Virus record (IMG/VR): IMGVR_UViG_3300020183_000041
Span: 1-64,000 of that record
Reading direction: 5' to 3' (one strand)
Source of the DNA: a virus
DNA: 64,000 nt
The notes below the pieces were generated by a model that was given only the letters and a program-made list of their open reading frames with translations, was not told the DNA's origin and did not search any database. Both the position numbers and the translations under genes were made by a program. Each line of letters opens with the position of its first letter. Position 1 is the stretch's first letter. Positions 1 through 64,000 of the stretch are shown here, one piece after another.

Positions 1-1179
1 CTCACAAATGTATGTCCCAGTAAGGCCCGACTTAACCCAAAATGAAACGGTTAGTTGTTGCGCAGACGACGTTCCTTTGCAAATGGACTGCAAATCCTGA
101 CCTTCAAGTTTTTGTTCAATTCGCATTACGTCTGTACTAGAGGGAAACTTATCTTGATGCGTGCAAGTCATTTTGAGTGATTTGCGAAAACCAGAACCAG
201 TCGGGAAATCATCAGAAGCAGAAGCAACTTCTTGAGTCCATGCACCAAGAGAACTTGCGCCAACAGCCCAACGGTCCGCTGTGTAGTAATTGGCTGTAGT
301 AATAAAAGTTACGGGGCCGACTCCTCGTTGCGCGACCTGCATCGCGCCGTTGTATAATAGGTTACGAACGCCCGTGTTCTGAGTTTGCCAAGAAACGCCA
401 TTCGTGGCGGTCGAATCCGCAATCAACACCGAACCATCAGTAGTGCTGACAGCAAGACGGGCCACCGTGTCAGCCGCAGAACCAACCAGCAGATCGCCTT
501 TAGTGTCAATAAGGGTGTTATATGTATCTGATGCCCATGAAAGACCTGTATTTGCTGATGAGTTAGCAATTAATCTTTGATTATCTGTTCCGACCGCCAA
601 ACGGTCAATTGCATCCGCTTGTGTTCCAACAAGAAGATCACCTTTTGCTTGAATAATACCAATTGTTGAATCATATGCAGAACCGCCAATTTCAACCCAT
701 TGAGAAGATGTACCATCGCTATAATAAACAAAAGTCTTTCCACTGTCAGATTCATACCAAAGATCACCATTCGCTGGAGTCCCCGGTGCTGTGTCCGAGA
801 CAGTCATTCCACCAGAACCTAGATCTTTATATGTTGATCCATCATTTGTGAATTGCCATTTATCTGTGTTTTCATTCCATCTTATTTGAACATTTGTAGA
901 TGTTCCTCTTTCAACTTCAATACCAGCATTTAATGATGGGGTGCTGGTTTCACCAGAGTTAAGAAGGATAATATTGTCTTCAACATTTAGTTCTGTTGTA
1001 TTAAGAGTTGTTGTATTGCCAGAAACAGTTAAGTCTCCAGTAACAACAAGATTTCCAGATATCGTTACGTTATTTGGAAGACCAATTGTTGTTGTAGTAG
1101 AAGCAGTATTTACTTCAATTTCATTTGCTGTACCGACAATTTCAAAGTTGTTCTCAACAACTAAGCGCTCTAACTCCAT
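1..1179 (-). CDS. Tail fibre / receptor-binding-like protein (runs off window edge; absent from ORF track)
   Basis: Manual translation from ATG 1179 (overlaps upstream TAA): MELERLVVENNFEIVG...VEDNIILLNSG...AGIEVERGTS..., two KGDLLVG...RLAV repeats, then NGAMQVAQRG...YTADRW; motifs typical of phage tail fibres. Confidence 0.7.
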   Translation of the reverse strand, partial: MELERLVVENNFEIVGTANEIEVNTASTTTTIGLPNNVTISGNLVVTGDLTVSGNTTTLNTTELNVEDNIILLNSGETSTPSLNAGIEVERGTSTNVQIRWNENTDKWQFTNDGSTYKDLGSGGMTVSDTAPGTPANGDLWYESDSGKTFVYYSDGTSSQWVEIGGSAYDSTIGIIQAKGDLLVGTQADAIDRLAVGTDNQRLIANSSANTGLSWASDTYNTLIDTKGDLLVGSAADTVARLAVSTTDGSVLIADSTATNGVSWQTQNTGVRNLLYNGAMQVAQRGVGPVTFITTANYYTADRWAVGASSLGAWTQEVASASDDFPTGSGFRKSLKMTCTHQDKFPSSTDVMRIEQKLEGQDLQSICKGTSSAQQLTVSFWVKSGLTGTYICE

Positions 1180-1511
1180 TAGGCAACATACTCCACACCG
1201 CTAATAGCAACAGTAGCACTGCTACCCGCCTGATCCAAGTATAATGAACTATTACTTGGCATAACAATTGATGTGTTATAAAAAGTAACATTATTAGCAG
1301 TAATATTAATATTACTAATAATCTTATTATTTGCCGCAGCAGATGAACCACTTGTCACAATATGAAGTGATACAACTGTATTAACAGCAGTTGTATTGCA
1401 GATATTTATATTTTTAATAATTGTATAACTATTGGCTGTTGCATTTGCAGTATAAACATTTGCATTATCTCCATTACCAATATATAAAAGCTTTGGTGTT
1501 AAACTTCCCAT
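1179..1511 (-). CDS. Putative virion structural protein
   Basis: 110 aa, beta-rich, A/T/N-rich, tiled within the structural operon. Confidence 0.6.
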   Translation of the reverse strand: MGSLTPKLLYIGNGDNANVYTANATANSYTIIKNINICNTTAVNTVVSLHIVTSGSSAAANNKIISNINITANNVTFYNTSIVMPSNSSLYLDQAGSSATVAISGVEYVA

Positions 1512-1512
1512 T

Positions 1513-1860
1513 CTATACCGCCATCCAAATACTTATTTCATTATCATAAGTAGTAGTATTCATATCTTGAATTGTCAATGCATCAAGAACATGATCAACA
1601 GAAGACGGGGCGGTATGGTTTTGAGCTGTCGTGCCGTCATATCCTCGTTGCTGTATCGTAAATGAATCACCAGCCCTGCTTGAAATTAAAATCTTTTCTT
1701 CAGCAGCGGTTCCTCTGCTAACAACAATAACAAAGGGGTTGCCAGAAGATCCCGTTGGGAATGTTGAACCATCAACAACACTAAAACTTGAGGCTACGTT
1801 GCTAACATTGCTAAGCAAGGTGGTTGCTACAACTGAGCCTAGAAACTCTCTTTTCAGCAT
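1513..1860 (-). CDS. Putative virion structural protein
   Basis: 115 aa with RGYDGTTAQNH motif seen in tail-associated proteins; SD AGGAGG. Confidence 0.6.
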   Translation of the reverse strand: MLKREFLGSVVATTLLSNVSNVASSFSVVDGSTFPTGSSGNPFVIVVSRGTAAEEKILISSRAGDSFTIQQRGYDGTTAQNHTAPSSVDHVLDALTIQDMNTTTYDNEISIWMAV

Positions 1861-1872
1861 AACCCCTCCTTG

Positions 1873-2256
1873 TTAATCGATGCTAATGTCTAAATCACCA
1901 GCAGAAATTCTTAATGTGTCACCAGCATCAAGTGTTTTATTTGCCGTAAGGGTGCCCCAGACTAAAAGATTCCCTGACGTTAAAGCATCAAAAACACCAA
2001 TCGCAACAACAGTGCATGCTGGCATATTGGTAAAATCAATATTTGCAGTATTAGAAGTTGCACCACCTGAAGCAGCTGTAAAGGTAGATGTCTGCCGAGC
2101 ATACGAACCACCAGTAACTTGCGTTCCCCCTCCTGCATCGCTTGGAGCAGCAGTGTATAAACCAACATAAATAGTTGCTGGCATTGTATATGCTGTTGTT
2201 CCTAAGAAGTGATCAAGTAATTTATTTTCTAAATAATCACTAATATTGCCTGCCAT
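1873..2256 (-). CDS. Putative tail/virion protein
   Basis: SDYLENKLLDH...YVGLYTAAP...GGSYARQ motif of a common phage structural family. Confidence 0.65.
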   Translation of the reverse strand: MAGNISDYLENKLLDHFLGTTAYTMPATIYVGLYTAAPSDAGGGTQVTGGSYARQTSTFTAASGGATSNTANIDFTNMPACTVVAIGVFDALTSGNLLVWGTLTANKTLDAGDTLRISAGDLDISID

Positions 2257-2588
2257 TATACACCATCCCCAGAAGCAACAAAGTCTTCAATTTCTGATTG
2301 ATCTGCTAATCTAAAATTATCAAGTTCAAGCAATCTTTGTGCGTCTATATAATTTATTTTTTGGAGTCTATTACTTTGTGTAAAATAAAAATCTCCAGAA
2401 ACATAAGCAGTTCCAGTTTCAAAAACAATATATGTATATTCAGAACTATCTACTGAAGTTTTCTCAATTTTTTCTTCAGTTTTTATAGAAGGTTTTGCAG
2501 GTGTTTTTTTCACAGCCGCCTTTTTTGTAACTGCAGGCTTTTTTTCTGCAACATCTTCAGATTTTATAACGTTATCTTTTGCAGTCAT
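2256..2588 (-). CDS. Hypothetical protein, Lys/Ala/Pro-rich N-terminus
   Basis: Likely start ATG 2588, 7 nt after TGG-TATTGT (leaderless); the ORF-track extension runs into the capsid terminator. Confidence 0.6.
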   Translation of the reverse strand: MTAKDNVIKSEDVAEKKPAVTKKAAVKKTPAKPSIKTEEKIEKTSVDSSEYTYIVFETGTAYVSGDFYFTQSNRLQKINYIDAQRLLELDNFRLADQSEIEDFVASGDGV

Positions 2589-2623
2589 AGTTAATACAAT
2601 ACCATAATTTATTACAAAATGCG

Positions 2624-2651
2624 AGATGAGGGGGTTTTTGACCCCCTCATC
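2624..2651 (-). terminator. Hairpin terminator after major capsid gene
   Basis: GATGAGGGGGT-ttttg-ACCCCCTCATC. Confidence 0.7.
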
Positions 2652-2671
2652 AATCACATTTTATTTAATTA

Positions 2672-3703
2672 TCAGAGTGAACGAAGCTTGACGTTCTTAC
2701 CAATGATGTAAGACGCAGCATTCTCAATGTTATTAGCAACTCTCATGAACTGAGTGTACTCAATCGTGTCAGTCTTTGGCTTGAACTGACGGTACACTGT
2801 AATGTCACGATGGATACCAATAATTCTGTTGTTTGGGAAAGTTAGCTCAACATGACCGTGGCTTCCTGTTGCTCCTGAATAATCTCCAGAAACATTCTCT
2901 GGAGTAAGAGGGATCTCAACCAGAGGAATGCCGAATGGCGAAAGACCAGTCGAACCAGCGCCACCATTGCCGCGCATTGAGCCTTGCGTAAACGCAGCAT
3001 CACCAATGAGCGAACCAGGTGATGGTGCGCCAGATGTCGCTGCCGTTGCTGAGTTGGGATTCGAAAGGCTAAAGATCGTGTCTTGGACAAGACCTGTGCC
3101 TGTGAAGAATCTCAGTTCATTTCTGCGTTGCAGGAACTTTGTTGGCATATTGCGTAGAATACGGTCAAAAGTTGCACGTGAAATATTATTACCTGCCTCA
3201 TCAACAACAGTACCCGAAGCCTTTGCAAGCTTGATAAAGCCATCAAGAGCCTTGAGCAGGCCATTGTTTGAAGAGGTATTACCATTGATGAAAAGATCAT
3301 CCATGTCATTAGCTGTTTGACGAGCCATGACCTGAGCGATGTGATCCTCAAGTGAAGGACCTTCAATGTTGTCCTCAAGAGACTCTGTTGAAATTGCCCA
3401 ATCAAGACGCAGTTTCACGGTGCTTAGAGAGACCTTACTGAATGTGACAGCAGCATTTGTGCCATCATCTGTTGCCTCAGTTGCCTTTGCAAGCAAGCGA
3501 GTACCGATTGACAACTTGTCAATCTCCATTTGTGGTGTACGCATACGAACGATTCTTGCGTTCTGCATGAGAACAGATTGATCAATTACGAAATCCAAAA
3601 AACGATTTGACTGCGCTGGCTGAAGGAGACCCCCAGAGGCACTGCCGACAACGCTCGTTGTTACTTCGTTAGCTTTTGAAAGAATTTCTTCTTGTGATGC
3701 CAT
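2672..3703 (-). CDS. Major capsid protein (HK97 fold)
   Basis: 343 aa after protease/scaffold; GGLLQPAQSNRF, STESLEDNIEG, DLFINGN, DGFIKLA. Confidence 0.9.
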   Translation of the reverse strand: MASQEEILSKANEVTTSVVGSASGGLLQPAQSNRFLDFVIDQSVLMQNARIVRMRTPQMEIDKLSIGTRLLAKATEATDDGTNAAVTFSKVSLSTVKLRLDWAISTESLEDNIEGPSLEDHIAQVMARQTANDMDDLFINGNTSSNNGLLKALDGFIKLAKASGTVVDEAGNNISRATFDRILRNMPTKFLQRRNELRFFTGTGLVQDTIFSLSNPNSATAATSGAPSPGSLIGDAAFTQGSMRGNGGAGSTGLSPFGIPLVEIPLTPENVSGDYSGATGSHGHVELTFPNNRIIGIHRDITVYRQFKPKTDTIEYTQFMRVANNIENAASYIIGKNVKLRSL

Positions 3704-3720
3704 ATTAATTATTCCTCCTA

Positions 3721-5220
3721 TTATGACTCGTAACCAAGAGCGTTAATCAAGCCCTGTGGCAAATAAACATTTTTCCAAATTGACTTTGGAGCCGACTTTT
3801 TAATCTCTTCGCCTTCTTCATCATCCTCTGGATCGACACTCTTCTTAATTGCGCCAGAGTTGGCAAAAGAGTTAACTTTCTCATCTTGTTCAGCAAGAGC
3901 TTTCTCTGCTGCATCAAGTTTTTCTTGGAGCTCAGCCGTCTGAGCCTCAAACCCCTTGGCAAGTTCATCAACTTTGTTTTGGACCGATGCCTCAACCTCT
4001 TCTTTAATTGAAGTAGCGAAAGCAGCCAGTTTTTCGTCAACGACAGCACTAAGGGCATCTTTAAGGACATCAATATCCATTTCTTCCTCCTGTGTGTTTT
4101 CATTTACTTCAACTGTTGTTTGTGTTGAAGCATCCTCTTGAACATCGGGAACAAGCCAGTTAACAAACCGCTTTAAGAGCGTGAGTTTCTCATCTTGTTC
4201 ATTCATTCTTAAGACCTTATCATATTTTATATCATTTTGCAATAAATTCTCTTGCTTCATAACGTTTTTTTCATTTTCCTCTATTTCTTTTTCAAAATCT
4301 TCTCCCAAGAAGTATTCCATATCTTTTTTAAGAGTTTCTTCCTCTTCTTCCAGGATTGTTTCTATGCTTTTATTTTTAATTTTTGAATATCTTTCAAGAA
4401 GCCTTCTACCCTTAGCAGCGAGAGCAGCGGCATCGGAGCGGTCTTGTGGAACTGGCTCCCCCCATGCTGCTGCAGAGAGGGCTAGTCTTGTTGGTCTTCC
4501 CTTATCGTCTTTCATTGGTCCAGATGGATTTGTAAAAAATCTAGTTAAGAAAGAACCTTTTCTACGCATCTTTTCTGGTGTATTTGCTGGACCTCTTACT
4601 CCAGGTTTTAAATTTGCACCTTCAGTTTGTTTGAAGTGTCTTCTACCAGCCGCCGTCAATCCGCCTTTGGGATCTTTGATTGGCTGTTTTGCTTTTTCTA
4701 TAATTTCTTGCAAAATATACTCAAGATCACCAGTATCTTGATTTCTTTTAATAATATCTACAACCGCAAGAGCATTAGCAGGATTATCAACCAAACTTAA
4801 TTCACCTAAAACATATTTTTTAATAATATTAATTGGTCTACCATTGTAGACTTTAGATGTATCTTGGGATTTTTCTACAATCTTTCCGCCAATTGAAAAA
4901 GCAGTAAGCGTCCCATCAAGAATTTTTTGCCATGTGTTTTCTGCGCCTTTTGATATGTAGGCCTCAACTTTGATTGCATTGTACTCTTTGCCATCAGGAC
5001 CACTGATTTTAATTGGTTCATATTTAATAGCTTTACCAACAGCAATTGGTGCGTGCATCTCTCGAATGTTTCCGCCCCAGTTTTTAAATGCTTCGATTGA
5101 GGCATCGAAATTTACTAAATCACCAGATTTATCTATATTATCTGCAGTAGCGATGCCACTAACAATTCGTTGTTCCTTTTTGATAAAGTCAATTGGGAAC
5201 GAAAGTATAAAGTCTTCCAT
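3721..5220 (-). CDS. Prohead protease fused to basic insert and scaffolding domain
   Basis: QRIVSGIATADNIDKSGD, IREMH, AFSIGG, ELSLVDNPAN (HK97-type protease); acidic coiled-coil C-terminus; likely start 5220. Confidence 0.85.
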   Translation of the reverse strand: MEDFILSFPIDFIKKEQRIVSGIATADNIDKSGDLVNFDASIEAFKNWGGNIREMHAPIAVGKAIKYEPIKISGPDGKEYNAIKVEAYISKGAENTWQKILDGTLTAFSIGGKIVEKSQDTSKVYNGRPINIIKKYVLGELSLVDNPANALAVVDIIKRNQDTGDLEYILQEIIEKAKQPIKDPKGGLTAAGRRHFKQTEGANLKPGVRGPANTPEKMRRKGSFLTRFFTNPSGPMKDDKGRPTRLALSAAAWGEPVPQDRSDAAALAAKGRRLLERYSKIKNKSIETILEEEEETLKKDMEYFLGEDFEKEIEENEKNVMKQENLLQNDIKYDKVLRMNEQDEKLTLLKRFVNWLVPDVQEDASTQTTVEVNENTQEEEMDIDVLKDALSAVVDEKLAAFATSIKEEVEASVQNKVDELAKGFEAQTAELQEKLDAAEKALAEQDEKVNSFANSGAIKKSVDPEDDEEGEEIKKSAPKSIWKNVYLPQGLINALGYES

Positions 5221-5261
5221 ATTACCTCGTAATAGTTTATTATACATTCTTTTCTATATAA

Positions 5262-5516
5262 TCAGCCAACAGCAAAAACAGCTAATGCAACATCAGCAGT
5301 AATAACTTGAAATTTTGTAAAATCACCTTCAATTTCAACATAGTTTTTGTTTGCTGGAATAAGAACTTCGTGTGGACCACCATTGAGTTTAACTACAGCA
5401 TTTGTTGATGCATGTGTATTAATAAATTTAATACAAACTGTATGTCTTCCTATTGATACTTCACCAGCAGTGCTATCCACCGATGTGTCTGAATATACGA
5501 CGCTTCCGTAACTCAT
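5262..5516 (-). CDS. Small hypothetical virion protein
   Basis: 84 aa, SD GGAGG, between portal and protease. Confidence 0.6.
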   Translation of the reverse strand: MSYGSVVYSDTSVDSTAGEVSIGRHTVCIKFINTHASTNAVVKLNGGPHEVLIPANKNYVEIEGDFTKFQVITADVALAVFAVG

Positions 5517-5530
5517 TATTATCCTCCATT

Positions 5531-7138
5531 TTAAGAATCTAGATTGTTGCCCGAGTCTTGATTTTGTCCTCGTTCGTTCTGATCACCAGATTCTCTAGTA
5601 CCCTCTGGCAAGCCGCCAGAATCACTTCTTGACTTGGGCGGATTTGCTGCACTGTTATTTGAATTTCCAACAGGCGCTCCCGCCCCTTCTTGTTTTATCC
5701 TCGTTGGATATGGCAAAACATCGTCGCCATCTCTTCTTTCAGGAAGCCCAATTTTGGCACGAACCTCATTGGGGGCAAGGACTTCTGTTCTGAGATATCT
5801 ATCAAAAATTCTTGATTCAATATCTTCATCAACAAGATCAATTTTTTTAAGTTTAAATTCTAAAAGATCAGTAAATTCCATAACAATTCTATTAATTCGT
5901 TTTTCAATAACAGCCTGATCTGGACCAATTACTTGCATTTTAAATGTCTTATCAGCATCTCTTGAAACAGCCAAGTTTGCGTTATCATAAACACCAACTT
6001 TTGGTGCTGGCACTCTGTTTGCTACAAGAATTTCATCTCTGTTAGATTTACGATATTTATCGAACGAAGCATCCTGCACGCCTGCCTCAAGTTTTTCAAA
6101 CTTGATATCTGTATCTGCCCCAATACTGGCGGGGAGGGGTACAACTAATGTCCCGTGATTTCTTCCTTTTACTTCATTTCTAAAATAATTAACAAGTTCT
6201 TGTTTTGATTTATTGCTTAATTTTGCACCCTTTAAAATAATGGCATATCTTGGTATTGCCTTATTTTCAAAATAATCAATATTATATTCTTTTGCAAATT
6301 TATCACCAACAATCGCAGCTGCAGCCGACACCGCTGCTGGTATGCCATAATACGTATTATTTGGTGAATAGATTTTGAAATGTAGTATTTCATTAGGGTT
6401 TGGATCACCGTTAATAGGGTCTTTCATCTCAAGATCTTCAAAGTTCTTAAAGAAGACTGCTTGAATCTTGTTACTTCTTGAAAGCTGAACAAAGCCATCG
6501 CGCTTTCTTCTCACTCTAATCATTGTTGCTGGAACGTGACCGATGTATCCAATCTCTCCAGAATTATTACGACCAATTTCCAAATAACCATTTCCAACAG
6601 ACAAAACATCTTGCCAAACTCTTACAAGAGTTTCAATAAGCGTTTCTTCAACATTAAAACTTTCAAATTTATTTTCAAGATCTTCTCTTAGATCCTGCAC
6701 GGCTTTTCTTACGCGATCTATTTTTGCGGAGTCGTCTTGTGCTTTTTCAACCTTTCTTCTAGCTTTAAGAGTTTCAACAAACTCAAAACCAAGACCAACA
6801 GTATTCATGACGCGAGCGTTTATCGCAGCATTGTGAATTGCACTTTGATCATACAGGCCAGCAAGATTGTCTAGATCATAAGGAGGATTGACAATATCCC
6901 AAAGAGAATATCCATTAACAACTTCTGGATCTATATATTTAGATTTAGTGCCATCTTCACCTTCAAGTCTTTTTTGAAGCCTGTATGCCTTCCTTCGCAT
7001 TGAAGGAGAAAGCGAAGATATTGTAATTTCTTTAAAAGGGTCTTTTGAATCATGAGATGAGAATGCCTGAAGATAGGAAAGATCTAGGTCTTCCTGATCA
7101 TCAATATCGCTTTCAACATGAACCATCTTATTATTCAT
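5531..7138 (-). CDS. Portal protein
   Basis: GNGYLEIGRN, YYGIP, YFENKAIP, EILVANRVP, PNEVRAKIGLP. Confidence 0.9.
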   Translation of the reverse strand: MNNKMVHVESDIDDQEDLDLSYLQAFSSHDSKDPFKEITISSLSPSMRRKAYRLQKRLEGEDGTKSKYIDPEVVNGYSLWDIVNPPYDLDNLAGLYDQSAIHNAAINARVMNTVGLGFEFVETLKARRKVEKAQDDSAKIDRVRKAVQDLREDLENKFESFNVEETLIETLVRVWQDVLSVGNGYLEIGRNNSGEIGYIGHVPATMIRVRRKRDGFVQLSRSNKIQAVFFKNFEDLEMKDPINGDPNPNEILHFKIYSPNNTYYGIPAAVSAAAAIVGDKFAKEYNIDYFENKAIPRYAIILKGAKLSNKSKQELVNYFRNEVKGRNHGTLVVPLPASIGADTDIKFEKLEAGVQDASFDKYRKSNRDEILVANRVPAPKVGVYDNANLAVSRDADKTFKMQVIGPDQAVIEKRINRIVMEFTDLLEFKLKKIDLVDEDIESRIFDRYLRTEVLAPNEVRAKIGLPERRDGDDVLPYPTRIKQEGAGAPVGNSNNSAANPPKSRSDSGGLPEGTRESGDQNERGQNQDSGNNLDS

Positions 7139-7146
7139 AAAACCTC

Positions 7147-7470
7147 TTATTTAAAATGTTGATCAAACATATCTTCAAATGGATCCGCTATTAAACCATT
7201 ATTCAATCTCTCTGCTTGGTCGTCTTTCTCTGAGGATGAGACTTTCCTTGCGCCAGAGACCCATTGAACATCACCGTCTTCTGAACCAGTCCAGTATTTA
7301 GCCGCCTGTCTCACGCGATTTTCAACATTCTTGTCACCAACAAGACCTTCGGCACAAAGTATTCCATCGCCATCAGATAAAGGAAGGCCATCTGGCATCA
7401 TCCACATGCAAATGCCATAGGACCGTTCAGGTATCCAAATTTTATTATCTTTAATGATATCAAAACTCAT
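7147..7470 (-). CDS. Hypothetical protein upstream of portal
   Basis: 107 aa ORF in operon tiling. Confidence 0.6.
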   Translation of the reverse strand: MSFDIIKDNKIWIPERSYGICMWMMPDGLPLSDGDGILCAEGLVGDKNVENRVRQAAKYWTGSEDGDVQWVSGARKVSSSEKDDQAERLNNGLIADPFEDMFDQHFK

Positions 7471-7547
7471 TTAAGACAATCATACATCAATTTTATTAAA
7501 TTATCTACCAATGATATACCATTTATCATCATTTTGGGCAAATATGG

Positions 7548-9620
7548 TTACGAAGACTGTACGTTTTCTTTTAAGAATTTAATCTCACATGCGTCTGTTG
7601 TACAATAAGACTCACCAATAGCATCTGCCCCAAGACCAGCATAGATGCCAGAAAAATCAATTGGAAAAAGATTGTCTGTATATTTCTCATATTCAGACTT
7701 AGAAATTTGTGTATACGGCATTTGTGGATACACATGATTACCTTGGGGTAAGAAAGATACGGTTTTTAATTGTCCATCATACATGTGAAGAACTGTGCCA
7801 ATATATTTTTTTTCAATTTCAGAATCAAAAGATATTGTTACTGAGACTGAGTTATCAGACCAGTATCTTTGTGCTGTTGCTGCAATTGCCATTTTTTCAA
7901 AAATTGTCACATCTTTTTCAGATCTTTTAGCATTTGATTTAATTGGGAAAAAGACAACAGATGTTGTATCTGGCGATTCAGAAGCTGGCTCTACTAAGTA
8001 ATTCGCCATTTTGAACAAAGGAATCATTGAATCATTGTTAGCAAATCGAATTGCTCTTAAAAAATATTCTCCACCCGGAGTCCAGTGAACCCCTGGGGAT
8101 TCACCTGCGAGAATTGAAACAGTCCCTGAAGGCTTAACAGTTGTCATCTTGATTGATTCACGAATACCAAACCATTCCGAGTAAACATTGTCATATCTCT
8201 TAACGGTTTCGTAGCCAGCATTCATCCACTCTTTAAGAATCGGAATTCCATTGATATCAGCAAAATTTGCAATACCAGACATAGATGTTCCGATTCTACG
8301 ATTGCGTTGCATAATTGCATTGGTCTTTTCCCAATGCGTAGGTAAAAGAGTAACTGTTTTTGCATAAAGATATGCAAACTTCAATGTTCTTTTATAATCC
8401 TCAATATTTTCATGTCTATTAAGATACGTTTCAACAAGTGTACAGCATTCATAAGATTCAAGAGACTGCTCAGCGCATGGATTATATCCAGCGACTCTCC
8501 AATCTTTATTTGTAGCAGAGTCAGCAAGCCTTCCATACTTGCGCGACATATCTAACCAAATAATGCCTGGTTCTCCATTGAGTGCAATATTTTCCACAAT
8601 ATGTGAAAGATCAGCGCCAACAATTGTTTCAATTGAATTATTACTCATCCAAGCCCATCCTGGATTTTCAGAATCATATGAATTTCTTTCAGGAAAATGT
8701 ACAGGGTTTTTCAAATTCAAAAAGTTATCATCATCATGACGACCAATTAAAAGCTCTGCTGAGCGTCTAACATTACCAGAAACAACACAAACACCAATCA
8801 TATTTCCAATATCAGCAATATCGGTTCTTGTTAATTTTTCACCATTTCTGTTAGAAAATATTTTTTTAATATGGTTATGAAGTTTGATAAGCGGGTCAGA
8901 ACCAGCGGCTGTTCCGCCAAACGTTTTAATTGTCTGACCTGCTGGGCGAATCAAAGAGTAGTCAAACGTAATTTTGTTTTGATCTGGTTTAAGGTAGGAA
9001 TTAATAAGAGAAATTGTCGAATCTCTCCAGCCCTCTCTTGAGTCTTCGATTATATCAACAACTTCTGACTTAGATGGTTCGTAAATAACAAAATCTTTGT
9101 CTGCACCCTTATCATCGAACCCAACACCGACACCAAGCATTGACGCTTCCATTAGAAAACCAAAAGGTTCCGCTGGATTATCCCTTGTCATTTCAGATGT
9201 TGAAACAAAAGCACAATTTTGAAGCGCAGCAGAGTTGCGCTGTACATTTACAAGTTCAGTCCCCATAATCCACAAACCACGACCAGGTGGTGTCCATTTA
9301 AGATTGAACAAACGGTCAAAAGCCTCTTTTGCACTTGCTTGAGCCTTAACACCATTCCAAGGAAGTTTGTTATTACGACAATGGTCTTTTTGAAGAGAAT
9401 ACATACCATTAATAACACGCTCACAAACTTCCACCCATGTTTCTTTAGTCCCATCCGTTTTTTTGCGCGAATATGTGCGTAAGAATGTTATTTCCCCAAC
9501 TGAATTATTCCCAGCGTCTTTGTATCCGAATGGAGAAGGTTTTGTTTTATATGAAGAAACAAAGTCATCACTAAGTTTAAAAGAGAACATCAAATCTTCC
9601 TTGGGTGTATTATTAGTCAT
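7548..9620 (-). CDS. nrdJ: Class II (adenosylcobalamin-dependent) ribonucleotide reductase
   Basis: TFLRTYSR, PPGRGLW, ALQNC, GNVRRSA, NPCAEQ, TTVKPSGTVS, C-terminal CTTDAC. Confidence 0.92.
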   Translation of the reverse strand: MTNNTPKEDLMFSFKLSDDFVSSYKTKPSPFGYKDAGNNSVGEITFLRTYSRKKTDGTKETWVEVCERVINGMYSLQKDHCRNNKLPWNGVKAQASAKEAFDRLFNLKWTPPGRGLWIMGTELVNVQRNSAALQNCAFVSTSEMTRDNPAEPFGFLMEASMLGVGVGFDDKGADKDFVIYEPSKSEVVDIIEDSREGWRDSTISLINSYLKPDQNKITFDYSLIRPAGQTIKTFGGTAAGSDPLIKLHNHIKKIFSNRNGEKLTRTDIADIGNMIGVCVVSGNVRRSAELLIGRHDDDNFLNLKNPVHFPERNSYDSENPGWAWMSNNSIETIVGADLSHIVENIALNGEPGIIWLDMSRKYGRLADSATNKDWRVAGYNPCAEQSLESYECCTLVETYLNRHENIEDYKRTLKFAYLYAKTVTLLPTHWEKTNAIMQRNRRIGTSMSGIANFADINGIPILKEWMNAGYETVKRYDNVYSEWFGIRESIKMTTVKPSGTVSILAGESPGVHWTPGGEYFLRAIRFANNDSMIPLFKMANYLVEPASESPDTTSVVFFPIKSNAKRSEKDVTIFEKMAIAATAQRYWSDNSVSVTISFDSEIEKKYIGTVLHMYDGQLKTVSFLPQGNHVYPQMPYTQISKSEYEKYTDNLFPIDFSGIYAGLGADAIGESYCTTDACEIKFLKENVQSS

Positions 9621-9689
9621 TTTTGCTCCTATATGTAAAGGATTATGATATCAATTCAATCGTTACAACGATTCAATTAGTGCTTAGGA

Positions 9690-10703
9690 CTAATGATGTT
9701 TTTTTTCAAACTCTTCGTAACGAGCGATGATCATATCAGCAACTGACGACCAGGAGTGTTCTTGGTGAATTATTTTTGCTGACCTGTGAGCATGTTTCTT
9801 AAAAAGATCATATTCATTAACAACATTTTGCATTGTTGAGATAACATCTTCAATATCTGGAGTGGCCCAATATCCAGTATCAGTACCATACTGGTAAGAA
9901 TTATATTCCGCTAATCCAAAGTCAGTCTCTAGTGGAACACCATATTGAGCAAAATCTTTGCACCCAGTTGCATTTGTAACAATTGTGGGGAGACCTGTTG
10001 CCATTGCTTCAAATGGAATCATACCAAAACCTTCTCCACTTGTTGGATAAACAAGGCAATGAGCTTTATGATAAAGTTTAATTATTTGATTGACATCAAA
10101 AACTTCTGGAATGCCAATTATTTGAGAATGTTGCGTTGCAGGAAGAAGTCTGCCATTAAGATAAATTTCAGCATGGCAGAAATTATTATATTTGAGTATT
10201 AATTTAAATTCTTCTTTGCCATCAAATAATTCTAGAAAGGCATCTACAACAAGTTGTGCATTTTTTCTCTTAGAATCCCCCCCAACGTGAAGAAAATAAA
10301 ATGTGTCTGTTTCTTCTCTTTCAACAATTGAAAAATCTTCTGAGATACCATGAGGAATTACATATATATTTTCATTTACATTATGAGTTTTATAAACTTC
10401 TTTAACAAAGTTTGAGGTAGCCCATATTTCATTACATAGACTCATATTGTATAACCAGCCATTAGGAATTTTTGTTGATTCCCAGGGGGTATAGCCAACT
10501 TTGTAATCATTATTTAACTGATAATAATGAGGTTGACAAAAATTAATATGAAAAGAAATTTCTGGCCTATTGTAGAACACACCAAAGTTTTTTGCTTGAA
10601 TTGATTTAATTGTATTCAATGCAGCAGTAGCATAGCCTTGGCTTGCCCAAAGTTCTCCACTAATATCAGTATTATTTAAGCTAAACCAGCTAATTTTTTT
10701 CAT
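9690..10703 (-). CDS. Glycosyltransferase (GT4-like)
   Basis: YTPWEST, RKN, GEGFGMIPFEAMATGLP (EX7E). Confidence 0.85.
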   Translation of the reverse strand: MKKISWFSLNNTDISGELWASQGYATAALNTIKSIQAKNFGVFYNRPEISFHINFCQPHYYQLNNDYKVGYTPWESTKIPNGWLYNMSLCNEIWATSNFVKEVYKTHNVNENIYVIPHGISEDFSIVEREETDTFYFLHVGGDSKRKNAQLVVDAFLELFDGKEEFKLILKYNNFCHAEIYLNGRLLPATQHSQIIGIPEVFDVNQIIKLYHKAHCLVYPTSGEGFGMIPFEAMATGLPTIVTNATGCKDFAQYGVPLETDFGLAEYNSYQYGTDTGYWATPDIEDVISTMQNVVNEYDLFKKHAHRSAKIIHQEHSWSSVADMIIARYEEFEKKHH

Positions 10704-10714
10704 AGAATGATGTG

Positions 10715-10987
10715 TTATTTTTTGATACCTTCGGTATCCTCAGATCCAAAACTATCTGAGGAAATAGATATGCAGTTTACACCCTGATTCATCAATAACT
10801 TAGCATCCTTTTCAGAAATTTCACAAGTTATTGGCATTTGTGTAAAAACACAACGAGCAGCTGCAAAATAAAAATCATCTATTCTTGTAACAGAAATGCA
10901 ATCAGACTCCAGAATTGCCGCAGCGCCGTAGTCATCGGACTCAACAATTGCAATTATTTTCATAGTCTTTATTGTATCAGTATTCAT
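10715..10987 (-). CDS. Hypothetical protein
   Basis: 90 aa ORF heading the leftward operon. Confidence 0.55.
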   Translation of the reverse strand: MNTDTIKTMKIIAIVESDDYGAAAILESDCISVTRIDDFYFAAARCVFTQMPITCEISEKDAKLLMNQGVNCISISSDSFGSEDTEGIKK

Positions 10988-11120
10988 ATTATATAAGATA
11001 TATAGGCATATATGGAATATAAGTATTCTTGCATGCCTTGCATGCGAAGCATATCAATTTTTTTTCATTCATGTGTCAAAAAATGAAAATTTTTATTTTT
11101 TTTTCTGATAGCCTACAGAA

Positions 11121-11816
11121 ATGGTTTATACAACTGTTTATAACGTACTTGACCACGGAGAAGTGGAACTATTAGGAAGTATGGCTTCGGATCTTGATGT
11201 CGTCAATGGGGCAAGGGTTTCTTTTGCCGCCTACCAAGACAAAATAGATGATAGAGCGAAAGGATTGATTAATTATTTAATGAAAAATAAACACTCAACA
11301 CCTTTTGAACACTCTATGTTTAAATTCAGAATTAAAGCACCAATTTTTGTCACTAGAGAGTGGATGAGACATAGATGGTCTTCATTCAATGAAATGAGTA
11401 TGAGATATCATGTTCCTGAAATAATTCATTTTTATGTTCCTCAAGCCAAGAATATAAGAAAGCAGGTTGGTAAACCAGGTGCTTATACCTTTCAAGCAAT
11501 TGAGGATAAAAAGATTGTAAATGAAACAATATTGGAGATTAATCATTGCAATCAACATGCATATTCTTCATATAAACGTTTAATAGAAATAGGTGTTGCA
11601 AAAGAAATTGCAAGATGTGTCCTGCCAGTCTCACAATATACAGAGTTTATTTGGTCAGTTAATGCTAGATCATTGATAAATTTTATTTCTCTTAGAAATG
11701 ATAGCAATGCTCAGTACGAAATAAATGAGTATGCAAAAATAATTGAAAAATTTTTCTTAGAAAAGATGCCAATAACCCATCAGGCCTTCATTGATTGCGG
11801 TAGAGTTGCCATATGA
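11121..11816 (+). CDS. thyX: Flavin-dependent thymidylate synthase
   Basis: HSTPFEH, REWMRHRWSSFNEMSMRY (RHR-X7-S), LRNDSNAQYEI. Confidence 0.95.
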   Translation: MVYTTVYNVLDHGEVELLGSMASDLDVVNGARVSFAAYQDKIDDRAKGLINYLMKNKHSTPFEHSMFKFRIKAPIFVTREWMRHRWSSFNEMSMRYHVPEIIHFYVPQAKNIRKQVGKPGAYTFQAIEDKKIVNETILEINHCNQHAYSSYKRLIEIGVAKEIARCVLPVSQYTEFIWSVNARSLINFISLRNDSNAQYEINEYAKIIEKFFLEKMPITHQAFIDCGRVAI

Positions 11817-11980
11817 GTACATTTATTATATTTATTACATATTTGCTTATCAATACTGTTTTAATCAATTTTGGCATTAAAGCTGGATGGAGCCACGACC
11901 CTGGAATACTCGGTCCATTTTTAATAGTAATTGTTATAAACTTAATTGCAGCGGTCTATTCGAGTGGTAAAAATAAATAG
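11813..11980 (+). CDS. Small two-TM membrane protein (55 aa, below ORF-track cutoff)
   Basis: ATGA overlap with thyX stop; MSTFIIFITYLLINTVLINFGIKAGWSHDPGILGPFLIVIVINLIAAVYSSGKNK. Confidence 0.55.
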   Translation: MSTFIIFITYLLINTVLINFGIKAGWSHDPGILGPFLIVIVINLIAAVYSSGKNK

Positions 11981-12365
11981 TAATTACTTAAAAGACAAAA
12001 AATTATTACTTTTAAGTGATACCTGGTTTCCTTATGACTACATTAAAGAATTTTTAAAACAATTGACCAATGGTCAGGTATATATTTACGCATCTCCAGC
12101 GTCTACATCTAAATTTATTAAAGTATATATAAAAGTTTTTGCAAAAAGAAAAGTTCAAATTATTAAAGATAAAGATTTTAAGTTATTTTTTAATGAAAAA
12201 ATAGATAATTATGTTGTTGTTATTTTTTTTGGTAAAAAAAGAACAAAAGAAACACCACTGCTTGAATTATTAGCAAAGAAATTGCTGACATCTTATCAAG
12301 ATGTTGTTACAGTCCTACCAGATGGAATCGATTATGATGAGAATAGTTCCTTATTCAGAGAATAA
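11946..12365 (+). CDS. Hypothetical protein
   Basis: ORF in operon tiling; start uncertain. Confidence 0.5.
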   Translation: MQRSIRVVKINSNYLKDKKLLLLSDTWFPYDYIKEFLKQLTNGQVYIYASPASTSKFIKVYIKVFAKRKVQIIKDKDFKLFFNEKIDNYVVVIFFGKKRTKETPLLELLAKKLLTSYQDVVTVLPDGIDYDENSSLFRE

Positions 12366-12594
12366 CGATCTCGAAGAGATTGAAACTTTGACAATAATTA
12401 TTAAATCTGTGCCTTTTGAAGGTGGATATGCTCCCGCATTTTATATTTCAAGCCCCTCAGAAGAATATTTAATGACAATAGATGAACTTTCATGTCTTAT
12501 GGATGGCATAGACATTGCCAGAAAATCAGTTGATGAGATAATTAACTTTATTCTCATATCTAGACCACCAGAAGGTCAATCTGAGGAGGACTAA
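12334..12594 (+). CDS. Hypothetical acidic protein
   Basis: Likely start MMRIVP. Confidence 0.55.
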   Translation: MMRIVPYSENNDLEEIETLTIIIKSVPFEGGYAPAFYISSPSEEYLMTIDELSCLMDGIDIARKSVDEIINFILISRPPEGQSEED

Positions 12595-12882
12595 ATGCTG
12601 ATCGGTAGAGTAATTAAAGATTTTCCATACCCTGAAAAGGTATGTCCATACTGCCTTAAGAAATTAGTTGTTGTAAATGCTGTTCATTGGCATGAAGATC
12701 CATATCAATACAAGGCTTTGTATTTGGATCCAAATCCTGAGTGCCCAGTTTATGACGAAGGAGCAAGAAAAGCCTACGCTAGGGTTTATTATTCAAGCGA
12801 GGACGCTTATGCTTCTTTCCATAATGTTAAAATTCCGGTTCAGAGATGGGATCAGAAGAATCTTTACAGTATCTATAAGTAA
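12595..12882 (+). CDS. Hypothetical protein with CxxC
   Basis: SD GAGGAGG; CPYC motif. Confidence 0.6.
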   Translation: MLIGRVIKDFPYPEKVCPYCLKKLVVVNAVHWHEDPYQYKALYLDPNPECPVYDEGARKAYARVYYSSEDAYASFHNVKIPVQRWDQKNLYSIYK

Positions 12883-12905
12883 AATATGATAAAATTATAG
12901 TTACT

Positions 12906-14015
12906 ATGCCTGTTAATCCATGCTCAGAAAATGGTCAACCTGGTTTTAAGTGGGGAGAAAGTGGAAAATGTTACCTTTACACAAGAGGTGATGCTAAATC
13001 AATGGGTGAAGCCAAAAGAAAAGCTACTGTTCAAGGTCTTGCAACAGGCGAATATTCAAATAAAGCAAATGAAGTCTCGACTGAGACAATGGGTTCTGGT
13101 ATAAAAAACCCACAGCAGGGGTATCCTCAAAAGAAAAAGCCCAAGAAGATCAATGAAAAAGAAATTGACTCTATTTTTAAAAACTTAAAAGAGTGGTTCA
13201 GAGAAGATTGGGTTGATCTTTCAAGACCAAAAAAAGGTGGGGGCTACGAACCTTGTGGTAGAGCAGACGCAGGTAAGGGGAAATACCCCAAGTGCGTCCC
13301 AGCATCCCGTGCAGCAAGAATGACACCCGAGCAAATTGCTTCGGCAATTAGAAGAAAAAGGAGAGCAGAATCAACAGAGACAAGACAGGACAAAAAACCT
13401 ATCTATGTTTCTACTGAGAAAGCATCAAGTATGAACGTTCCAACAAATCCTGCTTTATACGCAAGAGTAAAAGCTGAGGCAAAGGCTAAATTTGATGTCT
13501 ACCCATCAGCATATGCAAATGCATGGCTAGTTAGAGAATACAAAAAGCGTGGTGGTGGATATCGAACTGTTTCGAAAGCCGAAGCCATGACCAAAGTTGC
13601 TGAAGACCTGACCGAAGAAGAGTCTGGTCTGTATACAGCGTTGCTTGCTGTTGCAGAAAAGTATGGAAAATTCGATAAAGAAGGTTCTGGTATCTGGATT
13701 GGTTATGAATCTGCCGAAAAAAATGATGACAAGGCAATTGGTGTCTATTGCAATAATTGCGCCCTGTACAGCGGAGAAAGTGTTTGTAAAATTCTTTCAA
13801 TGCAAGTTGAAGACTATGGAAAATGCAGATTTGCAATTATTCCTGATAATTTAGTGATGCCTGAAAATGAAATTGAAGACGAAGGCCAGATAAAGCTAGA
13901 GAATGAGATGAAAGATGAAGGTGAATATGAAGAAAATAGTGAAGAAAAAGATACTATCTCAAGATTAATTAATTTAATTAGAGATATACTTAATATTCAA
14001 GGAGAAAAAAAATGA
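12906..14015 (+). CDS. Multi-module basic protein, possibly a head-internal polyprotein
   Basis: Short modules GFKWGESGKCY; WFREDWVD..PCGR..KYPKCVP; PTNPALY..YPSAYANAWLVREYKKRGG; CNNC..C..C. Confidence 0.6.
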   Translation: MPVNPCSENGQPGFKWGESGKCYLYTRGDAKSMGEAKRKATVQGLATGEYSNKANEVSTETMGSGIKNPQQGYPQKKKPKKINEKEIDSIFKNLKEWFREDWVDLSRPKKGGGYEPCGRADAGKGKYPKCVPASRAARMTPEQIASAIRRKRRAESTETRQDKKPIYVSTEKASSMNVPTNPALYARVKAEAKAKFDVYPSAYANAWLVREYKKRGGGYRTVSKAEAMTKVAEDLTEEESGLYTALLAVAEKYGKFDKEGSGIWIGYESAEKNDDKAIGVYCNNCALYSGESVCKILSMQVEDYGKCRFAIIPDNLVMPENEIEDEGQIKLENEMKDEGEYEENSEEKDTISRLINLIRDILNIQGEKK

Positions 14016-14398
14016 ATTTTAATAATAATGTTTCAAAAATGATCGAAGATCATAAAGGGATGAAGGCTTGGCATGAGAACATGGCAAAGTCGTCAGCAGA
14101 GGCAATGCAGGACCATATCAAAGCAGCCTCTTGGCATGAGTCACAGATGAATTTAATCAAAGCGATGAAAGAAGTTCCTCTGGATCCAGAGACAAAAAAG
14201 ACAACAATTCCCGCAGGCTCTTATACCCCAGCACCAAGTTCTGGAGGCGGAAAGAAGGGTGCTGAAAAGGAAATCCCTCTTGACCCAGAGACTATAAAAA
14301 AGTCGGACCTGATTGATCTTCTTGAGAGTCATATTAAAGAACATGGCGAGTTCGATATGGACGTTGAGACAATCGCTAATTTTTTATTAAATAAGTGA
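14012..14398 (+). CDS. Hypothetical protein with internal repeats
   Basis: KE(V/I)PLDPET twice, WHE twice. Confidence 0.6.
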   Translation: MNFNNNVSKMIEDHKGMKAWHENMAKSSAEAMQDHIKAASWHESQMNLIKAMKEVPLDPETKKTTIPAGSYTPAPSSGGGKKGAEKEIPLDPETIKKSDLIDLLESHIKEHGEFDMDVETIANFLLNK

Positions 14399-14403
14399 TC
14401 TAA

Positions 14404-14604
14404 TTGGAAGCGATTGTCGTAGCTTTTATAGCAGCAACTGGTGGCATTCTTGCCTCTCTTGTCCAAAAAGGCAGAAGAGAGAACCGTGAAGACCATAATG
14501 TTGTTGAAGATATGATTAAAACTTTAAATAAAGATGTCAACAACGTGAGTAGAAAAATTGATTCACATATTGAGTGGCATTTAGACAAAACGCAAAATAA
14601 ATAA
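14404..14604 (+). CDS. Small membrane protein (holin-like)
   Basis: N-terminal TM, coiled coil, KIDSHIEWH end. Confidence 0.5.
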   Translation: MEAIVVAFIAATGGILASLVQKGRRENREDHNVVEDMIKTLNKDVNNVSRKIDSHIEWHLDKTQNK

Positions 14605-14684
14605 GATATAATATTATTGGGGCACACCTGGACAAATTTATTTCGAAAGATTAAATTTGGATGTCAGGAGTGCCCCATTAAATT

Positions 14685-15290
14685 ATGACAACAATAGTAG
14701 GAATTCAAGGCGATAGATACGCCGTAATATGTACAGATTCTCGTATATCGTCCTTTGACGATAACGGAAATGCATACCAAATAACAACTCTAGGGACTGG
14801 CTCTAGCAAAATTGCCGAAAATGGTAGATATTTACTCGGGGCGGCTGGTGATGTTAGAGCGATAAATATACTTCATCATGCTTTTACACCACCAACTCCA
14901 TCGTTTACAACTGCTGGGACAAAGCTTGATCAGTTTATAACTCAAAAATTTATTCCTGGATTGAGAGAATGTTTTGAAGCAACAGGTTATGCTTCTCCAG
15001 ATAATGATAATAAGAGTCATATTGCAGAACAGGCTTCAACAATTATAGTTGTTATTAATGCATGTATTTATATAATTGAAAGTGATTATTCTTGGACATC
15101 TGATAGGGCTGGGGTATACGCAATAGGGACAGGCTCTGCTTATGCTTTAGGTGCATTGCATACTATAACAAATGGAAGAGAATTGTCTTTAACAAAAGCA
15201 AAGAATGCTGTAATTAAATCATTATCAATAGCATCAAAATTTGATCCGTACACGGGCGCTCCGTTTCAAACATTTATCCAGCAAAGATAG
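14685..15290 (+). CDS. Ntn-hydrolase, proteasome-beta/HslV-like Thr protease
   Basis: M-TTIVGIQG, DSR, SKI, GAAGD, AIGTGSAYALGAL, DPYTG. Confidence 0.8.
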   Translation: MTTIVGIQGDRYAVICTDSRISSFDDNGNAYQITTLGTGSSKIAENGRYLLGAAGDVRAINILHHAFTPPTPSFTTAGTKLDQFITQKFIPGLRECFEATGYASPDNDNKSHIAEQASTIIVVINACIYIIESDYSWTSDRAGVYAIGTGSAYALGALHTITNGRELSLTKAKNAVIKSLSIASKFDPYTGAPFQTFIQQR

Positions 15291-15299
15291 AAAAATGAT

Positions 15300-15327
15300 T
15301 TGCATTTTTTATCTGAGCGTGTAGAAT
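15300..15327 (+). promoter_or_regulatory. Promoter TTGCAT-N16-TAGAAT
   Basis: Same hexamer class and 16-nt spacer as the cassette promoters. Confidence 0.6.
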
Positions 15328-15353
15328 ATTCTCCTCCACAAGAAAGGATTCAC

Positions 15354-15767
15354 ATGATTACTGACCAAAGAATCGGAGAAATTTTAGCAACAGAATACCG
15401 CAACTTAAGCGGGGATGAGCAAAGAGTCGTTTATAGCGCACTTACTGCCATTAAATATAATATGTCAGCTGCAGAGGCTTCTAGATATTACGGAGTCCCT
15501 GCAACAACAATTGAAGGCATTTGGGCAAAGCATGGCTTTGTTGGCAAAGCCGTTTCTGCTACAAAAAAGTCTAGAAAATCAAACGCAATCAAGGCTTGGC
15601 TTAAAGAGAATGTTGGAAATACAGTAACTCCAAAAGACATTGTTGAAGCAACTGGTATTTCAATGCCAACTTTCTATAATTTCTATAATTCGAATGTTGG
15701 CTATTTTAAAAAGATCAAGCGAGGTCAGTTTGAAATTCTTGACCCGCAGGCTGAGCGTACAAAATAA
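15354..15767 (+). CDS. HTH DNA-binding protein
   Basis: SD GAAAGGA; two HTH-like segments (SAAEASRYYGVPATTI, TPKDIVEATGISMPTFY). Confidence 0.65.
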   Translation: MITDQRIGEILATEYRNLSGDEQRVVYSALTAIKYNMSAAEASRYYGVPATTIEGIWAKHGFVGKAVSATKKSRKSNAIKAWLKENVGNTVTPKDIVEATGISMPTFYNFYNSNVGYFKKIKRGQFEILDPQAERTK

Positions 15768-15768
15768 T

Positions 15769-16476
15769 ATGTTATATCAAGATCTTCTTAAAGCAAGAGA
15801 TGTTGATACATGGGAGGAGGCAGCAACAATAACTGTTGCTGCCCTCTTCTCTTATATAAAAAATTATTCAGATTTATATGATTCCAATCAACTTCATTTT
15901 TTTGAGACCCCTCTTTCTACAGATGATTTAGGGAATATGAAAAATATTATCAATTCAATGATTGATAATAAAATTTGGGATTCGGATCCAGAATATTTTG
16001 TATCTGAAAATTTTGATTTAAAAAGAAAAAATGAAATATATCATTTAAAGCATTGGATTACATTGTCTTTAATGTCTGCATCTATGATAAGAAAGTTAAA
16101 AACTTTTGATTATGATGATTATTCATTTTTTGTTAAAAAAACAGTTATAGCTAAACAAAAAGATTACGGTCCAAAAAATATTTCAAGATTTGGGATTAAT
16201 GGATTAGTTATTAGAACGCATGACAAAGTTGCAAGACTTGAAAATCTCATGTTAAAAAACAATACTCCTCAAAATGAATCTTTAATGGATACCCTGCTAG
16301 ATGTTATTGGCTACTCAGTTATTGCAATGATGTGGATTAATCATACATTTTTATTTGATCTCTCATCTGAGGCAAACAATCGACATCCAGTTACATCAAT
16401 TGATATTTCAATTAAAAATATTAAAATTGCAAACGGTGTAGTTGATGCTACATATCCCAATATTATATTTAAATAA
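15769..16476 (+). CDS. DUF1599 / nucleotide-modification-associated domain protein
   Basis: KQKDYGPKNI...IRTHDKVARLENL...ESLMDTLLDVIGY. Confidence 0.7.
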   Translation: MLYQDLLKARDVDTWEEAATITVAALFSYIKNYSDLYDSNQLHFFETPLSTDDLGNMKNIINSMIDNKIWDSDPEYFVSENFDLKRKNEIYHLKHWITLSLMSASMIRKLKTFDYDDYSFFVKKTVIAKQKDYGPKNISRFGINGLVIRTHDKVARLENLMLKNNTPQNESLMDTLLDVIGYSVIAMMWINHTFLFDLSSEANNRHPVTSIDISIKNIKIANGVVDATYPNIIFK

Positions 16477-16571
16477 TATACTAATCTATGAAAAATAAAC
16501 TCAAGCAGATTGTTCAAAATGTAGTTCTGTTTTTAAGTAGAATTACAATGCGCCTGTAGTTTAAATATAGT

Positions 16572-16643
16572 GCCCTTGTAGCTCAGTGGCAGAGCAACCG
16601 CCTTGTAAGCGGTAGGTCGTCAGTTCAATTCTGACCTAGGGCT
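16572..16643 (+). tRNA. tRNA-Thr(UGU)
   Basis: Cloverleaf; ACCGC-CT-TGT-AA-GCGGT; T-loop TTCAATT. Confidence 0.92.
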
Positions 16644-16657
16644 CAAAGGAGGTAAAA

Positions 16658-17071
16658 ATGTACGAATATACTGTAAAAAAATTATATAAAGTTGTAGATG
16701 GTGACACCATTGATGTTGATATTGATCTTGGATTTAATATTTCTTATTATCAAAGAGTAAGATTGGCTGGTATTGATACTCCAGAATCCAGAACAACAGA
16801 TAAAATAGAAAAACAACTTGGTCTTGAAGTTAAAAAGAAACTTGATGAGACATTAAAAAGTGCTACAAAGATTGTTATTAAAACAGAGAAACCCAATTCA
16901 ACCGAAAAATATGGAAGAATTCTTGGATGGATCTTTGTAGATGATAATAAAATTTCAATTAATGAACAATTGATCAAAGATGGTTTTGCTTGGGAATATA
17001 TGGGTGAAACAAAAATTAAAAATTTTGATTTATTAAAGAAAAGAAGAGAAAAAAGTAAGGGAAGTTCTTAA
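16658..17071 (+). CDS. Thermonuclease (SNase) family protein
   Basis: VVDGDTID, RVRLAGIDTPE, KYGRILG, INEQLIKDGFA. Confidence 0.9.
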   Translation: MYEYTVKKLYKVVDGDTIDVDIDLGFNISYYQRVRLAGIDTPESRTTDKIEKQLGLEVKKKLDETLKSATKIVIKTEKPNSTEKYGRILGWIFVDDNKISINEQLIKDGFAWEYMGETKIKNFDLLKKRREKSKGSS

Positions 17072-17084
17072 ACCAACCCAAACC

Positions 17085-17157
17085 CCGAATGTAACTCAAC
17101 TGGCAGAGTAGCGCTTCTATATAGCGTTTGTTGTAGGTTCGAATCCTACCATTTGGA
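17085..17157 (+). tRNA. Atypical tRNA, anticodon UAU (nominally Ile)
   Basis: Acceptor CCGAATG/CATTTGG, D stem ACTC/GAGT, GCGCT-TC-TAT-AT-AGCGT, GTAGG-TTCGAAT-CCTAC; C33 and G3.U70. Confidence 0.7.
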
Positions 17158-17158
17158 C

Positions 17159-17563
17159 ATGTCAAAAGATTGTAAAAAACCATTTCATAAACACCTTATG
17201 CTGCGTGGACACATTGTCGATCCGCCAACAAACACAGAGGAAGTCGTATCGTGGGTAAGAGAGCTTGTTGGTTTTCTTGACATGAAAATAGTGCAAGGAC
17301 CATTTGCAACATACATTGATATTGAAGGTAATAGAGGTCTTACATCAGTCGTCATGATTGAAACATCCCATATTGCATTTCACATCTGGGATGAACAAGA
17401 CCCGGCACTTATCCAACTTGATATTTATACATGCGGTTCTTTAGACATTAATCAGACTTTGGATTTCTTAGAGACTTATTTTAACTTTACTTCATTAGAA
17501 TATATTGTTTATGACAGAGAGCACGGTTTGAATCTTATTACAACAGATGTAAATTCTGATTGA
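17159..17563 (+). CDS. speD: S-adenosylmethionine decarboxylase proenzyme
   Basis: HLMLRG, GLTSVVMIETSHIAFHIWDE, QLDIYTCG. Confidence 0.85.
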   Translation: MSKDCKKPFHKHLMLRGHIVDPPTNTEEVVSWVRELVGFLDMKIVQGPFATYIDIEGNRGLTSVVMIETSHIAFHIWDEQDPALIQLDIYTCGSLDINQTLDFLETYFNFTSLEYIVYDREHGLNLITTDVNSD

Positions 17564-17570
17564 TAAAATA

Positions 17571-17658
17571 GGAAGGATGGCGGAGCGGCTGAACGCACCT
17601 GTCTTGAAAACAGGAATGGGTTTATAGCCCATCGGGGGTTCAAATCCCTCTCCTTCCG
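17571..17658 (+). tRNA. tRNA-Ser(UGA)
   Basis: GGAAGGA/TCCTTCC acceptor, CCTGT-CT-TGA-AA-ACAGG, long variable arm. Confidence 0.95.
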
Positions 17659-17680
17659 CAGAACGTGATAGGATATTACT

Positions 17681-18307
17681 ATGCCAGAATTGAATGCCAA
17701 CATTCCAGCAATTGAGTGCTACGTTCGCGGCAACTACCTGAGAGACCAGATAGATTCTCACAACCAATATTTTCCGTGCATGATTTTTGGTGTTGCGTCA
17801 ATTCAGGGTCGATCTCCGTTGTTTCATTTTTTAATGGAGGACGGAGGAGTGTGGTGGAGAATGCCAATAAGCGCTTTCTGTGAAAGGCCTGATGTGCCAG
17901 AAGTTGATATCCACGACTTAGTACTGTGGAATTCTTTCAGCCCTCATGTCACCGTGACAGAATTTCAGGCGATGCGAAATATGCGGATGACCTATGTAGC
18001 ACGCAGTGGAGAATTTGTTAATGGTAAGTATTTATTCACCTTGGATTGGCATGCGCCAGATGACAACATATTAAATGCTGGTTTTAGCGTTAACCCTGGG
18101 CAACATAAATGCGGTCATGTAATTGTTCGGGATGACGGCAATTTTGCTATTCAACCAAACAACAGGGTACGTCTATTTGACCCGTCCTATACAACGAAAT
18201 CTGGGACCTTAATTGACCGCCTAATTAACACTCGCCAATGGGATGTCGAGGATGCCGCTAAATGGCGCACATCAGACGATGATAGGTATTTCTACGACAT
18301 AGAATAA
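17681..18307 (+). CDS. Conserved phage hypothetical protein
   Basis: 208 aa; LNANIP...YLFTLDW...HKCGH...GNFAIQPNNR. Confidence 0.7.
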   Translation: MPELNANIPAIECYVRGNYLRDQIDSHNQYFPCMIFGVASIQGRSPLFHFLMEDGGVWWRMPISAFCERPDVPEVDIHDLVLWNSFSPHVTVTEFQAMRNMRMTYVARSGEFVNGKYLFTLDWHAPDDNILNAGFSVNPGQHKCGHVIVRDDGNFAIQPNNRVRLFDPSYTTKSGTLIDRLINTRQWDVEDAAKWRTSDDDRYFYDIE

Positions 18308-18342
18308 ACACCAGACGAATATGCCATTATTCGGACAACCAT

Positions 18343-18415
18343 TCCCAGATAGCACAATAGGCAGTGCAATTGACTGTTAATCAATGGGTTGTAGGTTCGA
18401 GTCCTACTCTGGGAG
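18343..18415 (+). tRNA. tRNA-Asn(GUU)
   Basis: TCCCAGA/TCTGGGA acceptor, ATTGA-CT-GTT-AA-TCAAT. Confidence 0.93.
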
Positions 18416-18528
18416 CTTAGCGCTTAACTGCTAAAGCTAATAAAGCAACGAATAATGCTACCATGTATATATTATACTTCTCGCAGAGAAGAATTAAAAT
18501 ATGAAATTTGTAACATGAAAAAATTCAG

Positions 18529-19215
18529 ATGTACGGTGACTATTTAGTAATAGATGACATATTAAAGGTGGCGGACCGAAAGATACTATCCCACCTCACA
18601 TCCTCTCCATCCTTTCCATATCGCTTCTACCCCTCTTATAAAACCCATGAGGGATTATATGAAGGGGGTGGATTTAATAAAATGGAAAACTCGGTATTTT
18701 CCTTTGTTAACCCCATCCAATTAAGTCATCATTTGTATGATTCGACTGAAGAAAAATCATCTCCGCATTTTTCAGAGTTTGTCCCGCTCGTTATGTCACT
18801 TAAGTCATATTTCGGAAACTATTCATTATTAAGAATGAAAGTTAATTGTAGCTATATATTGTCTGAAAGAGATTTAAACCCGCAAAATTTGATGACCTTG
18901 CCGAACCTTTATCCCCCGCAGATTCCTCATGTTGATTTTCAATATGATAACGGTTCAATCCCCAAACATTGGGTATGCGTTTATTACATCAATGACGGCA
19001 ATGCCCCGACATACCTTTTTGACAAAGATATGAGAGTTGTAAAGTCAATTGCACCCAAGTCTGGAAGAGCGTTGCTCTTTGATGGACAAACATATCATGC
19101 TGCTTCCAACCCGCATTTTTCCGATGATAACGCTTTGCGTTATATCGTTAACATTGCGTTGCAACCGGAATTTGCCCCACATGGTTGTAGCAACGCATTA
19201 TCCGAAAATTTTTAA
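18529..19215 (+). CDS. 2OG-Fe(II) oxygenase
   Basis: PHVD, VYYIND, PKSGRALLFDG..YHAA, distal Arg. Confidence 0.8.
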   Translation: MYGDYLVIDDILKVADRKILSHLTSSPSFPYRFYPSYKTHEGLYEGGGFNKMENSVFSFVNPIQLSHHLYDSTEEKSSPHFSEFVPLVMSLKSYFGNYSLLRMKVNCSYILSERDLNPQNLMTLPNLYPPQIPHVDFQYDNGSIPKHWVCVYYINDGNAPTYLFDKDMRVVKSIAPKSGRALLFDGQTYHAASNPHFSDDNALRYIVNIALQPEFAPHGCSNALSENF

Positions 19216-19301
19216 TATTTTTAGAAAATTGAGTACATATTTTTTCTGTGTTACTCGTTATTTTAAGATGTAATCTATTTTGTCTGTTTCGGGGGTCAAT
19301 G

Positions 19302-19399
19302 GCGGGTGTTTCGATGTGCTTCAGCACATTGAACACCCGCAGAGTTGGGTTTGGAACACTTCACGCTTTTAGTGCATCCCCAAACACGCTTGCTATGGT
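19302..19399 (+). promoter_or_regulatory. Cassette 1 hairpin + promoter
   Basis: GCGGGTGTTtCGATGTGC-TTCA-GCACATTGAACACCCGC; GTGCAT 19372; TGC-TATGGT 19394. Confidence 0.8.
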
Positions 19400-19446
19400 G
19401 GTGAGTGTCGGGGCGAAACCGAAGTAGCAACGACAGAGAGGCAGAA

Positions 19447-19725
19447 ATGGAATGGTTCCTTTTGATGCTCGCCCTCACCACAGCCGTTGGGTGTGGGGCG
19501 ATTCTCATCGACGGATGGGATGAAATGTTCCCCCCCCGTCTCGAGCGGCAAGCGCGCAAGGTCGCGAGGGGATGGGATGCCTACGAAAAAGCATCCCAGA
19601 AGCTCGAGGCAATGCTCGATACCGACCGCGAGAATGCCGAGCAGCGTCTCGGGTTCGCGCAGGGCGTTCTCGACTCGGTGCGCCTGCGGCAGTCCCAAGG
19701 CTTAGGAAAGCCTACTCGGTACTGA
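19447..19725 (+). CDS. Cassette 1 cargo: membrane-anchored small protein
   Basis: SD AGAGAGG; MEWFLLMLALTTAVGCGAIL hydrophobic N-terminus, helical tail. Confidence 0.65.
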   Translation: MEWFLLMLALTTAVGCGAILIDGWDEMFPPRLERQARKVARGWDAYEKASQKLEAMLDTDRENAEQRLGFAQGVLDSVRLRQSQGLGKPTRY

Positions 19726-19767
19726 GACCCCCCCCCCCCCCCCCCCCCCCCGTGGCGGGGGGGGGTC
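19726..19767 (+). terminator. Cassette 1 poly-C/poly-G hairpin
   Basis: GA-C24-GTGGC-G9-TC. Confidence 0.5.
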
Positions 19768-19831
19768 CCTCCACCCCATCCATGCCCTGCTATCGCCAGA
19801 TTTAATACAGGCGCTCTTTCACCATACGAAC

Positions 19832-19930
19832 GTGGGTGTGCGTGTGAGGCTTCAGTTCACTTGAACACCCACAGAATAGGGGCGATGCTCTGCTCACTTT
19901 TCGTGCATATCCGAACCCTCATGCTAAGGT
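19832..19930 (+). promoter_or_regulatory. Cassette 2 hairpin + promoter
   Basis: GTGGGTGT...GC-TTCA-GT...ACACCCAC; GTGCAT 19903; TGC-TAAGGT 19925. Confidence 0.8.
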
Positions 19931-19985
19931 AGGTGGTGTCGGGGGAAACGGAAGTACCCCGACCCGACAGAAAGAGAGGTCGCTC

Positions 19986-20267
19986 ATGAGCGACGACCTG
20001 AGTCGGGCAAGGCAGGGTGTCTTCCCCACGGGGATGGCTACCTACTGGCACCACCGCACGGTGGAGCGCATGGACCTTGAGACGGCGGCTGAGGCTGTCT
20101 CACTGGCCATGTCGCTCTCGCTCCTCGACGCTCCGAGCGTCAGGAGTGAGGGCGCTCGCTGGGGCAATCGCTCCCGTGAGACGCTCCGCCAGATGGAGAC
20201 CTACTACGGGGCTTGGCTCCGTGGGGAACTCCATCGGGCGGAGGCCAAGCCTGCCCCCCAGAAGTGA
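19986..20267 (+). CDS. Cassette 2 cargo: hypothetical 93-aa protein
   Basis: SD AGAGAGGT; followed by terminator hairpin. Confidence 0.65.
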   Translation: MSDDLSRARQGVFPTGMATYWHHRTVERMDLETAAEAVSLAMSLSLLDAPSVRSEGARWGNRSRETLRQMETYYGAWLRGELHRAEAKPAPQK

Positions 20268-20271
20268 GCAA

Positions 20272-20295
20272 TGCCCCCGCCTTCGGGCGGGGGCA
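20272..20295 (+). terminator. Cassette 2 terminator hairpin
   Basis: TGCCCCCGCC-TTCG-GGCGGGGGCA. Confidence 0.7.
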
Positions 20296-20365
20296 ACTCC
20301 AATCCATCCGATACGGTCAGCTCTCAAGATTGAATATACGTTCGCAAACGTATCCCATTGCGTGC

Positions 20366-20462
20366 TTGGCGTGCTAGAAAGGCTTCAGCTTTCTAAACGC
20401 CAACTGGTACGGTACTCATCCATTTTCACTTTTAGTGCATCCCCAAACATACTTGCTATAGT
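20366..20462 (+). promoter_or_regulatory. Cassette 3 hairpin + promoter
   Basis: TTGGCGTgcTAGAAAGgC-TTCA-GCTTTCTAaACGCCAA; GTGCAT 20435; TGC-TATAGT 20457. Confidence 0.8.
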
Positions 20463-20469
20463 GGTTGAT

Positions 20470-20657
20470 GTCGGACAGTAGCGCACGCGAGCAGCGTCTC
20501 GGTGTCGGGGAACGCGACCTTTACCCCTGAGGGAACCTAGGGGGTAACGGAAATAACGGTTCCCCTGTAACGCCCGCTCCGCGGGGCGTTGCAGGAAAGA
20601 TGGCGGAGACCCACGTGGGGGTGTGGCGGCTATCTTGCCGCCGCCCCCACGGGGTTT
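20470..20657 (+). ncRNA. Cassette 3 cargo: putative structured small RNA (about 190 nt)
   Basis: Occupies the cargo slot; only a 20-codon ORF fits; several GC-rich stems ending in a long terminal hairpin. Confidence 0.6.
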
Positions 20658-20723
20658 ACTGCAACCCAATCCATGCGGTCTATCTGCAAAGTTGAATATA
20701 TGTTCATTCACTATGCATAAGGC

Positions 20724-20821
20724 GCTGGTGTGCAAGGACGCTTCAGCGAACTGAAACACCAGCCAGCGTGGATACACAGTTCAGACGTTTTTAGTGCATA
20801 GTCGAACTCACTTGGTATAGT
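20724..20821 (+). promoter_or_regulatory. Cassette 4 hairpin + promoter
   Basis: GCTGGTGT...CGC-TTCA-GCG...ACACCAGC; GTGCAT 20794; TGG-TATAGT 20816. Confidence 0.8.
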
Positions 20822-20870
20822 CTTTATTGTCAGTAATAACTAGACCCCACACGGGGAGAATGGACAAGAA

Positions 20871-21110
20871 ATGGCAACAAAGGACTACACGCTCAGCGAA
20901 CTACTAGCGGAGCATTACATAAGCATCGGAGCGAACGGGCACGACATCATCGTCAGCATTCTTGACGACCTGCGTACAGGTGCAGTCATGGAAACGGTTC
21001 GCAACATCGGTGAAAGCGAGACCGCCGCTATCAACGAGCTAACGAGCATCATCGTGAGCATCGTTCAAGGTAACCACCTAGACGACACACGCTCGGGAGA
21101 CGGTTGGTGA
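20871..21110 (+). CDS. Cassette 4 cargo: hypothetical 79-aa protein
   Basis: Lies between promoter and terminator 21112-21152. Confidence 0.7.
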   Translation: MATKDYTLSELLAEHYISIGANGHDIIVSILDDLRTGAVMETVRNIGESETAAINELTSIIVSIVQGNHLDDTRSGDGW

Positions 21111-21111
21111 C

Positions 21112-21152
21112 AGTTCTCCCCCGCCCTGCGCCCCCCGCAGGGCGGGGGAACT
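21112..21152 (+). terminator. Cassette 4 terminator hairpin
   Basis: CCCCCGCCCTGCG / CGCAGGGCGGGGG arms. Confidence 0.7.
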
Positions 21153-21213
21153 TCAACCCATTCGGTACGATCAGTCGAGATGATTGAGCATATATTCTCT
21201 CACCATACAAACA

Positions 21214-21311
21214 CTGGTGTGCAAGGCAGTCTTCAGCGAACTGAAACACCAGCGATTAAGGGGTCACCTAATGTTCTCTTTTAGTGTATGTCTAAACCCA
21301 CATGGTATAGT
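21214..21311 (+). promoter_or_regulatory. Cassette 5 hairpin + promoter
   Basis: CTGGTGT...C-TTCA-G...ACACCAG; GTGTAT 21284; TGG-TATAGT 21306. Confidence 0.8.
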
Positions 21312-21318
21312 GTTTGAC

Positions 21319-21576
21319 ATGGGGAACAACCTGGTGACCGTGAATGCGGAACCGAACCTATACCCCATCAGGCCAATCCTGATGGAGGCTCTCGCAAGGG
21401 ATACCAGCACAGGCTGGACCTTGCTAGACGGGGTAATCGTCATGGAGGAAAGGAATACTCTCCAAGACGAATACGTTCGTCTGGTCGCCGACGAAAAGGC
21501 GACAGGGCAAACCCACGCAGGCAAAAAGCGAGACATTGCTCGCCGCCTGCGGACAATCGCCAGACTTCTGGCGTGA
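21319..21576 (+). CDS. Cassette 5 cargo: leaderless 85-aa protein (paralog of cassette 6)
   Basis: ATG 7 nt after -10; MGNNLVTVNAEP. Confidence 0.75.
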   Translation: MGNNLVTVNAEPNLYPIRPILMEALARDTSTGWTLLDGVIVMEERNTLQDEYVRLVADEKATGQTHAGKKRDIARRLRTIARLLA

Positions 21577-21580
21577 AATC

Positions 21581-21609
21581 GGGCGGGGTCGAAAGACCCC
21601 GCCCTTTTT
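21581..21609 (+). terminator. Cassette 5 intrinsic terminator
   Basis: GGGCGGGGTC-GAAA-GACCCCGCCC-TTTTT. Confidence 0.85.
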
Positions 21610-21674
21610 CTTTGTCTTTGGATGGCGTTCATGCATAGGACACGATTCTTTGAATATATATTTCTCATTACATC

Positions 21675-21773
21675 GCTGGCGTGCAGAGGGTGCTTCAGCG
21701 CACTCAAGCGCCAGCCGTACTGGACTCGTTCCATTTTCACTTTTAGTGCATAGTTGGACTCACTTACTATAGT
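21675..21773 (+). promoter_or_regulatory. Cassette 6 hairpin + promoter
   Basis: GCTGGCGT...GC-TTCA-GC...GCGCCAGC; GTGCAT 21746; TATAGT 21768. Confidence 0.8.
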
Positions 21774-21780
21774 ACTGGTT

Positions 21781-22098
21781 ATGGGAAACAACCTGGTGAC
21801 CGTGAATGCGGAGCCGAAAGAACACAAAAGCATCAATGAGGCACTACTGGCGGCGGTTGAGCGTAGCGGTTGGGTCAAGCCCGACCGCCCGATGTCTCGC
21901 CTTCCAAAAGGCGGGGCAACCGTGGGCGACATCATTACCCTGAATGAGGAGCGCCTAGAAGCGCTTTGGAAACTGGGCAACCTCCGAACGGAGGCGGCAC
22001 GGGGCGCAAAGAATGCCACTCTTCAGGCGAAACTGGTCAGGAGAATAAACACGATTACCCGAATAATCAATGCGTTTGACGACGCACAACGCCGATAG
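21781..22098 (+). CDS. Cassette 6 cargo: leaderless 105-aa protein (paralog of cassette 5)
   Basis: ATG 7 nt after -10; MGNNLVTVNAEP..SGW..EER..RRINTI. Confidence 0.75.
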   Translation: MGNNLVTVNAEPKEHKSINEALLAAVERSGWVKPDRPMSRLPKGGATVGDIITLNEERLEALWKLGNLRTEAARGAKNATLQAKLVRRINTITRIINAFDDAQRR

Positions 22099-22113
22099 TC
22101 TCCCCAGACGGAT

Positions 22114-22147
22114 AACCCCCTCGCCCTGTTGCTCGGGCGAGGGGGTT
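22114..22147 (+). terminator. Cassette 6 terminator hairpin
   Basis: AACCCCCTCGCCC / GGGCGAGGGGGTT arms. Confidence 0.7.
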
Positions 22148-22212
22148 CCGCCAACCCGTCCCGTGCGGTGCAATCAAAAAATTAAATGAATATTCTCTTC
22201 ACTCACTATTCG

Positions 22213-22311
22213 GCTGGTGTGCGAGAGGTGCTTCAGTTCTCTTAAACACCAGCGTTGTTTATAATGGTCTATTTTCTCTTTTAGTGCATAACCTAGGTCA
22301 CTTGTTACTAT
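22213..22311 (+). promoter_or_regulatory. Cassette 7 hairpin + promoter
   Basis: GCTGGTGT...GC-TTCA-GT...ACACCAGC; GTGCAT 22284; TGT-TACTAT 22306. Confidence 0.8.
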
Positions 22312-22348
22312 TAGTCCTGTCAGTAATAACCCCAACCGAAAGGCGATT

Positions 22349-22714
22349 ATGTTTGGAGAAAATGCAAAGAATGAGCAAGTCGGATTAGTGATGGAAATGT
22401 CAGTAGGTGTTACGGAGTATGCCGACAAATTGGCTGCACAATCGACACCGCTTGCACGGCACGCAGCGTTGCAATTACACAATTCCATGCGGTCGGTAGC
22501 GGTTCTCACCGTACTCAACGCAGTGAGGCAGGAACCGATTACGAAAGACTACCTTTATCGCATTGTGTTCATTTTCCAAGACATTCTCAAGAATGTCTTG
22601 GAATACGAAAATGCAGGTCTGATTGTCGAAGTCGACAACCTTGACAACGAAGATGTGAAGATGAGCGACTTTCTTTCGGCACTGATGTACGAATTCACCG
22701 AATTGATGGATTGA
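22349..22714 (+). CDS. Cassette 7 cargo: hypothetical 121-aa protein
   Basis: SD GAAAGG; followed by terminator. Confidence 0.7.
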   Translation: MFGENAKNEQVGLVMEMSVGVTEYADKLAAQSTPLARHAALQLHNSMRSVAVLTVLNAVRQEPITKDYLYRIVFIFQDILKNVLEYENAGLIVEVDNLDNEDVKMSDFLSALMYEFTELMD

Positions 22715-22746
22715 AAAATGGGGGGCTTCGGCCCCCCATTTTTTTT
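22714..22746 (+). terminator. Cassette 7 intrinsic terminator
   Basis: ATGGGGGGC-TTCG-GCCCCCCAT then T tract. Confidence 0.85.
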
Positions 22747-22814
22747 GTCTTGATGAATGGTGTTCATCAACGGCATGGCTTTCTTGAGTATGTATTCTTT
22801 CAATACCTGGATGT

Positions 22815-22912
22815 GCTGGTGTGCGAGGAAGCTTCAGCTGCCTTAAACACCAGCGCTGTTAGGGGGTAGGTGTTCTTATTTTTAGTGAATAGCCAAGGTC
22901 ACTTGTTATAGT
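22815..22912 (+). promoter_or_regulatory. Cassette 8 hairpin + promoter
   Basis: GCTGGTGT...AGC-TTCA-GCT...ACACCAGC; GTGAAT 22885; TGT-TATAGT 22907. Confidence 0.8.
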
Positions 22913-22919
22913 GTTTCAC

Positions 22920-23243
22920 ATGAGCGACAAGCCCAAGGTGACTGCTAAGGCAGAACCGAACCGCAAGGTGAACCTTGCGGAACTGCAAGGAAAGATTGCC
23001 AAGAAAGGCAAGCCCCCGTACCGTGACCCTGCGTTGGCGCAAGACCTGCTGACTCTTGGTGATGGCGAGGCAATCTTGTGGGTTCAGGCAACCGTGAACG
23101 TCACGGGAACCGACCCCAAGGCAATCAACGCCGAAAAGATGAAGTGGCGCCAACGTGCTATTTCGGTTGCCGAGGGTGTGAACCTCAAGGTTCAGATCAA
23201 CTGGTCAACCAATGGCGAGATGTACATCTCGCTCAAGAAGTAA
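22920..23243 (+). CDS. Cassette 8 cargo: leaderless basic protein, paralog family A
   Basis: ATG 7 nt after -10; KVNLAELQGKIAKKGKPPYRD...WRQRAISVA. Confidence 0.8.
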   Translation: MSDKPKVTAKAEPNRKVNLAELQGKIAKKGKPPYRDPALAQDLLTLGDGEAILWVQATVNVTGTDPKAINAEKMKWRQRAISVAEGVNLKVQINWSTNGEMYISLKK

Positions 23244-23257
23244 AAGAAAGGAAAAAG

Positions 23258-23289
23258 AAAAGGGAACCCGAAAGGGTTCCCTTTTTTTT
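23258..23289 (+). terminator. Cassette 8 intrinsic terminator
   Basis: AGGGAACCC-GAAA-GGGTTCCCT plus T tract; same as cassette 10 terminator. Confidence 0.85.
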
Positions 23290-23298
23290 GCCCAAAGT

Positions 23299-23340
23299 CG
23301 CTGGCGTTCTGGTCGCGCTAAAGCGCTTTGAACGCCAGCG
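23299..23340 (+). repeat. Type II (TAAA-loop) hairpin A
   Basis: CGCTGGCGTTC..GCGC-TAAA-GCGC..GAACGCCAGCG. Confidence 0.8.
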
Positions 23341-23425
23341 CTGTTGGACAAACCTTTGGTCTCTCTTTATTACACAATTACTAATTCCTTGTAATAATTT
23401 AATATTACTCACAATATGTAATCGG

Positions 23426-23524
23426 GCTGGCGTGCGAGCGTGTCTTCAGCGCGCTTAAACGCCAGCGGAATCGTACTCATCTATTCTTCATTTTTAGTGC
23501 ATTTCCAAACCCGCTGGGTATAGT
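23426..23524 (+). promoter_or_regulatory. Cassette 9 hairpin + promoter
   Basis: GCTGGCGT...C-TTCA-G...ACGCCAGC; GTGCAT 23497; TATAGT 23519. Confidence 0.8.
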
Positions 23525-23531
23525 TCTAGTC

Positions 23532-23858
23532 GTGGCAACACAACAGCCGACCGCTAAGGCGGAGGCAAACCGTAAGGTGAACCTGAAAGACCTGCAAGGC
23601 AGTTTGTCTAAGAAGGGCAAACCTCCCTATCAGGACAAGGCACTAGCGGCAGACATTCTGTCGCTGGACCCAAACGACGCTAACGACGCATTCGTTTGGT
23701 CAAAGGCGGCGGTCGTTCTGACGGGAGACCCAAAGAAGGACAACGCCAACAAAATGCTGTGGAGACAGCGCGCCATTTCGGTTGCAAAGGCTACGGGTAT
23801 CGTAATCCGTATTCAATGGACCAATAATGGAGAAATGGTTATTTCACGTAAGGGGTGA
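23532..23858 (+). CDS. Cassette 9 cargo: leaderless basic protein, paralog family A
   Basis: GTG 7 nt after -10; KVNLKDLQGSLSKKGKPPYQD...WRQRAISVA. Confidence 0.8.
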   Translation: MATQQPTAKAEANRKVNLKDLQGSLSKKGKPPYQDKALAADILSLDPNDANDAFVWSKAAVVLTGDPKKDNANKMLWRQRAISVAKATGIVIRIQWTNNGEMVISRKG

Positions 23859-23872
23859 AATAATCAAAAAAG

Positions 23873-23903
23873 AAAGGACCGCCTTCGGGCGGTCCTTTTT
23901 TTT
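23873..23903 (+). terminator. Cassette 9 intrinsic terminator
   Basis: AGGACCGCC-TTCG-GGCGGTCCT plus T tract. Confidence 0.85.
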
Positions 23904-23913
23904 GCCCAAAGTT

Positions 23914-23953
23914 GCTGGTGTTCTGGTCGCGCTAAAGCGCTTTGAACACCAGT
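23914..23953 (+). repeat. Type II (TAAA-loop) hairpin B
   Basis: GCTGGTGTTC..GCGC-TAAA-GCGC..GAACACCAGT. Confidence 0.8.
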
Positions 23954-24040
23954 TTGTTTGTCTTCAAGTTGGGGTATGGTTTATTACAAATTTACAATTT
24001 ACATGTAATAAATTACATGATGTTTCAAATCCTAATTCGA

Positions 24041-24137
24041 TTGGCGTGCATGGAGGCTTCAGCTCCATTGTGCGCCAACCAAATTGGACTCTAATGGTTA
24101 TTATTTTTAGTGCATATCTGGGGTCACTTGTTAGAGT
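24041..24137 (+). promoter_or_regulatory. Cassette 10 hairpin + promoter
   Basis: TTGGCGTgCATGGAGgC-TTCA-GCTCCATtGtGCGCCAA; GTGCAT 24110; TGT-TAGAGT 24132. Confidence 0.8.
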
Positions 24138-24144
24138 AGTACCC

Positions 24145-24519
24145 GTGAGCACAAACAAGGTGACCGCTAATGCGGAACCAAAGAATACTCATGGCAATAC
24201 CCCGAATGTCCGAGTCAACCTTTCCCAAATGGCTGGCAAACTTTCCCGCAAAGGAAAGCCTGCATACAAGGATGAGGCATTGGCAAAGGATATTCTGTCG
24301 CTAGACCCGACCGACCCCAATGATGCTTTCACCTGGGGAAAAGCAAAGGTTTCCCTTGTGGATGCCAACGGCGAGTCCCGTGACGAAGCCCAAATCAATA
24401 AGGAAAAAATGAAGCACCGCCAGCGAGCATTTTCGGTCGCAAAGCAGTTGCAAATCGAAATCCGTGTGATTTGGATGGTCGATGGTCAAATGGTCATCGC
24501 ACTCAAAAACGACAAGTAA
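24145..24519 (+). CDS. Cassette 10 cargo: leaderless basic protein, paralog family A
   Basis: GTG 7 nt after -10; RVNLSQMAGKLSRKGKPAYKD...HRQRAFSVA. Confidence 0.8.
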   Translation: MSTNKVTANAEPKNTHGNTPNVRVNLSQMAGKLSRKGKPAYKDEALAKDILSLDPTDPNDAFTWGKAKVSLVDANGESRDEAQINKEKMKHRQRAFSVAKQLQIEIRVIWMVDGQMVIALKNDK

Positions 24520-24534
24520 TTAGAAAGGAAAAAG

Positions 24535-24567
24535 AAAAGGGAACCCGAAAGGGTTCCCTTTTTTTTT
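24535..24567 (+). terminator. Cassette 10 intrinsic terminator
   Basis: AGGGAACCC-GAAA-GGGTTCCCT plus T tract. Confidence 0.85.
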
Positions 24568-24578
24568 GTCTAAAGTCG

Positions 24579-24616
24579 TTGGCGTGCGGTCGGCGCTAAA
24601 GCGCCTTGCACGCCAA
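24579..24616 (+). repeat. Type II (TAAA-loop) hairpin C
   Basis: TTGGCGTGC..GGCGC-TAAA-GCGCC..GCACGCCAA. Confidence 0.8.
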
Positions 24617-24705
24617 TTAGTTTTAGAATTATCTTTTGCAAAACTTTAATATTTATTCAAATTACAATTAATAATGTAAAGACTAATTAAGTTTTTCAAT
24701 ATACG

Positions 24706-24747
24706 ATGGTGTTCAAACGATAACTTTATTTATCGTTTGAACACCAT
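24706..24747. repeat. Perfect 18-bp inverted repeat
   Basis: ATGGTGTTCAAACGATAA-CTTTAT-TTATCGTTTGAACACCAT. Confidence 0.9.
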
Positions 24748-25312
24748 TTGGATTTGAATTATTATTATCTATACTTTAGCACACTGTCAAATCAGATTCA
24801 CTCTTTGTTACACAAAAGTTACAATTCTAATTAGATTCACTATTAGGCCGCCGATACCCTTGGGATAGACCTGTGATAACTATGATCTTTCCCCCCGCTT
24901 TCTACACTACAATTTTGCCGGTCTTTAGGCAACAGTTTCACCATAAGAATACCCCTAGAGAGTATTCACCATTATAAACCTCAAATTACAGCGGGGTAAG
25001 TCTGTAACTATCTATACCAGAGTCTGGAGTAGAATAAATACAATTAAATTCATGATTAGGTCCATAATTAGATTCGTAATTAAATTTGTAGTCGCCAATT
25101 ATTTACCTTAACGCAAAATTCGGCCTTCACAATATATGAGCATCAAAAATATATTAAAATTCGGGTTAGATATGTCTATATTCTCCTCTAGAGATAGAGA
25201 GTAGATAGAAAGCAAACAAATGTTCGCTTTTTTGATAGAAAATGATAGCATTTTGCTATATTTTTACTATAAATATTATAATTTTCTTTATTTTTATGCT
25301 GTTTTTAGGCAC

Positions 25313-25356
25313 AAAAAAAAGGCTTAAGAATAAGTTTTACCTTACTCTTAAGCCTT
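25313..25356 (-). terminator. Probable terminator of the long leftward gene block
   Basis: AAGGCTTAAGA...TCTTAAGCCTT with A8 on the left (U tract on minus strand). Confidence 0.6.
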
Positions 25357-25432
25357 AAATTTGGGCACGCACACCCATATAAATATAATAAATATATTTA
25401 TAGTTGTGTACGCTTCACTTGCTTTTGATTAG

Positions 25433-25471
25433 TTATCCACAGGTTTTGCTAGTCATTCACAGTCATCCACA
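25433..25471. promoter_or_regulatory. Three DnaA-box-like 9-mers
   Basis: TTATCCACA 25433, TCATTCACA 25453, TCATCCACA 25463. Confidence 0.5.
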
Positions 25472-25609
25472 GGTATATCTATATCTTCATCTAATTCACT
25501 GAAGTAAAAATATTCGAGAGTATCTCTATTCATACTCTCTACTTTAGCGATAGATTCATCTTCAGACCCCGCCGATACATAGATATTAGCTATGATTGTT
25601 ACCCTATAG

Positions 25610-25822
25610 TTATTCATCAGTACCCGATTTTTTCAAACACCTATGGGTAAAGATATCATCTATGTCTAATCTCTCCTTGCAACGACTACAAAAGAACCCC
25701 ATTAACCTTTGTCCCGCGTCTGGAGGACTAACAGAATTAACCTTTGCATTTCCCTTAAGGATTCTCATCTCTTCAGGGGTAGCAAAATCCAAGAATCCGT
25801 TTTTATAAATAAGAGTAGTCAT
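25610..25822 (-). CDS. Small Zn-finger-like protein
   Basis: CSRC...HRC. Confidence 0.55.
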   Translation of the reverse strand: MTTLIYKNGFLDFATPEEMRILKGNAKVNSVSPPDAGQRLMGFFCSRCKERLDIDDIFTHRCLKKSGTDE

Positions 25823-26088
25823 TTCCCGCCGTTATCCTTTCCGATAATTGAAAGCCTACTGATAAGCTCAGAAGCAATTTCAAGATCAAAATTTTCAATT
25901 TGATCCCATATATCTGGACTGGTATTAATTGTAATCCAATCATCTTTGGAAAGGTCAAAAATAAAATTTCCTCCCCGCAATTCTTGCTCTGTAGCAATCA
26001 TAAAACGAATCTGATCACCATCAAAATAGCCGACTACGGGGAAATAAAATTGGTAGTTTTCCTTATTGAAATCACTTGAAATGGACAT
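25819..26088 (-). CDS. Hypothetical protein
   Basis: Stop overlaps next start. Confidence 0.55.
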   Translation of the reverse strand: MSISSDFNKENYQFYFPVVGYFDGDQIRFMIATEQELRGGNFIFDLSKDDWITINTSPDIWDQIENFDLEIASELISRLSIIGKDNGGK

Positions 26089-26149
26089 AGTATTTTGCCA
26101 CCCTTCGCTGTCATTTTCCTAATGATAATTAACCCTGAATATTGGGACA

Positions 26150-26365
26150 TTAAATTATAGAATCTTGGTATTGAATTTGATTCATTTTTTCCAACCAAGC
26201 CTGTGTATTGAGACTTCTGCAATATGTATTAGCTTGGTACTGCCAGTCAAATACTTTTTCTATTTGAACTTTTTCCTTATTAATACACCTCCAGACTTCC
26301 CATTGGAAAGCCGCTGGGCTTTTATGTACTTCATAATAAATACGCGATATTTCTTCTGTTATCAT
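26150..26365 (-). CDS. Hypothetical protein
   Basis: SD AAAGGA. Confidence 0.55.
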   Translation of the reverse strand: MITEEISRIYYEVHKSPAAFQWEVWRCINKEKVQIEKVFDWQYQANTYCRSLNTQAWLEKMNQIQYQDSII

Positions 26366-26416
26366 ATCTTTCCTTTTTAAGAATTTAAACCGCAGTTTTG
26401 ATATTAAATTTCATAA

Positions 26417-26605
26417 TTAAATCCTATCATCATATCTGGCAAGATAGGGGTTTATTCTAGCCTCAAATTCTCTATCATCATATTCTTTTTTCTGGAATCC
26501 ACCATCGTCCTCGCAGTCATGACCATAATAAAATTCACTTGCTTCTTCTTCATTAAGAAGATCAAAAATTCTTCCACACTCACCGCATACTGTTTTTGTT
26601 TTCAT
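26417..26605 (-). CDS. Small Cys/His protein
   Basis: CGEC...GHDCE. Confidence 0.6.
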   Translation of the reverse strand: MKTKTVCGECGRIFDLLNEEEASEFYYGHDCEDDGGFQKKEYDDREFEARINPYLARYDDRI

Positions 26606-27107
26606 TGGTACACATCCTCAGTATTTTTTCTAATATCTCCGTATTTCCACTTAGGCAAATCACTAATTGGGTATTTATTTATCCAAGATTCATGAATTCT
26701 CGTATAATACATATTGTCAAAATATTTGAATTCTCCATTTTCTGCAAAAATCCAGTTCTTTTCATCTAGAGCAACTTTCCATTGCCAAATATGAAAACTG
26801 TCATGGATTCCCTGCAATTTCTCAAGCATTGAAAGTGCTTTCTTACCCATATCCCATTCTGGATTAGATTTTATAACAGCATCCTTAACCGGGGTTGCAT
26901 AAACTGATGCATTTTCTAATTCAGTGTTATACCAATTCTTGTCAATAATGCAGCCAACTGCACACATTAGTAATGGACCAGTTTCACCATTAAGTCAGGT
27001 CTTGCTCTATATGAGCAAGAACCTTCAGGATTAATGCTTTTTTGATTTTGAGTTAAAAGGTGATTTTTAACCTTAAGAAAAATATCTTTATCTGTTATTG
27101 TTTTCAT
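26602..27107 (-). pseudogene. Split/frameshifted paralog of 27273-27953
   Basis: 5' part 27107-26967 (TDKDIF..CSYR) and 3' part 26967-26602 (CAVGCII..LQGIHD) lie in different frames. Confidence 0.55.
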
Positions 27108-27272
27108 TGATTAATACTCCCTATGATAATTAATTGTTACTTCTAATTGTTTAAATACAAAATAACTGCACAAGATATAACAACAATTACTCCATATTGC
27201 GATAAAGTACGCAACATGAATACCTCCTAATTTGGCTGGATTAGCCTGTATTTTGCCGTCTGGCTGTTCTAA

Positions 27273-27953
27273 TTAATCTTCTCTGCTGATGAAGTCAAAA
27301 AGATATGGTAGAAAACTATAAACTTTATTTTTACTATAAGTAGTATAATTTTCTTCAATTGATGCATCAATTTTACCACTACGTTTCATAGCACTTTTTG
27401 ATGAATCCAATACAAGCCTGTCGAGGTCGAACATGCTTTCAGCAGTAAAATACTGCTGCATTTTGTTAAACGTTACCTCCCAATTTTCAACAGGAGACGT
27501 ATCATGGATTCTTTGAACAAGAGTAAGCATAACTCTAGATTCATGGTTTGGGCTCCAGTTAGGATTTGAATTACAAATTGCATCCCAAACTAATCCATCA
27601 TCAATGTTCACCCCCTCAAGACCTGCACTATAATACCGACCAGAAATAATTTGACCAATAGCACACTTTTTCAATCGATTATCATCATCAGGCATATGTT
27701 CAATGTATGAATTAATTCTGTCATTGATATTATCAAAATAACTGTCAGACATTTGGTAATCATTAAGGTCTTCATAAACTGAATCTTCGATAACTTCAGC
27801 AGTCACCTTTGCTTCAATTGCTTCGTATGTTGATTCAGATAAACCGCGATAAGAGCAATCTCCATTCCTCATTACAGACTTGCAACCTTGCACTAAAAGA
27901 CCATCTTTAATCTTTTCAAAAATGTCATAATCAGTAACTACTTGAACGCTCAT
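27273..27953 (-). CDS. Hypothetical protein (CSYR..CAIG..QRIHD family)
   Basis: Likely start MSVQ after SD GAGGTGG. Confidence 0.65.
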   Translation of the reverse strand: MSVQVVTDYDIFEKIKDGLLVQGCKSVMRNGDCSYRGLSESTYEAIEAKVTAEVIEDSVYEDLNDYQMSDSYFDNINDRINSYIEHMPDDDNRLKKCAIGQIISGRYYSAGLEGVNIDDGLVWDAICNSNPNWSPNHESRVMLTLVQRIHDTSPVENWEVTFNKMQQYFTAESMFDLDRLVLDSSKSAMKRSGKIDASIEENYTTYSKNKVYSFLPYLFDFISRED

Positions 27954-28237
27954 TTTGCTTCCACCTCTTTCTTTTGGAACTGGTTTAACCACTCTACTTT
28001 GTTCATAAAAGCCTCTCTGCCTTTTTCGCTGTAGACACCTAAAAGATTTCCATCAAGAAGGCTGTTGATTTCTTGTTTGATTTTATTGATATCACGGGTT
28101 GACCAGTCTTCAGACTTTGAATCTGAAATCATCTTGTCAATTTCTATACGACCTCTGTTGTATTTGCTGTAGTCATCGCTCATTTCATGTGTCCAGTCAG
28201 CACCAACAATTCTCTTTGCCCATTCTTTATGATCCAC
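27950..28237 (-). CDS. Hypothetical protein
   Basis: DWTHEMSDDY motif; tiling. Confidence 0.6.
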   Translation of the reverse strand: MDHKEWAKRIVGADWTHEMSDDYSKYNRGRIEIDKMISDSKSEDWSTRDINKIKQEINSLLDGNLLGVYSEKGREAFMNKVEWLNQFQKKEVEAK

Positions 28238-28238
28238 T

Positions 28239-28499
28239 TTATGCCTCCGATAGAGTAATTACAAAACTGTTTTTGTCTTTGTTGCCAAAGAATTGACCAG
28301 GCCCATTACCTTCAAAATCGCGTGAAGGATACAGAACTGAACCATCAGATAAAACAAGACAAGTTGGGTTAATTCTTTCATAATAAAAAGAATCCCATCC
28401 CTCTTTTCGCATCTCGGTATCAGTCATTGTTCTAATCATTACAATACTTTCACCACAAGGCCATTGTGAGTCTGTTCTAAGATTAATAGTGTCTTTCAT
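28239..28499 (-). CDS. Hypothetical protein
   Basis: YPSRDFEGNGPG motif. Confidence 0.6.
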   Translation of the reverse strand: MKDTINLRTDSQWPCGESIVMIRTMTDTEMRKEGWDSFYYERINPTCLVLSDGSVLYPSRDFEGNGPGQFFGNKDKNSFVITLSEA

Positions 28500-28500
28500 T

Positions 28501-28809
28501 TTATCCTTCTGTCTTTAGTCTTTCGATATAAATTTGTTGATACTTGTCTGTTTGTATTTCTCCATCTACAGAAACGAGATAAGCAGTAGCCGTAATAATC
28601 TTTTTATGCATATAAAAATTAATATCTACTTGATCACAATACGCACACCATTCATCAAATTCATCATCTAATGAATAAGATTCAAGCTTGTCTCTATAGG
28701 CAGAGATATAACCTCTAGCGAATTGTCTTAAATCAAAGGTGGAAATATTTTTATGCAACCGTTTGAACTGGCTCTCCACTAAAACAACCTTTCTGAACAA
28801 GAATTTCAA
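28501..28809 (-). CDS. Hypothetical protein
   Basis: Tiling; start uncertain. Confidence 0.5.
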   Translation of the reverse strand: MKFLFRKVVLVESQFKRLHKNISTFDLRQFARGYISAYRDKLESYSLDDEFDEWCAYCDQVDINFYMHKKIITATAYLVSVDGEIQTDKYQQIYIERLKTEG

Positions 28810-29122
28810 AAAGCAAACCCCAGGCTGGGTCAGTATTTTTTGTAAGATTATTAAAATCTTTTACAAGTTTATCGCCAAGACCCATATTTGAAAGATTTTT
28901 CAAATACTCAGTCAAACCTGACTTTTCAATCTTCTCAGTTGTTGAGACATCGAAATGCTTTAAAATTCCACTCACAGGATTCTTTACATAAAGAGCAACA
29001 CAATTCTGAATAGGAATGATTAAACTAAATGAGCCATTAATTGCACTTTGAATTAATTGTTCCGATTCTGCTTTTTCATCTTTTTTTGCAACGAATTTCT
29101 TATTTGCTGGTTTAGTTGCCAT
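28751..29122 (-). CDS. Hypothetical protein
   Basis: Tiling. Confidence 0.55.
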   Translation of the reverse strand: MATKPANKKFVAKKDEKAESEQLIQSAINGSFSLIIPIQNCVALYVKNPVSGILKHFDVSTTEKIEKSGLTEYLKNLSNMGLGDKLVKDFNNLTKNTDPAWGLLFEILVQKGCFSGEPVQTVA

Positions 29123-29576
29123 TTACTTTTTCCTCTTCTTTCTGCGTCATTTCTTTAAATTCAAACTTATAATAAAAAAGCAAGCCTTTTGCATCACTAA
29201 GTGAGAGTGACGGCCTACGCTTAACAAATCTTTTAATCCAATTAGTAGATGACTCATATCCAACATTGGTAGAAAGATTAATATGCTTAGTAATAACTTC
29301 TGGAGAGAGATAGACGCGAGACGTATTCACTCCATCGAATTTGCTATACAAAAAGAAGTCATCAAACCTTTCATACATCTTCCATCTTGCATACCATTCA
29401 GAACAATTTGTCTCAGTAATATTTCCAATACCTACTGATATAGAGCCAAAAATAAGACTCTTTGTTTCTGCATTAACATCTGAAACTTCTTTTCCGTTTT
29501 CCTGCCAAGTGACCCAAAGTTTATCTGGATTGTCTTTAAAAAACTTAACTTCTTCGGTACTCCAATTAAGGCTCAT
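29112..29576 (-). CDS. Hypothetical protein
   Basis: Likely start MSLNW (ATGA overlap). Confidence 0.6.
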   Translation of the reverse strand: MSLNWSTEEVKFFKDNPDKLWVTWQENGKEVSDVNAETKSLIFGSISVGIGNITETNCSEWYARWKMYERFDDFFLYSKFDGVNTSRVYLSPEVITKHINLSTNVGYESSTNWIKRFVKRRPSLSLSDAKGLLFYYKFEFKEMTQKEEEKVNGN

Positions 29577-29917
29577 GAGTAAATCTTTTCCCACTCATAA
29601 GAAATTGCATCAACAATTTCAACAGGTACTTCTGTATTATTTCCCTCTTCATCAACTTGACCAAAGAGTACAATGTCGCCAGCAATATAATCTCCAAGCA
29701 AAATTCTTGCACCAGAGTTATACCAAGCATTTGTTGCTAAAATATTCTCATCAAGACTAAGAATTTTTCCCTCTTCGTTTATATAACCCTCTGCTTTGTA
29801 ATTGGGAAAATAAACTGCTTCAATCAAACCTCCTACTGCTTTATTGATTTGATCATAATTCCATTCTTTATTAATTACTTCATATGTGCCATCTGTTCTT
29901 ACCAGTAAAGCTTTCAT
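29573..29917 (-). CDS. DUF3846-like protein
   Basis: AVGGLIEAV, INEEGK, N..AT, DYIAGDIVLFG. Confidence 0.7.
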   Translation of the reverse strand: MKALLVRTDGTYEVINKEWNYDQINKAVGGLIEAVYFPNYKAEGYINEEGKILSLDENILATNAWYNSGARILLGDYIAGDIVLFGQVDEEGNNTEVPVEIVDAISYEWEKIYS

Positions 29918-29920
29918 TTA

Positions 29921-30103
29921 TTACCGCTCCTGTCTCATATGTTTAAACATTTCATCCATTGCAAGCCTATTTGCTCTTTGATAACTAAGTTCGTGATTCC
30001 TAAACTCTTTTATAACAACACCGTCAACAATAACGTTTGCATCAAAAGAGTTCCATTCAATCAGGATTCTATCCGTTATTTGCTCTACAGCCATATCATC
30101 CAT
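29921..30103 (-). CDS. Hypothetical protein
   Basis: SD GGAGG. Confidence 0.55.
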   Translation of the reverse strand: MDDMAVEQITDRILIEWNSFDANVIVDGVVIKEFRNHELSYQRANRLAMDEMFKHMRQER

Positions 30104-30314
30104 TTGTTAACCTCCAATTTATTTCTTCATGATCTATTGAATGGATTGTTCCATCTGCGACAAACATAACGCTTTCGTATATTTCTCCATTAGATAGAAT
30201 TCCATCATTATCATTGCCAAGCATAGCTTCATAAACAATACTTTTTGCTTCATCTTTGCTTTCTGCGTTTACGAAGTATCTTGCAAAAGTAACAACTGTA
30301 TACGGTTTTGTCAC
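30096..30314 (-). CDS. Hypothetical protein
   Basis: Tiling. Confidence 0.55.
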   Translation of the reverse strand: MTKPYTVVTFARYFVNAESKDEAKSIVYEAMLGNDNDGILSNGEIYESVMFVADGTIHSIDHEEINWRLTNG

Positions 30315-30538
30315 AACTCCTCTCCATTTTCATCTGTGAATATGAGTTCTTTTATATTTGCTTGGTGCCCATAGCCACAAGAAAAATCATCTTTAGCCCA
30401 TTCTTCAATTTGTTCCATTACATCTTCCATGTCTGGTTCTTCCTTATTATCGGCTCTAAGCATATCTACAATATCTTGAACTTGATAAGTGATACTTTTT
30501 ATTACATTTACTCTCTCAGGAAATTCATTAGAGTTCAC
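30311..30538 (-). CDS. Hypothetical acidic protein
   Basis: Tiling. Confidence 0.55.
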   Translation of the reverse strand: MNSNEFPERVNVIKSITYQVQDIVDMLRADNKEEPDMEDVMEQIEEWAKDDFSCGYGHQANIKELIFTDENGEEL

Positions 30539-30773
30539 GACAATACCCCGAGCAACTTATTCTTCCACATAGTGGGCATCCATCATCATAATCATCCTCA
30601 TCACTATCTTCATCATATTCATATGAATCAGCAGCGTCATCTAGTGCCTGCCTTTGCGCTTCTTCTTTTGCATCAAGATAATGATTTCTAACTACTTCCC
30701 GATAATCTTCATCGGCAAGAGTATAATCATCTCTATCTCTTTGTTCTATCATTAGTTGTCCTCTGGAATACAT
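30528..30773 (-). CDS. Acidic protein with C-terminal Cys cluster
   Basis: CPLC...CSGYC; start probably MIEQ. Confidence 0.55.
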   Translation of the reverse strand: MYSRGQLMIEQRDRDDYTLADEDYREVVRNHYLDAKEEAQRQALDDAADSYEYDEDSDEDDYDDGCPLCGRISCSGYCREL

Positions 30774-31042
30774 TTCTCACAAATAAAAGAACCGTCTGGT
30801 TTTTGAAATACATCCATATACATCCAGTTTTGATAAACTGTATTGCAAGTATTGCATTCTATATCTTCATCTAAATTTATTCTTTCAGAGATATCTCTGC
30901 CAGTTGCTTCAATTATTTCAGATATGTCTACCATAGAAATATCTCCCCAGTCAGGAGTTTTAAACATATTTGCAAGTAAATCCATTGCATGAGCATCAGA
31001 AATAATCATCACTTCTAAACCTTTTAAAAATTTTGACTCCAT
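30752..31042 (-). CDS. Hypothetical Zn-ribbon protein
   Basis: CNTC...CEKC. Confidence 0.55.
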   Translation of the reverse strand: MESKFLKGLEVMIISDAHAMDLLANMFKTPDWGDISMVDISEIIEATGRDISERINLDEDIECNTCNTVYQNWMYMDVFQKPDGSFICEKCIPEDN

Positions 31043-31361
31043 TATCTCTTAGCAAATAAGCAATCTGATCAATACATTCCCCATCATCAACTGTTGATGG
31101 CTGCTCTAAAATTTCTACAATTTTATTTACAATGTACTCATTGTTCTTATGCTGGAATTCTAATTTGACTCTTTCTTTCCAAGCATAAAGTTCTGCAACA
31201 ATCTCATCAAAAGATTGTTTTAATGGATACTCACCTTTATCATTAAGTAAATTTTGAAGATCATTATCAAGGGATATCCAAGATTCATATAAACTAGATG
31301 CACCATCTACAAAACATTCAAGATTATACAAGAACGTATTTGTTTTATTTTCTCTACTCAA
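30996..31361 (-). CDS. Hypothetical protein
   Basis: SD GAAAGG, TTG start. Confidence 0.55.
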   Translation of the reverse strand: MSRENKTNTFLYNLECFVDGASSLYESWISLDNDLQNLLNDKGEYPLKQSFDEIVAELYAWKERVKLEFQHKNNEYIVNKIVEILEQPSTVDDGECIDQIAYLLRDNGVKIFKRFRSDDYF

Positions 31362-31469
31362 TGCTTTACCTTTCTTTGTGTATATATAAAAAAAGAACTA
31401 GGCGAGCGTCAATATCGCTTCTTACATTATTAGATGAAAGGGGGAAATCTAATACGTTACCTAGTTTCG

Positions 31470-31542
31470 TGCTTTTAGTAGGACTCGAACCTACAACCTA
31501 CAGATTAGAAGTCTGTTGCTCTATCCATTGAGCTATAAAAGC
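31470..31542 (-). tRNA. tRNA-Arg(UCU)
   Basis: GCTTTTA/TAAAAGC acceptor; ACAGA-CT-TCT-AA-TCTGT. Confidence 0.93.
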
Positions 31543-31602
31543 AATTAGCATATTTATAATATATATACTAAGCATATGCCAGACTTAGTATAAGTTTTAT
31601 AA

Positions 31603-32088
31603 TTACACTTTGAATCCCCAGTTATTAAGTCCACTTGTTGTTTGTTCCAAAAGAAACTTTGCAACTTTAAGATTGCAGTGTACATCAAATAAAACTTGCA
31701 AATTTTTTGTACTACAAGTTTGTTCAGTTAGAGTTCTCCAACTGCTGTTGATTTGAACAAGACCAGAATCATAAGTTCCGTTCTTGTTTAGAGTCCAAAC
31801 AATCTTGCCGTTCTTAAATTTTGCATTAATTGCCTTGGGATTGCATCGTGATTCTCTCCAAGCAATGTAAGAGAAAATCTCAACAGGAAGCCCGTATTGT
31901 TCAAATGTCTTTTCAAACTTAGGACACCTTTTTTGTTTATCGGTAGATATTATTTTATTAACAATTGCAATCTGCTTGTCAAGTCTTTTATTTAAAATCT
32001 CTTCTTTTGCTGCAGCATGACCGTACCACGACGAAAATACAATTAAAGCAAGAAGAGTTCCACATAGAAATTTATTTATGCGCTTCAT
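31603..32088 (-). CDS. Secreted lytic transglycosylase (SLT/lysozyme-like)
   Basis: Signal peptide; IAWRESRCNPKAIN, DSGLVQIN, NLKVA. Confidence 0.8.
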   Translation of the reverse strand: MKRINKFLCGTLLALIVFSSWYGHAAAKEEILNKRLDKQIAIVNKIISTDKQKRCPKFEKTFEQYGLPVEIFSYIAWRESRCNPKAINAKFKNGKIVWTLNKNGTYDSGLVQINSSWRTLTEQTCSTKNLQVLFDVHCNLKVAKFLLEQTTSGLNNWGFKV

Positions 32089-32295
32089 TTTCGCTCCTTT
32101 AGTTTAGTTCCTTTTCCCAAAGTGTTTTCTTTACACAATGGTATTAGCTTTCGCTAAGGTGTGCGAAACGAGGTCATAGCATATTTATCTACAATTCAAT
32201 GCTCACTCGCTTCACGTTATATTTTGAATAGGCATCACCTCCATAAAATGAATAAATACAATTATATCAGTTAGAGTTTTAGGCTCATATATAGT

Positions 32296-32760
32296 TTAAT
32301 CAAAATCAAAAACTACACGACCAACAGATGTTTTCATTTCCCCATTGTCAAATACATTTTTCCAAACGTGCCCATCTTCTCCACGCCAAACAATATAACT
32401 ATTATCTCTTACATATGGCGCGATGACTCCTAGGAATAAATCTTGTTGACCGGTTTTATCATCGTAATGTAAATTAATTATATTTCCATATTCATCAAAA
32501 CTAAGATCAAAACCAAGGCTTTGTAGTATCTCTGTTGCTGTCTTCAATTTTGCTGGATAATCTGCATCCATCCAAGAAAACCATTTTTCTGGGTGATAAT
32601 CTAAACCAGCAGGTCTAGAAGATTTTACATCAGGACCAAAACGGCCTCCTGATTTGAGTTTGTCATACTTGTTTAACAAACACATATCTTTGTATGCTGA
32701 TGGAAAGTGGCGCTTACTCATATAAAAATCAACTTCTTCTGTGCTAATGTAATACCCCAT
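32296..32760 (-). CDS. Hypothetical protein
   Basis: MGYY...IAPYV..SYIVWRGEDG. Confidence 0.65.
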   Translation of the reverse strand: MGYYISTEEVDFYMSKRHFPSAYKDMCLLNKYDKLKSGGRFGPDVKSSRPAGLDYHPEKWFSWMDADYPAKLKTATEILQSLGFDLSFDEYGNIINLHYDDKTGQQDLFLGVIAPYVRDNSYIVWRGEDGHVWKNVFDNGEMKTSVGRVVFDFD

Positions 32761-32792
32761 TATGTTTCCTTTCTGTTGTTTACTTTATAAAG

Positions 32793-32867
32793 TACCGCAT
32801 CAGGGAATTGAACCCTGCAAATGGATGTTTATAAGACATCTGTGTTCAACCAGCTCACCCATGCGGT
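32793..32867 (-). tRNA. tRNA-Ile(UAU)
   Basis: ACCGCAT/ATGCGGT acceptor; GATGT-CT-TAT-AA-ACATC; CAGGG-TTCAATT-CCCTG. Confidence 0.85.
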
Positions 32868-32889
32868 AAGATTTACTTACAGATTAATT

Positions 32890-33270
32890 TTACTCTTTTG
32901 TGTCTAATCCATCGATGAAGTTTTCAATAAGAAACTTTGCATACTCTGGTCTATTTCCAAGCATCTTGCTAAGATTTTTTCTGCTTTGGTTGTACATATT
33001 ATTATAAAACTTAATAGTTTCTTCCGTTGATTCAAGACGAGACTCAGCAATCATTTGTATCATCATGTACATATGTACCATTGAACCAAAGATAATACCA
33101 GGAAGAAAAACTGGATTATCAACAGCATCGTTCTTATAAGAATCCATCAATGTTGATAACATAGAACTACTATCTGGTGATGTATGTGCATTAAAAATTT
33201 GCATCGCAAAATCTGTAAACAAATCGTCTTGATGCTCTTTGAATGGTTTGACTTCCATATCTAAATTCAT
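32890..33270 (-). CDS. Hypothetical protein
   Basis: Likely start MNLDM downstream of tRNA-Leu. Confidence 0.6.
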   Translation of the reverse strand: MNLDMEVKPFKEHQDDLFTDFAMQIFNAHTSPDSSSMLSTLMDSYKNDAVDNPVFLPGIIFGSMVHMYMMIQMIAESRLESTEETIKFYNNMYNQSRKNLSKMLGNRPEYAKFLIENFIDGLDTKE

Positions 33271-33305
33271 ATTATCATATCTGCTTCCTTTTTGCTTGGT
33301 TTCCG

Positions 33306-33379
33306 TGGGCATAGTGGGATTCGAACCCACACTTTATTGATTTTAAGTCAATTGTCTCTGCCTATTGGACTATATGCCC
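33306..33379 (-). tRNA. tRNA-Leu(UAA), short variable arm
   Basis: GGGCATA/TATGCCC; ATTGA-CT-TAA-AA-TCAAT; 5-nt variable loop. Confidence 0.88.
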
Positions 33380-33405
33380 CAACCTTTATTTACGGGTACA
33401 TACTA

Positions 33406-33849
33406 CTAATAGTGCTGTAGTTTTTCCAGTTTGCTAATATATTTTGTAAATTTATCATAAAAGTTTTCGTGCCCTTCTTCATGCACTTTAGAGTGACATG
33501 ATTTACATAAGAGAATCAAATTACTAAGACTGTCACTACCACCAATAGAAACTGGTTTAATGTGATGGACTTGCATATTATGTTGTTCTATTTCATTAAA
33601 GCATGACCTACATATTTTTTGATCTCTCTCTTGCACAATAGTTTTCAAATCAATTGGCACACCATGTCTGTATTTACCATTCTTTCTCTTACGTTCTTGT
33701 TTTTTGTAATTGGAATTTGTTACTTTTTTATCTATAGCTTTGATGCATTCTGGATTATTACAACATCTTTTCTTACGGTAAATAAAAGTATTTGACGATG
33801 AAAATCTTTCCATGCATCCAGCACAAATAACAAATCTATCTTTCGTCAT
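33406..33849 (-). CDS. HNH endonuclease
   Basis: ERDQKICRSC, VHHIKPVSIGG, NLILLCKSCH. Confidence 0.88.
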   Translation of the reverse strand: MTKDRFVICAGCMERFSSSNTFIYRKKRCCNNPECIKAIDKKVTNSNYKKQERKRKNGKYRHGVPIDLKTIVQERDQKICRSCFNEIEQHNMQVHHIKPVSIGGSDSLSNLILLCKSCHSKVHEEGHENFYDKFTKYISKLEKLQHY

Positions 33850-34213
33850 TATTTTCCTTATAGACGATTTTTATTTCCGAAGAAGCGTCTAATTTATTGA
33901 AGACTTCTTCATAGTTTGCAACGTCTTCAATTGTTTTTCCATCTTTAATTATTTGAGAAAAATAATTAAAGTTTTTTGTTATCTCTCTATAAGTTGTTGA
34001 ATTTGGATTATAGAAATATTCTTTGACGAGTCCAGGGTCTTTTTGCTTTGTCGAATATTCAAATATTCTTGCAAACCAATTATCTGGTTTAAAACCAAAC
34101 TGACGTTCGCAAATACGATTGGCTTTAGACATTACTTCTTGGACTGCGCTTACGTCATCAATTTTAATTGGGAATCTGTACTCAACTACAAAATAGTTTT
34201 CAAACTTAGGCAT
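33836..34213 (-). CDS. Hypothetical protein
   Basis: Tiling. Confidence 0.55.
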   Translation of the reverse strand: MPKFENYFVVEYRFPIKIDDVSAVQEVMSKANRICERQFGFKPDNWFARIFEYSTKQKDPGLVKEYFYNPNSTTYREITKNFNYFSQIIKDGKTIEDVANYEEVFNKLDASSEIKIVYKENNDER

Positions 34214-34318
34214 TATGCACCGCCCCCCATAATAACAGCAGCCATTATAACTAATACGATAATAGCAAGGAAAGGGAATAGAACAAAAAATAAAATTGCC
34301 ATAGTAAACCAGAAGAAT

Positions 34319-36016
34319 TTACCGTACACCATCGTTAATATCTCCAATACTAAATGCTCCCCGAACTGGGAAATAGATGCCATCACCATCACTTGTGATT
34401 TGACAAACGCCCTGTGGGTCAATTGCTCCAGCATTTGCATTGACAATGACAATGTTATTACCTACATTTACAATATATGCATTAAGCGTTTTTGAATATT
34501 CAGCTAGGTATTTGAAGTTATCTAAAAAATAAGTATTCTTATTTAAGATAATAACTCCACCCTGTGCTTCTTCAAAAATAGAATCTTTATAGAAGTCGGT
34601 CATCAATTTGCCAATTCTTGTATCTGCCAAATCTCTGAATTTTTTCCCAGCGATATCGTGGGAATCATTAATACCCGATGAATAATGATCATATTCATGA
34701 ATGATTGTTGCAACAATTTCAGAAACTGAACCGTAATTTGCATGGCTCTCATCAATCACAATAATTCTTTCTTTATTTTCATTTGTAATCAACATGCCAA
34801 GAACGCTTTCTTTTTTTGTTTTAAAGGTTGCAATTTTATCCCTTATATGGAAAAGACCTGGCTCAAAATAAGTAGCAATATCAATTGCCTTAGTAAGTTT
34901 AGGATATTTTGAAGTGTCAAAGTCTGTCTCATAATCAATATGCTCTCCAAGAATGCTCGTCACATTTTTGAAATTGAAAGCTTTCATGATATTAAGAGCA
35001 GAACGATTTTTAACAATTACGGGTTTGTACCCACGCTGAGTAATTGACAGAATTGATGAATCAGAATTAAAATTACCATCAACGATGATACCCTTTCCAT
35101 CAGTCATTTTATTCCAAACGTCAATCCATGATTTACGGGCATCTTCATTGATATGATATTCAAAACTTTGGCTCAGAGTTGAAAGCCTTGCAAGTTCCCA
35201 AATATCTGATTCAGTATCTGCATCTATAAATTTCTCTAGATACTTTTCAATAACTTTTTCATCGGTTGTATTACCAATAATTTTTACAATAGCCCAGTCT
35301 AAATCCCACAATGTTTTAATAGTACGCTCTTCATTAAGTTCAATGTCATCGATTTGGTAATCAAATATACTGTGGTATTCTTGATCAGTTTTTACAAGAA
35401 TATTCTTGCAATAGAACCTTGAATCCGAATCAATTTTTTCTAAGATTTTACCCCAACACATGTCAGCAAGAACATTACGATTCACAGAAAAGTAGTTGTC
35501 GTACTTTTTAATAATGCTCATCAATTCAGGACTCGCTGAAATATAAACAGAAAATTGACCCTCAACTGGTTTAAGCTTTTCCATTGAAGTTTCGTCATCT
35601 GTATTAACAGTAATGACGCATACATTGTACCAACCATTATCTATAATTTTTGCGTTGTCCATTGCATTAGCGATTGGTTCACGCAAAATTTGAAATGGGT
35701 CTTCCCAAGAAAGAATACCTGCGTCAAGAGTGAAAGATGAAGACTTTTTGTAATCATCATATTGATAAACTACACAATCAATACCGTCTTCTTCTTCAAC
35801 AACATAACGCAAAGTAAATGGACCGTTCTTGTCATATCCAGTAAAAAACCATTCAAGGCCTTTTCTCAAAGCAGCAATTGGTGCATATTTAATACCAGAA
35901 CCAAATTGTCCAATTGTATTATCATCATTTCTTTTGGTGCTAAAGCCAAGTTTTTCTAATGCAATCCTACTGACTTCATCTGCCTTGTTTGTAATTACAA
36001 TATAATCTAGAAGCAT
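34319..36016 (-). CDS. GHKL/HATPase-like ATPase with C-terminal HExxH
   Basis: LGFSTK, IGQFGSGIK, REPIANAMD, IIHEYDH; SD GAAAGG. Confidence 0.65.
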   Translation of the reverse strand: MLLDYIVITNKADEVSRIALEKLGFSTKRNDDNTIGQFGSGIKYAPIAALRKGLEWFFTGYDKNGPFTLRYVVEEEDGIDCVVYQYDDYKKSSSFTLDAGILSWEDPFQILREPIANAMDNAKIIDNGWYNVCVITVNTDDETSMEKLKPVEGQFSVYISASPELMSIIKKYDNYFSVNRNVLADMCWGKILEKIDSDSRFYCKNILVKTDQEYHSIFDYQIDDIELNEERTIKTLWDLDWAIVKIIGNTTDEKVIEKYLEKFIDADTESDIWELARLSTLSQSFEYHINEDARKSWIDVWNKMTDGKGIIVDGNFNSDSSILSITQRGYKPVIVKNRSALNIMKAFNFKNVTSILGEHIDYETDFDTSKYPKLTKAIDIATYFEPGLFHIRDKIATFKTKKESVLGMLITNENKERIIVIDESHANYGSVSEIVATIIHEYDHYSSGINDSHDIAGKKFRDLADTRIGKLMTDFYKDSIFEEAQGGVIILNKNTYFLDNFKYLAEYSKTLNAYIVNVGNNIVIVNANAGAIDPQGVCQITSDGDGIYFPVRGAFSIGDINDGVR

Positions 36017-36032
36017 GTTTGCCTTTCTTTTA

Positions 36033-36059
36033 GGAGTGGGGGGTTTTACCCCCCACTCC
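36033..36059 (-). terminator. Hairpin between genes
   Basis: GGAGTGGGGGGT-TTT-ACCCCCCACTCC. Confidence 0.6.
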
Positions 36060-36069
36060 ATTGATTGAA

Positions 36070-36729
36070 TTAAGCTATGTTGTTATTAAGATTATTCAGA
36101 GGAATAATCGGTGCTTCGGCTGTGTTTGAACCAAGCAGTTCTTTGGCTTTTTGGATTTCAAGTTCTTTGAAATACTCGTTTAACTGAAGATTATAGTTGT
36201 GAATAATATCTGGAGTTGCAATCTGAATCCAATAATTTTTTTGTTCTTCAATGATTTTTTTCTCAAATATTCTTTTCTTTGCCTTGTCCAAAGCACGTTG
36301 AATATCTTCTGCAAAGTCATCGTTTGTGAGGCAGAGATATCTAAAGGCTTTCTCAACTGCTGCTGTAAAAGCAGAACCTAGACTACAAGTATAAGAAGGA
36401 GCATAATTATTTAGCAACTCTTCTGCTTTATTATCAATAATTGCCAAATCTACATAATCATCTAAATCTATATTTCTAAGATGACTTTCAATGTCAAAGT
36501 TGTAACTCATCCAATTTTCAATATCATTGGTAATATCTAAAGTTTCCACAACAGAATTATGAACAGACTCTGAAATTTCTTCTTTCAACTCATCTTTCAT
36601 TTCATCAAAATTAATATGAGTAGTTACTTCAGTAGCAAGATGATCGTAATCAATTCTTTCATCAATGATATTGCCAATGTAAGTCTCGAAATCAGTTTCG
36701 CTTACGCTAATATTTGCATTAAAATCCAT
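36070..36729 (-). CDS. Hypothetical acidic protein
   Basis: 219 aa, SD AAGGA. Confidence 0.6.
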   Translation of the reverse strand: MDFNANISVSETDFETYIGNIIDERIDYDHLATEVTTHINFDEMKDELKEEISESVHNSVVETLDITNDIENWMSYNFDIESHLRNIDLDDYVDLAIIDNKAEELLNNYAPSYTCSLGSAFTAAVEKAFRYLCLTNDDFAEDIQRALDKAKKRIFEKKIIEEQKNYWIQIATPDIIHNYNLQLNEYFKELEIQKAKELLGSNTAEAPIIPLNNLNNNIA

Positions 36730-36745
36730 TTTATTTTTCCTTTAT

Positions 36746-37117
36746 CTAATTTTTAATAATTTGAATATAGTCAGTCCAGCCAATTAATTCACTTGCATAT
36801 TGCCATAAATAACTACCTTTACGGACAGGTTTATCTGCATAATCGAACCAGTCCTGATAGACATATTTCATACTTAATATTTCATTATCGTCATCGACCG
36901 TTACCTCAATCCAATCGGCAGGTCCACCCGTTGACAATAAAATTTTAATAACTCTATAGGAAGAAACTTCTAGTGCAAGACTTATAATTTCTTCATACCC
37001 CTCAGACGATATTTCTTCATTATCTGATGATAATTTTTCATAAATTTCTTCAAGATCATTTTGTCTCGAAGACATTGCACCATCAATTCTTTCAGCACAC
37101 GTTGGGTTAGATTCCAC
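36746..37117 (-). CDS. Hypothetical protein
   Basis: LSTGGPADW...YQDWFD. Confidence 0.65.
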   Translation of the reverse strand: MESNPTCAERIDGAMSSRQNDLEEIYEKLSSDNEEISSEGYEEIISLALEVSSYRVIKILLSTGGPADWIEVTVDDDNEILSMKYVYQDWFDYADKPVRKGSYLWQYASELIGWTDYIQIIKN

Positions 37118-37295
37118 TTTTTATATCCTTTTCTGCTGATTCAATTCCTGATTCATACTCTTTTAATATGTCAACATTGAAGCGTTCATAGTATGCACCA
37201 ATCATTGCTTCCGATGGAACTTCAATTTCATTTATTCTTTTGTGGTAATAACCAACAGCAAACCAATATTTCTGAGCGTATTTTGCCCCTTTCAT
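37107..37295 (-). CDS. Hypothetical protein
   Basis: Tiling. Confidence 0.5.
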   Translation of the reverse strand: MKGAKYAQKYWFAVGYYHKRINEIEVPSEAMIGAYYERFNVDILKEYESGIESAEKDIKSGI

Positions 37296-37495
37296 TACTC
37301 AACCTCTTCCAACTCAACAATATCTTGGGTTCTGCAATACCAACAAGTTGTTTCAATTGTTTTTCTGAATAGAAAGAATAGTTGTTCTTCTTCGTATTTT
37401 GCACAATTTGGGCACGTGAATTCGTTGAAGAATTCATCAGGACCAGTGATTTCAATTTCATTACCAGATACCCCAGGCGGATAGTTTGAAGACAT
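37295..37495 (-). CDS. Small Zn-ribbon protein
   Basis: NYPPGV..CPNC..CWYC. Confidence 0.55.
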   Translation of the reverse strand: MSSNYPPGVSGNEIEITGPDEFFNEFTCPNCAKYEEEQLFFLFRKTIETTCWYCRTQDIVELEEVE

Positions 37496-37497
37496 TT

Positions 37498-38433
37498 TTA
37501 CTTCCAGATTTTATTTACTTCAGTTGACATATTGAAAGATTCAATTCTATTGACTCTTAACTTAGAGTTGTAACTTTCAACAATAATGAATGGAAGAGTC
37601 GTATACTTAATAGGGCCTGTATTACGAACATTCATGATTTTTGCTTGATTAAGCATTCCATCAATTGAGTTAAACTTTTTGAGAGTATTCACAATCCTGT
37701 CTCCATCAATTGCTTTGCCATACTTCTTAAATATTATTGCAAGCGCAGTAACTGCATCGACATTGAATGAAGAAGAATGTTCACCAAAAGCACTCTTTAA
37801 TGATATTAGAGCATACCCAGTATTTAGATGACCGGCATTTTTATAAATTTCTTTAAGCGTTCCAATGCCGCGAACGACACCATTACCAGGAGCATTAGAT
37901 GCTTTTAATCCAAGACTTGAAAGAATGGAATTAAGACCCATAGCATCCTTATCATTTGCTGCAACTTGTGCTTTAAAAATATCAGAAGTTTTCGGCTTCG
38001 TCCTGTCTTGATTAATCAATGTAAAAATTCTTGCCTCATCTTCAATAGAAAGATTAAAATAGACAAGAGCATTTACAGTTTTATTTTCAAAACCAAGAAG
38101 CCGCAATGCTGCTATTCTATGACCACCGTCAATTATTGCAATAACATTGTCTTCACGCGCTGAACAGATAATAATACCAAATGCATCAGGATCAAAATTC
38201 CGAGCAATGCTTGAAACTTTTACTTCATTAGGAAACCTCTGATAAGTTGAATCCAAATACAAATCACTTACTTTAACAAGTGACTCCATTGTTGAATACG
38301 AACCATCATCAAAAGATTTTGCTCCTTTGACTATATTTTTTCTAGTGACAATAGGTACATGAAGATTATTTTTTACTTCTGACTTTGAAAGTTTCCCATC
38401 GAAGTTCAGTTCAACTTTGTTTTGGCTTTTCAT
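37498..38433 (-). CDS. ParB/Srx-like (DUF6551-type) protein
   Basis: DSTYQR, IDGGHR, EARIF..IN. Confidence 0.7.
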   Translation of the reverse strand: MKSQNKVELNFDGKLSKSEVKNNLHVPIVTRKNIVKGAKSFDDGSYSTMESLVKVSDLYLDSTYQRFPNEVKVSSIARNFDPDAFGIIICSAREDNVIAIIDGGHRIAALRLLGFENKTVNALVYFNLSIEDEARIFTLINQDRTKPKTSDIFKAQVAANDKDAMGLNSILSSLGLKASNAPGNGVVRGIGTLKEIYKNAGHLNTGYALISLKSAFGEHSSSFNVDAVTALAIIFKKYGKAIDGDRIVNTLKKFNSIDGMLNQAKIMNVRNTGPIKYTTLPFIIVESYNSKLRVNRIESFNMSTEVNKIWK

Positions 38434-38434
38434 T

Positions 38435-38779
38435 TCACTCTCCTGTGAAAATTGTGTTTTTGAATATTTCTTTTACTTCAGTAACGCTTTTGTTTACAAA
38501 CAAAGATGCTTGCAACTTTGTAATTTTTTTGATTTTTAAATTCTTTTTTATAGATGATCTTTCTTTTGAAGAAAATGAACCCCAAATTCCATAAACTTCT
38601 TCATTATTAATTGCAAAGGTAAGACAGTCAGCAACAACTGTGCACGCTAAACACATTGCTTTTGCTTGAATTGAACTTTTTTTATTACTGATAGGTGAGT
38701 TTGTTTCTGCAAAAAAGATTTCTCCTTTGCCTATACATAAAGCTTCATCCATCCAATTGTTATTGCTAACTGTCATCAA
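38435..38779 (-). CDS. whiB: WhiB-family Fe-S transcription regulator
   Basis: W...ALC, FF, AKAMCLACTVVADCL, YGIWG..SSKER. Confidence 0.88.
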   Translation of the reverse strand: MMTVSNNNWMDEALCIGKGEIFFAETNSPISNKKSSIQAKAMCLACTVVADCLTFAINNEEVYGIWGSFSSKERSSIKKNLKIKKITKLQASLFVNKSVTEVKEIFKNTIFTGE

Positions 38780-38784
38780 ACCTC

Positions 38785-39141
38785 CTACTGATTTTTTTCA
38801 AAACTATTAATCATTGGAATAATTACATTATTATCAAATTGTTCAAGATAAGATTCTTTATTATTTTGTATAACTTTAAACAGCGCAATTACGTGCGAAC
38901 AAAGTGCACTAATTACATCAAGAGATTTATCATCATACTCTTTCCCCTCATCAACTGCTGCATTAATCATATGCATAATAAATGCAGCAGTTTGACTAGG
39001 GTCCTCAAAATTTGTATCTTTAATAATACGAGTTACTGTAATGAAGCGATTGAGAAATTCATTGTCATCATCATTCAGACTCATAACGTGATTGCTTGTA
39101 TTCAAATTATCAAAATCATCCATGTCAAACATTAGTACCAA
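38785..39141 (-). CDS. Hypothetical protein
   Basis: Tiling; start uncertain. Confidence 0.55.
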   Translation of the reverse strand: MVLMFDMDDFDNLNTSNHVMSLNDDDNEFLNRFITVTRIIKDTNFEDPSQTAAFIMHMINAAVDEGKEYDDKSLDVISALCSHVIALFKVIQNNKESYLEQFDNNVIIPMINSFEKNQ

Positions 39142-39632
39142 ATTTCCGAGCCATTTGCGTTTTTACTAATAAATTCTAACCACCATGAAGCATAAATCCA
39201 ATCATTGATAAGACTATTTTCTTCTTCAAGATTTCCTTTAACTTCACTGTAATTCTTTACATAATTAATCCACTCTTCTGTATAATCTCTCATTGTCCAC
39301 GAAAGATTTAGACAGTAACTTTCAGAAAGTCCTTCACCATCATCTGTTCCTTCCCCATAAAAAGCTGAACTATCATATGGAAAATCAGAATTGAAATTTG
39401 ACATACTGCCAGTAAGATAATTTCCATACTTACCTCTATACCAACAATCTGTACCAAACATTCCTAAAGTTGCTGCTGCATCTTTAGTAAGAGGATTTGA
39501 TTCTTTTTGATTTTTCCAAGGACAACCTCCACTCTTTTGAGTTTGTTGACAATCAATTTGTTCTTCTTCATTTATAATAGCTGTACCATGTTTTTTACAT
39601 GGATATACTTTTGGTATGTTGTCAAGTCCCAT
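39132..39632 (-). CDS. Hypothetical protein
   Basis: MGLD...CWYRGK. Confidence 0.6.
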   Translation of the reverse strand: MGLDNIPKVYPCKKHGTAIINEEEQIDCQQTQKSGGCPWKNQKESNPLTKDAAATLGMFGTDCWYRGKYGNYLTGSMSNFNSDFPYDSSAFYGEGTDDGEGLSESYCLNLSWTMRDYTEEWINYVKNYSEVKGNLEEENSLINDWIYASWWLEFISKNANGSEIWY

Positions 39633-40054
39633 TATGCAATTAACTTTCTCAAATGATCCATCAAAGGACCACTTGCTGTGACATCTTCATCAAATATAGA
39701 ATCTTCACCACTAATTTCGAGTGCGGAACCAATAATCTTTGAATCCTTTACAGAAGCAGCAAGCATTAAACGTACTCGTCTACGTTCTGGATTTTTACTT
39801 GGTGCTATTTCTTCATCACTATCATTATTAATTGGCGCAGCCCAGCCATAAGTAATAAGGCCAAGATAATCGAAACTGGCATGGAGTTTGTCGTCATCAA
39901 CATCATCAATTAGTGAATAAATATCACCATGTTGGTGAATTAATTTAAATTCAAATTGATTATTAAGACTATTAAGCCCATACATTTTTGCATTTTTTTC
40001 ATTACGATCAAACAAAAGTGTTTCGTGGATTTGTTCAAGAATTGTATTGTTCAT
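39632..40054 (-). CDS. Hypothetical protein
   Basis: GWAAP..APSKNPERRRVRL. Confidence 0.6.
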   Translation of the reverse strand: MNNTILEQIHETLLFDRNEKNAKMYGLNSLNNQFEFKLIHQHGDIYSLIDDVDDDKLHASFDYLGLITYGWAAPINNDSDEEIAPSKNPERRRVRLMLAASVKDSKIIGSALEISGEDSIFDEDVTASGPLMDHLRKLIA

Positions 40055-40632
40055 TCGCTTTCTTCTTCCTTTGAGTAGTATTCGTATAAGTATTCTTCAT
40101 CAAAATAATTAGATATAATGTCTCCCTCTGTTCTTTCGACTTCTTGTCCATTAGCCCAAATATTTCTACCACAAAATCCCATTCCTGGTTCTTCATAATA
40201 AAGACAGAATATAAGATTAGGATAATCGCCTGAGGCTTTGTTGAACAAATCTAATGCAGGACCCCATGCTGTATCAAAATTAAATCCAATACTGGCAATA
40301 CCACCACGTTCAGAAACATGCTTTTCTTGAGCAACAAACAAATTGCTTTCTTGCCATTTGGTTCCCCAATTGTCAATTCGCCAACTATACCAATCAGCAT
40401 AACCATACTTTTCCAGGTTAGCTTTTTGTTCATCTGTTGGATTCATTGGAGCATTACCAATTAGCAAATCAGCAGGTGTTGGATAAAAGTTTTCAAAGAG
40501 ACAATATCCATCTACAGATTTGTATTCCTTTTCAGAAAGGTGACTTGGGACTTCTTTGATTTTAGAAATCAAAATATCTAAGTCTTTTTCTTTACCAGCA
40601 ATTACTAAATGATTTTCACACCAATTAGGCAT
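40051..40632 (-). CDS. DUF1281/Api92-like ferredoxin-fold protein
   Basis: MPNWCEN, WYSWRIDNWGTKW, FDTAW, YEEPGMGFCG. Confidence 0.75.
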   Translation of the reverse strand: MPNWCENHLVIAGKEKDLDILISKIKEVPSHLSEKEYKSVDGYCLFENFYPTPADLLIGNAPMNPTDEQKANLEKYGYADWYSWRIDNWGTKWQESNLFVAQEKHVSERGGIASIGFNFDTAWGPALDLFNKASGDYPNLIFCLYYEEPGMGFCGRNIWANGQEVERTEGDIISNYFDEEYLYEYYSKEEESE

Positions 40633-40799
40633 TATTATTCTCCCTTTTAAATATAATCTTTGTCTGTAGTTGATGATTTTAAATATTAAAGTTGTAATTC
40701 ATTTATTTATCTTCTTTATTTCGATAATGATAATTTTTAATTAAAAACATTAAAGAGATTCCAATTGAAATTAATGATATGACTAATGTAGTTTTCATA

Positions 40800-41489
40800 T
40801 TAATCAAAAAGTGAAAGTTGATTTTTATTTGCTATGATTATTTTAATGTTTGTAAGTTCTTTTTGATTTGTCCATTCATCCCATTCCTCTATTGATTCAA
40901 GATTCCACAATTCTAAGTGATAAACGGCGGTTAAGATTTCATCATCACTTGGATAAACATCGGCATCCACATCAACACAAATTCCTAGTTCATCCGACAA
41001 ATATCTGTAGACTTGAGAAGACCAAGATTCAATGTTCGTATCAATCATTGATTTAATTGAGAAATGAAGATCTTCTAATGCATTAATTGCAGCATCATAT
41101 GATCTTTCACTATATTCTCCATCATCCCATACTGGGTAATCCAGTAGTTCGTCTTTACAAGACATAGCTTTTATGAAAGCTTTTGTAATATTGTCTTCTG
41201 TTATTTGTTTGTTTTCTTTTAGAACACGAACACACAACCTATCGACATGACCTACAGCCCAATGATTATAAGTTTCAATTCTAAAATCATCAGGGAATTC
41301 TGCCATTAATTCTCTAGACATTAAATCAAAGTTCATTTCATCTAGAATGCTAGAGTCTCTGTTTTTGTCAATACCACAAAAACCCCAGGTTACAAACATA
41401 TCATTTGAACCCCAGTAACCGAAGTCCTCTGGTTTCTCAATAGCATCATTTGCACACCGTAAAAGGTTTTCAGAATAGGACCAATTCAT
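40800..41489 (-). CDS. Hypothetical protein
   Basis: HWAVGHVD..LLDYPVWDD. Confidence 0.6.
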   Translation of the reverse strand: MNWSYSENLLRCANDAIEKPEDFGYWGSNDMFVTWGFCGIDKNRDSSILDEMNFDLMSRELMAEFPDDFRIETYNHWAVGHVDRLCVRVLKENKQITEDNITKAFIKAMSCKDELLDYPVWDDGEYSERSYDAAINALEDLHFSIKSMIDTNIESWSSQVYRYLSDELGICVDVDADVYPSDDEILTAVYHLELWNLESIEEWDEWTNQKELTNIKIIIANKNQLSLFD

Positions 41490-41492
41490 TCT

Positions 41493-42116
41493 TTAATCTT
41501 CGTTTCCGTTGGGGGGGATTACCAACCATTCATTTTGTTCGTCATTAATATTGTTATATCCATTAAGTTTTAGTTCACCATTAGCAATACGCCTTAAAAC
41601 ATCTGCTGCGTGCTTATTGTCAATATTCCAACTTTCATTTATCATTGGCAGAAATTCAAACTTGTATTCTTCTTTGACTTGAGTCCAGATAGATTCGACT
41701 CCGCAAAAGAAAAGATTTGTCGCTTCTTGATCATTTAGACCAAGATATTCTGTAGCAAAGTTTCCGACACTATGAGAATTATAGTCTGTATCACACATTT
41801 CTAAAAATTCATCATATTTTTTTCTATCTTCGTAATAGAAAGTTGTTGCAGCCCAGCCAGCAATACATGCTGTTGTACCACAATTCAATTGTTTAGGGAA
41901 AGCATCACGAGTAAAGTTTTGAATATCAAACATTTCATTACATGGAGAGTCTTCCCAATAATCTCTAGAGTCATATTCAATTATTTCATTAGTATCTGTA
42001 TCGCATTCTTGAACCGTATCTTCAAAGTAATTGCCAAACCATGCACCCATATGAAATTGTTCTTTTGGAGCATTTTCAATATAGTCTGCAACTTTGAGCA
42101 TATTCTCTACATTCAT
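41493..42116 (-). CDS. Hypothetical protein, CGTTACIAGWA family
   Basis: FHMGAWFG, CGTTACIAGWA; paralog of 42773-43354. Confidence 0.7.
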   Translation of the reverse strand: MNVENMLKVADYIENAPKEQFHMGAWFGNYFEDTVQECDTDTNEIIEYDSRDYWEDSPCNEMFDIQNFTRDAFPKQLNCGTTACIAGWAATTFYYEDRKKYDEFLEMCDTDYNSHSVGNFATEYLGLNDQEATNLFFCGVESIWTQVKEEYKFEFLPMINESWNIDNKHAADVLRRIANGELKLNGYNNINDEQNEWLVIPPNGNED

Positions 42117-42163
42117 TGTTTTCTCCTAACTTTGAGTATATTTTCTACATTCATTGTTTTCTC
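42090..42163. repeat. 36-bp tandem duplication of a gene start
   Basis: AACTTTGAG(C/T)ATATT(C/T)TCTACATTCATTGTTTTCTC at 42090 and 42128. Confidence 0.85.
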
Positions 42164-42171
42164 TGTTTCAG

Positions 42172-42372
42172 TTATTCTTCTCGCCAAATTGAATTTTGCA
42201 AAATGATAGATTTATTTTGGACTGGAGCAGGTTCAGATTTATTTGAAAACAAACAAGGCTCAGATTCCATCATCAATTTAATTAAAAGATTTGGTTGAAC
42301 ATTTATAATTTTTAATTCTTTTTGCTGTTCTTTAGCATATTCTTCTATGTCATAAGTATCTCTGCTGGTCAT
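42172..42372 (-). CDS. Hypothetical protein
   Basis: Likely start MTSRD (ATGA overlap). Confidence 0.45.
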   Translation of the reverse strand: MTSRDTYDIEEYAKEQQKELKIINVQPNLLIKLMMESEPCLFSNKSEPAPVQNKSIILQNSIWREE

Positions 42373-42566
42373 TTTGATTTTGCTTTCTGTATAGAAGAAA
42401 CAACACCATTGGGTGAAACTTCCCAAGGTTTGGATTTCTTTGGTTTTGTTTCTTTTAAAAACCGTTGTTCAGTAGCAGACATACCATAAAGAATTGCTCC
42501 TGTAAAAGCAATAAGAAAAATCACCGCTCCAAAACAAAAAAGAGTTGCTTCAGACACGATTACCAA
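42369..42566 (-). CDS. Small membrane protein
   Basis: N-terminal TM helix. Confidence 0.55.
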   Translation of the reverse strand: MVIVSEATLFCFGAVIFLIAFTGAILYGMSATEQRFLKETKPKKSKPWEVSPNGVVSSIQKAKSK

Positions 42567-42751
42567 TCCCTATCTTTTAATGCAAGCATAAAAGTACCAA
42601 GAGCAAGAATTGATGGCACCCAAATACCAACATAAATGCCATTAAGTTTATCTTCGTTAGTGTCACTACTGAAGAATAGTGAAATGCTCAAAATCAAGCC
42701 AGCAAATGCTGCAAGAATTGTTGTTGATTTAAGTATCTTTGTAGGTTTCAT
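42560..42751 (-). CDS. Small two-TM membrane protein
   Basis: GIYVGIWVPSILALG. Confidence 0.6.
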   Translation of the reverse strand: MKPTKILKSTTILAAFAGLILSISLFFSSDTNEDKLNGIYVGIWVPSILALGTFMLALKDRDW

Positions 42752-42772
42752 TTTTTTCTCCGTTTTGTTTAG

Positions 42773-43354
42773 TTATTGATAATAGCCATCAAGGTCGTAT
42801 TCAATTTGTTCATTTTCACTGATAATGGTATCTACATAGGCATTAGACAAATCAATTTCTTTATTTGCAATTCTTCTCAAAAGATGAACAACATCTTTCT
42901 TTGGGAAAACCCAACTATCGGTATTACCTGTATCAAAATCCCAATCATATTCATCCCGAAAGGCATGCCAAATAGAAGGATTTTCACAATAAAATAAGTT
43001 GCCGTATTCTTCAACACCAAGATCTAGATAATTAATCGCGGTATCTAAAACATTTAAACCAGCAACGTAAGTTTTGATATCATTGTCTATCAGATAGGAA
43101 TAAAAAGCCCAACCTGCAATACAAGCAGTAGTTCCGCAATGCATTCCAAGAATTTCAAATGAACCTGTTTTGTCATCTATTTCAATCTCAAGGACACTTG
43201 TTTCACCTTCAACAATTTGTTCCAATGTAGTGATTGCAGTTGCTTCATATTCATCTGTATTAATGTACTTGCCGAACCATGAGCCCATATGAATTTCTTC
43301 ATTTGGTGAATTTGCAATAAGGTCAGCAACTTTTAAAATGTTTTCTTTATTCAC
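42773..43354 (-). CDS. Hypothetical protein, CGTTACIAGWA family
   Basis: IHMGSWFG, CGTTACIAGWA. Confidence 0.7.
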   Translation of the reverse strand: MNKENILKVADLIANSPNEEIHMGSWFGKYINTDEYEATAITTLEQIVEGETSVLEIEIDDKTGSFEILGMHCGTTACIAGWAFYSYLIDNDIKTYVAGLNVLDTAINYLDLGVEEYGNLFYCENPSIWHAFRDEYDWDFDTGNTDSWVFPKKDVVHLLRRIANKEIDLSNAYVDTIISENEQIEYDLDGYYQ

Positions 43355-43701
43355 AAAACACCTGCTTTCTGTAATTCTTCCAATGCTTCATTATCCCAAT
43401 GCTCTGGGAGATTTTTATCAATTACATCAAAAACATAATTATAGCCAGATTCGTTGTCATCTACATATTTTGCAACAACTTCACCGTATTGACCAAAATC
43501 ATGTTCAAACCATTTAATTGAAAACTGAACATCATGTTCTTCTGCTTCTGGAAAAATTCTCTCAAGCTGATTGATATACGCTTCCATTTCGATTTTTGCA
43601 ATTCTTTTAAAATCGTCATGGTTTATTTGTACACAATCTTCTTCACAAGGAACAGGACCAAGTGTATTATAATCAACTCTTGATTTAGCCATTCTAATCA
43701 C
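43351..43701 (-). CDS. Hypothetical protein
   Basis: GPVPCEEDCVQ...HDFGQYGEV. Confidence 0.6.
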   Translation of the reverse strand: MIRMAKSRVDYNTLGPVPCEEDCVQINHDDFKRIAKIEMEAYINQLERIFPEAEEHDVQFSIKWFEHDFGQYGEVVAKYVDDNESGYNYVFDVIDKNLPEHWDNEALEELQKAGVL

Positions 43702-43876
43702 CTAATTCTTTGTAGTAGTTAATCCATTTATTTATAATTGAACGTAGCGTTATATTGTTATAAATATCATGTTCGTATCCATCAGAGATGCTTTTCCAAT
43801 CAAAAATTTCTGGATTCAAGCCCTCATTTAATGCTAACTCTGTTAGTTGTTTTTCAAAAATTTCCCAGTTATCCAT
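43694..43876 (-). CDS. Hypothetical protein
   Basis: Tiling. Confidence 0.5.
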   Translation of the reverse strand: MDNWEIFEKQLTELALNEGLNPEIFDWKSISDGYEHDIYNNITLRSIINKWINYYKELGD

Positions 43877-44018
43877 TAGTATCCACCACCGCTTTCTTCA
43901 TCTTCAAAATAGTAAGTATTGCTTGGATAAACAGATTGGTCATAACAAACTGGACAAATATTATCGTCAGGTTCTTCTTCAAACACTTCGTAACAAATGA
44001 GGCATTTATAAACTTTCA

Positions 44019-44213
44019 TCAACGCCCCCATCTAAAAACTGCCATTTCCAATTCCCATTCCTCAAAATCAAAATTGTAAGCAATGTCATAATTAATGTCG
44101 TATATTGGCAGTTTTTCTCTTTCAGGGAATTTAATTGGATTGGCAGAACCAAACTTATCGCGGATTTCTTTACGCCAAGAGTTGAGCATTTTTTCTGAAA
44201 TATTGTTTTTCAC
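44019..44213 (-). CDS. Hypothetical protein
   Basis: Tiling. Confidence 0.5.
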   Translation of the reverse strand: MKNNISEKMLNSWRKEIRDKFGSANPIKFPEREKLPIYDINYDIAYNFDFEEWELEMAVFRWGR

Positions 44214-44455
44214 TTATTTACCACCTTATGAATATCGATTCTTGCATCATACTTAAGTCTATAATTTGTACTAGATTCAGCAACAAAAGACTTTTCTATA
44301 TTAGGAAGTTCATCTCTACTAATGAACAAAATTGTATCTTCAATTGCAATATCTAGGCGATAGCCATCGTATGAAAGAAATTCTTTAACTGCTTGTTCAA
44401 TTGAATCATGTTCTTCTATTTGTCCGTATTGATTTCTTGTATAAAACTCAGTCAT
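44210..44455 (-). CDS. Hypothetical protein
   Basis: Likely start MTEFY after SD AAGGAG. Confidence 0.55.
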   Translation of the reverse strand: MTEFYTRNQYGQIEEHDSIEQAVKEFLSYDGYRLDIAIEDTILFISRDELPNIEKSFVAESSTNYRLKYDARIDIHKVVNK

Positions 44456-44456
44456 T

Positions 44457-44822
44457 TTATTTACTCCTTTTATCAAAGTGATCTTTTGTGCCATAAATTG
44501 TTTCTGTTGTCCCCTCTTCAAAAGTCCAAGAGTATTCGCAACACAATGGATAATCGTTTGCTCTATACGAAACAGAATGCCAACCTTTTTGATTAGCGTA
44601 CTTTGGAATCATTCTAATTAGCTTCAAAGAACAATCATGGCAAAGAGTAATTTTCTTTTGACAACTGTTCTCAATATCATCATGGAACAATCCATAACCA
44701 CCAATTAAATATACATCCAATCCTCTTTCTGGAGTTGGAGCATTGAATTCATCTACTTCATATTGTTTTTGACACATGTCGCATATTGTTATATTCATGC
44801 CCTTTTCCTTTTTCCTTCCCAC
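44457..44822 (-). CDS. Cys-rich hypothetical protein
   Basis: CDMC..GGYGLFHD..LCHDC. Confidence 0.6.
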   Translation of the reverse strand: MGRKKEKGMNITICDMCQKQYEVDEFNAPTPERGLDVYLIGGYGLFHDDIENSCQKKITLCHDCSLKLIRMIPKYANQKGWHSVSYRANDYPLCCEYSWTFEEGTTETIYGTKDHFDKRSK

Positions 44823-44825
44823 AGT

Positions 44826-45059
44826 TCAAAGTTCATTTATGACTTTAACAAAGTCATTTGCTTTTGACCAAAAAACTCTAACTTGAAGATTGTTATAGTG
44901 AGCAGATTTACGAATTGCTTTATTAACATCTTCTTTTTCTTCTTTAGAAGAAGCTGTTATTTCAATTTGCATACATTCACCAACTCGAATTGCAGATACT
45001 TTTCGATGAATGTATTTTTCTAAGTCTGTGCTAAATTCAACATACTTTTGCATCGTCAA
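44826..45059 (-). CDS. Small basic protein, possible distant relative of family A
   Basis: AIRKSAHYNNLQVRVFW resembles AISVAEGVNLKVQINW. Confidence 0.55.
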   Translation of the reverse strand: MTMQKYVEFSTDLEKYIHRKVSAIRVGECMQIEITASSKEEKEDVNKAIRKSAHYNNLQVRVFWSKANDFVKVINEL

Positions 45060-45071
45060 ATTTACCTTTCT

Positions 45072-45449
45072 TTATTGTGGATATTCATCATAGTCATTTT
45101 CAAGCTGAACACAAAGATAGTCTTTGTCAAGACAGTCTTGACAAAGATTTATTTCATGCTTTGGGCTTCGATAATTTGCAATTGCCATTTCTTTGTATGT
45201 CTTTGTTTGAAGACATTCATGACAAACGCATTCTTTGTTTGCAAGATTTTTTTTGAAATACCTTGCTCGTTGTTTTGCATTTTTGGAATTACGCTTACGC
45301 TCTGATTCAATTTTTTCAAGCATTTCAGAAATCAGTTGAGCTTTGAGTTTGGTTTTTTCAGCCCTTGTCAAGGTTTTAATGTATTCAACTCTGAGCCCTT
45401 TTGTTTTCATGAAGCTAATGATTTGATCTGAAGTGAATTTATTATTCAT
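45072..45449 (-). CDS. Basic Zn-finger protein
   Basis: CHEC..LCQDC. Confidence 0.55.
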   Translation of the reverse strand: MNNKFTSDQIISFMKTKGLRVEYIKTLTRAEKTKLKAQLISEMLEKIESERKRNSKNAKQRARYFKKNLANKECVCHECLQTKTYKEMAIANYRSPKHEINLCQDCLDKDYLCVQLENDYDEYPQ

Positions 45450-45769
45450 GATTGTTTCTCCACATTCTTTACTGCTCGGTACATCTCAACTGTTTTTTCA
45501 ATCAATTCGATTGCGCGATGATTGAAACCACCAATATGCCAATAATATTTGCCATACGGTGTCTCACACATTTTCCAATCGTAAATGGTTGCAATTGTCC
45601 CATCTTCAAATTGAACTACCCATTCGCAAGTTACTTTTTCAAAGGAATAATCTTGAGGGCCATAATTTGGTTTACCAAAAATTTCAACAATTTCATCAAA
45701 TGTTGATTGGACATAGCCTTGAAGACAAGTACCATTTGCTTTAATATTTTCTGCTGTATTAAATTTCAT
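45446..45769 (-). CDS. Conserved phage hypothetical protein
   Basis: GTCLQGYV..FGKP..KVTCEW..ATIYDWK..WHIGG. Confidence 0.7.
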   Translation of the reverse strand: MKFNTAENIKANGTCLQGYVQSTFDEIVEIFGKPNYGPQDYSFEKVTCEWVVQFEDGTIATIYDWKMCETPYGKYYWHIGGFNHRAIELIEKTVEMYRAVKNVEKQS

Positions 45770-46071
45770 TATTTTCTCCAGTTTTCAATGACATAGGCAT
45801 TAATTTTTTTATCAATAGTTTCACAATGAAATGGGTCATAAGGAGTTGAACGAATTTCATTTGCAAGTTTTGGATTAACTTGCCTAAGGACATTGAAATA
45901 AGTTTGCCCCTCTTTACATTTTGGATTTTCAAGTTTTGCTTGTTCAAATTTTGTCGCAAAAATTGAAAACTCAAAGAAAACATCGTACAAATCTTCAATT
46001 TCTTTTTCTGTCATGTGTACTTCTTTATTTCGAATTTTTCTTATAATTTTTTCAAAGTTATCATCATTCAT
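45769..46071 (-). CDS. Hypothetical protein
   Basis: GQTYFNVL..DPFH. Confidence 0.6.
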   Translation of the reverse strand: MNDDNFEKIIRKIRNKEVHMTEKEIEDLYDVFFEFSIFATKFEQAKLENPKCKEGQTYFNVLRQVNPKLANEIRSTPYDPFHCETIDKKINAYVIENWRK

Positions 46072-46080
46072 TTTTTTCCC

Positions 46081-46308
46081 CTAATCGTTTGTAATCAAGT
46101 CATTTCTGACATTGAGAGTTTTTAATTCATCTTTTTTAATCCAGAAATAGTTGCTCTTATGCAAAAGAGCGGGAGTATAGATTTTTCTAAACTCCCGCTC
46201 TGACTTATCAAGTCCTATTTTTTGACAGGTTTCTGATAAACAATACTCATAGCCTGCTTCTAATCGTTCATCAATGAATTCCGACGAACAATAAATACAA
46301 ATTGCCAT
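46081..46308 (-). CDS. Small Cys protein
   Basis: CIYC..ERLEAGYEYC..C..HKSNY. Confidence 0.6.
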   Translation of the reverse strand: MAICIYCSSEFIDERLEAGYEYCLSETCQKIGLDKSEREFRKIYTPALLHKSNYFWIKKDELKTLNVRNDLITND

Positions 46309-46479
46309 TTGAATTACCTCATTGCTTCCCTACGAATATCTTTGAGTTTATCTGGGTAACTATGCCATTCTTTTGCAGCATCAAAACCAACGCCTTCACC
46401 TGGATGATTATCTTTGATAATCTTTTCAAGAGCAATCATTTCTTTGATTTTCTCTTGTTCTTTTTTGCTCAGTATCATT

Positions 46480-46833
46480 TTATCCTTTCTGAATAAGCCA
46501 TTTACCCTCATCATTCTGAACAATTTGAATTGATGTATCAATTTGCAAATCAGCAAGCAACTGCAACTGATAATCAATCAGTTCTTTTCTTTTTTCACTA
46601 TCAAGTACAAGATAGAACTTCTCATTATCAAAATCAAAGAGAAAACCATCATTTAATGATTTACGAATTGCATTACGATTCCAACTCATAAGCAACTCTG
46701 TGCCTTTGTCATCACCCCAATAATTTCTTTCACTCAATGGAGTATCAAACAAACTCTTTGTCTTTTTCTTTGCTTTGCCACGCCGAATAAGTTTGTCTTG
46801 TATTTGAGCAAGGTTTACTTTTGTATTTTCCAT
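46480..46833 (-). CDS. Basic protein sharing the family A N-terminal motif
   Basis: MENTKVNLAQIQDKLIRRGK. Confidence 0.65.
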   Translation of the reverse strand: MENTKVNLAQIQDKLIRRGKAKKKTKSLFDTPLSERNYWGDDKGTELLMSWNRNAIRKSLNDGFLFDFDNEKFYLVLDSEKRKELIDYQLQLLADLQIDTSIQIVQNDEGKWLIQKG

Positions 46834-46834
46834 G

Positions 46835-47293
46835 TTACTCACCAGCCTTTTGATTTTCTTCAGGAAATTCATTACTTGAAGTCAAGTGACTTGTAATATT
46901 GATTACTTCATTACCAATTTTAGCAATGTTCATTGTATTTATACACTCACTTGCAATAGCACTAGCAGTATGTTTTCTGCGAGGACCAAATGAGGATTTA
47001 GAATAACGACTGCCATCTGGATAACCAACGGGCAATACTTTAACATTCTCATCATCATTTGAAATGACTTGTTCTGTAAGGTTTGCTAGACTCAATGCAT
47101 TAAGGATAATACCAGCATTGAATGTATAACCAAGGTTTGTGTAAACCTGATACCATTCGCAACCATTATCTAGCATTGCATCTACACGAATGACAATACC
47201 ATACTCATTATCATCGTCAGAAATGTCAATACCAATAAGTTTGTCACAAATGACATTATACTTGGACTTTGAGTTTGCATTACGATTACTCAT
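46835..47293 (-). CDS. Hypothetical protein, first gene of the leftward block
   Basis: 152 aa downstream of a strong promoter. Confidence 0.6.
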   Translation of the reverse strand: MSNRNANSKSKYNVICDKLIGIDISDDDNEYGIVIRVDAMLDNGCEWYQVYTNLGYTFNAGIILNALSLANLTEQVISNDDENVKVLPVGYPDGSRYSKSSFGPRRKHTASAIASECINTMNIAKIGNEVINITSHLTSSNEFPEENQKAGE

Positions 47294-47376
47294 AGAACCC
47301 CCGTTCTAAATGATTTATCTATGGATTTGCAAAACATTATCATTTGGGTATCAAATGATACCCCAACGACCCCAAA

Positions 47377-47405
47377 ATAGTATCACAGTCGGGTTCCAAA
47401 GTCAA
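47377..47405 (-). promoter_or_regulatory. SigA-type promoter for the long leftward block
   Basis: TTGACT-N17-TACTAT with TG extension; predicted transcript opens with a GTCG.. hairpin. Confidence 0.75.
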
Positions 47406-47675
47406 GCCAAATTGAAACAAACCAGAAATTTTTTTTACCCTGCAGGAAACTCTGCATTATTTATTAGTGAGAATATTAACGAGCTAATAAATGATTTGGT
47501 GGAGCTTCATGATCGCTCAAATAAAAGATTGCCAAAGAGCTTGATAATCGGTTGATAAATGATTAAATAAATAATTTACGGGGCCCTATTTGAATTAGAT
47601 TTATCTTAATTTTTAGTATGCAGTTCACAAGCCATACACACTTTTTATGTAAACCTGATTTCCAAACACATTTCA

Positions 47676-48545
47676 CTATTTCTTTCGTTTATTTTTTTTC
47701 TTCGGAAAAGAAGGCGCAGGCTTGTCTACATTACCTTTTATTACATTGTCTTCAAGAAATGTAAGCATTGTTGCTTTATATTTCATCCTGCCAATATGAG
47801 TCATTTCTATTGATGGATCAACCCATACTTTACCACCGATTTCTTGCCAGTATCTACAAAATCCATAATCTTCAGAAAGAAAACGATTCTTCACAGGTTC
47901 AACATAAGAATTGAAAAAAGCATAAGACCAGTTTTTTTCTTCTTCTGTAAGCGAACCAGTATCGTCACTATACTTGAGTTCTGGATACTTCTCAATCATC
48001 TTTTCAAAAACCGATCTTTTAATAAGCATAAAACCAGTTCCTGCATCATAAATCTCTATAGCACCATTATCAACATTTAAATTAAGATTCTCTACGCCTG
48101 CAACCGGATTAACAACAAATCTCAAACTTCTTTCTAGCAATTTATCTGCCGGAATACCGCGTTTAACATTTGCTTCAACACGATTCCAAAGGACATCTTT
48201 TATTGGATACGAGCCAGTCATTATCTCTTTATTATGCCATAAAAGTTTTAAAATATCTTCTGGTGAGAAACCTAAATCAACATCAATAAACATGATATGA
48301 GTAAACTCTGGGTTAGCCAGAAATTTGGCAACTATGTTGTTTCTAGCTCTATTTATAAGAGAATCAGAAATTGTTGCAACAGAAAAAGTCAAGCCAATTT
48401 CTTTGAACATCATTGCTGTTCTCATCATTGACATAAAAGTAGGTTCTGTAATTAGTTGATCATAACATGGCATTGCAATCATTGGATGCCATGATTTGAT
48501 TTGTTCATTTGTAATTTCAATTTCTTTTTGTTCAAAAATTGTCAT
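47676..48545 (-). CDS. Glycosyltransferase-like protein (GT-A fold)
   Basis: AMPCY, SLINRARN, MFIDVD, AGTGFMLIKR, LSEDYGFC, HIG. Confidence 0.75.
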   Translation of the reverse strand: MTIFEQKEIEITNEQIKSWHPMIAMPCYDQLITEPTFMSMMRTAMMFKEIGLTFSVATISDSLINRARNNIVAKFLANPEFTHIMFIDVDLGFSPEDILKLLWHNKEIMTGSYPIKDVLWNRVEANVKRGIPADKLLERSLRFVVNPVAGVENLNLNVDNGAIEIYDAGTGFMLIKRSVFEKMIEKYPELKYSDDTGSLTEEEKNWSYAFFNSYVEPVKNRFLSEDYGFCRYWQEIGGKVWVDPSIEMTHIGRMKYKATMLTFLEDNVIKGNVDKPAPSFPKKKNKRKK

Positions 48546-48562
48546 ACCGTGATTATACACAA

Positions 48563-48596
48563 AAAAAAGGCCCTGCATTGCTGCAGGGCCTTTTTT
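48563..48596. terminator. Bidirectional intrinsic terminator
   Basis: A-tract GGCCCTGCA-TTGC-TGCAGGGCC T-tract. Confidence 0.8.
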
Positions 48597-48609
48597 GTTT
48601 ACTTCTTTG

Positions 48610-48954
48610 TCAGGCTTTTGTCTTGACGTTTGTCTTGACGGACTTTATATCCTTTGCAGTAACTGCAACATCTGCCTTCTTGTTTCCGTTAGTCTGGACT
48701 TTGAAAAACAAAGAATTAGTCTTGCGGTCAAAGTGAATAGTAACCTTAAGATTAAGCTTCTTTGCTTGAGCACGAATTCTCTGCTGGAGAGAGTTGAACT
48801 TTTTGCCTTCTTGAACATTTTCAATTTGAAATGCTTCTCCATTTTTTGAAGATGCAGTCAAAGAGTCAATAATCATCTGCAATTCTGCACTGGTTCTACC
48901 AGTACGGGTAATTTCAGGAAAAGTATCAACTTTTTTGATGCTCATTGTGGACAT
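48610..48954 (-). CDS. Small basic, putative nucleic-acid-binding protein
   Basis: Own promoter and terminator; LQQRIRAQAKKLNLKVTIHF resembles the family A C-terminus. Confidence 0.65.
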   Translation of the reverse strand: MSTMSIKKVDTFPEITRTGRTSAELQMIIDSLTASSKNGEAFQIENVQEGKKFNSLQQRIRAQAKKLNLKVTIHFDRKTNSLFFKVQTNGNKKADVAVTAKDIKSVKTNVKTKA

Positions 48955-49029
48955 TTTTGGCTCCTTTATCTTTTATGTTTTGGTTTATATTTTTGTTAAT
49001 TGTGGGTAGAGACACCCTTGCAGTTACTA

Positions 49030-49057
49030 ACCCTAGCACCTACGTTCGCAGATGCAA
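49030..49057 (-). promoter_or_regulatory. Promoter TTGCAT-N16-TAGGGT
   Basis: Same class as cassette promoters, with TG extension. Confidence 0.6.
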
Positions 49058-49086
49058 GTCGAACAGCAAAATTATTTAAAAAATTA

Positions 49087-49302
49087 TTATTCTTCTAATG
49101 TATCTATTGAAGATTCTTTTGAATACTGAACAAAATCTCTTAGCTTATTAAAAGAAATCTTAAGTGCAATATTTTCCATCATTAATCTAGAGTTAAGCAG
49201 CAACAATTCGTTTATGATTTCGTCTGCTGTCGGTGACAAATCTTCTGTTTTATTTTTATTATCTGTTTTATTGTTATTAGCCATCATAGCGATTCTAACC
49301 AT
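49087..49302 (-). CDS. Small coiled-coil protein
   Basis: Downstream of terminase. Confidence 0.5.
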   Translation of the reverse strand: MVRIAMMANNNKTDNKNKTEDLSPTADEIINELLLLNSRLMMENIALKISFNKLRDFVQYSKESSIDTLEE

Positions 49303-51023
49303 CTTTCTATATCGTTTGCTCCCACTTGCTTTTTGCTGTAGGCAGGGGTCATGTGTTTGACAGAACCATTATACAGGTTGACATTGCCGAATTCTGGTAT
49401 ATCTTCATCAAATTCATAGTCAAAATCTGAACCAAGGATTTCTATTGTAACTTCTGATTCAACTCCAATATTTTGAATACAATTGTAAGTGGCACCAGCA
49501 AGAGAGTCGGCTAAATCTTTTGAACCAGAATTCGGGTGATCGATTTTATTATTAGAAAATAATCTAAGTTTGAGCAGTTCTTCTTCAACAAGAAGTTCAC
49601 TCCAATAACCCCTAAGTCTTGTATCATAAATTGATGTCATTAATGTGTCATAATCTGTTTTTTTAACGCTATGGAAGTCGGCATTGATGCCTTGTGCTCT
49701 TAAACTTTGTATCATTTCAATTGACTGCCATCTATCAAATGTTACTAATCCAACATCGAATTTACGGCACAAATCAACAATCATTTGTCTTACAGAAGCA
49801 AAATTAATTTCTTCACCTGGTTTAGCTTCCCAAGAATAAATTAAATCAACATTTACAACAGGAAGATTTTCTACACCCATTGATGTTTTAACTTCTTTTA
49901 GTCCTGAACAATGAACCATACATAGAGCAGATCTATCTCTTTTAAATCCAAGATCTATATGTATGAAACGAGTATGAGCATCTTTGTTATTAAACCACTT
50001 TTTAAAATTGCCCTCCTCGTCTATTGGGTCTTCTCCATAAACAAAAGCTTTTCTCACAAGATCCGCATCTCTAAAATATGCGTCTTCCATATTTGGTGGT
50101 TCACATTCAAATCTTGCTTTTGCTTCAATTGGATTTCTTATGTATTCAGATTCTAATTGTTCTCTCTCAATTGTTGGATTCACTTCCCAAGTGGCAGCTT
50201 TTATAAACCAGGTTTTTGGTTCGTTCTTGTCTTTTGCACCAAAATATCTTTGCTGAATAAAATCACCTTTGTATCGCGGGAAAGAGAGCAAAATAACTTT
50301 GCCCACTTCTGGGAACCTTGACATTACAGATAATTTACTCATATTATAAATAGCAGAAGCGGAGCCTTTAGATCTTGTATCTCCTCTTACTTCGGCATCT
50401 GTTTTGAATGCTGATATCTCATCCAAAATAATTGACATAACTTCATAACCTTCCCATCCTTCACTTTCTGAGTGACCTGAGAAACAACGTACTGGTCTAG
50501 AGAAAAAGAATATTTCAGAAACACGTGGTTCAAAGCCAACCGAATTGAAATATGGTGAAGAAAGTAGTAGATTCTTCAACGGCTCAAAGAACACTCTTTG
50601 AGCTTGCTGTGCGTTTACAGCAAGATTTAACAAATCAATATAAACACCTTTAGCTTTACCAAAATAATTTAAAGGATCTCTAAGACAATGAAGTTGATAG
50701 GCAGTATACGCAATAGATATTCTGGCACAGTGGTCTTTGCCAGAACCTTTACCTAACATGCAAATTACTTCATTGTCTGTATATTCTTTATAATATTCAA
50801 ACCCCTTTTTTTCTCCCATTATTTTGGCCAGAGTAGGTGCTTTAAATATTTGAGTGCTGTGACGGACAATCTCTAATTGAATTGGCGATAGTGGAGGTAA
50901 ACCTAAATATTTTTTATCTGTTACAAATATTTCAATTGGAACAGGTTCTTCAACTAATTCATCTTGTTTTAACAATTTATCAAAATCATCAAAATTTAAA
51001 TTTATACCAAGATAATCAGGCAT
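49284..51023 (-). CDS. terL: Terminase large subunit
   Basis: Walker A GKGSGKD, Walker B IILDE, HIDLG, TFDRWQS, KIDHPNSGSKDLADS. Confidence 0.9.
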   Translation of the reverse strand: MPDYLGINLNFDDFDKLLKQDELVEEPVPIEIFVTDKKYLGLPPLSPIQLEIVRHSTQIFKAPTLAKIMGEKKGFEYYKEYTDNEVICMLGKGSGKDHCARISIAYTAYQLHCLRDPLNYFGKAKGVYIDLLNLAVNAQQAQRVFFEPLKNLLLSSPYFNSVGFEPRVSEIFFFSRPVRCFSGHSESEGWEGYEVMSIILDEISAFKTDAEVRGDTRSKGSASAIYNMSKLSVMSRFPEVGKVILLSFPRYKGDFIQQRYFGAKDKNEPKTWFIKAATWEVNPTIEREQLESEYIRNPIEAKARFECEPPNMEDAYFRDADLVRKAFVYGEDPIDEEGNFKKWFNNKDAHTRFIHIDLGFKRDRSALCMVHCSGLKEVKTSMGVENLPVVNVDLIYSWEAKPGEEINFASVRQMIVDLCRKFDVGLVTFDRWQSIEMIQSLRAQGINADFHSVKKTDYDTLMTSIYDTRLRGYWSELLVEEELLKLRLFSNNKIDHPNSGSKDLADSLAGATYNCIQNIGVESEVTIEILGSDFDYEFDEDIPEFGNVNLYNGSVKHMTPAYSKKQVGANDIERWLESL

Positions 51024-51062
51024 TGCAATAGTTATCCTTAAAAATATAACATGTAAAGGCCT

Positions 51063-51120
51063 TTTTTGACTTCACAAATCCTAGGTAAAGACCGTTTTTG
51101 ACTTCACAAATCCTAGGTAA
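51063..51120. repeat. Perfect 26-bp direct repeat x2 (period 32)
   Basis: TTTTTGACTTCACAAATCCTAGGTAA at 51063 and 51095. Confidence 0.9.
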
Positions 51121-51142
51121 TGGCAAAAAAATAGGTCTCAAA

Positions 51143-51724
51143 TTATGAATCATCATCGACCTCATCTACATCAATTGGTTCTTGTTCATCCATTATTTCA
51201 AATGCAATTGCCAATTCTTTACGAACTTCTTCTGCAACTTCTGGGAATTTAGAAATAACATCACGCAAAACCCTTGAAAGCACTTGATTAACATTTTCAG
51301 CCTTTTGCATCCGACCAATGTATTCAGCATCGGAGTTATTTCCTCCCATTAATTTATGCAATTGGGCTTTTTTTGTAGCAAGTTCTCCAGCAAGTTTAAT
51401 TGCTTGAATTCTTGCAGCAACCATTCCGTGGTCAGTTGCAATGTTAATTGTTTCCCAAGCCTCTTTGCTCAATTCATCAAATTCTTTAAGAGCTTTAATT
51501 GTATTAAACTGTATTCTTTCAAGAAAATAAGGGTCTTCTTCTGCTTGCCTGCTAATTATTTTTTTATATTCTTCAATATGTTCTTTGACAGCATCAACAT
51601 TGATTGACATTAAAGAAGCAATTTCATGCAACGAATATCCTTTGACATGCATTAGGCCAACATCTTCAACATCTTTTATTTTTTCAATTAAATTTTTACT
51701 TTTTACTTTTTCAATATCTGACAT
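51143..51724 (-). CDS. Putative terminase small subunit (N-terminal HTH)
   Basis: KGYSLHEIASLM, helical, directly upstream of terL. Confidence 0.55.
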   Translation of the reverse strand: MSDIEKVKSKNLIEKIKDVEDVGLMHVKGYSLHEIASLMSINVDAVKEHIEEYKKIISRQAEEDPYFLERIQFNTIKALKEFDELSKEAWETINIATDHGMVAARIQAIKLAGELATKKAQLHKLMGGNNSDAEYIGRMQKAENVNQVLSRVLRDVISKFPEVAEEVRKELAIAFEIMDEQEPIDVDEVDDDS

Positions 51725-52770
51725 ATTCTGTCGTAATATTCCTTTGTTATGTTTTCCCAAGACCATTGATCAAAATAAGAAATAGCATTGTCATATGTAA
51801 ATTTAGAGATTTTATCGTAATTATTAATTACATACAACATTTTATCACACAAATCATCGAAATTTGGCAAAGCCCATTGCCCACAACCAGCATATATGCC
51901 TGACATTTTATTTGTGCCCCATGAATAATCTAAAGGAATTGATAAATGTGCATATTCAGTACAGGAAGTAGCGTTTGTACAAATTGTAGGAATGCCTTTA
52001 GCAATCGCTTGAAAAGGCAACATACCCCAACCCTCACCGCTAGTTGGATAAATCAAACAGTCTGCTTTGTCGTATATTTCAGCCAATTCTTTAATTGAAA
52101 CATCTTTTTCAATAACTTCAATATTTGGATGATTGTATATTGAAACCATTTGCCCAGAAGAGTCGTAAAGACGAGCGTCGGGAGCATCTATGCTTTTATA
52201 GATTAATTTATACCGATCATCTTGACCAAAAAGTTTTACAAATGCATTTACCGCAATCTGGCTATTCTTTCGTGTTGATGGAGAGCCTATGCTAAGAAAA
52301 GTAAATTGATAGTTTTTTAATTTTCTTAAAACTGGAAAAAAGAATTCAGAATGAACTCCTAATTTAAAATTGTAAACATCTTTGTTAACACCAGAGTCTA
52401 TAAAAACATCTTGGGCCCATTTAGATGTAGTCCAAATTTCATCCATTTGATTCATTCTTTCAACCCACTCCTCTGGAAGGCGGGTCGTTTCCCAATAAGT
52501 AAAACCAACATTATGGTTGGCTCCACTTGCATAATCAAGCGGAAGTTTGTTATTTATTAATAAATCACAAGATGTATCTAAATTATTTTGTGATTCGTAC
52601 AGTAAATTTATGCGATTATCTAAACAATGCTGAATGCTTGGTGGTATTGCACAGTTTCGTTCAATATTTAAACCAAGAGATATAAGATTTTTATAAATTT
52701 CGTCTGTTGAAACTTTATATCCTTCATTGCGAGTTTGTGTAGCGCTTATACTATTCCATATAATTTTCAT
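51703..52770 (-). CDS. Glycosyltransferase (GT4-like), paralog of 9690-10703
   Basis: FTYWETT, RKN, YPTSGEGWGMLPFQAIAKGIP. Confidence 0.85.
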   Translation of the reverse strand: MKIIWNSISATQTRNEGYKVSTDEIYKNLISLGLNIERNCAIPPSIQHCLDNRINLLYESQNNLDTSCDLLINNKLPLDYASGANHNVGFTYWETTRLPEEWVERMNQMDEIWTTSKWAQDVFIDSGVNKDVYNFKLGVHSEFFFPVLRKLKNYQFTFLSIGSPSTRKNSQIAVNAFVKLFGQDDRYKLIYKSIDAPDARLYDSSGQMVSIYNHPNIEVIEKDVSIKELAEIYDKADCLIYPTSGEGWGMLPFQAIAKGIPTICTNATSCTEYAHLSIPLDYSWGTNKMSGIYAGCGQWALPNFDDLCDKMLYVINNYDKISKFTYDNAISYFDQWSWENITKEYYDRICQILKK

Positions 52771-52772
52771 TA

Positions 52773-53528
52773 TTATTCTTTTGGATCAAATGCTAGGACT
52801 TTACCGCCCTCGCCAGCAGCTTTTTCTAGTTCTTCAATTGAATACCCATGTTGTTTAGTAAATTCAACACGATAATTAAACCATCCAGACGTTCCAACCC
52901 AAAATTTTGGATCAGTATCTTTTGCCAATTTTTCCAATTCCTCCGATTCTAGAAGAAAACTAAGAACGCCAAGAGGCATGTAGAGCGTCATATCATAATT
53001 TTCATGTTTATCTTTTGCATAATTACGAATTATATCCTGGAATTCTTTAACTATTTTTTGGACAGGCTGGCCAGAATAAAAATCAATATTGCCATAAGCA
53101 TTTCTTTCTCTTGGGCAATAATTATCAACTGGAGTTACTGTGCCAAAAGAGCGACATACAAACGGCCTAAAGCCATATATGCTACACCCACCTTTATAAA
53201 AAGCACAATATCTTTTAGATTCACCACCAGGCTTCCATGTGTCATCATACATAGCTTCTTTCAAGGAAGTAACAACATCATCCATCCACTGGTTTGCATA
53301 CTCTTCGTTTTTATCTTCTACATAAAGATAATATTGCTGAGTGAGTCTAAAAGCTATGTTTGCACATTCAAACATAGGTATAACTAAACCAATATGACAG
53401 CATTCGCCAGAACCAAGGCACTTGTATTTTGTTTGATTTTGTTTAGCCTCAATAATCCTGATTTGATTATAAATCATATCAAGCCGTGTAAAATTTACAA
53501 TATCATTAGCAGTAACGCTTCTTTTCAT
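52773..53528 (-). CDS. YkgJ-like Cys-cluster protein
   Basis: CLGSGECC, CAFY..CSIY..RPFVCR. Confidence 0.75.
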   Translation of the reverse strand: MKRSVTANDIVNFTRLDMIYNQIRIIEAKQNQTKYKCLGSGECCHIGLVIPMFECANIAFRLTQQYYLYVEDKNEEYANQWMDDVVTSLKEAMYDDTWKPGGESKRYCAFYKGGCSIYGFRPFVCRSFGTVTPVDNYCPRERNAYGNIDFYSGQPVQKIVKEFQDIIRNYAKDKHENYDMTLYMPLGVLSFLLESEELEKLAKDTDPKFWVGTSGWFNYRVEFTKQHGYSIEELEKAAGEGGKVLAFDPKE

Positions 53529-53824
53529 TTCCAGTTCCCAAAACCTTTTTTTCTTACTCTATTGAGTTTTCTTTGTTCTCTTCTTTTCTTTTCAACTTCT
53601 TGTTGCATTGGTGATTTAGGCTTTCTTAAGGAAGTTGAAGAAAGATTTCTTCCTTTTCCTCTGTATTTAAGTAAATCATATTTTTTACACCAGTTATATA
53701 CAGCTTGTGGAGTAACTTCAATATTATAAGTCTGTTTTAGAAGTTTACAAATATCTGTAAGATTCATTCTTTTCTGAACGTAGTGTTCGTATAACCATGA
53801 TTTATCTTTATAAACATCAGCCAT
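53525..53824 (-). CDS. Small HTH-like basic protein
   Basis: YKDKSWLYEHY..NLTDICK..TPQAVYNW. Confidence 0.6.
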   Translation of the reverse strand: MADVYKDKSWLYEHYVQKRMNLTDICKLLKQTYNIEVTPQAVYNWCKKYDLLKYRGKGRNLSSTSLRKPKSPMQQEVEKKRREQRKLNRVRKKGFGNWK

Positions 53825-54395
53825 TTTGTGTTTTCCAATACCAGATTGCTATACCTACTGCGTCAACAATATCGTCATCACCAAAGTCCAACTCATCCGT
53901 GTTAAAGTATTCTTCAATTATAACACGAACTCTTCTTTTTCTTTCTTCTTTTTTTTTCAATTCAATATTTTTTTTACGACCATCATTAGATAAAATTTCT
54001 TTATCTTTTGTTGTTAGGTTTTTATAACCAACACCACTTCTCCAAACTAGAGGACTAACATCAAAAACGCGCTTGCAAGAAAGAGAAGTAATACCCCAAG
54101 TGTAGCCAATAATATAAGAAAGAAGCCTGCTGGTTTGAAAATTTTGAATATAAACTGATTGCTCTATAATACAAACATCTGGATTATATAATTTACAAAT
54201 ACCGGAAATACCTATTTTTATTTGAGAAAATTTTTCTTCAATTGAAGCACTTTTTAAAAAAGAAATTTTATCAGATTTAATCAATCTGATTTTTTCCCCG
54301 TCGCGTTCTGTAATGCACCAAGCAAGAGAGTGTGAAGCTGGATCAACGGAAAGAATACGATTAACTTTGTCTTTTTTTAAATAACCCAAGGCCAT
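53817..54395 (-). CDS. RuvC-like Holliday junction resolvase
   Basis: ILSVDP, IIEQ, DDIVDAVGIA. Confidence 0.8.
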   Translation of the reverse strand: MALGYLKKDKVNRILSVDPASHSLAWCITERDGEKIRLIKSDKISFLKSASIEEKFSQIKIGISGICKLYNPDVCIIEQSVYIQNFQTSRLLSYIIGYTWGITSLSCKRVFDVSPLVWRSGVGYKNLTTKDKEILSNDGRKKNIELKKKEERKRRVRVIIEEYFNTDELDFGDDDIVDAVGIAIWYWKTQNG

Positions 54396-54397
54396 AC

Positions 54398-54706
54398 CTA
54401 TACTTCGCCTCTAAGTTTTTTTTCATCCCAACCCCAAGAAACAAGTCTTTTTATATATCTCTCTTGCTTACAGGATTCACAAACATCTTCTTTATTATAT
54501 GAAGACAATATAGTTGTGCAATTTTTTGTCTTGCATATTCTTTTTTTATTTTTATTATTTTTTTTTGCGTGATAGGCTTCAAGTAATTTTTTGTTAGTTA
54601 CAATTTTCCTACATTCTGCGCTACAGTAGATCGAGTTATATACTTTTGCTATAAAAACTTTACCGCAATCTTCGTTTTTACAGAATCTTTTCTCTTCATT
54701 GAACAT
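54398..54706 (-). CDS. Cys-rich hypothetical protein
   Basis: Several Cys pairs. Confidence 0.6.
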   Translation of the reverse strand: MFNEEKRFCKNEDCGKVFIAKVYNSIYCSAECRKIVTNKKLLEAYHAKKNNKNKKRICKTKNCTTILSSYNKEDVCESCKQERYIKRLVSWGWDEKKLRGEV

Positions 54707-54724
54707 TTAAATATTTTTAGCATC

Positions 54725-55474
54725 CTAGAAAGACTCTTCATCCGATACTGAATTAACTCCATCTTCACCCCAACACATATTTGCAAGATCGCAAGCAACA
54801 CAGTTAGCAGACGATCTCTTATATGGTTGTTTAGGTATTTTCTTATCCAAGAAGTTAGTATAGATTTTACTATACTTAATAAATAGTTTACCAATAAATT
54901 CGTTGTCGCGTTCTATATAAATGGGTAAAATTTCTTGATTATTCTTATTCTCATAAATAACATAACCACTTGGTAAGTCCAAGCATTTCATATATATTTG
55001 AGCCTGTCTATAATGCTCATCTTTAGGCTTATTATACAATTGCCGATAATGGAAGCCTTCTGAAGAAATTGACTTAAGCTCAATTAATTTATGCCCATAC
55101 CAGTCAATTATTCCGTCAGCAGTCCCCTCAATCGGAGGATTCTTATAAGTAATGGGAATTTCTTCATCAACAAGAATACCCATTTCTCTAAAATAACCAT
55201 AAAGCCTTTCATGGACAGCGTGACCATTGTCAAAAATACGGTATGTCTGGGGCTTAAAAGAGGCCTGAACATCTGCGCCTTCAAAAAGATAATACCAGTA
55301 TCTCGCACATTGGTTTGTATAACTTGGATGAAACCCATTTACTTTTTTATGAGTTACGATATTCCTTTTAATCAAATGGTCATCAATAGCGTCCTGGAGT
55401 GATACTTCTATTTTTTGTTCTGATATTTCGTCTTTAATTGGATTTTTTAATTGTTTAAGAGATTTTAACATCAT
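54725..55474 (-). CDS. Cas4-like PD-(D/E)XK exonuclease
   Basis: HPS..CAR, GHAVHE, GTADG, ELKS, QAQIYM, CVAC..C. Confidence 0.8.
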   Translation of the reverse strand: MMLKSLKQLKNPIKDEISEQKIEVSLQDAIDDHLIKRNIVTHKKVNGFHPSYTNQCARYWYYLFEGADVQASFKPQTYRIFDNGHAVHERLYGYFREMGILVDEEIPITYKNPPIEGTADGIIDWYGHKLIELKSISSEGFHYRQLYNKPKDEHYRQAQIYMKCLDLPSGYVIYENKNNQEILPIYIERDNEFIGKLFIKYSKIYTNFLDKKIPKQPYKRSSANCVACDLANMCWGEDGVNSVSDEESF

Positions 55475-55785
55475 ATAACCTTTGCTGCTATTTTAAGTGC
55501 GTTAATATTCTCCAATAGGGCTTCATACATTGTTTTCCATACGTCATTTACAAACTTATCTTGTTCTGACATAGAACTAGATTTACGTTTAAAAGCCTGA
55601 GATTTAATAATCATCATAGTTCTGTAACCAGAAAGTTTATTAAGATATTTAATTGCTTGCATTCCTACATAATGCTCTGGATGGTCAATAATATCTTCAA
55701 TTATTTTTATGCATTCAATAAATTCTTCTGCTCTGTCTCCCATTTGTTTAGAGAGCCATTCTGTATCTACAAGAATATCTGGCAT
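55471..55785 (-). CDS. Hypothetical protein
   Basis: Tiling. Confidence 0.6.
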   Translation of the reverse strand: MPDILVDTEWLSKQMGDRAEEFIECIKIIEDIIDHPEHYVGMQAIKYLNKLSGYRTMMIIKSQAFKRKSSSMSEQDKFVNDVWKTMYEALLENINALKIAAKVI

Positions 55786-55800
55786 CTATGTCTCCATTTT

Positions 55801-56100
55801 TTATTCATATTCTGATCCTTCAATAAGTTCTTTTAAAACATTCCAATCAATAATTCCAACCTTTATATCGGAATCTTCGCCTAGAACAACGGAAATAAGG
55901 GGATGTTTATAATTAGATTTCCAGGCATCTTTGCGAAGTTTAATCCATGCATCCCTGGTAAGAGTAAATGTCTTGCCATTATGTTTATAATCAATAACAA
56001 ACTGATTCATTGTTGCATCCCCTTTTTTAAGACCCCTGCCTGAATTTTTTACAGGTTTAGCACGATCACGTTTGGCTTCTTCTTTTTCGGTTCTTTTCAT
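55801..56100 (-). CDS. Small PD-(D/E)XK nuclease (Hjc-like)
   Basis: E..NSGRG..KGD..IDYK. Confidence 0.6.
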   Translation of the reverse strand: MKRTEKEEAKRDRAKPVKNSGRGLKKGDATMNQFVIDYKHNGKTFTLTRDAWIKLRKDAWKSNYKHPLISVVLGEDSDIKVGIIDWNVLKELIEGSEYE

Positions 56101-56222
56101 TTTAATTAATTTCTGTATCTGAAGATTTAGATATTTCTTTATGAAGTTGATAAATATTATATGTGACCATTACAACAATAGATATTATTAGTATCAATAG
56201 AATTAGCATATATTTAACCTTT

Positions 56223-56504
56223 TTACACTGTAGAGGCGTACTTGTACACCGCTTCCTTTGCCCAAAGATAAGCATCTCCATTTTTTTTAATTTCAATATT
56301 TTCATATGGAACAGCTATTCTTCGGTATAATTCCATTTTAGCGCATTCAATAGCGCCAATAATTGAATTGATTGTACTATATGACAATCCTTTTTTTTCA
56401 AGGTAATCATCACATAATGCAGTAATTATAAAATTCAATTCTCCTTCATTTTCAACACCTCTTTCTGGGATTTGGTGTCTAATTTCTTCTTTTATATAAG
56501 GCAT
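56223..56504 (-). CDS. Conserved phage protein (MPYIK..GELNF..YE..K..NGD family)
   Basis: Recognisable motif set. Confidence 0.65.
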   Translation of the reverse strand: MPYIKEEIRHQIPERGVENEGELNFIITALCDDYLEKKGLSYSTINSIIGAIECAKMELYRRIAVPYENIEIKKNGDAYLWAKEAVYKYASTV

Positions 56505-56511
56505 AAAACTC

Positions 56512-56922
56512 CTATGCTGGGTAGTGCGTAATTATATAATCAACAGCCTCATCTAATGTTGGAACAATTTTTGTAGCCATGTATTTCATATATATACGAT
56601 TTTTATTATCATTTGGACAAATTACAATGATTGGCTGATTATGCATCTTGGCCCAAGCCATTTCAAAATCTGTACCAATATAAGGTCTATTTTCTAGAAT
56701 ATATTCCACTAATAATAAATCTGAGCGTTCTTGCATAAAAATATTTTTTTGTGCAATCTCTTCTGGAGACATATATTCATGCTCTGGTATTGCTGTTGGG
56801 TCGTAGACGTTATATTCAAATTGTTGCAATTTAAAGCCAGCGTCTTTGCGCCATACTGTTGCAAAACTCCCTACGTGGTCAATAGCCCCAGCAAGATATA
56901 CAGTAGTTTTTAAACGAACCAT
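56512..56922 (-). CDS. Nucleoside 2-deoxyribosyltransferase-like protein
   Basis: VYLAGAI, WR, DP, GTDFEMAWA. Confidence 0.75.
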   Translation of the reverse strand: MVRLKTTVYLAGAIDHVGSFATVWRKDAGFKLQQFEYNVYDPTAIPEHEYMSPEEIAQKNIFMQERSDLLLVEYILENRPYIGTDFEMAWAKMHNQPIIVICPNDNKNRIYMKYMATKIVPTLDEAVDYIITHYPA

Positions 56923-56941
56923 TTATATTCCAGACACCTTT

Positions 56942-57856
56942 CTATGTAAGTATGCTTTTTGAGATCTGAAGTCTATCATGGTCGCTCAGGTCAATTGAAG
57001 AGAGACCGTTCCATTTTTTATCACCATAGTTGTACCAAGCACCACGACGTTGAATAATATCCATTTCAATAGCAATATCTATTAACTCACGAACTATATC
57101 TATTTTCCCTTCTTGTGGAAGAACATAGTAATAACCGCTCGCTCCAATAGTAGGAATTTGTTTTGTCTTTTCAATTGTCCACACCGCTCTCTGAGAGGTG
57201 ATAGTGTTGGTGTCATCTCTTTCCATTTCTTTCTGCGACATAGAAAGAAATAGTTTAATAATATTATGCATATTGTGATGGACAGTATTGCCCATCTTTG
57301 CTTTTGTTACCGCATACATACCGCTAAGATCGACGGTTTGATGGGCAATAAAAAGCATCAAATTACGTTCTTTATGCAGATAGTTAACAAGTTTTTGCAA
57401 TAAGAAACCTTGAGATCTTGACTGTAGACCCATCGCCTTGCCGCCTTCGGGCTTGTCATAAAACTCTTCTTTGATGATGTTCGAAAGTGAATCAAACAAG
57501 AAAATATGTTTTTCAACATCATTATTTAAATACTGGTGAATGGACTTCATAATCTCTTCAACAATTGTTGATTGAACAACAACAATATCACTTACATCAA
57601 TACCGCATTTTTGTGCATATTCATCATTATATGAATATTCAGAATCCACAATGACTGGACGGTAGCCCCTTGTTTGAGCCTCTGCCAGAATCCTAAATGA
57701 CATTGTAGTTTTACCTACAGATGGGGTCCCCCAGAATAAATGAGTTGCACCAGTATTTAATCCACCACCTAAAGCTCTATTTAAACCAATGCTTGGTGTT
57801 GGGATTACCTCATGCACAGGCATGAGATCGCCTTTGCGTTTATCTACTAATAGCAT
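56942..57856 (-). CDS. recA: RecA-like recombinase
   Basis: LNRALGGG, GTPSVGKTT, VDSE, FDSL. Confidence 0.85.
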   Translation of the reverse strand: MLLVDKRKGDLMPVHEVIPTPSIGLNRALGGGLNTGATHLFWGTPSVGKTTMSFRILAEAQTRGYRPVIVDSEYSYNDEYAQKCGIDVSDIVVVQSTIVEEIMKSIHQYLNNDVEKHIFLFDSLSNIIKEEFYDKPEGGKAMGLQSRSQGFLLQKLVNYLHKERNLMLFIAHQTVDLSGMYAVTKAKMGNTVHHNMHNIIKLFLSMSQKEMERDDTNTITSQRAVWTIEKTKQIPTIGASGYYYVLPQEGKIDIVRELIDIAIEMDIIQRRGAWYNYGDKKWNGLSSIDLSDHDRLQISKSILT

Positions 57857-57888
57857 TTCTCTCCTTTTTTGATGTTTTAATTATATCT

Positions 57889-60800
57889 TTATACATTTTT
57901 TAATCCTTTTCTTTCAATATAGTCATCAATAGAAATAATTCCGCTGTCGCTTTCAATCTTGTATGAATCAAGTCGAGTAAGTGCATTCTGATCCTCAATC
58001 TTTTCAAGCCGTGCTGCAAACCATGTATTTGTATTTAACAGGTGCCTAACCTTTTTAAGTGTATTGGGGAATACGACAACCTTGAAAATTCGTTTTCCGT
58101 CCCAGCAATAAAGGTTTGCCATTTCTTTCTTGGTGGATGTGATGAATTTTCTCATATTAAAGACATACATTAGTGTTTTTTCATCTTCAACATAGCCTAA
58201 TCCTGTGTTGTGTAACCAGCCATATTCATGGTCATCATGCTTTTTCCAGAGCATTGCTAAATCATAAAGAGTCGTACCGTAATATTCATAGGCATCACAG
58301 AAATCATGCAATGTGCGATCACCAATCAATGCATAAACATAATCCCTTGTGGCAAGCTCTGTATTTCTATCCGCAAATACGGTTGATGATCCGGAATTAT
58401 CCTCAAACTCAATGCGAAGATATTGGGGGGTCTTTTTGGTGGAGCGCACAACGGCTTTTACCAACGTCAATGGCGAAGCCGTTTCATGAAAGTCTACAAG
58501 TTTGCCAACGAATTCGTCCATCTCATTCGGTTCAGCGTTGCTATTCAATGAGAACCCCAAAACGGGCAGATAGTACTTCTCATGGTCATATGACGATATA
58601 TGGCCCAATGAGCAGAACGCTCCGACTTTTTCTAAGTTTTCTCGCACGTTTGCACGCACCGAAGTCTTTTTACATCTATTGACAAATTCTTCATAAGAAT
58701 TAAAAGGACGCTTTGCAAATATTTCTTGAATTGCCGATTCACCACAAAGGGCAACGTTAGACAATCCAAACTGGATGTATTCTTCATCACCATTCATTCC
58801 AACAGAAAAGTATTCATTTGATGTATTTATATCAGGGGGAACAATCTTAACCCCAATACGCTGGGCTTCCATAAGATAAGCAGTAATCTTATCACCTGCT
58901 GTTTCATTGTAAAGCATCGACCAAACGAATTCAAGAGGGTAGTTTATTTTCAGCCACATAGTCTGGTAAGACAACATAGAATAAGCGACCGCATGGGACT
59001 TGTTAAACATATAGAGGGCTGCAAGCTCAAACTCAGACCAGATTTTTTTTGCCTCTGATTTAGAGATATATTGATTATTTACAAACTTCTCTTTGAATTC
59101 ATCAAAGCCAGCAGCATCACGCTTCTTACCAATTATCTTTCTAAGCCTATCTGCTTCTGACCACGAAAACCCCGCCATAACGACAGCCATTTGCATTAAC
59201 TGTTCTTGAAAAATGACTGTGCCGTATGTTTCTCTAAGGATATCTTGAACAATCGGATGAGGATACCTTGGCTTCTCAATACCTTTCTTGCAATCAATAT
59301 ATCTTTGACCCTGTGACAATAAAGCACCTGGTCTAACAAGAGCGTTAGAAACAACTAAGTCATTAAAATTATCAATACCCATCCGCTCAATTAGATTGCG
59401 GTAGGCGGCAGCATCTGCTTGGAAAATGCCAACAGTATTGCCTTCATTAAAGTTTAAATAAACATTTGAGTCATCTAAAGAAAGAGATTGCTGTGTAACA
59501 TCTATACCACGAAGTTCTTTGATCTTGGCAATGCAGTCTTTTATAACAGAAACCGTTTTAAGACCCAAAATATCAATCTTGATTAACCCGACAGACTCTG
59601 CGTCTTCCATATCGAACGCTGTAACAATAGACCTGCCCTCTCCGTTAGTATCCTTTTTTGTTTCTACGGGGCAGACACTACTAAGAGGTATCGATGAGAC
59701 AACCATTCCAGCAGCATGGACACCTGCATTTCTAATCCGACCCTCAAGTTTCTTTGCAATTTTTGGAATATCAGGATACTTGGAACAAAAGACCTTGCCT
59801 TTTGGTGAACTCTCTAGTTCTTCAAGTGTTTCAAAGTAAGGAGTGATGTTATTAATTTCCTCAAATGGAACCTGATAAACGCGAGATATGTCTTTAATTA
59901 CAGACTTTGGTTTAAATGTTCCATATGTCGAAATTGCAGCAACGTTATCATGACCCCATTTATCTCTTAGATAGTTCCTTACCTCTGTTCTACGCTTATC
60001 CTCAAAGTCTAAGTCAATGTCTGGATAGTCATTTCTTTCTGGATTAATAAATCTTGAGAACAGTAGGCCATACTTAATAGGATCTACTTTTGTTATGTCC
60101 AACAGGTAGGCAAGGACAGAACCACCAACAGAGCCTCGACCCGTCCCTCTGCCAATGTGATTATTATCAGCCCACTTAACAAGATCCCAAACAATCAAGA
60201 AATAGTCAGAAAAACCAAGCTGTTCAATTATTTCCAATTCTTCATTAAGACGAGTTTTGTATTCATCTCCAAGCTTTTGGGTCTGAATTGTAAATTCCGC
60301 AACCTCACGAAGATAGTGATTAGAATCAAGAACTTTAGAATACTTAGGCAATAAATTTCTTTTTGTTATGATCTTTGCTGTGCACTTGTCAGCAACTTCC
60401 ATTGTATTTTCTAAATACTCCTGATCATCAAATCCAGATTCTGTAAACCATGAGTAAACAGTTTCTGCATCTGCAACATATGGATTGATCTTGTCAAACC
60501 GCAAAAACCGTTCTGGGTACATAGCATTGATTTTGTCAATAATGTCTGCATTTTTATCATGGATAATACTCAAATTATTCCGAGCAACACGCACATCACC
60601 AGCATTAAGACTGGGGTACTGAGAAACCATCAATAGAACCTCTTCTGTTCCCCGATCTTCATGGGATGGGAAATGGCAATCAGCAGTTGCTACAACCTTT
60701 TTGTTATAAGCATCAGCAAGAGATATTAATGACTCATTTAGAGACTTGGGATTCCATGCTTGGATTTCATAGTAAAAATCATCACCGAATATTTTAATGA

Positions 60801-61278
60801 ATTTTTCTGATAGAGCCTGGGCTTTAGCAAAGTCATTTGCTTCTATTGCTTTAGATATTGCTCCACCCATGCAACCAGAAAGAGCAATAATGTCATTATC
60901 CACCACCTCTGACAGCAGATCGAAATCAACTCTTGGCCTATAATAAAAGTTCTTTGTCCAGCCAATCTGTGATATTTTAAATAACTTCTCAAGACCGGCA
61001 TTGTTCTTAGCCAATAGAATTAAATGAAACCGTTCGTATTTTGTTTGAGAATCTGAATTAACAGATGGAACAAAATAAGCCTCAACACCAAATAATGGTT
61101 TTACCCCGTGTTTTTCACAGGCACTTTGGAACTTTAATACACCACCCATTGTGCCGTGGTCTGTTATTGCTGCTGCATACTGACCGTTGGTACTTGTAAT
61201 TTTTGCTATTTCAGTTGGTGTTGACATTCCATCAAGCAAGGAATATTCGCTATGGCAATGAAGATGGACAAAATCCAT
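57889..61278 (-). CDS. dnaE: DNA polymerase III alpha subunit
   Basis: HLHCHSEYSLLDG, TDHG, GRGSVGGS, PDIDLDF, HAAG, FNKSHAVAY. Confidence 0.95.
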   Translation of the reverse strand: MDFVHLHCHSEYSLLDGMSTPTEIAKITSTNGQYAAAITDHGTMGGVLKFQSACEKHGVKPLFGVEAYFVPSVNSDSQTKYERFHLILLAKNNAGLEKLFKISQIGWTKNFYYRPRVDFDLLSEVVDNDIIALSGCMGGAISKAIEANDFAKAQALSEKFIKIFGDDFYYEIQAWNPKSLNESLISLADAYNKKVVATADCHFPSHEDRGTEEVLLMVSQYPSLNAGDVRVARNNLSIIHDKNADIIDKINAMYPERFLRFDKINPYVADAETVYSWFTESGFDDQEYLENTMEVADKCTAKIITKRNLLPKYSKVLDSNHYLREVAEFTIQTQKLGDEYKTRLNEELEIIEQLGFSDYFLIVWDLVKWADNNHIGRGTGRGSVGGSVLAYLLDITKVDPIKYGLLFSRFINPERNDYPDIDLDFEDKRRTEVRNYLRDKWGHDNVAAISTYGTFKPKSVIKDISRVYQVPFEEINNITPYFETLEELESSPKGKVFCSKYPDIPKIAKKLEGRIRNAGVHAAGMVVSSIPLSSVCPVETKKDTNGEGRSIVTAFDMEDAESVGLIKIDILGLKTVSVIKDCIAKIKELRGIDVTQQSLSLDDSNVYLNFNEGNTVGIFQADAAAYRNLIERMGIDNFNDLVVSNALVRPGALLSQGQRYIDCKKGIEKPRYPHPIVQDILRETYGTVIFQEQLMQMAVVMAGFSWSEADRLRKIIGKKRDAAGFDEFKEKFVNNQYISKSEAKKIWSEFELAALYMFNKSHAVAYSMLSYQTMWLKINYPLEFVWSMLYNETAGDKITAYLMEAQRIGVKIVPPDINTSNEYFSVGMNGDEEYIQFGLSNVALCGESAIQEIFAKRPFNSYEEFVNRCKKTSVRANVRENLEKVGAFCSLGHISSYDHEKYYLPVLGFSLNSNAEPNEMDEFVGKLVDFHETASPLTLVKAVVRSTKKTPQYLRIEFEDNSGSSTVFADRNTELATRDYVYALIGDRTLHDFCDAYEYYGTTLYDLAMLWKKHDDHEYGWLHNTGLGYVEDEKTLMYVFNMRKFITSTKKEMANLYCWDGKRIFKVVVFPNTLKKVRHLLNTNTWFAARLEKIEDQNALTRLDSYKIESDSGIISIDDYIERKGLKNV

Positions 61279-61808
61279 TACGACCTTTCAAGGTTTAATT
61301 CATAAAGACTGCCCACACTCGGCAAGTCATCCCAATATTCGCTATTGTACCATGCCCGTCTCAAGACTGCGTTCATATTGTTTTCTTTTAAAAACTCAAC
61401 AAAGAAAGGACTATCTTCTATAAAAATAGAATTTTCATTATCGACATTTGATATAAAAGAATATTTGTTTTCAAAATTAGAATAAATTGGCAATGAACAC
61501 GGTATACGCCAGTCATCAATGTTTTTATTTAAAATACTTTGATGGTCAGGAACATCTCGCTCGCTAACAGCGCATATGTTATGGCCATACAAAAACCAAG
61601 AATTTAATTGATGATAAGCATCTTCAAAACATTTAATATTTTTCCAAAAAATATTTTTTTTTATTATTTTTGAAATAATATCGTCATGCTCATTATTCAA
61701 TATCCAATTTGAATAATCATATTTATCATGACCTTCTTTTTCACAAGCCCTGTCTAAGGTTGCTACTATATCAAAAATAACGCCATCCGCATCAACATAA
61801 ATTTTCAT
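61278..61808 (-). CDS. HAD-family 5'(3')-deoxyribonucleotidase-like protein
   Basis: YVDADGVI, FIEDSP, WYN. Confidence 0.7.
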   Translation of the reverse strand: MKIYVDADGVIFDIVATLDRACEKEGHDKYDYSNWILNNEHDDIISKIIKKNIFWKNIKCFEDAYHQLNSWFLYGHNICAVSERDVPDHQSILNKNIDDWRIPCSLPIYSNFENKYSFISNVDNENSIFIEDSPFFVEFLKENNMNAVLRRAWYNSEYWDDLPSVGSLYELNLERS

Positions 61809-61823
61809 TAAGACCTCTCAATC

Positions 61824-61853
61824 TGAATGGGGGGGGGTACCCCCCCCCATTCA
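61824..61853. terminator. Perfect 30-bp palindrome downstream of the SSB gene
   Basis: TGAAT-G9-TA-C9-ATTCA. Confidence 0.6.
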
Positions 61854-61859
61854 ACAACA

Positions 61860-62510
61860 TCACCAAGTGTCTTTTGTAATTTCACCAGTTGTAAAATATG
61901 CCTGCTGCTTTTCATACGGAAGAGTTAAATACATATTTTCCAAATCGTGCATTGGCAACTTCTTAATATCTTCTGGGGCATCTGCCACAGACAGAGGGAT
62001 TAAACTATAACTGGTGTCTGAAGCAGATGAGCCAGTTCTGGAATACTTATAATACTTATCAGTAATTGTTCCAAATTCCTTAGCATACTCAATGAGTACA
62101 AGCCCAATATGATTTTTGCTAAATGTAGTGTCAAGAACACGCGGTTCCCAAACACCAGGCTCTATCTCAACAGCAATATTAATAAGAAGATGCGGTTTTG
62201 GCTTCCAAGCCTTGTCGTGGACTGACTGTTCCGTTGCCCAGCAACGGTAGTTAAATTTTTCAAGGGAAGAAGTCGATGCCGCTCGCCACTTCCAATTAAT
62301 TGGAGAAGTAACGACTGGAATAGTAATCCCAGTCCCTAACTCTTCATTAAAATTAGTGGAGTCTTCGGTAAGTTCTTGGCGGAAACGAATCTTAAAAGAG
62401 TCGCCAGCGGACAGGGTTAAGTATTTCTTAAACCCAGAACCTTGTTTTGATTGTGATGGTACTGCTGTTTTTTCTAATTCTTTAAGTGTTTTAATGCTTG
62501 AAAATGTCAT
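61860..62510 (-). CDS. Putative single-stranded DNA-binding protein
   Basis: Between primase and polymerase; LSAGDSFKIRF, YSRTGSSASDTSY, C-terminal DTW. Confidence 0.6.
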   Translation of the reverse strand: MTFSSIKTLKELEKTAVPSQSKQGSGFKKYLTLSAGDSFKIRFRQELTEDSTNFNEELGTGITIPVVTSPINWKWRAASTSSLEKFNYRCWATEQSVHDKAWKPKPHLLINIAVEIEPGVWEPRVLDTTFSKNHIGLVLIEYAKEFGTITDKYYKYSRTGSSASDTSYSLIPLSVADAPEDIKKLPMHDLENMYLTLPYEKQQAYFTTGEITKDTW

Positions 62511-62520
62511 GTTGTTTCCT

Positions 62521-63414
62521 TTATATGATTTGAATTGTATTCTCAATTGAGAATTGTATTTGTTGTTTTGTCATTTCGCCTGGGTCTTTGCAGCCTTCGG
62601 CTATCTTTGCTTCAGTAATTTTTTTACCTCGACAGAGATCTATTATATCAGAGCGCATGGCAAAACCTGCTTCATCATTGTCTGAAAAAATAATGATGTG
62701 ATCAAAATATCTTTTCAACATTTTTATTTGATTTGAAGACACTTGAGCGCCCAGAGTTGCGACCACGTTGTAATATCCAGCTTGATAAACCATCATTGCA
62801 TCAACAGAGCCCTCAGTAATTATACAAGAAGGGTAATACTTTGCATTTTGTATATTAAACAAAACATCTGCTCTTTTAAATCCCTTATTGTAAAGGTATC
62901 TTGGCTGCTGGTGGTCCATCGTTGCTCTACCAATAAAACCAACTAATTTATAATTAGCATCACGAACTGGAATGACTATTCTTTTTTTAACATCAGAATA
63001 CCCGACTTCAAAATATTCCAATGTTTCTAAGTCTATGCCTCTTTCTACAAACTGGTCGAGAACTTCTATTTCTTCCTTGTTTGAATAGTTAATTAATATA
63101 TTATCTATATCAAGTTCGTTTGAATTTTGTTCTGATTTAAAGCCACGTTCTATTTCTTTTGCAAGAGCAACTGGGTCGATAGCAATATTTTTAGAATAAG
63201 ATTTACCAGTAATTTGACGATAAAGCTGTCTAAAATTACCACGCTTGGCGCAAGATGGATTAAAACACTGCCACAGTCCCGTTTTTTTATTTATATAAAA
63301 AGCAGCACTATTTAAATTCTTATGGAATGGGCAAAAAATATTGAGTTCACTACCACTATCAGTAATAACGTCAATATTATAATTCTTGAATAGTTCAAGA
63401 ATTTGGTTCTCCAT
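62521..63414 (-). CDS. dnaG: DNA primase (Zn finger + TOPRIM)
   Basis: CPFH..WQCFNPSC, TEGSVD, ATLG, DNDEAG, KDPGE. Confidence 0.88.
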   Translation of the reverse strand: MENQILELFKNYNIDVITDSGSELNIFCPFHKNLNSAAFYINKKTGLWQCFNPSCAKRGNFRQLYRQITGKSYSKNIAIDPVALAKEIERGFKSEQNSNELDIDNILINYSNKEEIEVLDQFVERGIDLETLEYFEVGYSDVKKRIVIPVRDANYKLVGFIGRATMDHQQPRYLYNKGFKRADVLFNIQNAKYYPSCIITEGSVDAMMVYQAGYYNVVATLGAQVSSNQIKMLKRYFDHIIIFSDNDEAGFAMRSDIIDLCRGKKITEAKIAEGCKDPGEMTKQQIQFSIENTIQII

Positions 63415-63415
63415 A

Positions 63416-63640
63416 TTACTTATAAAAAACGATTTTGAATTTGAAGATGTTTGCATTTGCATCATAATCAGTAAAAAGCTCACTTTTTTTAAAAGCACCG
63501 TGCATTATTCTATATTCGTCTTCTATCCAAGGCCTCAACCTTACAACAGTTTCAATGTCACGGGCTTCGCCATTAATGAACTTTTTAGTTTGATTTAAAT
63601 ATCCCACTCTTCTGACCACTTTCCTGTTTCGAGGTTCCAT
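63416..63640 (-). CDS. Small hypothetical protein between helicase and primase
   Basis: Tiling; start uncertain. Confidence 0.5.
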   Translation of the reverse strand: MEPRNRKVVRRVGYLNQTKKFINGEARDIETVVRLRPWIEDEYRIMHGAFKKSELFTDYDANANIFKFKIVFYK

Positions 63641-64000
63641 CTAAGATAGAAACCAAAATGAGTAGAACGTCTTACTTTTCTGGATACAACTTGAAATAGA
63701 TCCGAATTGTATTCTCTGTGTATAGCAAGAACAAGGTCTGCGTCATAGGCAAGTTGTTTACTCCATGCGACCTCTTCTAATTCTGGTGGTCGTTCAGAAT
63801 GACCATCACTCATCGTTACAGCAGCAACATCGATGATAGGAATACCATTTTTAACTGCCATTCTCTTGAAAGCCTTAGACAAGTTTTTGGCTTTTTCGGT
63901 TTCATTTCTAGCACCACTAGCATCATCAAAAAGACTATGATAATCAAGAATGACAACATCTGGCTGATACTGATCGATCTTTGCCTGAACCATATTTTGA
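63595..64000 (-). CDS. dnaB: DnaB-like replicative helicase (C-terminal part; truncated by window)
   Basis: VVILDY, LSKAFKRMA, YDADLVLAIHR, KVR. Confidence 0.85.
   Translation of the reverse strand, partial: QNMVQAKIDQYQPDVVILDYHSLFDDASGARNETEKAKNLSKAFKRMAVKNGIPIIDVAAVTMSDGHSERPPELEEVAWSKQLAYDADLVLAIHREYNSDLFQVVSRKVRRSTHFGFYLRWNLETGKWSEEWDI

Follow-up and report, generated by a model that had tools for sequence, protein, structure and literature searches.

The small genes in a GC-rich island of an uncultured 85-kb lake phage are headed by hairpins that, with a probability of about 40% on the sequence evidence, may be structured upstream promoter elements inside mobile cassettes resembling the PeSL (promoter-early stem-loop) type. 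The phage is an actinophage-like siphovirus, and its island is early-type, with each small gene bracketed by a promoter unit and a strong terminator. The window, the whole stretch of 64,000 nucleotides analysed here, contains ten type A hairpins with a CTTCAG tip (19302–24079) and four type B or C hairpins with the same outer arms (23300–24747), and a search of the rest of the 85-kb phage found no such hairpin outside the island. Two relatives, L040 and L041, contribute 15 further type A copies and 4 type B copies, likewise within this GC-rich island. Matches to a loose hairpin pattern are restricted to the island in G000, G001, and G002, where reversing the pattern as a control yields 0, 1, and 0 matches. 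In all three phages, the hairpin is confined to the island.

All hairpins and promoters described here lie on the plus strand. The plus-strand fold of each type A hairpin was compared with 200 shuffles, and the shuffles folding at least equally well were counted. Hairpin 1 (GCGGGTGTT..CTTCAG..AACACCCGC; 19302–19340, core 19305–19337) has a dG of −28.8 and a count of 0/200, a count shared by hairpins 4 (20724–20763, core 20727–20760), 8 (22815–22854, core 22818–22851), and 9 (23426–23466, core 23429–23463). The count is 1/200 for hairpins 2 (19832–19872, core 19835–19869), 7 (22213–22253, core 22216–22250), and 10 (24040–24079, core 24043–24076), 2/200 for hairpin 3 (20365–20404, core 20368–20401), and 3/200 for hairpin 6 (21675–21715, core 21678–21712). 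The inner stem of hairpin 5 (21213–21253, core 21216–21250) is degenerate, and because 29/200 shuffles fold at least equally well, its fold is indistinguishable from chance. The first type B hairpin, which has a GCGCTAAAGCGC core between the shared outer arms, lies about 10 nt past the gene 8 terminator (23300–23339), with a promoter-like TTTATTACAC-N17-AATAAT 48 nt past its tip; the others lie 3′ of gene 9 (23914–23953) and 3′ of gene 10 (24578–24617). The array ends in type C, a perfect 18-bp palindrome with the same outer arm (TGGTGTTC..GAACACCA; 24706–24747). An earlier, sequence-only reading had described ten hairpins, and all ten GG..CC cores were located where it had placed them. The arms it quoted are also present in the sequence, both the outer (GCGGGTGTT/AACACCCGC, GTGGGTGT/ACACCCAC, TTGGCGT/ACGCCAA, GCTGGTGT/ACACCAGC, and GCTGGCGT/GCGCCAGC) and the inner (CGATGTGC/GCACATTG, TAGAAAG/CTTTCTA, and ATGGAG/CTCCAT).

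Each unit follows one layout: the hairpin, a spacer of about 28 nt, a TTKARTRCAY box, 16 nt, TATAGT, 7 nt, and the start codon. Promoter 1 (TTTTAGTGCAT-N16-TATGGT) occupies 19367–19399, and is followed by promoters 2 (19898–19930), 3 (20430–20462, whose cargo has no ORF of at least 50 aa), 4 (20789–20821), and 7 (22279–22311). The start codon stands 7 nt past the −10 box in 5/10 window cassettes, namely those of the leaderless promoters 5 (21279–21311, ATG), 6 (21741–21773), 8 (22880–22912), 9 (23492–23524, GTG), and 10 (24105–24137, GTG). Across types A, B, and C in the three phages, the box has at least 8/10 matches in 31/33 hairpins. It starts 47–51 nt past the tip in 32/33, where the box was taken as the best match at offsets 40–69 with ties broken towards 49, a rule that favours the expected value. 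The remaining distance, 60, reflects an 11-nt insertion, or one helical turn. In contrast, tips lie anywhere from 34 to 157 nt past the terminator T run. It is the promoter box, not the terminator, to which the hairpin holds its distance, a tie that had gone unmentioned earlier. The claim that the hairpins follow a terminator and hold a fixed position before the promoter agrees with the window type A copies, in which tip and box are 49 nt apart in nine and 48 in one. If transcription begins 7 nt past TATAGT, the hairpin centre lies at about −86 from the predicted start. Among the relatives, the hairpin-to-box spacing varies by ±2 nt. The spacer itself is partly conserved, and constraint acting on it, not on the hairpin, could account for the fixed distance.

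Compensatory changes had been proposed for the stems, and the lack of covariation in a larger alignment had been named beforehand as grounds for refutation. In an enlarged alignment of 25 type A copies, which come from three related phages and are not independent, the covariation persists. Paired cells make up 82.0% of this alignment compared to 74.2 ± 1.2 in shuffles (0/500), and cells changed on both sides number 47 compared to 20.1 (0/500); slid control alignments pair only 37–45% of cells. When the inner arms of the 25 copies are exchanged between copies, the Watson-Crick score falls from 4.44 to 2.89 and the fold energy weakens from −7.64 to −4.32 kcal/mol, with the native mean reached in 0/5000 permutations. 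Outer-arm pairs switch between C-G and U-A (14/9), U-A and G-C (19/4), and U-A and C-G (10/8), and type B shows compensatory changes at 4/14 pairs with none broken. Both the outer and the inner stems are under selection to pair. RNAalifold recovers 7 outer pairs from the 25 copies and nothing more, and the inner stem is no better than chimeras in about 9/25 (W2, W4, W5, W7, F4, F6, G3, G6, and G7).

The stem comprises 17–19 bp and carries a 4-nt tip. The C-TTCA-G loop had been called invariant, which is true of the 10/10 window copies; among the 15 relatives, the tips are CTTCAG (7), CTTAAG (6), CTTTAG (1), and GTTTAG (1), a variation that is new to this analysis. The tip consensus is CTTNAG, with T..A kept. 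A left-right asymmetry is also conserved, with GC opposite AA and a longer 5′ side. The recurrence of this mismatch, noted before, is seen in about 6–7/10 window copies by reading of the alignments.

As a structured promoter element, the hairpin would form the upstream half of a promoter unit complete in itself. A protein would recognize it by structure and sequence together, possibly on DNA, where the negative supercoiling behind strong promoters would favour extrusion of a hairpin or cruciform. This protein would tune, time, or insulate the firing of the promoter that lies at a fixed distance downstream. Cassette gain and loss at the 5′ edge could then be a by-product of shared arms and a stalling-prone palindrome. 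The selected pairing, the invariant letters, the promoter spacing, the exclusivity to the island, the strand preference, and the cassette breaks at the 5′ edge all argue for this reading. It has a precedent in phage N4, where, in the account cited, a promoter hairpin is read as DNA with some letters conserved and others free but paired (PMC4496689). Several observations weigh against it: the search found no hairpin-reading protein, RNAalifold finds the outer helix only, the inner stems of about 9/25 copies are weak, and the copies come from three related phages. The small basic family (pI ~10), which is the sole island protein common to all three phages, could at a guess be the reader, and it has no recognisable fold (Foldseek best E 0.3; VIA-align best Z 5.4). 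A DNA form faces the further objections that functional cruciforms are rare and that a cruciform, which needs both strands folded, predicts no strand bias.

That bias is one ground for the main rival, a possible but more doubtful reading in which sense transcripts cross the hairpin and fold there. The folded RNA would be processed (RNase III-type), act as a protective end (5′ or 3′), or be bound by an RNA-binding protein, and it would separate the messages of neighbouring cassettes. The proposal of a folded plus strand gains support, as the plus strand is the more stable in 22/25 copies with RNA parameters (by a mean of 3.6 kcal/mol) and in 18/25 with DNA parameters. That mismatches are mostly plus-strand G.T stands as a count (43 G.T cells against 13 A.C), but much of the excess is explained by base composition, since column composition alone predicts 56 against 31. 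Relative to expectation, A.C cells are depleted to 0.42 and G.T cells to just 0.77, which leaves a modest strand signal once composition is accounted for. G.U is frequent at three stem positions (13, 9, and 7/25), and A.C occurs at most twice at every inner position. An RNA hairpin would be expected to tolerate G.T and to fold better on the plus strand, and a conserved tip on free-but-paired stems is typical of protein-bound RNA hairpins. Transcripts could result from read-through at the terminators or, for copy 1, from the upstream operon, where no terminator stands between the 2OG-oxygenase gene and the hairpin. They could also start at the promoter-like sites 48 nt after the type B hairpins, in which case hairpins 9 and 10 would begin some 20 nt from the 5′ end. 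However, the terminators ahead of copies 2–10 look strong, so little RNA should reach the hairpin, and a leadered transcript would be of no use to leaderless genes. The constant distance to the box, set beside the variable one to the terminator, is left unexplained. No tip is the stable tetraloop UUCG, position 4 of the tip being A in all copies, Rfam has no match at any type A hairpin, and no RNase III gene is present in the three phages.

Less likely is a plain double-stranded operator, in which a dimeric regulator would bind the outer arms GGYGT..ACRCC about three helical turns apart in B-DNA and activate or shut off the downstream promoter, as at phi29 p4 or phiC31 repressor sites. The inner complementarity would then have arisen incidentally, for instance through template switching in quasi-palindromes. 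Outer-stem GGnG/CnCC is indeed invariant, with three G-C pairs kept in 25/25 copies, the place relative to the promoter is fixed apart from one 11-nt change, and the sites occur only in the island. In the cited report, phi29 p4 binds CTTTTT-15 bp-AAAATG, reading few bases of the outer repeats (PMC3100819). Nevertheless, independently read half-sites should not covary, and here both outer and inner stems do; the conserved asymmetry and the strand bias would go unexplained, and no regulator gene was identified.

It is less probable still that a dedicated recombinase inserts and excises cassettes by acting on the folded single strand, following an attC-like logic. The hairpin has the matching form, an imperfect palindrome with conserved outer boxes, a variable-but-paired centre, a fixed internal mismatch, and strand bias. 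Cassette content differs among the three phages, with the basic family alone in common. One lake contig joins 20724 to 21214 and has lost cassette 4, the 13-nt crossover falling in a shared 13-mer of the 5′ arm of hairpin 4, and L041 lacks one L040 cassette, the switch lying just 5′ of the hairpin. Both mapped breaks are at the 5′ edge of the hairpin, in the arm or just before it, but they are not at one fixed base. In a third module pair, similarity begins at about the hairpin, and as the two hairpins differ, the break is unmappable. A 1308-nt contig reads as a 1278-nt circle of cassettes 9–10; its joint sits in a terminator segment common to genes 8 and 10 and could stem from misassembly or from ordinary homologous exchange. 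Modules are closer to others in the same genome than to their counterparts in another, as is expected of general recombination. Every cassette carries its own promoter, and no Phage_integrase, Resolvase, or Y1 transposase, that is, no tyrosine or serine recombinase or HUH nuclease, was found in G000, G001 (96% complete), or G002, by searches with matches in 14, 12, and 6 of 14 control genomes.

An N4-type hairpin that is itself the promoter of a phage RNA polymerase would share the conserved and free-but-paired stem letters of N4 early promoters, as these are described (PMC4496689), but is hardly credible with a stem of 17–19 bp and a 4-nt tip instead of 5–7 bp and 3 nt, a non-template strand that folds better, and a host-type −10 box 75 nt downstream with start codons 7 nt past it. 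No sigma factor or phage RNA polymerase was found, with 18% of the genome missing, and PF00940 had no match in a search that was silent in all control genomes as well. A 3051-aa ORF considered as the virion RNA polymerase was rejected, as it matches tape measure families. Overall, the pairing, plus strand, and position of the sequence-only reading hold, while the attC-like and N4-like logics that it offered do not fit the family.

Among known systems, the phi29 p4 site lies at −82, and the conserved inverted repeats of phiC31 are bound by a regulator, read as duplex, and placed upstream of phage promoters. Both resemble the hairpins as widely spaced inverted repeats upstream of phage promoters, and the p4 sites are bound by a phage regulator, but in the accounts cited these are read as duplex DNA, with a centre that does not covary (PMC3100819). 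Cluster O mycobacteriophages, actinophages that also have leaderless SigA-type promoters, offer a many-copy dyad repeat of 17-bp palindromes, TGTTCGG-NNN-CCGAACA (PMC4351075). As reported there, those repeats are short, scattered genome-wide, mostly off promoters, and unlinked to rearrangements (PMC4351075). The early promoters of N4 are also DNA hairpins in which some letters are conserved and others need only pair; they are described as being read by a virion RNA polymerase, with extrusion driven by supercoiling (PMC4496689). The hairpins here differ in position (−86 instead of −11), size, and strand, and no virion RNA polymerase was found. Integron attC sites are imperfect palindromes between mobile cassettes, with conserved outer boxes, a variable-but-paired centre, fixed unpaired bases, and a one-strand bias. 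The hairpins share the outer boxes, the paired variable centre, the fixed unpaired bases, the strand bias, and the position between cassettes, but no integrase was found, each cassette brings its own promoter and terminator, the breaks do not share a single base, and the hairpin keeps a set distance to a promoter. Taken as a whole, the array is a mobile cassette system of PeSL-like type, a point absent from the sequence-only reading. In PeSL cassettes of T4-type phages, as far as the cited reports describe them, each small orphan gene stands between a terminator stem-loop and a strong promoter of host type, and repeated intergenic modules are exchange points between related phages, with small circles possible (Arbiol et al., 2010, PMC2839356; Comeau et al., 2014, PMC4122927). 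Those phages are T4-like myoviruses and their stem-loop is the terminator, whereas here an actinophage-like siphovirus with leaderless genes has as its terminator a separate GC-rich hairpin with a T run. The TTCA hairpin, which has no T run, lies 47–51 nt from the promoter box, and combines covarying stems with invariant letters, is a third component beyond the terminator and promoter of the phage gene cassettes known so far.

The window covers the first 64 kb of a source record that spans 85,125 bp and is rated 82% complete. It carries genes for a portal, a class II ribonucleotide reductase, a DnaE-type polymerase and seven tRNAs, and one for a 3051-aa protein with matches to tape measure families. 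The portal shares 45% identity with portals of 130-kb Streptomyces siphoviruses, and at least 24 lake-water DNA runs contain this phage, with no RNA run among those listed. Against a genome G+C of approximately 33%, the stretch at 18-24 kb (window 18000-24800) reaches 46-55% and is made up of ten one-gene cassettes in an array, all on the plus strand. Two related IMG/VR phages, L040 (100-kb record, 96% complete) and L041 (61-kb record), were found with a profile of the small basic proteins encoded in the array. Both carry a GC-richer island at the same place, 3′ of a tRNA gene, with 43-49% G+C versus 32-35% elsewhere (L040 6000-11000; L041 5500-10000). The islands may owe their GC richness to a foreign source, to evasion of AT-targeting silencers, or to gene conversion that is biased as the array recombines.

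The surroundings of the array have features of their own. In the stretch just 5′ of it, window 16572-18416, four tRNA genes for Thr, Ile, Ser and Asn lie among ORFs for a nuclease, a SAM-decarboxylase-like protein, a PHROG 3704 protein and a 2OG-Fe(II) oxygenase, and tRNA-Asn precedes the array start in all three phages. On the other side, the approximately 650 nt past the last hairpin (window 24760-25400) have no plus-strand ORF of at least 40 aa and only one 47-aa minus-strand ORF, and lie where gene orientation changes from plus to minus strand. This region is partly conserved in L040, with 77% identity between window 25215-25361 and L040 11767-11913.

Each cassette follows the same order. 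A GC-rich terminator that has a T run comes first, a partly conserved spacer leads to the hairpin, and then follow approximately 28 nt, the promoter box TTTTAGTGCAT, 16 nt, TATAGT, and the gene. The TATAGT -10 box often has TGn directly before it, and in five of the ten cassettes an ATG or GTG lies exactly 7 nt past it, so that these five messages should be leaderless. A canonical sigma-70 scan misses these promoters, since their -35 region does not resemble TTGACA. The TATAGT-plus-7 geometry, the GTG starts and the weak -35 region, taken with the match of the portal to Streptomyces siphoviruses, suggest an actinobacterial host. The five leaderless genes come from two or more unrelated families, yet have in common an N-terminal motif (V/P)T(V/A)(N/K)AE(P/A) (window 21319-21360, 21781-21820, 22920-22965, 23532-23570 and 24145-24185), and its coding sequence resembles a small stem-loop, CYGC-TAAK-GCRG, close to the 5′ end of the message. 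The terminator of gene 1 (window 19726-19767) holds an unusual run of approximately 26 C followed by G runs, where read mapping is cut.

The nine cargo proteins have weak matches only and no convincing Pfam or PHROG family, and no named DNA-binding family was found among them and 31 other ORFs scanned. Cassette 3 (window 20463-20690) has no ORF of at least 50 aa; its hairpin, promoter and terminator are complete, its cargo is stem-rich without an Rfam match, and it may be a small RNA. Cassettes 8-10 encode, at 22920-23243, 23532-23858 and 24145-24519, three paralogous small basic proteins with 35 metagenomic homologues. The members of this family have a pI of about 10, a length of 105-125 aa and the motifs KVNL..KRGKPPY..KMKYRNRA, and occur in two to three copies per phage (window 22920-24519; L040 9450-10945; L041 9176-10172). 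They are the only cargo common to all three arrays, the remaining cargo being private to single phages. Several homologue gene calls extend upstream across the promoter and show the same TATAGT-plus-7 geometry. The predicted model of the basic protein is confident (mean pLDDT 81.2) but has no nameable fold: the best Foldseek match in the PDB has an E value of 0.3, and the best Z in a wide VIA-align search, 5.4, is below the noise level of that tool. Genome contigs searched with the family yielded no loci.

Three kinds of hairpin can be told apart. Type A, with the CTTCAG/TTCA-like tip, is present in 10 copies in the window, 7 in L040 and 8 in L041. Type B has the outer arms of type A around a GCGCTAAAGCGC core, with three copies in the window, 3′ of the terminators of genes 8-10, and two in each relative; type C is one perfect 18-bp palindrome at the array end. 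A type B hairpin lies 3′ of every full-length copy of the basic family; the third L040 match, at 9450-9689, is weak and not among these copies. That type B might be inverted type A was suggested by CTAAAG being the reverse complement of CTTTAG, and was set aside since both types carry their longer side 5′ on the plus strand and are therefore read as having one orientation. Ideas of CTTCAG as an anticodon-loop mimic or a restriction site were also dropped.

The hairpins appear confined to these islands. A loose hairpin pattern has no match elsewhere in the 85-kb genome, and the relatives' hairpins are island-bound in the same scan. A blastn search with the island as query found no match in 50,697 phage records. 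In IMG/VR, a strict hairpin pattern gave none, searches with the three paralogues and with the 2OG-oxygenase gave no loci, a promoter pattern gave 15 single matches (about chance level by a rough estimate), and a type B scan returned only L040 and L041. A scan of IMG/VR with AYATTGAATACATAT gave 119 loci, with a single match each among those listed and no hairpin found by regular expression. The hairpin scan of metagenomes gave 24 loci, of which 23 are one unrelated, non-hairpin high-GC coding repeat and the other (L023) is the window phage. None of the 24 Rfam matches listed reaches the gathering score, and none of those listed lies on a type A hairpin. No description of the hairpin-promoter unit was found in the literature searched.

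The sequence-only reading held that the hairpins show compensatory change, which is borne out on the 25 type A copies from the three phages. In window copies, folds were compared with 200 shuffles each: nine of ten were matched by 0-3 shuffles, and copy 5, which does not stand out, by 29. When 3′ arms were swapped between copies, with close counterparts omitted, Watson-Crick pairs fell from 4.44 in native hairpins to 2.89 and fold energy weakened from -7.64 to -4.32 kcal/mol; none of 5000 permutations reached the native mean, and approximately nine copies did no better than chimeras. Pairs were also counted on a MAFFT alignment with an author-assigned structure. Here 82.0% of cells were paired versus 74.2 ± 1.2 in shuffles, 47 cells were changed on both sides versus 20.1 ± 4.1, and the covariation score was 0.316 versus 0.199 (each 0/500), bearing in mind the tool's warning that related sequences can beat shuffles even without structure. 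A slid-partner control paired at 37-45%. RNAalifold recovers seven outer pairs only, for which the covariation term is -0.76; inner stems vary in length and are out of register. The outer pairs alternate (C-G to U-A and so on) around three constant G-C pairs, and in type B four of 14 predicted pairs have compensatory changes and none is broken. From the arm exchange, the pair counting, the outer-pair switches and the type B changes, the pairing is therefore judged to be under selection, alongside a small set of fixed letters. These letters include GGnG/CnCC, invariant in all 25 copies. The loop had been described as an invariant C-TTCA-G, and here the relatives disagree: their 15 tips read CTTCAG (7), CTTAAG (6), CTTTAG (1) and GTTTAG (1), so that the tip is better written C-TTNA-G.

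The second constant of the module is the distance from hairpin to promoter, as the first reading had also noticed. The box reads ATTGAATACAT in the relatives, aligned to TTTAGTGCAT in the window, giving TTKARTRCAY. From tip to box the distance is 49 nt in nine of the ten window copies and 48 nt in the other, and 48-51 nt in 14 of 15 copies of the relatives. The exception is a relative's copy, F5, with its box at 60, where the alignment shows an 11-nt insertion, equal to one helical turn. All eight type B and C hairpins have a box-like sequence 47-51 nt past the tip with 7-10 of 10 matches, several with a -10-like hexamer. Spacing is thus 47-51 nt in 32 of 33 hairpins of the three types, in a search that kept the best-matching box at offsets 40-69 and resolved ties towards 49, and across a spacer that is itself partly conserved. 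The terminator T run, by comparison, lies 34-157 nt from the tip, so the constant unit is hairpin plus promoter. A second box-like motif, TTGAATATAT (TTGAGTATGC in L040), occurs 43-53 nt upstream of the tip in cassettes 2-8 (window 19801, 20330, 20692, 21184, 21650, 22182 and 22784). It was considered as a second promoter and rejected, having no -10 box at a matching distance. It is missing in modules G2-G5 of L041.

With roughly 40% probability, we favor the hairpin as a structured upstream promoter element that would act on DNA and be read by some protein. This reading, drawn from sequence comparison, is preferred because it is the sole one that accounts for both the pairing and a fixed, phase-preserving distance.

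A hairpin working as RNA on sense transcripts is a tentative alternative, nearly as likely as the role on DNA; it would best explain the tolerance of G.U pairs, but would leave the hairpin-promoter spacing unexplained. The 25 hairpins hold 45 G.T against 18 A.C mismatches under scoring that treats both alike, with the G.U pairs concentrated at three stem positions (13, 9 and 7 of 25). The plus strand is the more stable in 22 of 25 type A hairpins with RNA parameters and 18 of 25 with DNA parameters, and in eight of eight and three of eight, respectively, of types B and C. The plus-strand bias reported at first is real, but weaker than claimed, since composition alone predicts a G.T excess: G is abundant in the 5′ arms and T in the 3′ arms, and column shuffles expect 56 G.T and 31 A.C where the alignment has 43 and 13. 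Relative to expectation A.C is depleted to 0.42 and G.T to 0.77, with a rough binomial p of ~0.03 on cells that are not independent. RNase III sites of the T7/SP82 type lie inside a transcript, are cut in vivo, and form an irregular stem that spans about two helical turns and contains an internal loop; the stems here have 17-19 pairs and a GC/AA internal loop, and are somewhat short by comparison. The three phage records contain no RNase III, and likewise no serine recombinase, Y1 transposase or sigma-70 region 2.

A plain duplex operator is improbable. Like operators of dimeric phage regulators of the phi29 p4 or phiC31 CIR type, the hairpins have conserved half-sites (the GGnG/CnCC letters) at a fixed promoter distance; nevertheless, this reading fails one or more of the tests. 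Still less likely is a recombination site of the attC kind, which the sequence-only reading had raised and which also fails at least one test. The resemblance lies in an imperfect palindrome with conserved outer boxes, a variable paired center and unpaired bases. In integrons, the IntI tyrosine recombinase acts on attC, and promoterless cassettes are read from a common promoter. Here, every cassette has its own promoter and terminator, and the tyrosine recombinase family PF00589 is found in none of the three phage records, against 14 of 14 control genomes. An N4-type promoter, also suggested at first, is barely credible, falling short in testing and differing in size, position and strand: the N4 hairpin has a 5-7 bp stem and a 3-nt loop centered at -11 on the template strand, as opposed to a 17-19 bp stem and 4-nt tip centered near -86 with the non-template strand folding better. 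N4 also has a giant virion RNA polymerase; in the window phage the 3051-aa ORF has tape measure matches, and PF00940 (T7-type RNA polymerase) was found neither in the three phage records (that of the window phage being 82% complete) nor in control genomes.

Returning to the hairpin as a DNA-level promoter element, a more specific and rather doubtful proposal is that they correspond, for the host polymerase, to the hairpin promoters of N4. As a promoter fires, the negative supercoiling in its wake would extrude the non-template-strand hairpin one fixed distance upstream, and a small phage protein would recognize its invariant letters and tip. Each cassette would thereby sense and set its own firing, topologically insulated from its neighbors, and the unique inner stems would prevent pairing with neighboring hairpins.

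The array also shows traces of exchange. In one lake contig (depth 3.3) cassette 4 is missing and 20724 is joined to 21214; the joint falls in a 13-nt identity of the 5′ arm, though a 23-nt identity was offered in the 3′ half. A second contig from the same run retains the cassette. L041 does not have one of the L040 cassettes, and the partner switch in the hybrid module lies just 5′ of the hairpin. Modules are more alike within a genome than to their counterparts in the other genome, which points to ongoing exchange between modules. A 1308-nt lake contig (1278 + 30) reads as a 1278-nt circle or a tandem copy of cassettes 9-10 (window 23282-24559), and may be an artefact because its joint is within a terminator segment common to genes 8 and 10.

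Terminator-plus-promoter cassettes are a known phage route for carrying and swapping small early genes, many of which are weapons against host defense. In this array the cassette has a third part, which on the sequence evidence has to fold, holds a few letters constant, and keeps a set distance to the promoter. Acting on DNA, it would count among the rare upstream promoter elements of a host polymerase that depend on structure, and would give synthetic gene arrays a compact natural insulator; acting as RNA, it would point to a new pairing of protein and hairpin in phages that infect freshwater actinobacteria. To our knowledge, almost nothing is known of gene control in these phages.

The closest known system is that of the promoter-early stem-loop (PeSL) cassettes of T4-type phages. 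The PeSL unit is a terminator stem-loop plus a host-type early promoter, repeated between small orphan genes, and serves as a point where related phages insert, delete and replace genes (PMC2839356, PMC4122927). The present array has ten such units, which combine a GC-rich terminator and a TGn-TATAGT promoter with a small gene, and has PeSL-like exchange in the cassette 4 deletion, the one-cassette difference between L040 and L041, and the single protein family common to three arrays. PeSL units may also form small circles by exchange, to which the 1308-nt contig would correspond if its joint is not an artefact. The array as a whole is a PeSL-like cassette system. The TTCA hairpin differs from the PeSL stem-loop in that it has no T run and is not a terminator, the terminator-like sites listed being at other coordinates. 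It is an element additional to the PeSL plan, one that has to fold, holds a few letters fixed and goes with the promoter.
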